A stretch of 61,088 nt of DNA, the filler included, from Sphacelaria rigidula (lineage: Eukaryota), in NCBI GenBank assembly GCA_964200075.2. It is 8 parts of 8 records of this genome, joined end to end, with 100 filler letters (N's around TTAATTAATTAA, not from the genome) between each part and the next. Parts side by side here need not be neighbours in the genome. Positions count along the whole stretch, not along the records: positions 53,541 to 61,088 come from CAXNAA020014390.1; 7 more parts are not named here. One strand, given 5' to 3'. The notes under the pieces are model-generated. The model saw only the letters and a program-made list of their open reading frames with translations, made no database searches and had not been told where the DNA came from. Position numbers and translations under genes: made by a program. This document shows, piece after piece, positions 1 through 61,088 of the stretch. Each line of letters opens with the position of its first letter. Position 1 is the first letter of the stretch.

Positions 1-781
1 ATTCATTCACTGATTGACCGCTTTTCACTCTCAGTCGTATCATCTACTTTCAGTCTCACGAGGACACTGTTCGCAGTACTTGGCCGGCTCCTGATGCGTT
101 TTGACGGTGATGCATTGAAGAGAATGATGAGAAGAGTTTCCAGTCGAGGGGGATTGAAAACGCTGTCGGATGTTTCAACTGTCCGTAAGTATTTACTTTT
201 ACATGAGAAGAGTACATCCCCTCGATTAGAGTGTGTAACACGTGAAATCGAGACTCACAATCCCAGACTTCTGGTGAACAACCCTTTGCATGGGGCGATA
301 TCTATAGCGTGGCCCTATATCAAACGTGAAAACCCGTCAATTATCTAGCATGGCGGTCAAAACCTCTGGAGTGACGCTAAACGCCTGGGATGGGCCATCT
401 CTGCCCCATTGACAATCATCTACCCACGCCGATGACATGAAAAATAGCCGACGCATTGGCAGTGTAACCGCTGAAACGGTCGAATGTTGGCGCTCTACAA
501 AAGCAACACGTGGTGAGGTCTGCGTGCGCATGTACCATGAATTTCGGGACGTTCACGTTTTTCCGTTGTGTCCGAAGTATACCGAGAGTTTTCGGGCAAA
601 TCATGCCGTTAAGACGGTATGATCTCGGTGGACCCAAAATCAGTACCTGTGGCGGCGAGTCCTACGAGGACGCTATCTGCGCGCCCGAGGAGCACACGGG
701 ACAGTCAGCCCTGCAAAAGATCTGAGTCTCGTGCTGTACACAATCAATTCGAACGATTTCAGACACGAACGTTCATAGCTT

Positions 782-978
782 TGTAATCCGTGAAGGGACC
801 GCGTGCTCAAGAGACAGCATCGTAATTTGAACATCCTTACAGTAGAGGTCGGGGGTGAGGTTGATGACAGGGGGGTCCCTGCAGGGACTGGCCCGACTGG
901 TTCCGAAAGACGTCGATCCTCACGTTTTTTGAACTGTTACGCGGTCCTTTTGGCACGCGATCCTCTCACACATCACTG
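782..978. mobile_element. ~200-bp MITE family A, diverged copy
   Basis: Homologous to 57756-57968, 37721-37920, 32552-32760 and 31335-31524 (shared AATTTGAACATCC, GGGACTGGCCC, CGTCGATCCT); remnant terminal inverted repeats TGTAATCCGTGAAGGGACCGCGTGC / GCACGCGATCCTCTCACACATCAC. Confidence 0.75.
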
Positions 979-2334
979 CTCACCGCTGGTCAACCCTCGA
1001 GAACGGCGAGGTCCCCTTTTGAATCGGCATCAATTTTCACTTGAAAGAAGTTTCATGACCCAAATAGACTACCATTGTGGTCAAGTAGTCTACGAGTAAG
1101 GTGATCGATGACCTATCCTCGCGGTAAAAAAAAACACGGCCAAAATAATCTCAATTCTCACCAATGTATTCGTTATTCAAGAGGGATGTTTTCTTAAACG
1201 AGCCGGAAACGATGGTAGGCAATGAAGACGAGGTGCAGCAAGCCGTAACCCCAACCCAGGCAGGAGATGGTCATCGACACGAGCGTGATGAAGATTTTGA
1301 AGAACAATTTCCGGACAAGCTGGGAGCAGATGAGACTCTCAACCCCCCTGAATACCCTCACAAAGGTGTTGAGTCGGTAGCCCGTGACGACGGGAGGCGT
1401 CCTCATCAGATGCCCAGTACGGATGCGTCTCGCAGATATCGGAACGATTTTCATTGTATTGACAACTTCACGAACGTTTTCGATCAATTGGTGATACCTT
1501 TTCGGAGCGGGAAGTACATCTACTATTTCATTCTTGTTCAGATCTATCGACGAGACCGCCGGTGTCCGGCATGTGAACCGTGTAATACACGAGAAACGTG
1601 CTTTTTTCATATCTTCCATACTTTAATCCCACTATCCGCCTGGCATTCGGCCCGTCATCCTCGCGTCCCCTTGGCATGCACTCGTGTTGCCTCTCCTTGT
1701 CCTTACGTGTTCGGTGTGTTGACGCGTGTAGTTCTTCTGGTTGACTATTGGGGCGTTTCTGGCTCTCGTATCACAGTTCTGCGCCCAAACTACAAGAAAA
1801 CACGGGCAGTATACAGCAGGATGCTCGCATTTGATCCGCACCCAAAAACCATCGCGCTCTCGAATACAAACTTTGCCGATCCTTTTCATTACCGGTGGTG
1901 AAGTTACCACCGTGGAACTCGGTGCACCATAATAGTATGACACAACACAGGCAGTACATGTGCACCGGACAAAATTACTGTCAGCAACCGAGTGAAAATT
2001 TGTACGCCCTCGAAACGGCTATTTCAGAGCTCAGATTCTATGCGCACATAGAATGACTGCGTTTGTGGATATGGTGCACTGAGTGCCGGTTGCCCCGGTG
2101 TGTCGGTTGGCAAACTCGAAGCCATCTGTCGGTTGGGTCGTGAACACCACGGTTCGAACGAATCATCATGAAGTCATATCACCAAATCCACGATTTCTTG
2201 GGCCTGAAGGCGTGCCTTGGCACCTTTTTTTCCAATCGGAAAAGTGCAGCCGATTTTTTTGCCGATCTGATAGGTCCAGCGCATTTATGTTCCTTGAAGC
2301 TTTGAAGGCTTCAACTCGAAATTATAGTTGACGG

Positions 2335-2770
2335 GGCGCGGAGGAGAGTGCAACGAGGTCAAAAACGATCGTCCTCGATCAAGATCATGCGGTCAGAGGG
2401 CACGAAGCAGCACTTGACGACGGTTGTTTGCGTGGCAAAGGCGGAGGATCGTTTGTTGATCGTATACACCACGTCAAGTAACACCTGTTGACAGGACGAT
2501 GCAAACATCATCCAACTCATTCTCAGCTCATGCCAACCCTGGTGTGGAGCACGTGTTGAGCACAGAGATATTTCACTTCAGTTGTTGGGTGGACTTTGTT
2601 GATTCTTGGATGGCGAAAACTTCGCATTTTCCCATGGTGAGCATCAAGGACGGAACTGCGCGGTACGGTGGGCAATCGAGTTGCGTGCACGCTGCTGAAG
2701 TCATTTTCACATCGCGTTGTAAGCAGAGAGAACTGATTGTCCAGGGCTGTTTGCACAGCAGGTTGCCCGC
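2335..2770 (+). pseudogene. Possible degenerate pogo/DDE_1-type transposase remnant
   Basis: Broken frames give KQHLTTVVCV and STEIFHFSCWVDFVD..PMVSIKDG, loosely like the T-V-V-C and W..F...P.LLI.DG motifs of DDE_1; lies inside a repeat whose ends recur elsewhere in the window. Weak, by-eye similarity. Confidence 0.3.
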
Positions 2771-3527
2771 TCCTCCTCCATATCATTCTGCACGAAACAC
2801 GCACACACGCACTTGAGGCACCCTCCTTGCAAGCAGTGCAGAAAACAGAGACCGTACTGTACACGAGTGACCCATGTACCGTTTCAAAAATTTCACTTTT
2901 TTTTTTAGCTTGAAAATCAAAACCTATCAGATCAGGATTTTGTTCCCCACATTTTTTCGATCGAAAACTCATGTGCTATGACTCGGCCGAAGCCCGATTA
3001 TGATGGGAGCCGTTCAAATTTTCTGTTGAAATTGTTTTTTCGACCCTCCTCTGTTGTTTTATCCCTCAAAAAAGGCTGGGCGGATGTTGAACGCCTCGGA
3101 ATGACTTGCCTTACTCATTGAGGCCGTTTCAGGGCAACTTTGCATTCCCGCTGACCGCACTTGTAATTTTGACCGTACACGGAGTTTTGACAACGAACGG
3201 CCAAGCGATGAAAATACAGGGGGCCTATTCATCACCTGACCGTTTTAAACTAAGAATCCGTGCGGCTAGCGGGAAATGCAAAGCCGTCGTATAATGATCT
3301 CAACGAGTAGAACGAGTCATTCAACGGCGTCAACATCCGTACAGACCTATTTTCGGGCGTGAATCGACGGAGAATGGCCCAAGATGCAACTTTCGACAGG
3401 AATTTTGAACAGTACTATCAGAGTTGGTCTAACACGGACCCTGATTGCTCAGAAGAGATGAAACACTTGACGTCTGGTGGTCGAAAGGGTATCCACGCTA
3501 CTTGTGCGCCATTCAACGTGTCAGGGT

Positions 3528-3645
3528 CGCGTGTACCTGGTTTTTCACGCTGAAAACAAAGTTTAGGGAATGATTCGTACAGTTCGAATCAGTTGGACTA
3601 GAACCAAGTAATTTCTGGACGAAGCACTGATTGGTCCGACCCTTC
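3528..3645. repeat. Dispersed repeat terminus (family B), also at 28731-28851 and 45893-46011
   Basis: Shared G(C/T)GTGTACCTGG..ACGCTGAAAA...AAGTAATTT..GACGAA..GTCC(G/T)ACCCTT; an upstream piece (TCACCAAATCCACGATT) is shared between ~2178 and ~28624. Confidence 0.75.
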
Positions 3646-4991
3646 ATGAAATCGAGTCTCCGAGCGATCGACGGGCACCACCAGACCGATATGAAAGCCA
3701 TTGAGCACCATCGCCTGAAGTACTGTGTGTGCCTGAACTACTGTCGGCTGCCTGAGTAGCTGCACACTACTTGAAGCCGGCCGGACACCCTTTCTTTCAA
3801 GTTTTCCGGAGGGGATGATGAGACAAAGTTCGAGAAGATGACGCATGGTATTACTAGGATGAAGAAACAGACTAATGAAGTCGGATTTGAGCTGTGGGTA
3901 CATGATGGCGCAGGGGACGAGACACCAACTGGTCACCGGGGGTGCTCTCAACGGTGAAATCAGAGGTGGTGGCTACTTGAGGATTTTGAAATATAGCAAA
4001 AGAGAAATTCTTTTCCGGAGAGTTGATGTTCGCACACCCCCTCTCTTGAAGTAATCGAGTGTCACAATTTGGTATCTACAGGTTTCGGCCTGATTCAAAC
4101 GCAGATTGTCATGCACCTAAATATGCGAACGCATCGACAGAACGTTGAAACAGTCACGTTTTTGTTCCCGCCCCCATGTTTTCCTCACCCGGCGATGAAA
4201 CCGCTTTATTTCAAACGCTGTCGTGAAACAAAAAGAATGAGTTGGGAATGGCCGCCCCTCACTCCGAAGCCGTGAGAAAGGAGACAGATAAATATGGATC
4301 GCCGAAGTCATCTGAAAGCCGCACCGTGGGCAAGAAGGGCTGCAGGATTTGGATTATCTTGAAATTGCGCTAATCAAATAATCATGATCCACTCTGTCTC
4401 GGGAGGTGATACTTGATGTTGATCGTATTGGGGGTATGACGGATCATGATGACAGTACACCGTGCGAAATGACGCGGAACATGAGCACATTTCCCACGTG
4501 TATCATGTGGCCGCGGCTGGATCCCTGGGGCATCAGTTGAAGTGAGACAGTCTCTCAATGAATCATTCTAGTACCGCATTGGCATTGAAAACCAACAATC
4601 GCGTGTGTTCTGCGTTAGCGGATTAGTACATGAACTGGCAAGGTTACCTTCGCTATTTCGGCGAAATCATTGGTTCGAGCAAGAGTGTCGTCATTCGCTT
4701 TATTCATGTTCAGTACGACTTTTTCACAAAAAAATCAAGATTTCTCGTGTCCGTAGCAGTCAGCAGTCAGATTCCCTGGTGCGTCTACCGACATCTGTCG
4801 ATCTCTTGGAGAGACTCTCCATCACTATGCCCGGGAAAAAATCAGTGGCGTTTTTTTGCGTCCTGTGTACCTGGTTATATCAACTTCTCGTGATTGCAAT
4901 GCTGCGCCCATGCCGTAGAGATGTTGAAGATTGCGCGTATCATAACCGCGAATCAACAAATCATCTTCGCCTCACTCTCTTTCACCATCAG

Positions 4992-5828
4992 ATTCTGTAC
5001 GTACTCGAAGGCGAAATGCGAGTAGGCTTCATGGAAGAGGCCGGCGGGGATGGGCCAGTCGTGAACGACCTGGGTGAAGGCGACGTGATGATTCTCCCGC
5101 AAGGGCTAATTCATTACGAGCAAAATCTAGGCTGCGAGCCGTCCACATTCATAGCCGCCCTGAACCACGAGGATCCAGGTACCGTGAGGATCGCCCAAAG
5201 CTTCTTCGATCTTCCGGACGAAGCGGTCGCGGTAAGTTTTTTCAACTGTGCACGCGCCCCATTACACTCTGGAGACCCTACTCGAACCCACCGCTGTTGC
5301 GACCATCGCCACATGTCAATGAGGGTCCGGTGGCTCGTCACGGTTCGTCCGATAACCCGCACAAGCATGAGACCCATTACTATTGTACCTGGCGACAGCT
5401 GGGCTGTGTGTTTCTGCTCGAATATTCCCATCTCCAGATGAGTCCAACCTCAAGTCGCTAGTGTAAGCTTTCTCGCTTGTGACCTGGCGTTCCGACCGCC
5501 TTTTGTCCGATGGGCGGCTGTGTCTGCTGGAACACGAGACCAACATTCCCTCCTTGTGCAACTTTTTCCACCTTTCTGATATGTGTTGGAGGTTTTTATA
5601 GATGCACTCTGGTCCAAGTATAATGACTTGCAGGGAGTATGGGTGTCCCAAATTGGTAACACTAGCGTGCTGATGATCGAAATCGATGTTCGTCCGTGAC
5701 TTTTTCGTCTTACCCAACAGGCCCAAATCTTCTTCGACGAAGACGAAATCAAGCATTTCAGATTTGGCTTGCCGCTGGCGCCCACGTTGGCACGCCAGAG
5801 ATGTCTGAAGATGTGCGGTGGGGCGTGA
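4992..5828 (+). CDS. Germin/spherulin-like RmlC cupin protein, 3' exons only (4992-5231, 5721-5828)
   Basis: Exon bounded by CAG|...|GTAAGT encodes ILYVLEGEMRVGFMEE...GDVMILPQGLIHYEQN (exact cupin motif 2, G-x5-P-x-G-x2-H-x3-N)...AALNHEDPG; the phase-0 terminal exon after ACCCAACAG ends RCLKMCGGA*, like the C-terminal CxxxCG of spherulin-1-type cupins. The exon carrying motif 1 (HxHxxxxE) was not found in this contig. Confidence 0.85.
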
Positions 5829-7284
5829 CCTGAACATTTTGCATTGGTTTCAAGAGCGAGTGACACGGCAACTTCCATGTATTCGTTTGGCCATCCCGCA
5901 AGTAGATGTAGGACTAGATGTACATGTCGTGCCTTGCGCATGGTTCAAGTAACCCAAACGCTGTTTACCTTACAGCCTTCAGTACGTGACGTACTAGTTG
6001 AGCTTTTTTGTCGTTGTGCCAATATTTTATCCTGGTGTCGAGATGGAGGCACTTTTTACGTGTGTCACTCATGGCGCCCACATCGTGCAGAGAGGAGCTT
6101 CCCCAACCTCCATGTGGAGTGCGTTGTCTTGACCAATGTGCATACCCGTGTGTGTATATCTAAATATAAATGCGCGTTTGTTATCGTGAAGGTCCTCGCT
6201 CCGCTCCCTGGCGTGCGACTTTTTGAACTCGAGCGTACGCTCAGGTGTGAAGAGCGTGAGGCAAAGTCACGATCGTATTGCTTTCTGTGCTCTGGAGTTG
6301 GAAATGATCGTGGCGTGTGCACTGGAGTTGGAAATGAGATCCCCGGACGGGACATGAACCGGTTTGGGTGTAGCACATGTAGTTGCTGAGATCACTTGCG
6401 TGAGTGCGTGTACTGGGGTTACACCGTGAGCGGTAAGGCACTGTTCCTTGAGGCAAAGCAACGCTGCGATCTCCTGGTGGGTCTTCGTGTGCCTTCATCA
6501 GTTCGTTTGTTTGAGCTATGATTCACCTGCACGCTTGGCAGCAGCACACTTGGTTGCACGATATGCCATTTATAAGTAGCGTAGGGTCTTGATTGAAAAT
6601 GCTTACAATAGCAGATATTCGGCGTGTATTTGCTCATTTCAACCCAGTGACGGGTCGAGTGCTCGATCTCCGACATTCAGCGGTACGAAAACACTTGCTT
6701 GGCCCGTGAACGAGAAGGCATGCCGTTGAGTATGGCCCAGCGTTAATGGAGGTATGAAGAGGCGACGAAGGGAATGTCGTGGGTGGCGACCCGGTCTTGG
6801 GGAGTAGTTTGTGCCGACTGCAGAGGTTGATGAAATCATCAAAGTAGCATGAGTCATTTTGAAGTCTGTTGCTATACCTGGAGCACACATGTACCGTACG
6901 AGCTGAGCCGGCAGTAGATCCCACATTCTCTCTCTGCACTACAACTTCTCGAGTGTCCTAAATCAGCGTGACTCGAGCGTACCGCTGTAAACTGGTCAAC
7001 CTTGTAAAACACGGTACCCCCGCTGCTCGATTGAAGCAGTTTTGGCGATGATGTTATCGAGAGTACCGGGTACGTCTGTTGCCGAATGCACGGTTGAAAC
7101 CCGTGCAGGCTTGATACTCACGACGGCAATGTTTGTGACACTCGAAGACACCTCTTGAAATCATGGAAAATACATGTATTTTGTCTGGATGAGGAAATCA
7201 AATCCGGCCGTACCCGTCAAAACCCGATCAATCAATTCACTGCTGAATTGGTTTTTGTCATCATGATATCGTATCTCTTCTCTC

Positions 7285-7335
7285 AACAGCCAATCATCTA
7301 TGTTGAGGATGGTACTTGAATATTGAGGATGAACG
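7285..7335 (+). repeat. High-copy repeat head (family C), also at 15033, 38076 and 61011
   Basis: AACAGCC(A/G)ATCATCT(A/G)TGTTGAGGATG in four contigs, each within 270 bp of the contig end. Confidence 0.8.
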
Positions 7336-7549
7336 ACACGTGAAATTGTATCCTGGAGGTGCAAAAGTATTTTCCCTCGGAAATGATTTTGTAGTTGAAG
7401 GGAGCACCACGGCAATATATTTTTCCGGTGTGCCGTCGAGAACGATGCCCGGTGTGTCGTCGAGGATGATGCCGTGACGAGCACCCATCTGTGTGCGTGA
7501 ATAATGCGAGCAACAGCAACAATAACTATGATGAGCGCAGATGCTTTTT

Positions 7550-7649
7550 NNNNNNNNNNNNNNNNNNNNNNNNNNNNNNNNNNNNNNNNNNNNTTAATTA
7601 ATTAANNNNNNNNNNNNNNNNNNNNNNNNNNNNNNNNNNNNNNNNNNNN
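7550..7649. other. Artificial contig linker; identical linkers at 15199-15298, 22848-22947, 30497-30596, 38145-38244, 45793-45892 and 53441-53540
   Basis: 100-bp N44-TTAATTAATTAA-N44 spacer carrying stop codons in all six frames. Confidence 0.97.
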
Positions 7650-8629
7650 CTTTCTGGCCCCCGGTGGGTTGGTGGCCTCCGTACGTGTCGTCCGACCCCC
7701 CCGCCCCCCTTCCCCCCTTCCCCCCTTCCCCCCTTGAAAAAAGCCGCCGTCAGATGTCCGAACATACTCTCCGGCCCGCCGTTCACGTATGGCTCTCCCC
7801 CGAGAGTTGTCCCGGCGTCCCCTGACGCTTGTTGGTCGCCCACGAGATGCACGGGAAGTGAGCCACCACTACAAAAACTGCCATCGCGCAAGCCGAGCTC
7901 CGTTTCCGTCGGTAATCCCCCCAGCCTCATAAGCCGTACCTGTCGCGCCAAGCCCCCCCCTCCTGAACTAAGGACGGCTTCTGTCCTTACTCTCTCCATC
8001 GGTCTCTTACCCGAGCTCATCTCGAAGAGTCACCGGTGATCCTCCGACAAAACGCTCGCGTGCGTCGACTGGGAGAGTATGAAGGAGCGCTTTGTAGCCA
8101 AGTTCACAAGAGGTGCTGGGCGAAACAGGGCGGCTCACCAGACGGGAGTTTGCCGGCCGAGTCCTTCGCTTGACCTTGGCAGTGTGCGCTTCCGGTTCAT
8201 TTATCTCAGTGAACCTGAAGTCGGGAGGGAAATATGGGACGATGCCGCACCCTGAACAACTGATGACGTCTGTCACGAAGTGTGCTGTGAACAAAATGGA
8301 ATCTTTTGCCTAGTGAAATGGACGTACCAGTCGAAATCGCACGCAGCGCACTTGTCAACAAATTGAAAACCATTGTGCAGGGTGTGGAAGTCACCCACGA
8401 CGTGAACGGTGCAGCAGTAGAGAGACTCTGGCGTTGAGCGCCCCCCGATTCTATGGCAAGCGTGGGAGTAATATCTGTTGCCTGACTCAACACCTTTTAC
8501 CTTAGGAATATTGGCCTGATGATGATTCTACGGTTGTGGCCGGTAGGTTCAATACCCGGATGTACACTCCCGAATCTTGTGTTGGGATGGTGCGACCTCC
8601 AAATTTCACTCGAATATCTGGGCACTGCC

Positions 8630-8930
8630 GAGTATTTGGAGTACCAGTACTGAAATACGTGAGTGTGGAGACTACCTTACGCAATACCTCCTTGGAAAAA
8701 ATTCCCAGTGTAACGCGAAATATGACCGTGTGTTTTGCTTCATCTCTACCTTCAATTGGGCGCACGAACCACGACTTTTGAGTATTTGGAGTACCACTAT
8801 CAAATTAGGTGAGAGTGAAGAATACCTCACGCAATACATCCTTGGAGAAATTCTCAGGGCAGCGGGAAATATGATCCCGGGTTTGGCCTCATCTATGCCT
8901 TTCATCGGGCGTATGAATCATGAGTGCCTG
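8630..8930. repeat. Degenerate tandem duplication, period 150 bp
   Basis: GAGTATTTGGAGTACCA at 8630 and 8780; ACGCAATAC(C/A)TCCTTGGA and GAAATATGA recur in both units. Confidence 0.8.
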
Positions 8931-9505
8931 GGCGTTTGCTGACTGTGTGCAATAGTGCCTGGTAACAGGACTGGATTAGTGTCGGGTGTCACGTCGGAGT
9001 GTGGTGTTACTTGGTCGTACCCGACCCACTCCGGTTTCTCACGTATTGGTGCAAACTCTGAAGACATGCAAATTCATGGTCGTGTTGTTGACTGCTGGTG
9101 TTGCGAGCGTCCGTACTGTCCCAACATGTCATCCTTGAGCACTGACAACAGTGGCTCTCGATACATCTAGTCGATGATCTCCCCTGTTTTTAAGTAGAAC
9201 GGAATATAGAGCCCCATGCGCTTCTTTGGTAAAAATTGATACGCTTGAGTCGAGAATGGCGCCGCTCGCTCAGGGACCCGCTTGGTCGAATTCGCCTCAG
9301 AATTCACATTAAAAGGCTGACGGGTGCCCTGATTACCAACCTCTCCCGCCCCCTCCCCCTCTTCTCCCTCGATGTGCACCTCCGTTCTCTCTTCCAACCG
9401 TCCCGGACGCTCTTGAATCTTATACTGGCCCGACTGAATACTCTATGGATGTGGGAATGGCCTTATATCCCCGGTTATGATGCCGCGGTCTGTGCGGTGG
9501 AATAG

Positions 9506-12500
9506 ATGGGGCGCATGCACAGCGGTGGAAAGGGTATTGCCAAGAGCTCTCTTCCATACAAGCGTAGCCCGCCCTCGTGGCTGAAGATCTCGGCAGCCGA
9601 AGTGACGGACCATGTGTGCAAGCTGGCTAAGAAGGGTCTCACCCCTTCCCAGGCAAGTAGAGCTATTGGTAGATTTTGAGGTTGTGTTGCTAGGGTGCAT
9701 ACCTGAGTATTTACTCTCCCGAATTTGTGTTTCAATGATCCGATCTTGAGATCCTTCTGAAATACGCGATGCTCGGAAATTGTACCAGTCTTGACTGTCA
9801 TCGTCATGAGGGGTTATGAAATTCTTGGATGATGGTTCCGAGCTATTTTTCACCGCTATACGCTATACATGCTGCATGCGGCCTGTGGAAATGGTCTTGA
9901 AAAAAATTAACTCAATTTTAGCCTTCTGAAGCCAAATTGCCCTAAAAAAGTGCCTCCGGTATAGTGGGGGGGGGGGGGGGGGAGGGGGGGTTTTGGGGCC
10001 CGCCCCCCCCCCCCCGGGGGAGGACGGGAAAGGAACCCGCCTAANNNNNNNNNNCACTATTTGGGGGATCCGAACCTGAACTGTATTCGATGAGCCGCTG
10101 TGTGAGGCGGGGGGGGGGGCGGGAGCAGGGAGGCTTTGTGGCCCGCGCCTCTCCGCTCGGTGACTAAACCATCATGTACCTCCCAACTGGTGGATCGTTG
10201 GACAAACCACTTATGAGCCCAAATATCTAGGTATTTCGTAGCACGATCTCATCTCTTGACCAGAGGTTTGAGTACACAAGGGACGTATTTCCAAAATATC
10301 TCAATGTTGAAAATACCGTGCTACTCTTGCCTGACTTTCCCGGCGACTGAACGAGGAACATCAATTGCCCGTAATTATACTGTTTTCGCGTCTAGGACAA
10401 CGCATGCACACCAATTGTGGTTTGATTGATGATATCACATTAGGTGACTGCAACAATCCAGCCTGTGGTCGGAGGTGTGATTTATTCGTGAAAAAACTGC
10501 GTGTCGGAGACAAACCAGAGGAAGATTCCTGGATGAGACGAGAGGGATCGAGAAAAAAAAGCCAGCGAATTGACAGAAGTAATGCTAGCCGGGCCAGCCG
10601 AGAAGCGAAATTGTAGTTCGCAAGCCCATTCACCAGCCAATATTTGGAATTCATGCACAATGAACGGGGCATGATGGAGACGAATACCAGTGTACACGAG
10701 TTTTTTTTTTCACAAGTTGGAGGTATATTACTGATACTTAAAGACTGCTCATAATAATCAACTCATGAACAAGAACTCTGTGCACTGGTACTTATTCTTC
10801 ATTATGCCCTATTCATTGTCCATACCAAGTTTTAGAGTTCAACTCTGAACATTATCCGGTGAACGAGACGTTCAGTTACGGATTCGGAAGATATTCGGAA
10901 CCGTATTTTGCAGGCCGCTTATCGGCCCACGTTTGGTGTTTTGTATCGAAACTTCGTGTGGGCCGTGATTACGGTATACTAGACGGAACCAAGTGGGTCA
11001 GGTTGATTTTTCTCATTTTTCACTGGCCCAGGGCGCTCTAGTATGGAAATCGCCATTTTTTTGAGAACGCTGGAACTTCTTCCCTCAAAAAGAGGGCGCA
11101 TTTTTTTCATTTTTCAGCATATCTCAAGGACTCGGATGAGACTCGAGAGCAGTGTTCATTCCCCATCGAAACCGCCTCGAAACCCGGGAAAAAACGAAGA
11201 ACAAAGGTATGAAAGCCCGATTTTTCAACCCCATCGTGCACTAGCTGTTCTCGATGGAAATTTTCACAGTAGAACTCTCGTGAACTGATATGTGATATCC
11301 AGGTATCCAGGTTTGGCTAATCTCATGCCTCTGCCCGTAACATTCTGGTTTTATAACGGAAAATTACCTTCGCCACATCTCGAGATGGATGACGAATTAC
11401 CTGAAGGTGAAGATCTACATCGTCTCCCCGTGCTCCATGGGATGTCCACACCGAAAATCGTCGCCATCCGCTGAATGCATCGACATGAGGTTTTATCAAC
11501 GAGAAAATGAGGGCCCACAGTTTTGACCAGATGAGCACTTGATTTGATGATGGATGCAAAATGCGGATCATTGCCCAACTCAGTTGGTGACGGCGAGACA
11601 TCGCTTCGAGAACTTCGAGGGTAGATCGAGTAAAGTATACTCAAGACTCGGTATTTTTGAAGAGTCATAATTTTAGTACTCAGAACTTGAGAAAAGTATT
11701 GAAGGTCGTACTCAACACACTCGAAATTTTAGGAGAGTGTTGGGGTCATACTCAAGTCATACTCTATACTCGAGTAATACTGAGGGTCCTTACGCGATCT
11801 TTGGGATGGGACGCTGAGGCCGTACTCGACCTACTGAAACGTCGAGTAGAGTAAATACTCGAGTATTTTCCTCGAGTTCTCAAGTACATCCTCTACTCGA
11901 CCTACCCTTGAAAAAATGGGCATTTCCATTCCTAACCTGCCGGTGAGATGGGGCGCTGGGGCAGGTTGGTGCATTCACCTGCACGTTTTAAATAATATTC
12001 TTTCATGGCCATCATTCGCTCGTACTCCTTGTTGGCTGTAAGGTGAAGCCACCCATCTAATTGATGGCCATCGTTCGCCCATGTATTCAATATATTCCTC
12101 TCCTTGCTCACCTTGATACTCTCCGTGACGTACTGCACGCCTCCGCATTTTGCCGCGCCAGATCGGTGTGATTCTCCGTGACTCGAACGGTATCGCCCAG
12201 GTCCGTGCCATCACGGGCTCGAAGATCCTCCGCTTGCTCAAGACCCACGGTGAGCCCCGACTACATATTTCGCTGTCGTTTGCCACGGTACCGGGGTAAA
12301 TATGGGTGGATCCCCTGAGACTACAGGCTCACCCAGAGGAAGTGAAAGGATGAAGCGAGACGAATGGATGAAGGAAACACCGACTGATTCACGGAAAACC
12401 CCGAGAACACTCATCGGCAAATCTTCGCGCCATTTCAAGAAATTGGACCCTAGAATTTTGCGCAGGTGTTGTATGGATCATGACGCAAGGTTTCAAGGTC

Positions 12501-13790
12501 GAGGCATTTACCTTTCTACTTTTCACCGCTTCTCTGTGACACTTCGATCTAGCCGAACCCCCGTAAAACGGTGAAAACGAAATAAAACTCGTCCATACGA
12601 GGTTGCGTCATGACCCATAGCACAGTTGCGCGAAACTTCCAACTCCTTGGAACGGCGTAAAGTCTTTCGCGTTTTGCGATGAGCGAATCCCGTCGGACCC
12701 CCGAAAAACGGGAAAAGTTCAAGAATTACAATAACCTCGTTGAACGAAAATTGCGTAATGGTCAACGAGGTTTTTGCGCGTTTGTGCGAGGATGTGAGGT
12801 TGAAACGCGCCAACTCCGAACTACCTGGCCGAGTATGAAGACAATTTTCAGGGTGAACATCACGTCAACGCATGAAAAATTGAATAAGATTTTCGAGTTT
12901 CTCCATAAGAAACTGTACATGTGCTTCCTGGACCATCCCGAGAGCATCATGTAATCGTTCCTTGTTTTTGAGTCATTCTGTACCGCCTTCCGGGGGTACT
13001 TCTACTGGAAACTCCGGAAGCCGTTGGATAACTGAGGAACTTCAAACTTCTGCCAAAGACACAATTTTTCCATTCGGATCATAAAGAACTACGGATCTGC
13101 CGAGTTTGGGGATGATCTCGGCTCTTTTACAACATATAAAAGGGAAATCGTCACAAGGCCCCCGAGTCTTTCCTGCGTATCATGAGTGGAAACTGGGCGA
13201 CGCCAAACTCACATCACCGAAACATATCGGTTTCGGGTATAGTTCTACCCCGTTGAAGCCGTTTTCAAATCCGTTTCTCCCGGTAGATTCTCGAGGTGAT
13301 GAAGGTCACTACGATTTGAAGCATGTTGATGGTTGAACCTGAGGATCCTGGCCTGCTGCCTATTCACGCCTTGGGTATATTTCTCACTCCCACCATCATA
13401 TTGGTTGCGAAGTAGTCGGGCCTCCCGCACACAACGTGGTTTACTGATTATTTGCCTTCACGGATGAAATAACAATGATGAATAAACGCGATAAATTATT
13501 TTATTCTCCCGCCCTCCATTTGTCGTCGCGTGCGTGCGTCCTAACTTCCTGACGACTCTCATGATCAAGGTCTTGCCGCTGAGATCCCCGAGGACTTGTA
13601 CATGCTTATCAAAAAGGCGGTGGCCGTGCGTAAGCACCTTGAGCGCAACCGCCGTGACAAGGACTCGAAGTTCCGCCTCATTCTCATCGAGTCGCGTATC
13701 CACCGCCTCGCCCGGTACTACCGTACCAACCGCAAGCTGGCGGCTAACTGGAAGTACGAGAGCTCGTCTGCTTCAGCCCTTGTGGCTTAG
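9506..13790 (+). CDS. RPS13: 40S ribosomal protein S13 (uS15); exons 9506-9652, 12162-12249, 13570-13790; 151 aa
   Basis: Spliced translation [27 protein letters not shown]...[91 protein letters not shown]...ASALVA*; 147+88+221=456 nt, the canonical RPS13 length; intron 1 is GC-AG and intron 2 is GT-AG. Confidence 0.98.
11615..12110. mobile_element. TIR element (family D) in RPS13 intron 1; inverted relative at 58268-58880
   Basis: Inverted termini TCGAGGGTAGATCGAGTA (11615) / TACTCGACCTACCCTTGA (to 11911), many internal TACTCGAGTA palindromes; the adjoining GGTGAGATGGGGCGCTGGGGCAGGT is the reverse complement of sequence near 58540. Confidence 0.75.
12390..12960. mobile_element. Fold-back-type repeat (family E) in RPS13 intron 2; relative at 16060-16640
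   Basis: GTTGCGTCATGACCCATAGCACAGTTG (~12602) is the reverse complement of CAACTGTGCTATGGGTCATGACGCAAC (~16401); both loci are internally inverted. Confidence 0.7.
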
Positions 13791-15310
13791 GCGTGTGAAA
13801 CGCAGTGTCTAGCAAGTCATTCCGGCCTGGAGTCCTGCCCAAGTCTGTCGTCTGTTGGCACGCCTGAGGGCAGTGTTGTTTCCTTGGTTGAATGGGGGGC
13901 GAACACGACAGGAGATGGGCCGGGGTCGCAGCTAGGAAGTGACGATGGGGACGAGGAAAAGCAAAGCGAAGAAAAATAAACAAGCAAATTCGAGGCTCTG
14001 TGTGAATTTCAAGTACCTGGCAGTGTTCTTTTCGCTCCCTTCTAGGCACTCGTGGAGTTGTCCACGATGAGGTGCGTTGCTTGCAAACAGATGGGATCGT
14101 CTGTGCTCTTATTTTCTACTTTCTTACAAGCTTACCTCCGAACTTGAACCGGGAACAAGGGCTCATGTCGGGGAAGGCAGTATCGTTTTCCGATACCTAC
14201 GCATGTTTGTGCCCTCTGGTGTACCGGGAGTTTCCCACGTGATTGCTGCGGAGTCTATTCCCCATGAGCGTCTCACACCACGAATGTGAGACATATCCGT
14301 GCGGTCCCATCTTCAATTGCGAAAGTAACACCCCGAAGTCTTCGTGGCTTTAAGTCATGCCGCTCTTGACGTTTGCCCAGACCCGCTGTGAGGCTGTAGG
14401 TCAACTGTTCCCAAGTTCCGGTTGTAATCCTCGTCTGATTGATTGCTCAAGTCGCGGTGATGTTCATTTCCACGTGAATTTGTCGTCTGCGCATCACCAG
14501 GAGATGCACGAAAGGGCACGTCCTGAACGGACAAATCCTGCAGTATATTATGCATATCTTGCAGTGGACACCAAGGAAGGGTGAGACCCGGTAGTGAGAG
14601 GACACCGCCTCGATTCATGACGAGGTCGAAATTATTATGAAGCTGAAGCACGATTTTCTTGCACTCCCCCAACGGAAAATACTCACGATAATGCCATGTA
14701 CTATGTAAAGTATGAAATTTATCATCTCTTGCAATAGGTTCAAGGAGATAACTATACTGTACTCGACTGTCCAGGCTGGGACATCTTGTCCGATTTTCAC
14801 CTCCTCCGCACATTCTTCAATCCCCATCGGCTCGGAAATGCAGAGCATTCATTATGTGGCACTTGAGAGTCATGACTCAAGCCGTGTGTTTGCACATGCA
14901 CATGAGCTTCCGATCGATGAAGAGCGGTAGGACACATGAACGCCGAATGTTGAGTAGTGATTTCAACTATATTCAATCATCACAACCGAAGATGAGTGAT
15001 GATACCGAAAATTACATGGGGATTCTTGTTTCAACAGCCGATCATCTGTGTTGAGGATGGTGCTATCGGATCGCCGAAATTCCTCGAAATTGGATTCTCC
15101 CGTAGGACCGCAACATTTCGGTTATTGACATCCAAATTTTCAGTACATGTAGCAGTTATTATTAGCCACCAGTGGGTGAAGAAATGGAACCATATTTCNN
15201 NNNNNNNNNNNNNNNNNNNNNNNNNNNNNNNNNNNNNNNNNNTTAATTAATTAANNNNNNNNNNNNNNNNNNNNNNNNNNNNNNNNNNNNNNNNNNNNGG
15301 GGGGGGGGGC

Positions 15311-15380
15311 GTACTCATTTGTTGCTTGCCTTAGTCGTTTGACCATTCACCACGCATCCCTTTCGAGACGGAGCACTGTA
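15311..15380 (+). repeat. Dispersed repeat family F; copies at 22948, 38661 and inverted at ~24775-24840, with internal pieces at 18600-18730, 24390-24720, 30650-30850 and 38290-38395
   Basis: ACTCATTTGTTG..GTCGTTTGACCATT..CACGCATCCCTTTCGAGACGGAGCA and ACAAAGCCG.GACGGAGCACGCCGGG..TTCGCCGGACC recur. Confidence 0.75.
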
Positions 15381-18300
15381 TGTAGTGGGCGGGGATGAAC
15401 AAGCTGTGTGTAGGCATTTGATCTCCGTCGCTGTGAACTGCCCAGAACGTGCAAGGGACTATGCAGCGGCAGCTGGTGCTGCAGTCGGAGAGGTGTACTG
15501 CACTTACTGTACTGTACTGTACTGTATTTATGTGCGCCGCAACGCCCATACCCGTTGAAGAGAATTTGTCTATTGCAACAAAGAGGGAGATGGCGGCCCA
15601 ACTCTACCACCAAGGGCTATGTGGCAGAGTGATGGGAACATCACTACCATCCAAGGCCACAAGTGGCGGGCGGCCCGCCGGTCGCCGCATCCTGTTGAAA
15701 GTTCTCCACCACGATCCATACTGCTTGCTACATCAGATGTACATTACCTAATGCACACCCTGCACCTGAAGGTAGATTGGATTCAACTTTCGGTCTTCAT
15801 CATAACTCCGCGGTTACATACGCGGATTTTCAGCAATGTGCCACTGTATTGTGAAGACGTCAGACACGTCATTCCTAACCAGCCTCATTGGTCGTTCTGG
15901 GGGGCCGGTCCCAAAGGTGTTGATTTGTTCCCCAACGAGCAATGACTCGAGTGCTCGCTCTATTAGTTTTTACGGCCAACGAGCAGCCCAACGAGTGCGA
16001 GTGCCCCGACTCACACTCGCGCTCGTCCGACGTATGCAATATTCTATGGACGACGTTGTTTTATTTCTTGAGTTTTCCACCGTTTTTCGGGGGTCTGACG
16101 GGATCCAAGTCGTTTTTCGAAGCAGTCTCCATCCTGGGACCCCATAAAATCGGCACCATGGTTTTTTCTTTTTCCAACGAGCTGTCGCCACACAACCCCA
16201 ATGAAAGGCCCCACAAAATTTCGTCACAAAACTCGATCAACTGATGCTTGACTTTTCAAGTTCACGTCAAAGAAGGCCCAAAAACGCCGTTTTGGTACTA
16301 AAATCAAGTAGTTTGCGGTTCCACCGCGGCACGGCAAGGTCATCGCATAAAAGCGAAAAACCTCACGCCGTTTCAAGGAGTTGGACCCTGAATTTTTGCA
16401 CAACTGTGCTATGGGTCATGACGCAACTTTGGATGAACGAAGTTTTTTTTTAGTTTCGTGTTTCCGTTTTACGGGGGTCCGATTGGATCGATGTTTCCCC
16501 GAAAAAACTGGGACCCCCGAAAAACGGTGAAAAATTCGAGAGGTCGAAAACCTCGATCTTCGAAAGTTTCGTCATGACCCATAGAATATTTGTGCAAATT
16601 TTCAGGGTGAAATTCTTCAAAACGGCGTGAGGTTTTGTCGACGAGTGTTTTTTGGTAATAAGCCTGAACCAGCCTGTGTCAGAATTGGGAAAGTGATGTT
16701 CATCGTTTTCTACAAGGCGCATGAGCATAACTTCAAATTCTGGGGCGCGCGAGAGAGACTCAGCACTCTGCTGTCGTGTCGTGGTGTATGGCCCGTACAG
16801 TCCGTCTGTACTACTGTAATATATTGACTAAGCAATACATGGGCTGCGTGACGCAAGACGATCAATAAAAACACCGCCTTGCTGTACTATCTGAAGAACT
16901 GGCGGTTGTGCTTTTTGGCTGCACGCTAGTACTTGACTATACGGACAGTACGGACAACAGTGCTGTATTCAAGCTACAGAGTATGCATTGGCTGTATTAC
17001 TGCAGTGGTAGCATTAATTTTAGTCTTGTGTGTACAGTCAGTACGGTCCTGTCTCCAAACGGCTCGGGTGCGTGGGCAGTCTGTACTGAATTGCGACTGC
17101 TGTTCGCAACACGCTGCATGCGCAGACCTGAACTGAGCTAAAATACTCCACGTACGGACTAGATATAGACTTGTCTGTACAGCACTCGTCATCGACCCTG
17201 TCCTGTAGTGTTCTCGCGGGGTAAAGAGCCACCTCGCTACTGGCGGGCGGAGGACAATGAAGTAACACACTGACTGCCCGTGAGCACCTCATCAGCAGTA
17301 GTGATGACAGCCAAGCCATCGTGGGTGCTGTCGTGGGCTATACAGGCGTGGGTGGTCTAACCATTAATTATGTGGCTTTTTGTGATTTTTTCCTACTTGG
17401 CGATTTTCTTGGCTTCTTTTTGCTCACCACCGCTGATCACATCGGGGATCTGAAGACATTTGTATCTGCTCCACATTCCAAGAAAAAATAATAATATGTA
17501 CTCAATATTCAGTGACTTACGGGCTGACTGGTCATAGGGGGTCCTGCCACGTTTCAGCCCAGATTCCTATTCTTCGGTATTTTCGGTCGATCGAGCCTGT
17601 CCCGATCACATTTGTCAAGAAACGTACAGTTTTATTTTTTCGACATTCTACCTACTCATTGCTCTAGAGCCGAAAAACTGTTTTTCACGGTTAATAACAC
17701 CCTCCTGATAAACGGGGTATTTACTCGTATCGCCCGTAACACCATCTTACACTGACTTGGGCACTGCATTTCGAGGATGATCTGTTGATTGTGTCAAAAT
17801 CTACCGACGCTAGCAATTTCGAGCTCTTTCGAAGAGTAGTACGCGAGGAAATATCAAAACACCCCTTGAATAGTTAGACCGCCCACTTCTGTAGGGCGTT
17901 TCGGGCGGTGGAATTTCAAACTTTTTTTCAACAACATTTTTCTATATCTTGGGCTCAAAAAATGTTTCCAGACTTTTTTTTCTCAAAATACGCGTTTTAT
18001 GCTATCATGAGGAGTGTTGTTTTTGGCCTGCTTTCAGAAAACGTGTTTTTTATACTGTTTTTTTACATAAAAAGTAGCTCAAGGCATGAAAATATGAAGG
18101 GAAAATCCCAAAAGCTGAACATCGTTCCTTTTATTCCCTAGCGATTCTCGATAACAAAATTCGAAGCATGACTCTCAAAAATTAGACGTGAAATCCTATG
18201 TAAGTGCACTTCGTGCCTCTGCTCGTCATGTGATGAGTCCAGCATGGAATCTTATGTACGCCGTATCTCTAGATAGATCACGAATCAGATGAAGGTGAGG

Positions 18301-20249
18301 GTATCGATCGTTTTCCATCTCCGCACGGTATAGGAATGACTCGTCAGCTGGTTTTATCTACAAGAAAACAATAACCCGGGCTGTTGAGTAGGTGGGCACA
18401 CTCCCCCTGCTTGAACGATTCGAACGATATATCCGGTTCACGGCGCAATTCGTCTGCGTCGATGAGATGTGGCTGTGAGACCTCAGATCCGTTTTTGGGT
18501 TGGCCCAGCTCGTAACTGATCCCCGAGATGGTCATCACCCAGCCGTGATCCTTGTCCGCATGATGAACGTATCCAAGGTAAAACGAAACGGAAACTCTAG
18601 CCAAAGAAAATATAAGTTGGGGCGGGTGTACCCATGATCTTGAATGCCGTGGTCATAAAACCATTGACCTCGCATTCCTACAAAGCCGAGACGGAGCACG
18701 CCGGGTTTTCGCCGGACCAGGCTCGCAATCAATCACCAATCGCGAAGCGTCGGCGAGGCGCCGCAGTGTAAATTGAGGGGGTTGGGGAGGGGGGAGGGAG
18801 GGAGAGAGATGAAACAAAAAAAACTGAAGAACAAAAGAAGAGAAAATGGTAGGGAAAGGAACGGAGAAGAGAGTGTGGACTTGAGCCTTGGAGTTTCTCC
18901 CTGGTGACCGGGGCTGAAAGCCTCACAGTATCGCTGTATCTATTTTGAGGATCAGCTCCCATCGAGATGCTGGAACTACGACTAAAAAAAGAGAAAATGT
19001 ACAACAGTCGGTACAGTACAGCAAAACTTGAACGCCTTAGTTCATATTATTACAAACAATTTGCACACCAAATATAAATATTTCGTCACTTATGACTCTT
19101 GCTCCGATATCTTCTCCGAGCGCCGAGACCATGCATATGGGCGTTTTCATGTTTTGCCGACCCCTATACTCTCGTCGAAGAGTCATGCACCATCCGGGCG
19201 TTTGAGCATTATACGTATGTTTTCGGGAGTATGTGTCCGTATCCTTGACTGCCGTTGTTACGGTCCGCAGACAGCAATCATGGTGCACCCACATCGGCGG
19301 CGGCTAGCCTTCAATGTCTGCGCGCTGGTCCGAATGTGGGCCGTTGGAGCGTTGCGGGCGACCTGCGTGTTCGCTGCTTCGCGGCAGTCTAACTCAACAA
19401 AGCAACTGCGTGTGGTACTATATGCTGCGGCAGCAGCACGGGCAGTTAGTGCCGAACGATTGCTCCTCCTCCTTCGAACTTCCCCGCCCCCTTCCGACAC
19501 ACAAAACACTTTTTGTCCAAGATATCCTCCTCGCTTTCCCGGCTATTCCTGCGCGCTGATGGCCTGCTAATTATTGTTGCCTTCTGTTCGTCCGACAGAT
19601 GACTCCGAAGTTTGGATTTCGAGTTTGAGATCGTCCCCCCCGCGGCGGCTCCGCTCGGGTATTTGGACGACGTATTTTGGCGGTAGCACGAGGACTCTAC
19701 AGCCCTTTCAATCCTCAGGCAAAGACTCCCCCGCAAGTTGACTGAGATGGATATATGCGACACTTGGGGTTCAGCAGAACAGCCGTTTCCTCGCTACACA
19801 AAACGCCTTTTTTTCATTAACATGTGGATATTGGGCATCCATATAGAAATGAGCCCGGGAGAGTCCCTGACCGGCTTTGACCCTGGAGGATATGGCCTGC
19901 AGAGTCAGTATGTGTGCTGTATGACTTTGTTAGATACAACGGCAAGAGCCGGTCAGCGTGCCATCGCTCTCGACTGAACACAGTCTACTGCATGCTGCTG
20001 ATGTCTCTGCTTGGTGTTCCACAGTAACACTACAGATATTGTGAATCTATGCTGGCAACACATGGGCGGCGTAGACTACGAGCAGAGTGAAAAGTGCGTT
20101 TTTTGTTGTGCCCATGTAATCTAGGGTTGAGTTGTCATGACCGAAATGAGAAATTCGGCTAGGCAGCAAAGTGGTCCATCTGTGGTCCACCTGTAGGGGA
20201 TCAACGTGACCATTTTGATAGCCGTTACAGTGCCCGCCTAGCGAATGAC

Positions 20250-20720
20250 AATTTATGACCGCTACGATCGTGTTGCTTCGGTTGAGTCTACAGTAAGCCC
20301 AAACTGTACTCGCAAGATAAAGTGCACATATTAGTAGCGAATGCACCTTGTCTTCGGCGCGCATCATGTCGCCCTTCAAGTGCTCAATGACGACACCTGC
20401 ATCACCGTGCGTCGCCCACAGATCGCCGCACGTGTGGATTTCCCAAGGGAGAACGAAGTTGGTTGTATGAAAAATCCCGTTGTGTGTCAACGGCATCGTT
20501 CATACAACCATCTCCGTTCTCCCTCTAGAGATCCACATGTGCGACGATCTGTGGGAGACGCAGGGTTATGCGGGTGTCATCACCCAGCACTTGCAAAGTG
20601 ACATGCTGTGCGCCGAAGACAAGGTGCATTCGCTCCTGTTCTATGCATTGTATTTTGTGGGTGTGCAGTGTAAGCTTATAGTGGACTGAACTGAGCCGCA
20701 CGTCCGTAGCGGCCATAGAA
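20250..20720. ncRNA. Long imperfect fold-back hairpin, candidate miRNA or hpRNA precursor
   Basis: 20250-20482 is the reverse complement of 20488-20720 (e.g. AGCGAATGCACCTTGTCTTCGGCGC / GCGCCGAAGACAAGGTGCATTCGCT); loop about 5 nt (TGTGT). The inverted repeat is certain; RNA function is inferred. Confidence 0.5.
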
Positions 20721-22123
20721 ATTCACGTGTAAGGTCGTCACGAACAATGTCGAGCCTCGTTTCTGACTTGAAGTTTTCCGTGGGAAACATCCCAACACAC
20801 AGGGGAGCTTTTCGGCTGTTCTGCAAACAGGCCGCCACACCCCTGTCACAAACCACCCACTGCCCTGCCCGCCTGCTGGAAACCTCCAGATGTTCCTGGA
20901 ATGTCAGCCTGTGAAACTGCTCCGAAGCGACGCCCGCTGTCTAAGGGTTGCACAATGTTGTGTCCCGGACTGTCAGCAGGGCTTATCCCAGTCTCCGCGA
21001 AACTAGCCATTGTTGGTATGACTCGTTTGAGTGTGAACACCGAGATTTGGATCTTTAGTAGGGCTGACAGTCCCGAGTGCTTCCAAGCGTAGTCAAAACG
21101 CGTTTTTGTCCAAAGCACCGATTTGAGGTCTGCCAACCCAGACTATTTCTGGGATTGGGGTTAAGACTAGGGTTAAGGTTGAAATGTGTCAACCGTCGTT
21201 ATTTTGGAGACGAATTAGGCGAACCCTCTTCTCTGGACTCGTGCCTCCGATAGAAGTGACATCTGGGATGCACTTCTCTTCGGGTGTGGAGTCATGCCAT
21301 CTTGGAAACGTTGGTCACTCTGTGTGTTTTTTTTGCCGCACTTTGAATCCCTCCCCTTCTCGGGATGAGTCCGTGGTCTCGAGGGATCAACCCCTCTCTC
21401 CCCCGGTACACGCCTTGCATTTTGGTCTCGCGGATTGGATCATGACTATCAGCACTCCCGCACCACGTCAACTCACGCCAAACAAACTTAGTCGCCTACT
21501 TTGTTTACTTACTCACATTCTCACGCTTTCCACGGTGGAAATCACATACTACGAAGGAAAAACCCAACGCATCGAGAGTCGAACCCTCATTATCCCCACC
21601 CTATTTGCGACAGTCGGACCATTACACCACCGGGGTGCGGCGGATCTGAGAACACGAAAATAAAGTGGATGTCGATTTACACCGCGATAAGGTGGTAGGT
21701 GGTAGTGAGGGTGAGCACCTGCTAGAGATGGGATGAGAAGGGCACATGTCACCTTCGATGCCAAGGATACAAGGAGTCGCTCTTCTCGCCCAGAGCTTTC
21801 AATGAAACCCATCAACTATTTACGTAACCCCACTATGGGTGTTGAGTTATTGCGTTTTGACTAACCTCATATGCTAGGACCTCCAACATGTTGTGTACGT
21901 TATGCCGGCGCGCGTGCTCGTTCGGCTGGGGTCTAGGTATTTATTCGCGTATCTGTCGCTTTTTCGTGTGGGGGCCCATACCCATGGTATCTGGGCCTTA
22001 GCCCTTTCGTTTTTTTTTTTTCCCAAATAATCATGCGCCTTGTTAACAAGGGGGTCATTCCAAAGCAGAAGCCCTGCCGAGGCATTCCAATTACTTGATC
22101 TTGGAGAGCAAGACCGAAAAAAA

Positions 22124-22415
22124 CAGGGGTCTACATGTTACACGTGCCACAGCGTTACACGTTATGTTCACGTTACGTTTTGGCCGAAACGTAACGTGAA
22201 CGTTAAATTTGTTTCACGTGATGAACGTAACGTTAAAATTATGAATGGAACGTTAACGTGACATACGTAACGTAACGTGAACGTTTAATTGCCCACGCGT
22301 TCAAATCACGTGATATGAAACGTTTCATGTAACGTGTAACGTCTATTACACGTTACACGTGCATTAGACATTACACGTTACACGTTACGTTCTATGTTAC
22401 GTTGCACGTTACATG
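22124..22415. repeat. Array of ACGTTAC/GTAACGT units following CAGGGGTCT; probable hAT-like subterminal repeats
   Basis: Dense ACGT-core repeats in both orientations. Confidence 0.6.
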
Positions 22416-23309
22416 AAATGTCATGAACACGCCACATGCAGTGGTGAAACTTCAAGCTTGCAATAAATTAAAAAATCCTGGAACATGGTGCTTCAATAAA
22501 CACGCGTGAGTTTGAATGACCATGGTATAGGTATGGTACTAATGCAAAAATTTCGCGCTCTCCCCGCCACACGTCACAATCATACGAAGCACCATGATCA
22601 TCTCGATCACATTCAAGGCTACTTATTTATAAAAAACATGTAGTCAGAAAAGCCGTTTCTCAACAGCGCGATTTTCCACATAATTCTTCAAAGTACCCTT
22701 CCTCACGTATTCGACGCGCTGTCAAAAATGGAGACGCAGCGCTCATCGTTTTCTATGAGGTGTGCAGGCATCATTTCAAATTCTGAGGCGCGCGAGATAG
22801 ACGCAGCACTCTGCTGTCGTGTCGTGGTGTACGGTCCGTACTAACTGNNNNNNNNNNNNNNNNNNNNNNNNNNNNNNNNNNNNNNNNNNNNTTAATTAAT
22901 TAANNNNNNNNNNNNNNNNNNNNNNNNNNNNNNNNNNNNNNNNNNNNACTCATTTGTTGCTTGCCTGAGTCGTTTGACCATTGACCACGCATCCCTTTCG
23001 AGACGGAGCATGAGAAGGGGGGGATGGGGGTGAGGGCATTTTGGTACATTTAACCACATGGGCGACCAGGCCTCTTTTCGGAACAATATCACCGACTGAA
23101 CTTTAACGCTCGTACCGTGTGCACGGCCTTGCAGCTGAGCCGCTCCTATCTGATTGCGAGCACCAGTCAGACGACATCATACTGTCTGTAATACTTTCGT
23201 ATCCCTACCCTCTGACTCGTCGTCATGTGCTTGTCTAAATTACACCAGTTGCTTTCACACATACGATAGTTTTCAGGGGATCATTACCCTACATTTTGGG
23301 GGTATACCC

Positions 23310-23311
<2 letters not shown>

Positions 23312-23353
<42 letters not shown>
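23312..23353. repeat. (GT)n microsatellite
   Basis: Direct inspection. Confidence 0.95.
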
Positions 23354-23355
<2 letters not shown>

Positions 23356-25205
23356 ATTCGCCACCAAGAAATAGGTGTGTTGACATGAAAATTTGTGTCG
23401 ATATATAGCTTTACTTTCGCATTAGCAATCATGATGAAAGAAGACTCTCCAGTAAAGATCCCTGAGTACCTATGAGTAAATACGTCCAGTGAACAGTCTG
23501 AGCGTACCGTTGTAATACAGTGTTGACGTACAGCCCTCCCGGATGATGGGATTCAGGAGAAGAAGAGTCATGACCTAAAGATGGTGTTTGGGGTGATGTA
23601 CTGCGTACAGTGATACAGCGCTCGAGGTACTATAAATAGTATGATGCCAAAAATAGTCGATAGTCATCCTCGGGCGGTGTTGTTTTCATAGAAGGTGGTT
23701 TACTGCGTATGAGAGATATCACACCGTATTCTCTCGCCTACTCTGCTTATTTGTCCATCAGGTGACCACGGCTCGACATGTTTGGGTAAAATTCATGTGT
23801 AACGATCAATCGAGTAATCAATTCAACCAGCTGAACCCAATTGGGTAACCACTCCTTGTGCTCAACGTTTGTTTTCCAAGTACATGGAGGCTTGTTTCAA
23901 CATCTTCGGTGTAGTGAAATGATCCGGACCTTTGTATAGGCTAATATAATAACCCAACTACACCCTAACGTTAAGCAACACTAACTGGAACCCCACCGAA
24001 GGCGGACTGTGAATTCTCGGACAAGTGGGGTGCTATGGTAGTTCCCAACACAGCATGCGCGTTGTTTTTGCCCGAGTCGGCGTCAATTTGAGGGGGGAAA
24101 ACGCCGTGGGGCATGACGTGTCAAGTCGTGGCACAAGAGTTCCCTCTGTATAGCAGGGGACCAGGCGTTGTGAAAGCCAAGAAAAAGTTTCTATGGAGAT
24201 CCTAATATAATTTTTCACGACCGAGATGGTAAGTAGTACTGGGTCCTCGGGGCAAGCACTGACTGCGGTATGCAAAACGCTTCCAAGTACCCCCCCCCTA
24301 CCCCACCGTCCCAATCTTAGTAGGATGCAGCTCACCCTTCATGAGACTCGCCGAACACACCATGGCGCTTCGCGCTTGGCGATGTCGAGCCTGGTTCAGC
24401 GAAACCCCAGTGTGCCCCATCCCGGCTTTGTAGGGATGCGAGGCCAATGGTCTTCTGACGAAGGCATGCAAGACCACGAGTGTCTTTCTACGATACCACC
24501 CCCCCCCCCCCCGGCAAAAGTGGCTGTTTCGGGAGGGGAAATCTACGGAAATCGAAATGAAAAAAGCCGAGTAAAACAAGCAGCTGGGAATTCTCACGCT
24601 TGGGGTCGTTTTCGCCAATGTCACCCATACGAGGCGCTTCATGCAGCATGAAACCAAACAGCAGACACTGTCTGTATGACCATTTTCTTCGTGGCAGTTT
24701 TGGGCTGTTTTTAGGGGGGACTATCATAGAAAGACTCATGAGTACAACCCTCCACCCCCTTCTGTTAGTAGGAACGGTGCTCCGTCTCGAAAGGCATGCA
24801 TGGTCAATGGTCAAATGACTAACGTAAGCAACGAATGTATTACGCCCCCCCGCGCCCCAACCCACCCCCCTCCTCTTCGAGGATTAGGGGTAGGTACAAG
24901 AGTAGTGAAACGATCCAGGATCATGATCCAAATCACAGTGTTGAGGGCGAGCGGGGTTTGGTAAAAGTCACGGTAAAGTTTGTGCGAGAAGCTGACGTGT
25001 ACTTGTATATAGCATGCGTAAACTGTGCTTTGCTTTTGTTGACTCTTTATTATCATTATTTTGTTACGTCTAAGTCTACTATGTCGTTATTTTCGTTTTT
25101 TTTTTTTTTTTCGGCGAGTGTTTCAGTTTTTCATTTTTGTTTTTCTTGGGTACGTCTATCATGAGACCATGGCTGGACCCCTTGGGGGTCACTCAAAGTG
25201 CGACG

Positions 25206-25239
<34 letters not shown>

Positions 25240-25415
25240 CTGCTAGAATGTTGTGTATCCGCCCCCGCGCCCCCCCCCCCTCTTCCCCCGACCGTTGCGG
25301 TGACAACTACCTTCCTTTTGTCCTGCCTTCCTTGGAAACGGCCCACGACCCATCATCGCCCGATCGACAACAAAAAACCGGCGAAAATGAACTTGAAAAA
25401 AAATGAAACAGAAAG

Positions 25416-28310
25416 CTGGGTTCGCCCGGGTCGCACGACTGGAGCTCGGCCGTGGCGACTGACGCGACCGGGAACTTTTTCGTAGCCGGACAGACCGACG
25501 GTTACATGTTCTCGCCAAGCACTGTGACCGGACAAGATATGTGGGTGGCTAAGCTGGAAGGGGATAGGGGCGAGGTTATGTGGGGATTTCAGGTGGGATG
25601 GATCGAGTATTCGATTGACTGAACACTTGCGTAAGCAGAAAAACAATACAAGCCTTTTTTTTTGTCGTGAGTACCGGGGGTGTTCGGAGGCTGATTGGTG
25701 TAGTGTTTTCAAGATCCATGTCATGAACATGTCGGGGAAAATTAGAAGCGAGCAAGGAAAAAAAATGCATGTAGGCAAAATTGCGTCCTTTCACATATGG
25801 TTCTGAAAGAACTTCGAACTCTCAACACTAAATACTACCCGGGCAAATGATGCGTGTGTGTTTTGTATATATATATATAGAGAGAGAGGGTTATTGGATA
25901 CAATATCTTCAATCAATGCCCCTGGGCGTTGCCGTCCGTCCCTACGGGTACATGCATGTACTTTTTTTCCTTTGTTTTTTGAATGTGCTGTACCGACCGA
26001 TTCGAGTCAGCTCTGTCGCATGTTGAACCGAAACTACGAAGTGTTTCCTTGGGGAGCATGACGTAGATCGTGGCCGTGATACCGTTGCCACCCGCGGTAT
26101 CCGGCGTCACGGTTTCCACAGTGCTCGTTTTCGAGCCGCCTCTGGCAAAGGTGGAAAGGAGCGACTGACTGTCAGCTGTCGATTATCGCCCTTGAGGGGA
26201 GACGATGATGCTCTTTCCTTGTCACTCCGCACGCGACGCGTGGATAAACTTGTCCAGAGGCAAAGACACTCCAGAGAAGCATGGAATAGCGCGCGGGACG
26301 TTCGCTTGGTTAGGGCCGCGCTTTGGCTTTATTGATGCCAGTTTACCAAGCGATATTCCTAATTCAACCGAGTGTTAGCAAGCTTGTTGACCATTTTATT
26401 GCTGCCGCTTAACTGAGGCACACAAGTCGTGGCTGAGGAGCACTTTTTTATTGATTCCCCCCCCCCTAACATAATTAGGATACCCGAAGGTACAGTATCC
26501 TATCCTCACACCTCCTCTGTGAAACTAGACCATCCCGGCAGCGAAAACAACAAAAATGCCAACATTCGGGTCGGTATCCTGTGCTCTAACCAACCGCCTT
26601 TGCGCAATCAAACCCACCCCCGGCCACAAAAAACAACCGATAAACGACAAACGACAAAAAACAGACCGGGTCGCAGGGAAAGGAAGTGGCTTCTGCTCTC
26701 GCCGTGGACCCCAACACGGGAGACGTGCTCGTGTGCGGTTCGACAACCGGCGGACTTTTCCAGCGCCAAAATTCGGCGCCTTCCAATGCGAGCGGCGATG
26801 ATGTTGCTCGGCAACCGGCGGCGGCGGCTGGAGGGGTAGCGGAGGCGTATTGCGCCAAGTTAGCCGCGGCGGATGGAAAAGTAAATTTTTTTTCATGTGT
26901 ATATCGAGATATTACCACACAGTGCAGGGCTGTACCCCTGACGTTCATATTCATACTGTTGCGGTCCTGAATAGTGCTGGGTTCGGATGTGTACGGTATA
27001 GCGTGTGGTGGGACGCTCTCGTGGTCAAACCACTGGGTCCTTGTGCGTGTACCCTTATTATTGTGTCCGAAGATGTCGACGTGTGGACTCCCAGGGGTGA
27101 ACGGTGCCAGATTACTCGAACATGTGTGCGAGATGTAATCAATACGTAGTGCGCATATACGCCGACCGGCCGAGTTCGATCGGTACTGCACGTACCCCTC
27201 GGAAGGCAGTCAGCTGCGCACGAAGCAGACTGACTCACTTTGGTGGAAGACTAGCGTTAACACGGAGGAGCAGTAAGATGGTGATGGTGACAATGCTTTC
27301 GTCAGTCGCCGAGCAGACTTTGCCGTAGGCTTGTAGGTATAGCAACAAGACATATAACCAGGAAGGGCCGCTACTCCTCCAAACATGCGGCCAAGGAGGA
27401 GCTACATGCAAGACACGAAAACACGTCTGGAGTATGACACATACTGCCTAGTCGGTAGAACTGCGTGGAACTTTGTCAGTATAACGCTTCCTTACACTCG
27501 GTCGGCTTCACCCGAAACAATACCTTATTTTGTCTAGCAACTGTAGTGTGTTACATTTCGCTACTGGTGACCGTGTGTGTGTGTGTGTGTGTGATAGTTT
27601 TTGCCTCGCGTTTTTTCTGTTTTTACCCCCGGAATTCACGTGGTACTGTTGACAGTAAGTTTCAGCAGCTGTATTGTACGGGTACACAGTCGGCATCCAT
27701 GCCTTGTCAGTCTGGAGCTGTAGTAGGTGTTGTGTGCTGTTTCTTTCAAGTGTGGTGCTTATGCTGTGCTTGACTGCAGCATCAGCAGGAGCAGCAGCAG
27801 TAGGCGGGCAGCGTCGCTCAACAAGCATTGAGGCCCCCATCGCCACCGTTCGTTCGTGGGTATTATGTGGAGAGCACGTTCCTGCGGTTCTCGAGGTCCC
27901 TGAGGTTCTCGAGGTTCCTGAGGTTCCACAAGTAAGGTCCCCCAAGCAACTTGCCATGAAGGGGTTTTCCCCCCATTTATCGGGCAGCTTGCTGTAGCTG
28001 ACCCGGTGCCGAGGAGAGATGACTCTCGAACCCTAAGCAATCCGTGTGTGCTCCGCACCACTGTAGTAGATCCGTCGGCGAACCTAGACTCTTACAGCAA
28101 AAAGCACGAGCACAGTCGTCTCGGCAGTCTGGTACACAACCCGGTCTTTCGGGAGGGCATAGTGTTCCCAGGTGGTGGGATTTCAATGCGACATGTTTCT
28201 CGACACGTGGGACTTCGGTTGTTGGTGGCGATCTCTTGAAGCGATAACGCGCGTCCAATGTCTTCCAGTTCATTGTACTCTGCATGTCATTGTATTCCCT
28301 CCGGGTATTA

Positions 28311-28350
<40 letters not shown>

Positions 28351-29480
28351 TCCCCCATTGCTCCTCGCGTTACCTTCGGCGGCTTTTCCCATTTTTTGCT
28401 GCACGACTTACAGTACTTTGAGTACAGAGCGTCCATCTTGTGGATTATGACGACTGATGGCTCTTCCGGCATCGGTTAGAGGATGACGACCAGTTACTCA
28501 ATCTATCACTCAATCTATCACTCAATCGCTCGATCGCTTGATCACTGTCTGTGAGTTTTCCGTGCAGTCAATAACGAGGTGAAACATAAGTTGACGATTC
28601 GGACGAACCATCGCCGGTTCGAATCACCAAATCCACGATTTTTCAGGCTTGATCGCTCAACAAAGAGAAAGAAGTCGACCCCTGATCAAAAAGGTCTCCA
28701 CGTAATTTTTGCGCTATTCCACGTGCCTGGGCTGCACGTACCTGGGTTACAACGCTGAAAACAAAGCCTACGGATTGATTCGTACGGTACGAATCAATTA
28801 CACTAAAATCAAGTAATTTTCAGACGAATCATTGATATGTCCGACCCTTGAAGTTGCAGTATTTGGCATGAGGGGGGGGAGGGGGGGGGGGGGGAGGGGG
28901 GAGTATTTGACATCGATATGGGGAAAGAACAGCAACAGTAAACAGTCTATTCGTGAGATTGAGAGTAGAGGAAACGATTGAGAGTGAAAAGCGGTCTATT
29001 AGTGAATTAATCGTTTAGATTCCGAAATGTCCCTTCACGAAAATATGCTTTCTGTAGTAGCTGGCCACTGAGACCCTTGATATCTCTGAGTAGGATATTG
29101 ACGCGTAGCTGCAAGCACGCACAAGTGATATTGGCAAAGAAAAGCACACGCGGAATGAAAAAGTGTCCGAGTTAAAGCGAATGATCAAAGCCACTCTCAA
29201 TCAACGCTCTACTCCCAATCTCACGAAAACGCTATTAGTAGTCGACGCCGACCTTGTCGCTTTTTGCATTTCCTTATTTGATTTTATTCTCTATTTTCAT
29301 GGATTACTTCCGTGTTCTGTTTCGTTTTGTTTTGTCTTGTTTATATCCTTCCTTGTATTTATTTTTATTTTTATTTTTTCCGTTCTTCCCCGTGACGTTT
29401 CACTTGCTGCTGGTCGTTCATTGTTTGTCTTTTGCTGGCGCTTGTTTTTGCTCTTGCTCTTTCTGCTGCTGCTACCACTA

Positions 29481-29515
<35 letters not shown>

Positions 29516-29693
29516 ATTGTCGTGCTTTGACGGGATGTAATTGTTTCCGTTCGTTGGCCTTAAATGATCGTGGAAGGTGGTGTGGGGGTCGCGGTTGAAA
29601 GGGGGCTCGAGTGATGGGTTGCTTGCGGTCGCCGTGGATCCAGAGTCGGGAGACATCTTCGCGGCCGGGTTCACGACCGACACCGTCGGTACG
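25416..29693 (+). CDS. SBBP-type beta-propeller repeat protein, partial; exons ~25416-25592, 26665-26880, 29577 to 29688 or 29693
   Basis: In-phase exons: LGSPGSHDWSSAVATDATGNFFVAGQTDG..DMWVAKLEGDRGEVMWGFQ | TGSQGKEVASALAVDPNTGDVLVCGSTTG..EAYCAKLAAADGK | VVWGSRLKGGSSDGLLAVAVDPESGDIFAAGFTT. Three copies of the G....D....VA(V/T)D..G....G.T.G blade motif, each bounded by AG/GT. Confidence 0.85.
28308..28349. repeat. (TTA)n microsatellite
   Basis: Direct inspection. Confidence 0.95.
29480..29515. repeat. (CTG)n microsatellite upstream of an exon acceptor
   Basis: Direct inspection. Confidence 0.9.
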
Positions 29694-29757
29694 GTATATC
29701 TGCGCCTTATGTTGGTCTTGTTGCCATTCTTGAATTATCATTTCATATATGTGTATA

Positions 29758-30269
29758 CTACCTCTGCCCCATAAGTAAAGGTACCTGAATTAGTACGGGT
29801 CCTTGACTATGTCCGATCTTTTTTTTTAATAAACTCCACGGCGTTTTTTGGGTCAAGAAAATGTCTTGAAAATTTGCAGCTCGTGCTTGAACCATGCCGC
29901 CGAACGGCTGCAAAAAAAGTAGCCGGCCCCAAAATGGCCGTTTTTTGCCCCTTTCCGAGGGGGAAAAAGTGTCGATTTTTTTTTTTTTTTAATTTTTTTA
30001 ATCGCGTGGGACTTCCTGGCCCCAGTGAAGGCGGGGGCGATTAAAAAAACTTGTTAAAAAAAAGTCGACACTTGTTTTCCCCCCGGAAAGGGGCAAAAAA
30101 CGGCCATTTTTGGCCGACTACTTTTTTGCAGCCGTTCGGCGCCATGGTTCAAGCACGAGTTGCTACATTTTCTTAACCCAGAAACACCGGAGAGTTCATT
30201 TAGAAAAAAAGAAGATCGGACTAAGGGGCCGTACAAATTTAGGTACATTCACTTATGGGACAGAGGAAG
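29758..30269. mobile_element. Stowaway-like (Tc1/mariner) palindromic MITE, 512 bp, TA target duplication
   Basis: TA|CTACCTCTGCCCCATAAGTAAAGGTACCT ... AGGTACATTCACTTATGGGACAGAGGAAG|TA; arms complementary over about 240 bp. Confidence 0.8.
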
Positions 30270-30425
30270 TATGTATGTATGTGTATAATGTAGAAAGAAG
30301 AGCGCAAGCACGATATGTCGGATCCCTTTCCCCGTTTTAGTTTCAGATGATTGAACGTGCATGCTTCATCTGTCATATGTATGTAACTGTATGTGTGTTT
30401 AAGGTATGCTTTATCCAGAGCCACC

Positions 30426-30496
30426 GGTCACCCCGGTGGCTCAGTTGGTAACCTCGTAACCTTCTGATGGTTGAGTTGTGGGGTTGGATTCCCGGA
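30426..30496 (+). mobile_element. tRNA-derived SINE head or tRNA pseudogene, cut by the contig end
   Basis: A-box TGGCTCAGTTGG and degenerate B-box GGTTGGATTCCC at pol III spacing; no proper anticodon arm. Confidence 0.5.
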
Positions 30497-31003
30497 NNNN
30501 NNNNNNNNNNNNNNNNNNNNNNNNNNNNNNNNNNNNNNNNTTAATTAATTAANNNNNNNNNNNNNNNNNNNNNNNNNNNNNNNNNNNNNNNNNNNNAGGT
30601 GTGGTTGTTCGACGCCGTAAACACATCGGAGGCATCGTCAAACTTCAGCCCCCCCCCCCCCCCCGAAGAACCAGCCCAAAACTGTCACGAAATGGTCGCG
30701 CAGCGCCTGATGTTTGGTTTCAGGCTGCATGAAGTGCCTCCTATGGTCGACATTGGGGGAAGCGAACCCAAACGCGTGAATCCCCAGCTGCTCGTTGTGC
30801 CCGGCTTTTGTCATCTCGATTCACGGGCAGATTTTTTCCTCCCCGAAGCAGTCACGTTTCGTGTGTGTGTGTGTGTGGGGGGGGGGGGCTATCGCGGAAA
30901 TACTCAAAAATAAATAAATAAAAGAACCCACGGAGATACCTGGAACTAACTCACTACCCCTGCTATGATTCAGATCCACCGTAGAGTCAACAATGCGGCT
31001 CAC

Positions 31004-31086
31004 TCACGTCCAAGTCATCGTCAGGATGGGAGTCTCGTGGAAGTCATAGGCTTCGACCTGAATGTACTGCTCCTTCGTGATATCAC
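31004..31086 (-). CDS. Candidate terminal exon (xDITKEQYIQVEAYDFHETPILTMTWT*), product unknown
   Basis: Pyrimidine tract plus TTTTGCTGCAG acceptor, C/G-ending codon bias and a TGA stop. Confidence 0.4.
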
Positions 31087-31334
31087 CTGCAGCAAAACGA
31101 ATTTCCACAACAGCCAGCAAAGGCGAAAAAAAGGCGATCTCAACCATTTGAGCGCCCATGGGCGGACGGACGTAAACAGTACGCAACGTGCGAAGATATT
31201 GTTCGATTTGTGAGCAGCGGGATGCGGTCGAAAGGCGTAAGGATTTCGGCGTCGCGGAGGATTGCGGTCGACGGGCAGACGTTATAAGCGTTGGCGACTG
31301 TACAGGGATGACACCGCTGGGGTGTGCGTAGTCG

Positions 31335-31524
31335 GGTGTGTACTGCGTGGGAGAAAGCTTGCTTTTCGGTCCGCTTCTGATTTTGGACACCCCCGGATCG
31401 ACGTTTTTCGACAATACTCGGGCCAATCCGCGCCTAACCTTGACCCGAACTCTAACCCCAAACACGGGGGTGTTTGGACTCTGATGCTGTCGGGAAAGCA
31501 CGCGATCCCCTCACGATTTACAGG
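31335..31524. mobile_element. MITE family A copy (inverted)
   Basis: GGATCGACGTTTTTCGA..GGGCCA..CCTAACCTTGACCC..CTAACCCC, reverse complement of the family core. Confidence 0.65.
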
Positions 31525-32551
31525 GTATATGAGACGAACCCACCATACTGAGCTGGCTTAGTAACCCAGCAGTCGACCAGTATCCAACAAAAACTTGCAG
31601 ATACTAATCTCTGAGGCCTTCGTGAAATATGACACACTGCATGTCGAGCGCAAACACGACTCCCTCAAAGATCGACCCACCGAGGCTCACTGCCACAAAA
31701 TTATCGGGCCAACTCCATTCAAATACAATATGACCGTTCAGTCAGATCGAACGGCTTCGTGAGCGAGTACGGTAGCCCCGAGGGGCAGGTGAGCATGATG
31801 ATGAGAGACGGATCTGGGTCTGGGAGTTCTTCATTCCTCGTGCACATGAACCATCGCGCGTGTTCGCACAACAACGTGGGTAAGAACACGTCGGCTGTGA
31901 TATGCCAAACGGGAAGACAGTACGGTACAGCTGTGGTGGCCGCAAACGTCCACCTGGTAGGTATACAGGATTGTACGGATTACATGCCACAAGGGAGGCG
32001 GGTTTCCCCGGTCGACAGGACGCCATGATTGACACGTACTGTTTGTGTCAGACGCGAGATTGTGCACACCATCCCAAACTCAACGAAAGGCAGATAGAGA
32101 ACCGCTGGGAAAGGAAAGTACTTGAAGTTTTACTGTTTATATGCGAGGGGTATCCTACATTGTGGCTGTGACTGGCGCTTCAGGCCCTGATCGACCGCCT
32201 GAATTGTACATGTGCTCGGAAGCTACCCACGCTCGGATGTATGGAAGATGCACGGGTATGGCGTGAGGAGTCGGAAATGACTGTATGTGATTCATCGAGC
32301 GGGCTCTTGAACCCTGTTCCCACTAGGTCAATTTTTCTGGTTGTGTTTGCCGTTCGTAGCAATGGCTGGGCAAGGCCGCTACGTCATGTTGCGAAAAGAA
32401 AATTTCAATTATTCCATTATTTCGTGTTTGGAAACATGTATGGTTGTTATCCCACCGCGTTGATTATTTCCGTTTCCAGTTCGGGGAGTCGGCGGCACCC
32501 TCGAAAATCAGCGCAGCTGCTTGTTCCATGCAGTAGGGATACGCACGGTTC

Positions 32552-32760
32552 CAGTGTAATGTGTGAGGCGACCGCGTGAGGGGGGAACCGCACCGTAGTT
32601 CGACACACCTCAGGATGGACGTTTTCCACAACCAATCGGGCCAGTCCCTGCAGGAACCAAGCCCCTGCCCCCAACCCAAACACCAACCCTGACCGTAACC
32701 ATGCGGATGTTCAAATTCCGACGCGATCCTTTCGGGACCTGGTCCTCTCACCTATTACGC
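32552..32760. mobile_element. MITE family A copy (inverted)
   Basis: CAGTGTAATGTGTGAG..ACCAATCGGGCCAGTCCCTG..GGATGTTCAAATT..GGTCCTCTCAC. Confidence 0.8.
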
Positions 32761-33477
32761 CAGTACCACAAACACCAGGATTACACGGCATGCACTAAAT
32801 GGTTTCCCTCTTCTTGGGGGTGATGATGATGTTGGACGCCGGCGCTGCTGGCGTGACACGGTGGCGGCATATACGATGTTTTCTTTCGGCCCTCAAGCCT
32901 CATTTTTTCCCATCATTTATACAGGTGTAAAACGATAAAGTGGGCGGAGAGTTTTCAAATGGACACACGCATCATTCAGAACGGGCCCACAAAATATCAG
33001 AGAGAACGGTTCGATTGGGATAGATACTCCAGCGTTCCATACACCATGAAAGACTGCTGCCGAGAGAGCCCCCCCCACGAAACGGCCACAAACGTGGACG
33101 AAGGTGATGATCATAAATGTCCTCAGAGCTGATTTCGTGCTGCATGACTCGATTCATTTGGGCGTTATGGCTGATTTCGGACTGCTACACCCCTCTCATG
33201 TGAGCGAAATTGCTGCAAACGAGCCCACTAGTGGGATCGCAGCCGGTTTGTCGGACGGTCTCCGATGCGCTTTTTGTGGGGGGGCTATATCGGCATCAGT
33301 CGAAACCTCACGATAATGTATGTGGCGAACCCACTGCTACAACTACTGCCCTGTGTAGTAGTATGTACTGTACAAGAAAGAGCGCACAGTGTCTCCACAC
33401 ACACACACACACACACAAGGCCAAAAACCCATGCGCATCGTGATGACCTGGCTACTGCAACCAACACATAGTTGCAA

Positions 33478-33587
33478 CACGGGTGGCCACTGGAGTGCCT
33501 GTAACCTCAAATTTGGACGTTACAGACCTTGTGCAACATCTGTAACGTCCAAATTTGAGGTTGTCGGCAACCCAGTGGCCACCCGTG
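33478..33587. repeat. 110-nt hairpin (small MITE or pre-miRNA)
   Basis: CACGGGTGGCCACTGG..AACCTCAAATTTGGACGTTACAGA, 12-nt loop, TCTGTAACGTCCAAATTTGAGGTT..CCAGTGGCCACCCGTG. Confidence 0.85.
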
Positions 33588-35008
33588 AAGATGCACAACT
33601 ACAATATGAACGACGCGGAATACAGTATTTTGACACCGTAGTTCACTCAGTCACATGTGATGACAGCTGAGCCCCGTCAGATGGCGCCCTTCGGAGAACA
33701 ACAGCGGAGCGATCGTTCGCTCGCCGAGCGAGGGACGACCCTGTATTTTCCCTGACGATACTCGTGAAAACATGTTTTGCAGGCAAAACCATCCAAAATG
33801 AACGGTGAGATATCTATCCGGAACAATAAATCTATTAGATATGATCAGACAGAATGGTTGATTTGCGTCCTGATGTCATGCCATTTCCTTCAACCACAGG
33901 TGAACGAAATATGACTCATCACGTTCTCCCGGAGCAACATGAGTACAAGAGAAGCGGCGGCTGATGAGAATAACAGCACGAACAAACGCTGCTCCTGGTG
34001 CTCAGGCTGTTACAACTGCTGTAGTCCCATCCGTGTGCTCAACGATGCCATGTAAACCGGACGTGTATCTTCCAGGTTGTTGAGAACTCAGACGTGCAGC
34101 AAGTAGCGCATCCGCACATCAAATATTCTTGTTTGTTCTTCCATCGCCCTCACCACCGCCCCCCCCCCACTGAAGGTCACGATGCACTCAGAATTACACC
34201 TCATTGTACGATGAATTCCAGTACTGTGGTACACCGCTTTCGTGGAATGGATGGTATCTGCGTCAAACATCAACCACCCTGCATGTTGCCTTCCGACACG
34301 AGAGAGATGGCAGCGCGAAACGTCAGCAGTAGTCACACGTGGCTGTGCCCCATGCCGGGCATCTGCAACTCTTCGCCATCTGCACTATATACGCCTGTCC
34401 TATACGAACCTGCACAAGACTCTACCGTCTACACTGCCTCTCACCACTACGGAAATCGAACAGTCTTCACCCCGCAGGTGAGGCCGGTTAGGTCACAGGG
34501 GTCTATATTCTGTGTGAGCGTTAAACGCTAGTCAGCGGAGGAGAGCTACGGAAGGATTATTGCATTGATTGTGACGCACGCAACATACGTACATGCCATG
34601 ATACAGAGGCAATGAGCGGGAAGAAAGCCGGCCGCCTGTCCTGCGAATTTGCGCGCACTACAGGCTACGGCGTGCGTCGGTCATGGCGGTGGCACGGACG
34701 TCAACAGAGAGGTCTCGAACTCGAGGTTCCCCGTATATTTGAAAGTATATTACTGTAAAATATACTGGGAGCCTCGAGTTTGAGATACCTTCACCAACAA
34801 CCGAAGGTTGGAGAGCGGTCTACACAGTAACAAGGCACACGGCACGGACGGAACAAGGGTGTACCTAGGTGCTTTAAATGCCCACGGCAAGGAGAGAAAC
34901 CCACGGAAACCAATATGCGTTTCTCACTTTCGCCACCACCATCTGCGCGCACACTGGTCTGACCTTTGCCCCCTCTGTCATGCACTACAGCGATTCAGTA
35001 ACACTCAC

Positions 35009-35117
35009 AGTTGGCTCCATCGCCGGATGGATCGATCGTCTTGATGGGCCACGCCAAGGCAGCGGGGAAGGCCGCGGCAGCAAGCAGCCCAGCCAACCGG
35101 AACAGCGAAGAGGACAT
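35009..35117 (-). CDS. Candidate first coding exon of a secreted protein (MSSSLFRLAGLLAAAAFPAALA-WPIKTIDPSGDGAN)
   Basis: ATG, hydrophobic core, A-L-A cleavage site and a GTGAGT donor; downstream exons not resolved. Confidence 0.55.
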
Positions 35118-37720
35118 CTGTCTACTTTCGTCCCTCAACACGTCCACCCTCCACGGCGCGTTGGGTATTTGTTGGCAGTCAGAATAAACGCGATGTGTAT
35201 CTACAGTCGCCCCAGGTGCTGCAGCTGCTGAAACGCTTCTCCGTGGTGTTCGTGTGGAACGCCAGGAACGCTAGTGACAAGTGATGTGGGCGGGCGGAGG
35301 AAAGAGTGAATGCGCACAAGTCAGCACAGGTCGTTAGGGGTGGAAGGGTATCTATTCAAGCGAAAAGACAACAGAGAGTTCAGTACCGTGAAGGTAACCG
35401 GGCAGGTTTGCCAATTATTCAGCGGAAAACTGAAAGGTTTCGGATTTGTTTGTGCAGCACCTACAAAACGTAGGACCCCTTGCAGGCACAGATGGTTGAC
35501 CTTGAGGAAATAGAGAAAGTGCGGAATTTTCTGGCGTTCGGTAATCAACCCTATATCGTAGTTTGGTGCATGTGCACATATTCATGACGTTTGTACGCGG
35601 AGCTGACGACCCTCTGATGATTGGGGCGGTCTGTCTCTGCGTTTATACGTTCGTCTGTGTCAAGCAAAAACAAACGCGACCCACTAGATTTGGCCCGTCC
35701 CTGCAGTGGCACGGTAAAGTCAGCTCTCTGACCGGCGGGGTAGGTCACCTTGTGGTTGCGTATCGTTGAAACGGCATATATCTTTTGTATATCTTTTGCC
35801 CTGCAAAAACGGATAGAGTATAATTCTGCTGAAGAAGCCGGTGCCACAAAATTAGTGGCTGTTGCAAGGCTGTTGAGATGATTGGTTGTGTGGAGGTGGG
35901 TTTACCCAGGTTTCGTCCACCGCCCCCGTTCCGCCACAAAATTACGTGGTCGTCGGCGCGTCAAGAGCCTAGTGGAGTCAAAACGTTATTACGTACGTGC
36001 GCTGATGTGAGCTCTGCCAACGCACCCTATGCCTGCGGCATTTTCTGCATACACCTTGCCCGAGGGTCCTCGTTTTGCCATGGGGTCGGGTTCCGGGGTA
36101 AGATTATAGCTTTCTCGGAGTATGACGAGAACACAGACTTTCACCATGAATTAATTTGCGGAGCCGGTTTCAGCAAGAACCTCCTTCCACAATGCTTATT
36201 ATGTCAGTCGAAAAAAAAAAAAGGGCGAAAACGTCCCCCCTCCGCCCCCCCTCCCTCCTCTCCGCCCCCTCTTCTAGTGAAAAGTTGAACACGACAGACA
36301 GGTTATAGCGCTAGTTTTCAGTCAAACAACAAGAAATGTGCACGTGTTTTTGCTCGTATGTGTGCTTCGAGCTCGACATTTAGTTGAGTGCCGAGCCTAA
36401 CATTTATTTGTTGTAGCGGGTTGTTCATATAATACAGTGTCCTTGGTCGGTGGCTCCGCGCGATGCCCCGTGGTGCGTGTATCTACTCTGCTGCCCTGAA
36501 TGATTTGGGTTTCACCACTTCTTCTGTGATTTCCTTCTCTGTTCTCAGTTCCCCATATTTCTCTTTCTATGTATATGAGGTCGGGTTTATTGTTGCTGTC
36601 TCCCATGCCACACTGCTTGGCGTTGGGGCTCTCCACGATGAGTTGCTGGGACGAAAATCGAGGGGTTTCAAACAAACGCACTTCGTATCGGAGAAATGTA
36701 ACCCTTATTAGACCGCGGTGCGGGGAGTTCACATGGATCATGCATACTTTTTTCAAGTGGATATTGATGTCGATTCGGCAGGTGACCTACCCTCGCTATC
36801 AAAGGGTTAAGTCGGTAAACGCGAGGGCTATTTTAAGCTCAGAAACGCAGTGGTGACAGCCTACTAGACAGTAGTAGATAAAGAGGGAAAAGGACACGAA
36901 CGTTCAAGCAGAAAATAAAATACTTACAACATGACTATGTTCGGCTCTCCAGCAGCGCAGCAAGGTGGACGGCAAGGCGGGTAATGACACCTCAGAGTGA
37001 CTTACTTCACCATATCCGAGAGATTTCAAAAACAACCCCGACACACTTATTGGTTTGACGATTTTGGTGCAGTGCGTAGTTCGGCAAAAAAAGGTACGAG
37101 GCTTTCTCTAGAAGATGCCCGAAATACGTTATCTTCTGATTGTTTGTAACTACTGTATATGTTGTAAAAAAGTTGAAAATGACAGCAGTAGTACACTGAT
37201 TATTGATTCCTCCTTTGCCCATAATCTCAAGATCACCAGGAGGAGGAGAAACTTCCTTGGGTGATTCCACGAAGAAGAGGGGCTCACAGGTAGGTATGTC
37301 AGACGACCAAACTACTCGCGGTGTGTTCGCATGTGCGTGAAAAAAACGGTGTCAAGCAGGGGGCAGCGTAACACCAAAATTTGGACATGTAGGCCCCAAG
37401 AACGACATATATATTGAGTTTTGGAAGCGGGGGGGGAGGGGACACCCAGCCGTCCGTCCCCTGGTTTATTGCCGAAGTGTTGGCGGATGCGGTCAGCTGC
37501 CGTGGACATATATCCTTGGCATGGAGAGCTGAGGCCATTGGGACAGAGCGGGCAGGGAGCAAAAAACAAATTTTATATAAAGCCCGCAAAGCCCACCAAA
37601 CTATTCGGTTTTTGTAAGACTCAAGTGTTTAGTGATCAATTTCTTGCGATAAAATTACCGAAAGAAGAAAAAAAGCAGTACAATTTTCGAAAAAATGCCC
37701 TCCGGCATCTGAGATCATTG

Positions 37721-37920
37721 GTGTAATGCGTGAGAAGACCGCTTGCTTAGAGGACGGCATCGAAATTTGAACATCCCTATGGTTGGGATTAGTGTTTCGG
37801 GGTTACGGTCAGGGGCGTGGTCCCTGCGGGGACTGGCCCAATTGGTTTCGAAAAACGTCGATCCTGAGGTGTTTCGAACTACGACGCGTTGCCCTAAGTA
37901 CGCGGTCTTCTCACGCATTT
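37721..37920. mobile_element. MITE family A copy
   Basis: TIRs GTGTAATGCGTGAGAAGACCGC / GCGGTCTTCTCACGCATT. Confidence 0.85.
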
Positions 37921-38799
37921 CAATCGGGATAGAGCGGGCAGGGAGTAGAAGCGTATACGAACCACGCAAACCCCACCAGACTTCTCGTTTTTTGTCGGTG
38001 TTTATTGATCAATTTCTTGCAACAAAATCGAGAGAAAATTATCAAAACTATCTTTATTGATCGGTTTCTTGCAATAACAGCCAATCATCTATGTTGAGGA
38101 TGGTGCTTTTGATTGAGGATGAGAACCCGGAGGATTAAAATCTTNNNNNNNNNNNNNNNNNNNNNNNNNNNNNNNNNNNNNNNNNNNNTTAATTAATTAA
38201 NNNNNNNNNNNNNNNNNNNNNNNNNNNNNNNNNNNNNNNNNNNNGTGGGGGGGAGGGGGGGTGAAGGGGGGGGGGAAGGCCTGTGTGGGTTCTCATGATC
38301 TTGCATGCGATAGTCATATGACCTTTGACCTCGCATCCCTACAAAGCCGGGACGGAGCACGCCGGGGTTTCGCCGGACCCCGCTCGCAATCAACCACGAA
38401 GCGCGAAACGCCGTGATGCGTTCGGCGAGTCGCATGAAGAGTGAGCTGTGTCGAGCTAAGGTTGTTCGGTCCGAAGCGTACTGGTTATCTTGCATATTGC
38501 TGACAGCGTCGAACGAGCTGCTTCATTTTCTGGTAGCGCCACTCCCAGAGACAGTCATGGGTTACACACTGCCTCACGGGTGTCTCACCATTCCCACATT
38601 TCGTAGTATGGTAATCTCTTTTGCGCGGAACTGAGATTGGAGAGGAAGGGGGCGGGGGGCGTACTCATTTGTTGTTCGCATAAGTCAATTGGCCATTGGC
38701 AACGTACACGTTTCGAGAGGGAGCACTGCCCCCATTCCTAATAGAGGCACCTCTAAGATTTGGGGATTCACTACGGTTCTCCCAAACATTACACAATAA

Positions 38800-39460
38800 C
38801 CTTTTGTCATACCACATCCTCTTCCTGTTCGGCCGTCTGTGGCCACCATCTATTTCCTAGTATAGCGATTGTTATTTCGCAACAGTCTAATGTACCCAAT
38901 GCTTTCATATTACAGTACCTTTCTTTACTTGCCACACTTGCCCCTCTAACACGCCCCGCTCTTCATGACATAGTCAACATTCTACCACTCTTTGAGTTCT
39001 ACTCTCTATTGCTATGCCACAGGGGCAACTCTGTGCGTCTACTTCCTCCTCCACCCGACAACTGGAATACCTATTTCTTCTTTCTGGCAGGTCTAGGTCG
39101 CCCACACGAAATCACACTTCCAATTTTTTCTCGAGGTCCACCGGGCCGTGCAGACATGTGTTTTATCCCTATCCCCTCTCTCAGCCCCCCGTATGTCTTC
39201 CGGTGCTCTTCCTCCCTCACCTTTCCGTGTTCGTGCTTGTTTCCCCTTTGTTTTTATCATACCTCTCACGTTTGTCTTGTACCCCTCACACTCACCCATG
39301 GACACGATCTCGTCTTGGTTTTTCCCTCCTGTATCCTTCCCTACTTTCTCGACTACGCTATTCCACTTTACTCCAGCCTGCCCTTTCGTCACCCTCTCTT
39401 ATACGGCCCTACGAACGCTGGCAACCTCTCGTTTGGCATGTCTCTCACGTAATATTTTCA
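38800..39460 (-). mobile_element. Degenerate non-LTR retrotransposon (LINE), 3' end of ORF2
   Basis: Broken minus-strand frames: MPNERLPA..LHGPVD..FRVGDLDLPERRNRY..EEEVDAQSCPCGIAIESRT..C..TIAILGNRWWPQ, matching the Cys-containing C-terminus I recall from brown algal LINEs; stops and frameshifts present. Confidence 0.7.
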
Positions 39461-39881
39461 TTTCAAAGGGGGGGAATCCTCAATGCTGAGAAGATCAACC
39501 GTCCGCTATTGACCAATGCAGTGATACCGTGTCATGCCTCACGGTGTACATATTTCGTTGATTCTCTGTGTTCCGTCAGTCGTTTTCTGTCAAGTGTACG
39601 TGGATATTCAAGTACAATCTCCACATCGTCATGATCGCAAGTCCTGCAGTTCCTACATGATCAAGACAAAGCAGTCTCCAGTACAACCAGTAGTGTACTT
39701 ACTCACTGCCGTACAGGAACAGTAAGTTCTCAGAGTAGCTAAATACCCACCCTCGCCAAAAGTATCGCACCACCTTCAGTGGAGAGGAACGCGGTTTCGA
39801 GTCCTAACTGGTACCCTCTTAATTGTCGTGTTCTAGTTCCACTAGACGGGGCTCACTCCGCAGCAATAGTTATCGAAATGC

Positions 39882-40276
39882 TGTTGAATATAGTTCATCT
39901 ATGAACCGTAGCCAAGAGCATGAGCGAGTTAATCGCGGGGTATTGGGTTATTCTGGCGGAACTGTAGAGAACGTTTCTCGTGTTTCGAGAAAAGATACAT
40001 TTTTCCGAATTCCTTTATTTGGGGACTGTAGTTGAGATCTTTCTTTGACTGTAGATCTTGGATCGTGAGTAGTTGAGAACGGAGTTGTGCCCTACTCTCC
40101 CACTCGCCTCCCTCACCTCTCTTCACTCAATTCCTACGTGTGGAGAGTAATAATAAAGACTTCTAACACATCTTCATCTTCTTCCCAGTTACTGCACGAG
40201 GGCAGTACACTGTTTGAGCACACAGCACAGGGCTGTTGTTGCTGCGGCGTCATCTGCTGAACCGATCATTTGAACA
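39882..40276 (+). repeat. 5' LTR
   Basis: TGTTGAATATAG...CATTTGAACA; about 93% identical to 45093-45487 (about 29 substitutions by manual count). Confidence 0.95.
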
Positions 40277-40334
40277 CGTTAACGTATAGTTCGAACTAGG
40301 ATCGTTGCTCTAACATGCGGACCAAGGCGGTGTT

Positions 40335-43300
40335 GTGGAAGAACTGAGGGCGCTGATCGAGGCGCAGACAAGGACCTTGGAAGAAAGGCTGTCGCGCGTC
40401 GAGATTGCTCAGGAAAGCAGAGGCGGACGAAGCAGTTCCGCAAGTGAAGATCTAGCGTCAAATTCAGATTACGCTGCTGTGAGCAGAGAACGGGTAGGAT
40501 CTGCTCCCGGCCCCAGAGGTAGAGTCAACCCCGACAGCCTGCTGCAAGTTGTGGCTGGGAATGTAGGAGGTAGCACCTTTGCGTTAAGTCCTAGGGAAAT
40601 GACCAGTATCAAAACTGCTGTACCTAAGCTAGGAGGCAGTGTTGACTTTCCTCTATGGAAAAGGCGGTTTGAGGGTTTTGCCCTGTCGAATGACTGCATG
40701 CAAGCATTTACTACTACAGTAGATATGCCCATAGGTGATGCCTCTGTCAGTTCACAGTTTTTGATTGACCAGGGATTCAGTGAAACGAGCATAAGACGAG
40801 CGCGTATTGCTTGGACGTGTTTGGCAGAGAGTATCACAGACCGTGAACTGTAAAGTAGGGTATTTGACACGAATTCCACGAGTGCAGGATGGCGTTTTCT
40901 ATTGAACTTGTTCGTCCCGAAAACCCTCTCGGAGAAGTCAAAATGGAAACGGCTTTTCAACGAGTTACGGGTGGAGAAGAAGGAAGATCCGATGAACTTC
41001 TTTGCGCGCGTGGATAAGATTGTGGGCATATTGGCATCCTTAGGGGTAAATATGCCTGTAGAAGACGTGAACCTCAAAATAATTGAGGTACTTGCGAGCG
41101 ACCATGAGTACGAACAGCGTACTATTCTGTATAGAGATGACATTACCCGTGCGGAGATAGAGGCTATTGTACGTCAGAGATACTTACATGCGAAACAAGT
41201 GTCATCGTTGTTCGGAGCCAGGACACCGATTATACGAATGTAACGCACACGTTATTCCAGCCCCGAAGAAATCACAAGAGGGTTCCGGTAATATAGCATC
41301 ATGTTTGTCGATTGGTGTGGAATCAAGCATGGAGGGTGCAGTGGGAGAGCCAAAGAGTAGTGATGATGGCATCGAGAGGTGGCTGGCTGACAGTGGAGCC
41401 AGCTTCCACATGACTAAATCTGCAGAATTTCTTCGCGACGTGCGACCTTCAGATGATAAAGTGAAGATCGGTGATAATACCCTCATCGACGTTGAGTGTT
41501 ATGGGTCGTTGATTGTAATTTTCCCGAGCAAGGCTGGGGGAGTAACGTGAGGCTTGAAAATGTGGCATATGTACCTGATTTAGCCTCTAATTTATTCTCA
41601 CTGGTGGCTGCGCACACACGAGGTGTAGGGTTCGAAACTGATGATTCCGACAAGAGTGTGACCCTGCTGGATGAGCGTCTTAGGTTCTGGAATGATGGAT
41701 CTGGGTTCTCAACCTATGGTGGGAGGATCGAGCCTGAACACGAGTACATCCCCTCTTCCCCGGTAGTTCCAGAGTCTGTTGAGGATTCTGTACAACCTGA
41801 ACCCCCCGTTCCCCTGGCGTTCCCTGTGATAGCCTCTGATAGTGCTGACTCACGGGAGACTGCAGTAGACTTCAACGTTTTTCACTGCGTACACGGACAT
41901 GCAAACGAATTTCTACTAGGAGAGACGGTAAAATCGCTGGGTGTTGAGTTGTTGGGAGAATTGAAACCGTGTACTGGATGTTCGATGGCAAAGGGGTATA
42001 GGAGACGGATTGCGAGCAGTACTAAATCGCGTGCTTCACAAAAGCTAGGAAGAGTTTTTGTTGACCTTAGTGGTCCTAAGAGAACACCTTCATTGCTAGG
42101 AAAGAAGTACGTAATGATAGTGAAGGACGACTTCACTCGGTACGCATGGGTATACTTTCTCGAGCATACGTCTGACACCGGTGATGATTTCAAAACGTTT
42201 TTGACTGATGTACGTGCGGATGGTGTACCTTCAGAGGTGATTTTAGTCAGGTGTGATGATGGTGGAGAGTGGTTCGGAGGTGATTTTGCAGGAGTGTGTA
42301 AGCATTTCTGTATCAAGCAAGAGTTTACCAGCGCGAAGTGTCCGGAATTAAATGGCGTTACTGAGAGAGCTCTAGGTATCATCCAAAACGCCGCACTCGC
42401 CGCTTGCATCCAAGCCCCCATCCTCTTCCCACATGTCGAGTTGCCACCGTCGGAGAGCCTTTGGCCTGAGGCGATTTATTGGGCGTGCGACGCCCTGAAT
42501 CACACCGCGACACCATCTAATCCGGGTAAAAAGTCGGCGTACGAGATGTGGCACGGCAAGGCAGAACCCGCGTCACCACACCCGTTTCTTCGTCCCGGGT
42601 ATTGCGGCTGGGACCGACCGTCAAAATCATTCCCCAAGTGTGAAAGTAGCTTCTACCTCGGACTCGGCATCAACCACCCCCGCGATTCATTGCGGATGCT
42701 GACGCGGGCGAATAAAGTGGAGACAAGGGACGTCACCTGGGAGGCGCCGCCGGTCAAAGTGGTGCCGCCGGTACAGGTACAGCAAACAGCTTCGTTGGAG
42801 CTTGCAGAGACGTCGGAGCTGGGAGGGACGTCGCAATCGGGAGGGGCATCAGAGATGGGAGAGATTCCAGATCCGGGAGGGCTGGATAATTTTGATTCTG
42901 ATTCACTGACTCCATTACCGCTGCTGGGGAGAGGAATCCCCCATCAACGTCGAGTGGCGTTTCCAGGGACGGGCACAGACCGTGGTGGTGAAGGTGAGCG
43001 AGGTTCTCTTCGCGATGAAAACCAAACGCCCCCCGACAACACAACTGATCACTTGAGTATTCATTCGCCATCGGCGAGTAGTGAGCCGTCTGCCGACGAC
43101 AACCTCTCAGTCGAGACGAGTGACTCGTCTTCATCAACCGACAGTAATTCGACTCCAACGGCAGCGCGGACTGCAGCGCGGCAACTCGAGACAAATTTGG
43201 TGGGATATGGTAATGGTGAGGACCTTGGGCGGACGAGAGCGCAGACACGGGCGTCGAATCGAGAAGCATCTGGGCTTGTGGCCATGTTGGGGCCCGATGA

Positions 43301-44951
43301 AGGAGGCAAGATTATCTACGGCATGCTGGCAGTACAAGAGGTTACCCGTAAACCGGGCGAGCTCCCAAAATGTCTCGTCAAGGAAGCAGGGCCGGAGCCG
43401 TTGTCATACACCACCGCGTGTTCATCAAAATACTCGGATATATGGAAGGAGGCGATGAGGGTGGAGTTCGATGGGCCCATGGCTGCTGGGACGTTTGCGG
43501 ATGTGATTGATATTCTAGAGGGGAGCAACATTGTGGGGGCGAAATGGGTTTACAAGTGGAAACGTGATTCGCATGGTATGGTCGACCGGGCTAAGGCCCG
43601 ATGGTGCCTATGGGATATAGTCAAGTAGAGGGAGTAGACTACTTCGATACATTTGCTCCTACGGCATCTGCAACATCAAACAGGTTAGTAGCGGCTATGG
43701 CTTGGAAGTTGGACCGGGATTTGAGGCATCTGGATGTAGATTAAGCTTTTATTCAGTCGGAGTTGGACACAGTTATATACTTGCGCCTCCCCCCCCGGTT
43801 GTGGATCTGTATCTATAAAGGTGATACGTTTGAATAAGGCTTTATACCGCTTGAATCAGATTGGCCGTGCTCGGAATAAACTATTGTCCTCAACCCTGAT
43901 GGAGTGTGGTTTCGAACAATGCCTAGTAGATCCCTGTGTATTTCGACTAAGGGTTGCTGGTGACGTTGTGGCGATGATGGTTTTTCATGTAGACAACATC
44001 ATAATAGCAGCTACTGAGGAAGTGACTAAAGTGATAGTAGGTGCACTCAACCAGAGATTTCCGACTAAACACCTTGGAGAGGTGGAGTGGTACATGGGCA
44101 GCGAGTTTAAAAGGGACCGGGAGAGAGGTGTTTTGAAGATTTCCCAAACTCAATTCATTAAGAGTGTGCTAAATCATTCCGAAATTTCGAAGACCAGCCC
44201 CATTCCCGCAACGCCTTCTTTAGACCTCAGGTACGCGAGCGAGGAGGAAACCGTGGTGGATGTGCCGTTCCGTGAGATCGTGGGGAGCTTACTGTGGATA
44301 GCGAACCAGACGAGGTCCGATAGCGCGAATGCAGTTCGGGCAGTCGCTTGGGTTTCTCATGAACCCAGGCTTACTCACTATAAGGCGGCACAGAAGATTC
44401 TCCAGTATCTGAATGCCACATCGGACTTGGGTCTAGTTTTCAAGAAGAGTAGCGACCTGGAGTGTGTTCAGTTGGATTCTGATTTGGATACATATATTGA
44501 CGCAGACTACGCCCACAAGGCGGAGGACCGACGTTCGGTTTCTGATGTGGCTATTTGCTGTGGAGGTACACTAGTGTCCTGGTTCTCTAGGACGCAGAAG
44601 TGCGTCACCCTATCTACTACTGAGGCAGAATACGTGGCAATGGCAGACGGTGTCAAAGAGGCCCTGTACGTAAGGGGGATTTTGGAGTTCCTCATGCCCA
44701 GTGTAGGATCGAAGAGTATTGGCGTTTTCGAGGACAACAAGGGGGCGATAGACTTAGCTGAGAACCCCTTAAGCTCATCCAACAGTAAGCCCATCGACGT
44801 ACGGCACCATTTTCTCAGGGAGTTGGTTGCTAGCGGTGACATTTCTGTGAAGTATATACAGTCTGAAGAACAGCACGCAGATATTCTAACCAAGGCCATT
44901 GGTAAAGAGAATTTCGAAAAACATCGAGATTTTCTCCTAGGCAGGGTGTAG
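40335..44951 (+). pseudogene. copia gag-pol polyprotein, disrupted by stops and frameshifts
   Basis: CHRCSEPGHRLYEC knuckle; WLADSGASFHM protease; HCVHGH..CTGC and VFVDLSGP..DDFTRY..NGVTER integrase; KWVYKWK..RLNKALY..FHVDN RT; DADYA..STTEAEYVA..EDNKGAI..QHADILTKA RNase H. In-frame TAA at 40851 and several frameshifts. Confidence 0.95.
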
Positions 44952-45092
44952 AATTCAGCTTTCGATTTTGTGTCTTAGTGGACTCTTGTCATTTGAAATC
45001 AGGAATGATGGTAAGTAAATCAATCAAATATAGCAGCTTTCGATAACAAAGAAGTCATGCTTGGGCTTGTTAGTCGATAAAGCTAGAGAGGG

Positions 45093-45487
45093 TGTTGAAT
45101 ATAGTTCATCTACGAACCGTAGCCAAGAGCATGAACGGGTTAATTGCGGGGTATTGGATTATTCTGGCGGAACTGTAGAGAACGTTCCTTGTGTTTCGAT
45201 AAAAGATGCATTCTTCCGAATTCCTTTATTTGGGGACTGTACTTGAGATCGTTTCTTGACTGTAGATCTTGGATCGTGAGCAGTCGAGAACAGAGTAGTG
45301 CCCTACTCTCCCACTCGCCTCCCTCACCTCTCTTCACTCAATTCCTACGTGTGGAAAGTAATAATAAAGACTAATAACACATCTTCATCTTCTTCCCAGA
45401 GCCTGCACGAGGGCAGTACACTGTTTGAGCACACAGCACAGGGGTGTTGTTGCTGCGGCGTCATCTGATCTACCGATCATTTAAACA
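45093..45487 (+). repeat. 3' LTR
   Basis: TGTTGAATATAG...CATTTAAACA. Confidence 0.95.
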
Positions 45488-47969
45488 TCGACACTTGAAA
45501 GAGATGCGTCTTGCACGTCTTCTGCATGATCCTGCGGAAATGATTGATCGGGGGCAGCGGCGAAGGGTACGGGTGATCGCAAGAGTTACTGGGGCAGGTT
45601 ACAGCCGATAAATCGGGCGCTGCAGTACAGTTGGGCGAATTTCAACAACTTCAAATTAGAAACTGTCGCAAACAGGACGTCCTCTTGTCCCGTGTGGGGA
45701 TGATGCTTCCAAACGTATCCATTTACTTGGCACCACGCGAGGACGATACCGACACATTCAACACTAGGCGGGTAAAAAAAAAAAAAAAGACTNNNNNNNN
45801 NNNNNNNNNNNNNNNNNNNNNNNNNNNNNNNNNNNNTTAATTAATTAANNNNNNNNNNNNNNNNNNNNNNNNNNNNNNNNNNNNNNNNNNNNGCTGCGTG
45901 TACCTGGGTTGCAACGCTGAAAAAAAGCCTAGGGATTGACTGGGCACGAGTCGACTCATTATACTAAAACTAAGTAATTTCCAGACGAATCATTATTTGT
46001 CCTACCCTTGAAACGCACACACACAAATAGTAACCACTGGTATGATTTGCTCTAGACAGCCCTGAACACCCAGGGCGCAGGGTAGCTAGCGCCAAGGTGG
46101 CATTTTGACTTCTCGAACTCCGCTGTCACGTATTTCATGTTGTCGGAAAACGGATACAAGCGTTATCTTCGACTGGTTGTTTGGGGTAGCTCATGACCTG
46201 TCCGACGTGTGCAAAATTCACTGACGTCACTCCTTGCACCTCCCTCCCTCACACGAGGTTTGTCAGTCTCCGGTTGGAGGTTGCCTGCAGGGTTACAATG
46301 TTGTTTCTTTTCAACGTTATGGAGGCATTGTACTGAAATTATACTTCATCCGCGGTGTCAATTGAAGACGGTCATACTTCAAGACCTAAAATATGCTGAT
46401 ACTAAAGAGGGCGGACGTCCTTGGAAGAGGTCTCCACACCAGCACGGATACCTGACGCTACAGACCAGCTTTCGCGCGTTTGACAGTCGGATGGGAAAGG
46501 ATGCCCATCACTACGAATGCAGAAAGCATTTATCGCACGATATGTATCCGCGTAATTGTAAGTTGACGCTGTTTGTTCCTAGTGCCAGTACAACGAGTAC
46601 TATAGAACTGACTGTACGATGCGAGCCACGCCTCGACAGGGCTAGAATACCCGCGATCCATTCGTGCAAAAAAACAATTTGCAACTCGCACTCTGTTCTA
46701 TTATGGAACCAGGTGAAAACTCTGTACAAGGGTGATCACGCGCCTGCCAGAGAAAGGTAAATATCTTCAAGTGGGAGCACACTACGGAGGAATATCTGAT
46801 TGATTCTGATGGAAGAAAACTACAGAACTGCCCCTGTCATTTTCAGACCGTCACGGTAACGCCCAAGCTAGGTCTGGCACTATGAGGAAGGAGATGTTGC
46901 CCCCTGCCCGAGCAGGTCCACAGTGGTGCTTGACAGAAGACACCCATCTCCTTGGCTGCGTTGCGGGACCGCACCATGCTCGACACGACGTATAAAACTC
47001 GGGAGCATCTACCTCTAACATATGGAGAACTTAAACTAGCGGTTTTTCCGGCCTAGGTGCCAACCTCGACGAACAGGGGGGCAATGTAAACAACAAGGAT
47101 GGCAAGATCTACTCCTGTGTCCGCGCGGATTTCATGCCGTTACCCTCTAGAACTGTCATCAGAAATTGTTCTTGTTTTCGGAATCACGGCAGCATCGTGC
47201 ACAATCATCCTTTCAAGCCACACAGCGCGCAAAACGCCCTGGTTCATCGAAACTGCTGCGTCAACACCTACCTGCGGCTTCAGTCTACACATACGTCAAG
47301 TTTCAGTATCATCAGACACCTGGTGTACTGTGTTGGGGCGCCTGATCTCCAAAAATACCGCCTCCATAATATATTAAAAGGAATAACACTGGTTAGGGTA
47401 ATGGTTTACAGGAATGACCGATCGATTGTCAACTATCGCCTATTTCCGCCCTACTGGTGTAAAGTCAAGAGGTGAACCCGCCTCATCTGAGGGGGTCTGG
47501 CGCCCATGGAATGCTAATGCTACAGGCAAGGCGAAGACGGTGGTCATTTCGGAACAGTAATTTCGAACAGAGTCCGTTCACCTATATCCACAGATCGAAG
47601 GATAAGGATACAAAAACCCACCAATGTACGTGTATTCTTGGCTGCCTGCTTCAGTACCCATGCACGCACCGGCAATATGCGGTACACTTTTACTAGATAT
47701 GTCATGCAATATATTGCGTATTTAGTGTATGGTGTGAACCCGTACGATCTTCTGCTCTCCAAACATAATTGAAACCTAGGGACAATCCTCCTGCCCAGTA
47801 GGCTGACTGTATAAAACACAACCGGCTACGATAACACCAGCTATCCAACACCCGAGACTATACTGTCATGATACCGAAACAGAACTTAACAGGGTAATCT
47901 GCATAATCGAAGATCGGTCATTACAAAAACAGAAATCACACTGGGTTCTCAAAAGGTTTCTTTACACAA

Positions 47970-50900
47970 AAAGACTTTCCTGCAGAAGATGAAATTGATG
48001 GTCCAACGCCTGCACCCACGCAGTCGAATATCTGCACTCTGCGATGACGTGAATGGATGCCAGCACTCGAGTTCGACCTTCCAGAGGCAGTACTCCTACA
48101 CACCAAAAGTTCAGAATGGCGACCCTTAGACAGCGAGAGTAGGTCTTGTTTTGAACGAGCATGACCTTCACTTGAAAACGTATGAATGGTCCAATAAGAC
48201 TTCTCATATCCTCGCAGTCTGAGGGTTTAAAGACCTGCCTCGTCTTCTCTGTTCATCCAGTACAATAACAAACAGGACTTGTGAACTCATGCGGTACTGC
48301 AAGCTGAGTTTGAACCCTTTGAGCGGCAGACCTCTTTTCGGAACAATATTCACGGTTGACGCGCTCATGTGTTCTGTTCACGAGCAAGTGTGAGACAGGA
48401 ACGAAATACAGCGATAGCAGTCAGTGAGAGAATCGGGACTGGCCCTGACTCATGAATACACAGATCTTCGACCAAAGGAACTGTTCTTCACTTTTCTTCA
48501 TGCCGGAGTGTTTTACAGTACGGTACTTATTCTGTACAGACAGTGAAGTAAAGCTCGGTAGTGCACAATGAGATGGTTGATTTGATCGATCGATGGTCGC
48601 ACATTACACTCAACTGCCAAGATAATAAACACGTCACGCAACGTCATTAAACTACACAACAAAAAACACCGGTATTCAAGAACAGAATGAGGTAAAGACG
48701 TTTAGCTTCACGATCTACTCAATATTACTGCACCTTGAAGACGGTTGTGTTCTCCTTTATCAACTCATGTCCATGGTTTTGCCAAAAGCGGTGCGCCGCC
48801 TAACATCTGGCTATATTGACGTCATCATTGCGTGGATGGTAGGTAGCCCCCGCAAAAGCGAACGATAACATAGAGCCGGCACACCCCACCACTGTACTGT
48901 CTGTACAACAAGCATGTCTCGCATGGAAAAACAAACAAAACAAAACACACGAGCGTATTTTCGGCGCGGGCGGGTTGTGGTGCGCCGCGCATGAAAATGT
49001 TACGAAGGTTTCGTAAGTACAGCAGCACGTGCAGCCGGCCAAACGGGCGATGTCTTCCGCGAAACAAGACCCGTGCCTCTCGTATACCATCGCAGTGTTA
49101 CAAACGGGGGTATCATGAGTGTACTCCACTTGAAACGCATGTTACGCAGTATATCGACAACCGGCAGCGTACAGTACAGTAGAGTCCAAATGAACAGAAC
49201 TATTATACTACTCGGAGTAGAACAAATGAAACACATGGTGAACTGTCATGTGGTTCCTCCGAGCAGGAATCATAAAAGCAGAAGCGACATGGAGAATTAT
49301 CGACAGAAACGAAGAGTTGCACTACTGTCTACACTGTCTGTACTTCACAACTGTCCCTATCAAACATGTTTGCTCATGTCAACAGTTTGCTCATGTCAAC
49401 ATGGACTCCTCATGCTACCAGCGGCGACTATAATGAAATAATCGCGGTGGGACCGTCGAACAGAGGGCAACACACAGTACATGAAAACGAACTGAAGAAT
49501 CCATTGGTTACCTTGAGGTTGTACCGTATGAGACAGCTCAGCACATCCAAGCAACGCACGCGAAGGTGGCTCGCCCGAACCGCGCCCAATATCCCGGTCA
49601 CGTCCCCATGTACCCCCTTCAGAGTGTCACCCATTCCGCAAAGCGTTGCCAATTCCCTCGCGTAGAACGCAGTTGCGTTGCTGTGCTCTGGGCCCCAGCC
49701 AGCATCAAGCTCGAGCTCGGTGGGCGCTGTGTCGCAGGCCGCCATTTCCTCGAGAACATTGACAAGCGCCGCCAGATCTTGAGCCAAGTGCTCGCCTTCC
49801 TCTGTCCCTGATGATGAAGCTCTCGCTGCCCCCTCCATCGCAACCGCCGAATCCCCCGCACCCTCGCCGCACAATGCCGTTGCCTCACGCTTCTCATTGT
49901 TGCCTGCTGGCGTTCTACTACCTACCTGGTTCACTTTGCTGTTGCCCGATGCCAGCGGCCCGCCGCTACTATTTTTGCTGTCTTTGGCTCGGGAGGAAGG
50001 CGTAGGATCACTGCCTTTTTCACCTACGGAAAGATTTTCGGTTGGTCGCTCGGCAGAGCGTGCAGGTACGGCAGGATCAGCAGCACCTTCCGCTGGCACT
50101 GCCATGGCAGCATCTCCATCAACACAGTCATCATCGGAGTCGCTCCCATCCTCACCACGCTTGTTGCTATTACAACCGCCTGTGCTGCCACTAGCGAATC
50201 GATCAAAGTACCCTTCGAAACCCCCATGCTTGGCCGTCGCACTTACACCTCTGCCACTAATAACGCCGCCCCCTACATTTCCCCTCCTTCCTGCTGCGGA
50301 AGGCGCCTCCGCGTCAAGCGAACCGGCAGCCAGTCGGACCCGTTCAGCGGCAGATAGGATGGCCTGCAACCCCCCCAAGGCGCTCACCATGCCTTCCTCC
50401 GAACCACCACGGATGGGATCTGGTGTGTCAACGACGGTCATGTCGTGGGTGGCGAAGCGCACCCCCCGGCTTTTAGCCGCGGAGCGCGCACGCGACTCGG
50501 GCGTGGGCGCTGATGCGCGGCGGAGCGCCGATGATGGGGTGAAGGCCGCGGGGGAGAGAAAAGAACGGGCTCGCGGAGCAATTGGCGTGACCCCGGCTTC
50601 AGAAACCGGAAGAGAGGCATCGAGTATACTTGACGGAGAGCCTAGGGAGTCATTCGCGCGATGCCTGTGAGCGCGCGGGGATGTGGTAGAAGCGGTAGAG
50701 ACGGCCCGCCAGGGGCTGGGCTCTCGAGGGGGTGGGGGTGGCAGCAATGTCCGCGCGTCACCGTTACTACAGCAGTCTTCGACACCGTTCCGCTGGCTTT
50801 TGACATCACAACCCGTAAGAACCACCCTTTCTTCGCTGGCCGAAATGTAAGCAAGCAGGTTCATCAGTTCCGGATGCAACGCGCACGGCCAATGACTGAA

Positions 50901-51560
50901 ACGCGACGGCGCGTCGCCGCTCCATCTCCATCCCTGGGCTACTGAGCACGCTCCACCCCCGCGCCGTTGCAAGACTCTCAGGAGCGCCGCATGGAAAACG
51001 GGATCCGTCGCGGCAAGCGAAGGGCGGGCCTTGGGCGGCGGTACGATGATTTTTTTTGGTTGCTGGGCTGCGTGTGCCCAGCTAACGGAACGGCTGCTGT
51101 TGCCACCATCTGCCGGCTGTGTAGAGGACGGAGAGGGCCATTGATGCTTCGCAGTGATGGTGGTGTCCACCGGGCCAGAAAACTCACCGAACGGAGACGA
51201 CAATGAAGCGGTGGATGCTTCTGCGGGGCAAGGCGAAGCCGCCGCCTGACGGTTGAGTTTGCTCGGTGATTCCAATAAAGGAGGTGGGGGCATAGACGGC
51301 AGCGACGAATTTATGTTTTTTGCCGTTTTTTGTGAGGACAGCGATGATGGTGATGATGGGTGAGGCACCTGAACCGTCAGCAAGTCCCCGTTCTCACCCC
51401 GCCCGCGTTTGCCCGATACGGGGCTAGGTTCGTCCCGCGGACGCTTGGACAGGGCTTTCACCGCTGCGCCACCGCCACCACCGGCCGCCACGCCATGGCC
51501 GCCGCTAGCTTCAATGATTGCTGTAACATTCTTGGCTGTGGGCGAGTCTATGTCGGGCAT
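47970..51560 (-). CDS. Large protein, 5' part (exon 1 51560-49512; exon 2 from 48234 to about 47970, 3' end uncertain); disordered N-terminus then helical domain, possibly RIF1-like
   Basis: 683-codon exon ending at AAG|GTAACC, joined in phase to CAG|GTCTTT (VFKPSDCEDMRSLIGPFIRFQVKVMLVQNKTYSRCLRVAILNFWCVG); S/P/A/G-rich N-terminus with RSVSW and RGVRF motifs. Coding status is strong; the RIF1 assignment is tentative. Confidence 0.7.
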
Positions 51561-52979
51561 TGTGTTATTTATTCCTCGCGCAAGTACAGTATTCCTTCTT
51601 CTTCCGTCTCAGCGCACGCTTCGCCCCGTAGCTTATAGTGGCAACCTCAATCGGACCTTGGGATGGGATTCGGCACGAGGCATTGGCGACGCACATTGGT
51701 TTTACTATATGCCGATCTGTCTACTGCAGGATGCCTCAACATCAATTGATGCGATGTGCAGGGGACACAGCCAGCAACCGCCAGGGCAAGACACACAGTA
51801 CAGAACAGTACAGTAGTACAGTGCTGCTTTTGACTAACGTACACCATGTACTGTGTTTTTCCAATGGGCACAATGTGCCAGAAACGTCGCATCAGTGAAG
51901 CACGCGCCCACGCACACACACAGAGATTCCGAAAAAAAAAGAGAACCACGCACAGCGAATACATCCCATCTCATACCTCCAACACGGTTGCTGGCTTTCC
52001 ATAGCAGGTCAGGACTAGCTCATCTGAACAAGCAACGCTTGACAATTTTTGCGGGAAGGGAGTATCGACCAGGACAGAAAAAGACGGCCAGTACATCCGC
52101 CCGTGTTTCCTCGCATATTAATCTGAGGAGAAGAAGAAACCAAAGAGGTTGTTCCACGAATAACACAAACCGCGAGGAATCGAGACTAAGCTCACCTAGC
52201 TAGTTCTTCCAGTTCCACAGTGCACAGAAGTAGAACGAACCGCGATGTTCCTGAGCCCGACGGCAGCACAGTCAACTCAGGTACACTTCAGGGCGTACGA
52301 AGTGATTGGGGGATGATGTAACACGTTCCGGGCTGTTCTGAGTGCAGGGCAAAAATCTCATATTTTTCCTGGAAAAGGGGCCAATTTCCATCACCGGGCC
52401 GAACCGGACCGAATATCTATCTAGAGCAGGCCAGGGCTACGAGTATGTGCGTGCGGGTTTTTTCCATCATCATAACCGTAACTGGGGCAGTTTCATCTAC
52501 TTCTTCATCACATAGACAATACCCGGCGGAGGGCAGCGCTTCGCTATTCCAGGACAAAGTCTCGCCCGTTCGATTCATGTTTTATTATAGAAGACAAAAA
52601 CATATCCCTACTGGGAATTAGGTGAAGGGGCCGAATCCGAGGTGCCTTTTTCGACATGAATGAGTGGAGGTTTTAGCACATCGATCGACGGGTCCTGACC
52701 AATTCATTCGAATTTAGACGAACTTGTAGCCTAATATTACCCCGCTGTTGTGTCCGCTGTTGCAATATATTTGAGACCTCATCAAGTATCGAAAAATTAC
52801 TGCATGGCACACACGACTATATAAAGAAAACATATTCAGCGTATTGATGATGACTTCCATGAGGAAGTTGGGCTCATGGCCTTTCCAGGGATAGGAAAGT
52901 AGTCGTCCTCAGCGGTGGTTCTTGTTGTTGTTCTTGTTCTTGTTGCAAGGGGCCCCACATCGGAATGTCACGGCACCAG

Positions 52980-53030
<51 letters not shown>

Positions 53031-54241
53031 ACCCCTCCCCCGCGCACCTCCTGCNNNNNNNNNNGTTGTGTTGTTTTGTTTTGTTTTCTTTTTGGGCTCC
53101 ACCGCGCCTCCCTCTCGTGGTTTCGGGACCCCCCCCCCCCCCCCCCCCCCCACCTTCCCCCCTAAGGGATCGTTATACATGGGTAGTGCACTTGTTTCTG
53201 TTCCGATTGTCCGATACTAAAATATATATGAAAAATAATAATAATAAAAATCGTCTGTGAGCCACAGACGGTCCAGTTGGATATATATATATATATACAA
53301 AATGTATACATAGGTAGTGACTTGTTTCTGTTCCGATTTTGTCTCATACTAAAATACATATGAAAACAATCCCAGCAAGGGGCCCTACAGACTGGAAAAC
53401 AGTGTGCACCCCCACAATTTACAGAAAACCACATTCTGGGNNNNNNNNNNNNNNNNNNNNNNNNNNNNNNNNNNNNNNNNNNNNTTAATTAATTAANNNN
53501 NNNNNNNNNNNNNNNNNNNNNNNNNNNNNNNNNNNNNNNNGTGATGTGTCAAATTGATCGTGTAGGTGATGGCTTACGTTGAAGCCACCGCTTCGCAGCG
53601 GGCGCATCACTCCTCGAACTGTGGCGATGTCAAAATCGACGGGAAAGTCTATTGCTTCGGGTCTGACTCTGAATCTGAAACTACGTTCTGAATCTCACGA
53701 ATATAGTGTTAAATCCGCCAAGGCCCGTATTCCGCCAATAATCCGCGATGAAAGGTTCAACAGGACAGTTTTCAGATGATGTTTTCAGTCTATCAGAAGA
53801 GGCCTGAGATCGGGACGTGCTGGAGCCGGTACTGGCGTCATACGTCGACCCGTTCGAGTAATCGAAGTAGTTGGCGTAGGATCTGACCACCACCCGATGT
53901 GTGGGTTTAGGTATTGCAGATCAAACGAGAGAGTGTCGACACACCCGTGTTGACGAGGGCGTTGAGCTTATGATGCGTGGAAAGACCGCATTTCTTCCCT
54001 GCATCGTGAACGATTTTCCACACCTGTCGGTCTAGTCAATACCTGAAAATACCGCGCTCTTGACTTCCACCCCAACAAAAACCCTAACCAGGTCAAGAAC
54101 GCACGCGGTCATCCCACACACCACAGAGCCCCTGCGTTGTGTCTGGCGAGCACAGAGATAGCCGCCGTATTTCATTCTCCTTTAGGTATTGATTGACCCA
54201 CAGAGAGCGATCATCTCGTGGGAGTCAACCGGGTAGACAGG

Positions 54242-56872
54242 ATGTTGTCGACGAAGAGGCTGTACGGCTGCGTGACTGGGATCATCTTCTGCTTGGCTCT
54301 TTTCGCACGTTCAGCTGCAGCAGGTGAGTTGCGCACCTTTTGTCGCGAATTTCACGGTCTTTGGCCGACCGCTGATGTAGGCGGGAGGAAGGTGCTGCGA
54401 TCGGAAACGGCACACATGAGAGTCGGATGTTTGACAGATCTTGGACGTCGATCCCGGCGCTTGTTTGGCGTCCAACTGTGCGGCGTTGACTCCGCTGACG
54501 CCTTAGGTGTGCTCTTATGGTGTGCCATGTGCTCCTGGCGCGTGCATGGCCGGGGGTTTTCAGCGTCCGAACTCGACTCATGTTTTTGTCTCATCACCGC
54601 CAGGACCAACGGCTGAAACGGTGGCACTGCGGAAAGAAGAGAGACCGACAGGCTTGGCTCCGGCGTCTTTTGCCGGAGGCTCCGTCACACGAGCATCAGG
54701 GCAAGGTGAGCCCTCGGGAGGGTGAGGAGTTTTGATGGAAAACTCCAGTCATTACCGTGTTGTGGACGAATATCGATGGTGCAGTCATGCACCTGGTGTG
54801 GTCAAGAAGCTCCTCGACGTGGGTGCCGCCGCTGACGAGGGCCGCCGGTATCGTGTCCCTTGTCGAAGTCGCCCGCTCCGCCGTCGTTGTTACACCGCAC
54901 CTCCAGGTGAAAAATATGCCAGGAGCCTTCGACAAAAACACCGCAGGAGGGGCAGGGGCAGGAGAAGAAGGAGAAGAGGGAGAAGAGGGAGAAGGAGACG
55001 ACGTCGTGGGCGCAGAGGGCGGAGATTCCGTGGTGAGTGCACCGCTGACCGGGCCAATATCCCGTGTACCACGCCGTAGCCAGCGATGAAGACAGCAGTG
55101 CGATTCGATTTTCGTGAACGGCGCGTGTAGAGACGAGACGAGCGCCCAACCTGTTTCGAAGATGCTGCCGAACAAGAGCGGTAGGTCGACGATGGTGTAC
55201 CATATTTGTCCCAGTGGTACCACACACCAGAATGCCTGGGGTTCGTGCCTTGACCCGCGTCCGTTGCTCGCACTTCGACCCGGCACCATGGTCGTGCTGC
55301 TGCGTGTGTGGGAACTCTATCCACGTCGCGCTTGCAGGAAAGATCAAGTTGACTCCGGCACCGACGGCGGCCCCGACCGCCACGCCGGCACCAACCGCCA
55401 CGCCAGCACCGACAGCGCCGCCCGCGCCGACTGCGACGCCGCAGCCAACGCCAGCCCCGGTGGAAAGAGGCTTCATCATTCTTCCTCTCCCTGGTGAGAG
55501 ATGAAGAGTGTCGAAACGAGTGTTTGTTCCACGGTGATGCCACGTGTCGTGACGGGTAGCTTGTAATTTGCAGGGGTGCGGGAGAAAAGATGCCACGTCA
55601 CCCTCGATCGGTGATCCTTCCTCGGTGATCCCTTCCGCAAGCTGCTTCCGTGTCCAGTAACTCCTTTCGGCCCGGTCGGTCAGGGGTGCATTCGTTCAGC
55701 CATCGCGCAGTCGGGCGTACCGCGTGCTCGTTTTTCTCGGCTGACCTGGTGAAAACCCTCGCTCGGTTTGGGTCGACCGTGTTGTCATCGTCGCATGTCC
55801 ATACGCACGGTAGGAATCCCCGGGCTCGCGATTGGTGGCGGGATAATTCAAATCGTAGATCTGGTAGTCGGCCGGACCATTGTTATCCTCCTAGTGGACG
55901 CGGCTGGAATCCCGGTGGGACAGGTCACCGTCGTGGTGATTTTGAATCGGAGGCTAACGGAAACGCCCGAAGGAGAGCAAGCCGCAATTTCAGCGGAGAG
56001 TGAGGCGTCCCGCGGTCTTCAGCGGGGAGGGGTTATCAATGTGAGCAACGTAGTGCCCACCTCGGGCTCATCACGCGCCGAGAGTACCTCGATGTCGTGT
56101 TCCGTTCCACTGGAGCATGTACTGTGGCCCTCGGGCATGGGTTGAGGCCATGTTGGCGGGGAGGCGTCTACAGCGTCTGGTACTTGCGTCGCCGATGTCG
56201 TTGTCGTCGTGGACGTTTGCGCATCGCATGGTGGGCCGCGGTGCCGACTCTTCTCGTAGAAACCTTGATAGGGAAGACCCAGTACGCCCCCGAGCCCGAA
56301 GAGCAGGGCACGGGTCGGGTTGTGCTTGTTCCCGCGCATCGTTGTCAACGATTGGGGACAGGCGTTGCCGTCGAATTGCCTTGTCCTGATGACCTATGAT
56401 GGGGTGGACACTGTTTTGAACTAGCCGAGCACACCCGACGAGGCAGTGATGAGACAAGATGATACTATCCCCGACTGCTTCCCGACCACTCACGACTTGC
56501 CGTCGACCCAAATGTCGCTGTTGTTTTGTCTACGGATCCCAGGTGAGGGTGGATATCGTGAGCGTGACGATCTACCGCCGAGGTTTGCGGGTCGCCGGAT
56601 CAAACCCCTTCTTGGTCGCGACCATCAATGGCCAGGTCGTCCTTCGCACCCCGCCCAGGTTTGGCACTTTCACTCCCGTGTGGATCCCGTCGCAGAGTTT
56701 CCCCGTCTTTTGCAGGGGCACCACGCGCGTCTGTGAGGTACAGGTGCTCCTCTTCAACGCGGACCCTCTCGCGACTCCGGCGCCAACCCCGGTGCCGACG
56801 CCAGTGCCGACCCCGGTGCCGACCCCGGTGCCGACTTCGATGCCGAGCCCGGGGCCGCCCCTGTTCCCTTGA
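54242..56872 (+). CDS. Secreted basic protein, 340 aa: signal peptide, Arg/Gly tract, Pro/Thr/Ala repeats, C2-like domain; exons 54242-54323, 54604-54705, 54907-55032, 55338-55493, 55814-56040, 56543-56872
   Basis: All five introns are GTGAG...AG with compatible phases (1,1,1,1,0), total 1023 nt. MLSTKRLYGCVTGIIFCLALFARSAAA signal; the last exon VRVDIVSV..GSNPFLVATINGQVVLRTPPRFGTFTPVW..QSF..VQVLLFNAD follows the C2 pattern (SDPYV..KT....TLNPVW.E.F..L.V.V.D.D). Confidence 0.85.
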
Positions 56873-57755
56873 CCCCCGGTACGAAGATTTGAGAACCGCA
56901 CAGCAGCGCATCGCGGACGAGAACCGCCCCGTAAACGGTCCCGAATAACCGCCCACTCCGGTTTGAGCGGTAGTGCGGTAGTACGTTTTGTCACGAAGGT
57001 TGACTTGTTCGGCGAGCGCCCACGGTTTGATTCTGCGGGAGGTTTCACTGTATTTTTCCTCGGTTTTTGGTGCTCATGGGGGAGGGTGGGTATTTGTCCC
57101 TGACCGGCGGGCCTGGTTGATTGTATTTTGGCCCCAAACCGGAGCGATTTGGTCGGATATGTATATGTGTGGTGATGGTGCTGGCCTGCGTTTCGGCAGA
57201 GTGTTCTCCAAGTGGATACATGTGTAAAATGAGTTGAGGATGAGTTTACTGGGCGGGTGTTGGTCGCCACTGTAGATGGTGGCTTGTGTAGCGTAGGATA
57301 CTGTGGTTGCCGTCATTGAGCAACTTGTGATTCCATAGGAGGTAACTCCCTCCAAACCCCGCTGCAGTAGCCCCCGGGTGTTGATATCTTCTGAAGGAAT
57401 GACGAGCATGGCTCGAGCACGCGCCCTTGTTGAGTTTCCACAAGGAGCAACGACTAAAGCACTGTGCTCATGATTTTTTCCACAGCGAATAATAACGCAC
57501 GGGCATGCCCCGTCAACGTTTCCCCAACGAGCAATGCCCCGAGTGCCCGAGGACCTCCATTAACGGCCAAGGAGGAACCCAACCAGCCCTCGTGCTACGA
57601 GTCATACTCTCGTAATGTCAGACGTGTGTAAAGATGTCATGGGCAATACTGCGCTCGTGCGGCGCAGCCAACTCCCCGACTCATGACTGTGCCTCTCATC
57701 TCATGGGTGGAGCCGCACTAGCGAATGCAGGTAGCCGGCGGTGATGCGGAGCCCT

Positions 57756-57968
57756 GTGTAATGCGTGGGAGGACCGCGTGCTCAGAAGACCGCATCGGAA
57801 TTTGAACATCTGTATGGTAAGGGTTAGGGTTAATGTTGGTGTTGACGTTAGGGTCAGGGTCGTGGTCCCTTCAGGGACTGGCCCGATTGGTTTTGAAAAT
57901 CGTCGATCCTGGGGTGTTTCGGACTACGTAGCGGTCCTCTACGCACGCGGTCCTCTCACGCATTACAC
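57756..57968. mobile_element. MITE family A, best-preserved copy
   Basis: 26-bp TIRs GTGTAATGCGTGGGAGGACCGCGTGC / GCACGCGGTCCTCTCACGCATTACAC; internal GGGTTAGGGTTA..GTTAGGGTCAGGGT. Confidence 0.9.
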
Positions 57969-58267
57969 CCTGTCCAAGCAAAAAAGTCACAGCCTTGTTG
58001 CTGTACTGCTGGCGGCCGCGGCTCTTCTGTCTGCACAGTTCTCCGCAACCCCATCATTGCTGTTCGCGGCTGCGGGGTTTCTGCTTGTACAGTATTTCGC
58101 ACCACCGCAGGCTCCCTGCGTTCGCCAGTGCGGATCTGTCTACCGTGGGAATCGCTCATAACTTGTTACGGATATGCTCGTAGTGCCCAACGGATGCACT
58201 CGCACTGTCTAGTACCCACTCGCCCCTGCTGCGTGCACGTTTCAGTTTAATACTGGATCTAAACGAT

Positions 58268-58880
58268 CAAGGGCAGGTCGAGTAGAGTATGTACTTTTGG
58301 GTGCTCGAGTAAAATACTCGAGTGTTTACTCGAATAATTGAGTAGGTCAAATACCCTACTCAAGTTTCGAGTATCTTAGTAATACTTCACCCCTTGGGTA
58401 TGGTGGCGATCCATGACAGTCGCCGACGTTGGAACGTCAATTCAGAGACTATGTTGAATATTTGGGCCAACGATAGCCAACGAGAAATGTGAGCCAATGG
58501 TGGACAAAGAACAAAACAGCGTGAAGGTAGGCGAACCTACCTGCCCCAGCGCCCCATCTCACCAGCCGGTTCAGCATGGAAACGACCATGTTTTCAAGGG
58601 TAGGTCGAGTAGAGTGAATGATTTTGAGTACTCGAGTGAAATACTCGAGTATTTACTCTACGCGTACGGCCTTGAATACACCACTCAATGTTTGAGTACG
58701 TTGAGTATGGCCTCCGATTCTCTTTGGTGAATTTTGAGTAGGTCGAGTACGGCCTCGAATGCTCTACTCAAATTGTGAGTAAGCACTCAGTAATACTTGG
58801 GCACATAGTATCAGTAGAGTATTTCCTCAATACTCAAATATTGAGTAGGTCGAGTACGGCTTCGAATGCTCTACTCAACT
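58268..58880. mobile_element. TIR element family D
   Basis: TCAAGGG(C/T)AGGTCGAGTAGAGT twice (~58268 and ~58594) plus TACTCGAGT and GTAGGTCGAGTACGG repeats; homologous to 11615-12110. Confidence 0.75.
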
Positions 58881-59754
58881 TGTGAAAAATCCAATTTCAG
58901 AGTTATTATTATCATTATTGATGTTATTACAATAATAATTGTTATTATTATTAATTTATCCTATTTATGAAAAGCGTAATGTCGCCAACTCCCACACTGC
59001 AAACAAGTACAAAGGTGTCCGGATTACCCATACTGTAGCCAAATTACAAATGATCCTTGTCGGAACAATAATTTGTACCAGACGCAGACTGAGGAGAAGA
59101 AAATTGTCTCTCTTCCCTGACGTCCTGCAGTACCAGGCCGAGGAATGATCCGCGGTGAACGGTCAAATTGTATGTTGAGCCATAAAATTTGAAAACCGGG
59201 TAGTCTGGACACTACAGATACGACACACTGTACCCGTGCACAGCAATTTAGTGTTTTTGGTCAGCATCGCGAAACACTATACGTCACCTAACGTGGGCAC
59301 CCATCGCCCAACAACGGGGGGTCCGACGCACGTGGGCTGCTAGAACGCAGTAGAACGCACTGCTATGTACGCTGGTGATTGGTGGGGAAAGCGTAGTGCG
59401 CGGCTGTCGAACGCTTTCTCATCTTACTGCCTGGTGGTTGTTCCCGCCTTAGGTTTGAAAGTGATTAGTATACCGTTTTCTGAGCGCCGGACGTTCCCTC
59501 GACAGGAGGTTGCTTTCCTTCCCGGATTTGGAGCGCAGTGCACAGCCCCCAGGGACAGTGTTGGCGTTGCACAGCCCTCAGGGACAGTGATGCACAGTAA
59601 TTCAGTGATTTTTTGTCACCGTAACGGGGGGTTCGACGTACGTACGCTGCTAGAACGTAGTGTGATGTGTGCTCTCCGCCCTTATCTATTTACCCAACTG
59701 CGCTGTGTACGAGTAAGGTGGAATGTTGAGCTCTATACTCTTGTGTACGAGGAA

Positions 59755-60320
59755 GGTGACCCCGGCTGATGCGCCCACATATGCCGAAAGGAGCAGACTG
59801 GCGTCCAGAATAGATGGAATGACAGCACACCCAGAGGGAAAGGGGCCTCTGAAGAGCCCTTCTCACGAATGAAAGGGAATGCAAGCGCCGCAGAAGGAAC
59901 TCAGTCCTGGAAAGGGACTGCTGAATCCTTCTCGCAATAAACAAATATGGCAAGCACCTGCAAGCACCGCAGGAGGAAGGTGGAGTACTAAAACGAAAGA
60001 AAGAATAATAAAACTCCCGTGTTCGCCTTCGCCTTGCGTGACCCCGGTTGATGCGCCCACATCCACATATATACCGAAATGAGGTGTAAACTACTGGCGT
60101 CCAGAATAATAGATGAGATGACAACAAAAAAAATGCACACACACACACACCGCACTGCTCACCGACTGACTGATACCGTACGCACCGATGTCCATCGCAA
60201 AAGGAAGTTGGAACACTAGGAAAAAAATGAAAGACTCCCGGGCTGGCATTCCTCCTGTGTGGCCCGGGCTGGCGCGCCCACACATGCTCCTTGTTTAAGA
60301 TGAACTGGCGTCCACTGACG
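59755..60320. repeat. Degenerate repeat with three CCCGG..GCGCCCACA and ACTGGCGTCCA modules
   Basis: Modules at about 59760, 60042 and 60263. Confidence 0.6.
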
Positions 60321-60364
60321 GTGGATTCTCGCAAATGGGGTTAGAAAAATATATGAGGTTCAAC

Positions 60365-61008
60365 TCACAAGACGTGCTTTCCCGAACCTAAATTCATGAC
60401 AAATGACTTTCATATGGACGACTTTATGCCTCCCGACCTTCCTAAAACTATTTTGGGGGAGTTCTAGCCTTCCGTTCCCCCGGAGAATATGCGCAAAAGC
60501 ACACTTTTGCCAAAAATAAATCAGGTTATACTCAGAAGACGTGCTTTCCCTGACCTGAATTCGTGACAAATAACTTTCATATGGACGACCTTATCCCTCC
60601 CGACCTTCCCAAAACTATTCGGGGGATCTCTAGCCTCCCGTTCCTTCGAAGAGTATGCGCGAAAGCACACTTTTACCTCGCTTTCGGGGTGAAAAAAGGA
60701 CCCTTCTTAGCAAAACAAATCATGCTTTCGCATATACCCTGTTGTTGGGGGACGGAAGGCTAGAGATCCCCCGAATAGTTCTAGGGAGGTCGGGACGGAT
60801 AAGGTCGTCCATATGAAAGTCATTTGTCATGAATTCAGGTCAGGGAAAGCACGTCTTCTGAGTATAACCTGATTTATTTTTGGCAAAAGTGTGCTTTTGC
60901 GCATACTCTCCGGGGGAACGGAAGGCTAGAACTCCCCCAAAATAGTTTTAGGAAGGTCGGGAGGCATAAAGTCGTCCATATGACAGTCATTTGTCATGAA
61001 TTTAGGTT
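60365..61008. mobile_element. Fold-back element: two tandem ~170-bp units followed by their inverted copies
   Basis: AACCTAAATTCATGACAAATGAC.TTCATATGGACGACTTTATGCCTCCCGACCTTCCTAAAACTATT (~60385) is mirrored almost perfectly at ~60940-61008. Confidence 0.85.
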
Positions 61009-61088
61009 AGAACAGCCGATCATCTATGTTGAGGATGATGCTTTTCATTGAGGATGAGAACCCGGTGGATTAAAATCTTCGTATCCAC

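Follow-up and report, generated by a model that had tools for sequence, protein, structure and literature searches.

A predicted secreted, polycationic protein of Sphacelaria rigidula with a probable circularly permuted C2 domain

C2 domains occur in two topologies, type I and type II, which are related to each other by circular permutation (PMC8507603). In diatoms, an RXL motif ends the pro-region that follows the signal peptide, separates repeats, and is described as being removed by a protease (PMC5525289, PMC4557024). The search rule described for RxLR effectors of oomycetes demands [ED][ED][KR] within 40 residues past the RxLR (PMC3174193). Alginate and sulfated fucans are reported as the main polyanions of brown algal walls (PMC12223506), and increased rearrangement of domains, along with numerous novel secreted proteins, is described for the origin of the brown algae (bioRxiv 10.1101/2024.02.19.579948); a count of the term "C2 domain" in that report gave zero.

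The gene described here is located on contig G000:C14390 of the brown alga S. rigidula, the last 7548 bases, following a run of N, of the window (the whole 61,088-nucleotide stretch of DNA that was analysed). Our main reading, to which a probability of roughly 0.55 is given, is that the product is a polycationic protein of the extracellular matrix, secreted and matured by proteolysis, with a circularly permuted C2 domain as its scaffold. The family to which it belongs is apparently undescribed, lineage-restricted and secreted, the main surprise being a permuted C2 domain with a readable exon history. The window is apparently a chain of separate, unrelated contigs of similar size; poly-C runs and N gaps at 52960-53560 mark the join, and the bases upstream of 53541 are no true context for the gene. 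Downstream, at 57780-57980, there is a dispersed repeat that includes a telomere-like run in degenerate form, and similar translated words occur in loci L027 and L054.

Gene structure and the family in the genome

The gene is comprised of six exons on the plus strand which, joined by GT-AG splicing, give an open frame of 340 amino acids, with phases of 1, 1, 1, 1 and 0 across the five introns. Exon 1 (54242-54323) encodes a predicted signal peptide (residues 1-27) and ends in a phase-1 donor. Exons 2, 3 and 4 are all of phase 1-1: exon 2 (54604-54705; 99-111 nt in paralogs) encodes a low-complexity pro-region, exon 3 (54907-55032) an RxL site and an Arg/Gly polycation with 25 Arg in 41 residues, and exon 4 (55338-55493), present in 16 of 16 family loci, a Pro/Thr stalk with 16 Pro and 10 Thr in 52 residues. 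Exon 5 (55814-56040) and exon 6 (56543-56872) encode the folded part and a tail. The RRL (residue 201), RGLQ (residue 222), SNPF and FNAD motifs and both Pro/Thr blocks listed by the earlier note were all located in the spliced protein. The window sequence taken alone permits alternative ends for exon 5; these boundaries were excluded on the basis of the 227-, 224- or 221-nt exon with identical phases that is kept in the paralogs. The junctions between exons 4, 5 and 6 are identical in P0001, the database gene model of paralog L013. Both P0001 and a second database protein, P0030, are gene models probably derived from the same genome and amount to a second annotation rather than experimental proof. 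On comparison of the sequences, the six-exon model of the earlier note was borne out, with the same exon order and phases at related loci, and the gene together with the Arg frame of exon 3 is almost certainly genuine.

With exon 6 as query, 24 matches among 37 candidates were obtained in the genome; 16 of the matches were family loci, and the other 8 were repeats belonging to two multi-C2 genes. A family with the same order of modules, for which the earlier note had suggested looking across brown algal genomes, was found within this genome itself, where at least 16 related loci have identical exon order and intron phases. The family size is about fifteen; close pairs among the 16 loci may be alleles or recent copies, and the number of genes may be below 16. 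The signal exon was found at 13 family loci and at two sister genes, and the Arg exon at 14 family loci. The first exons of L013 and L018, both near contig ends, were absent from the DNA examined. None of the 12 family models examined has an internal stop (L023 taken without exon 2, four partial loci excluded), and exon 1 is 82 nt long in 11 of these 12 models and 85 nt in L020. The tail encoded by exon 6 is highly variable across paralogs in length and repeat unit. In L010-L014, L017 and L018, long seven-residue Pro-Gly-Asn repeats replace or extend the Pro/Thr tail. L020 has a frame change inside the Pro/Thr tail of exon 6 and L021 a non-consensus donor (GTTAGT) at exon 3; either could reflect a fault in the assembly or a copy in decay. 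The most divergent member, L027 (G000:C26123), has the Arg exon, the stalk and the N-terminal half of the C2 domain (N-half), without a recognisable exon for the C-terminal half (C-half) or RRL linker; P0030, the database model of L027, has a short, different exon in the place of the C-half. The dN/dS ratio was about 0.5 for exon 1, 0.38-0.53 for exons 4 and 5, and 0.76-0.78 for exon 6; exon 6 is thus under weak selection, and the selection acting on exons 4 and 5 is stronger.

P0001, itself an S. rigidula protein, was the sole close relative of exon 6 found in the database, and it matches the spliced exons 4-6 of L013. Homolog searches returned P0001 only, or P0001 and P0030 among the best 8000 candidates, which is weak evidence of absence. 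A scan of 1.84 billion representatives gave 37 matches, comprised of family members, multi-C2 and single-C2 proteins, and two single-exon relatives; with the exon-5 profile, P0001 was the sole match among the retrieved proteins. Annotated proteins were found for only 2 of the 16 loci in database searches, and the family seems to have been largely missed by annotation. The earlier note had not recognised the architecture. Nothing on this architecture, or on a permuted or secreted lipid-type C2 domain of this kind, was found by title and start of abstract in a literature collection with few subscription papers, which supports the note to that extent.

The two halves of the C2-derived domain

Strands 1-5, which form the N-terminal part of a C2 domain of type II, are encoded by the first part of exon 6 (56543-56764), where Cys codons lie at 56711-56713 and 56732-56734; the second part (56765-56872) encodes a Pro/Thr/Val tail and the stop. 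Compared alone with Pfam PF00168, exon 6 aligned to positions 21-71 of 104 with 13.8 bits (E 0.07), below the gathering score of 22 bits, as was P0001 with 12.2 bits. Exon 6 accounts for five of the eight C2 strands, the remaining three being assigned to the Val/Ile/Gly-rich exon 5. The first part of exon 5 (55814-55947) is very hydrophobic and encodes strands 6-8, which make up the C-terminal half of a C2 domain of type II, and the second part (55948-56040) is an inter-repeat linker extending from RRL (55948-55956) to RGLQ (56011-56022) and ending in a phase-0 donor. The description of exon 6 as C2-like was therefore correct as to its C2 origin and incorrect as to its extent, exon 6 being incomplete and the fold spanning exons 5 and 6 in what is read as permuted order.

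The best matches to exon 6 in the genome outside the family were repeats of tandem multi-C2 genes on contigs C387 and C6028. These genes (L024-L026 on G000:C387, with approximately 15 two-exon repeats, and L028/L033 on G000:C6028) have intact calcium ligands and long linkers; their ends, including the 5' end, were not found in the DNA examined. Each tandem repeat is composed of an N-half exon and a C-half exon with a linker. The N-half exons pass the Pfam C2 model over positions 3-75 with 45-48 bits and end in the first base of a Gly codon within calcium loop 3. In a scan covering phase-1 donors only, 14 N-half ends were found with a phase-1 donor, and the matching acceptor was present at 14 of 15 C-half starts; the N-halves open in phase 0. 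Alignment of exon 6 with the tandem N-half exon gave an hhalign probability of 98.4 (E 4e-15). The alignment of exon 5 with the tandem C-half exon was colinear but weak (E 0.005, probability 7%, 51 columns), the control against the wrong half giving E 0.09 over 10 columns. When the exon-5 profile was ranked over 4296 six-frame segments (191 kb), with contigs L029-L032, L034, L035 and L037-L041 (close in number and alike in length, but not adjacent) as background, C-half segments occupied the top 12 places, 11 of them in register. Like the tandem C-half, exon 5 opens within a Gly codon, in phase 1, and has a phase-0 end. The order in the window gene is C-half, linker, N-half, with strands 6-8 preceding strands 1-5, a strand order that is neither type I nor type II. 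Since exons 5 and 6 match the two exon types of the tandem gene, their phases and the linker, but in reversed order, the domain is very likely a C2 in circular permutation, with its chain opened in calcium loop 3.

Structure predictions were made for the paralog P0001, in which a single-chain model has eight strands at moderate confidence, three of them in the exon-5 region, with a pLDDT under 50 for the linker. C2 structures dominated the fold list, none with a strong score; Foldseek with exon 6 alone gave no match at E <= 0.001, most rows being C2 domains. The ESM Atlas returned C2 clusters at 0.81, which is taken as a lead only, and no usable match to the Arg and stalk part. Neither the family profile of exon 6 nor that of the tandem C-half found anything useful among PDB sequences, and a tree of N-halves did not resolve the donor. 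Two Logan proteins, P0003 and P0011, are similar to exon 6 and have no close locus in G000 (at most 53% for P0003); both terminate in Gly-Glu at the donor point of the tandem gene, a hint that an intron may occupy the ancestral site and that intermediate forms may exist elsewhere.

The halves might instead complement one another between molecules, producing a polymerised fibre with Arg arms. Prediction with the halves as separate chains lends slight support to such pairing, with 0.49 against 0.00 for the best control; two RxL sites are present in the linker, and the surface charge of the hydrophobic C-half is mostly lost (8% against 28%). The linker of approximately 30 residues, which once joined successive repeats, is nevertheless long enough for closure within one chain, as in the folded single-chain model, and pairing between molecules is considered rather unlikely relative to a domain closed within one chain.

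The earlier note had proposed a loss of calcium-binding Asp residues, and this was confirmed: the window protein retains one of the five Asp ligands of loops 1 and 3, and the two core positions are each Asn in 14 of 15 members, whereas the tandem repeats keep their Asp ligands. A newly gained Cys pair in the N-half is invariant in 15 of 15 members and occurs also in P0003 and P0011; it probably forms a disulfide, which would fit an oxidising compartment. The new ends of the domain, at the usual place of calcium and lipid binding, bear Pro/Thr stalks. The cross-linking of wall polyanions to membranes by the C2 domain, also proposed in the earlier note, is doubtful because the chain has been opened in the lipid- and calcium-binding loop and the stalks are placed there.

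The C-half, which has lost charge and gained hydrophobicity (mean hydropathy 1.53 against -0.09), suggests a buried face for self-association or a surface-binding face, and a membrane-embedded reading is also possible. In the latter, exon 5 would be embedded in the plasma membrane, or the calcium-free domain would bind anionic lipids, so as to tether the membrane to the wall. The hydropathy over 19 residues exceeds 1.6 in stretches starting at 148-182, with a peak of 2.21; the N-half contains 8 Arg; and calcium-independent C2 domains are described that bind anionic lipids (PMC8507603). The same segment, on the other side, alternates in a strand-like manner, can be aligned to strands 6-8 of C2 and takes the form of strands in the model, and the canonical lipid-binding tip is cut and occupied by stalks. 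Anionic membrane lipids, furthermore, mostly face the cytosol. A membrane tether is accordingly considered quite unlikely.

Secretion, RxL sites and the basic block

The signal peptide, called by eye, has a basic start, a hydrophobic core (best 11-residue hydropathy 2.69) and AAA before the predicted cut. The spliced protein has no KDEL or HDEL end, and no transmembrane segment or terminal anchor in the region of the exon 6 tail. Plastid signals of stramenopiles are known for an aromatic residue at +1. The residue after the predicted cut is Gly, which does not fit such a signal. The protein is very probably secreted, to judge from these features, and the extracellular and probably processed product envisaged by the earlier note was supported.

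RxL occurs in the window protein at positions 67, 201, 222 and 244 only. The first site, RSLR (54921-54932, residues 67-70), is a candidate site for cleavage of the pro-peptide. This RxL is present in 14 of 14 family loci that have exon 3, with the fourth residue R in 11 and K in 3. Two further motifs flank the acidic linker: of 15 aligned members, all 15 have RRL and 14 have R[GS]LQ. No [ED][ED][KR] follows RSLR, and there is no acidic residue within 40 residues past it in the window protein. As far as the sequences tell, the motif is RxL and not RxLR-dEER. By analogy with the diatom RXL precursors, cleavage at RxL is somewhat probable.

Three sister genes (L052, 1200-2626; L053, 1273-2722; L054, on the minus strand of G000:C7148) share the signal exon, with 60-65% identity for L052 and L053. 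In these genes the signal exon is followed by RGL or RAL with a Ser directly after it, and next comes a Lys/Gly block. L052 and L053 continue with a block of Asp/His/Tyr repeats and a stop, and no C2 halves were detected in the DNA examined. Sisters of the L052/L053 type could be secreted two-block polyampholytes that recall the logic of silaffins and silacidins, in which Tyr could serve cross-linking.

The reading of the protein as an RxLR-type effector translocated into the cells of another organism, or as a protamine-like nuclear protein, draws on the signal peptide followed by RSLR at residue 67 and on the Arg-rich block. The link to RxLR effectors made by the earlier note found no support: dEER is lacking, Arg is not conserved in fourth place, where 3 of 14 family members have K and all three sister genes have S, and the linker has RxL again. 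The closest relative in the database is moreover a protein of a brown alga and not of an oomycete, and the conserved signal exon speaks against a nuclear role. The effector and nuclear readings are thus largely refuted as far as sequence can do so, and the chance left to them is very slight.

The basic block itself was described by the earlier note as RSLR followed by 23 Arg in 30 residues; the count of 23 is correct, and the 30-residue stretch begins three residues past RSLR. The net charge of the block is about +25, hydrophobic residues are nearly absent, and exon 3 has no match in Pfam. For exon 3 (8 indel-free pairs, ungapped and mutually non-independent) the Arg frame has a pN/pS ratio of 0.18, as against 1.89 for the acidic and 1.54 for the third frame, and 75 of 136 differences are located at third positions of the Arg frame. 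Exon 3 is selected for Arg. The acidic frame was rejected on its ratio and on a stop codon in L016, and the third frame on its ratio. The preference of the earlier note for the Arg frame over the acidic (GEEGEE) frame is in agreement with these results and with the splicing of P0030, in which exon 3 in the Arg frame is joined to the Pro/Thr exon.

A precursor of a cationic defence or antifouling peptide was also considered, in which the Arg/Gly block would be released onto microbial membranes and the permuted C2 domain would be a carrier or microbe-binding head. The family is expanded with variable tails, selection on exon 6 is relaxed (dN/dS as given above), and oligo-Arg peptides can cross or disturb membranes. 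With RxL confined to the four positions listed, none follows the Arg block that could release it from the stalk; the block is strongly conserved and not diversifying, and its near absence of hydrophobic residues also weighs against such a function. In the sister genes the basic block is accompanied by an acidic one of Asp/His/Tyr, a pairing that suits a structural polyampholyte. A defence peptide is therefore regarded as unlikely, and a matrix protein as the preferred reading.

Proposed origin and working, and comparison with known systems

A C-half exon, a linker and an N-half exon may have been cut out of register from a tandem multi-C2 gene, which would be the donor. The excised piece, its two new ends bearing Pro/Thr stalks, would have been set behind a reusable cassette composed of the signal exon, the pro-region exon and the RxL-basic exon. 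The two halves are predicted to close into one eight-stranded sandwich that is opened in calcium loop 3, lacks the calcium site and has a hydrophobic face. In the matrix-protein reading, the signal peptide would direct the protein into the secretory path, where an RXL-type protease would cut the first site and unmask the Arg block. Cuts would probably be made also at RRL and RGLQ, dropping the acidic linker to leave a two-chain domain, which could permit pairing between molecules. The Arg block would bind alginate and sulfated fucans, and the stalk would space it from the calcium-blind hydrophobic sandwich, which would self-associate or adhere to surfaces. The protein might thus cross-link the wall or attachment mucilage. 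For this polyanion-binding role in the wall or in adhesion the odds are judged to be about even.

A more far-reaching and improbable version is a third natural C2 topology made as a pro-protein, the RXL protease removing the linker so that the halves pair between molecules and, together with alginate and fucans, form a polycationic fibre or a coacervate. If true, it would represent a self-assembling underwater glue or wall cross-linker derived from a cytosolic calcium sensor, and the RXL maturation route of diatoms would operate in brown algal walls.

The family is apparently a further C2 permutant beyond the two described topologies, in which a calcium- and lipid-binding module would have been turned into a likely extracellular scaffold, and a route to permutation by duplication and then truncation appears readable from intron positions shared within one genome. 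Little is known of the proteins that give brown algal walls their structure and adhesion. The selected poly-Arg family and the sister proteins with Lys and Asp blocks are candidate cross-linkers of alginate and fucans, and candidates for an RXL protease route common to diatoms and brown algae.

Among the closest known systems is the tail domain of the Kinesin-3 KLP-6, labelled MATH (PDB 7wrg, PMC9314371); no MATH family was among the matches listed in Pfam scans of the exons and P0001, and homology points to C2. Protamines and oligo-Arg cell-penetrating peptides share an Arg-rich block (23 of 30 residues), and differ from a modular product of 340 amino acids with a conserved secretory signal exon and an exon 3 that matches no Pfam family. 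Oomycete RxLR effectors share the signal peptide (by eye) followed by RSLR, with RxLR in 11 of 14 family members; the family differs in the missing dEER, the unconserved fourth Arg, the internal repetition of RxL, and a host gene that is algal with five introns. The RXL-processed wall precursors of diatoms (silaffin Sil1p, cingulins, frustulins, silacidins and silicanin-1) are described as having a signal peptide, a short pro-region ending in RXL, internal RXL and low-complexity modules of charge blocks (PMC4557024, PMC5525289), all in common with the window protein, for which we infer the same RXL maturation by analogy. The differences are an Arg/Gly block in place of Lys/Ser repeats, a folded C2-derived core and no silica wall, and the likeness proposed is one of working, not of membership by homology. 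With C2 domains (PF00168, type II), of which the tandem genes on G000:C387 and C6028 are nearest, the window domain shares homology of both halves, two intron positions with their phases, the inter-repeat linker and a predicted eight-stranded sandwich. It differs in the reversed halves with new ends in calcium loop 3, the retention of one of five Asp ligands, the invariant Cys pair, the signal peptide, and a score below the Pfam cut-off. On account of that cut-off, the strand order and the calcium ligands, the domain is filed as a C2-derived permutant.
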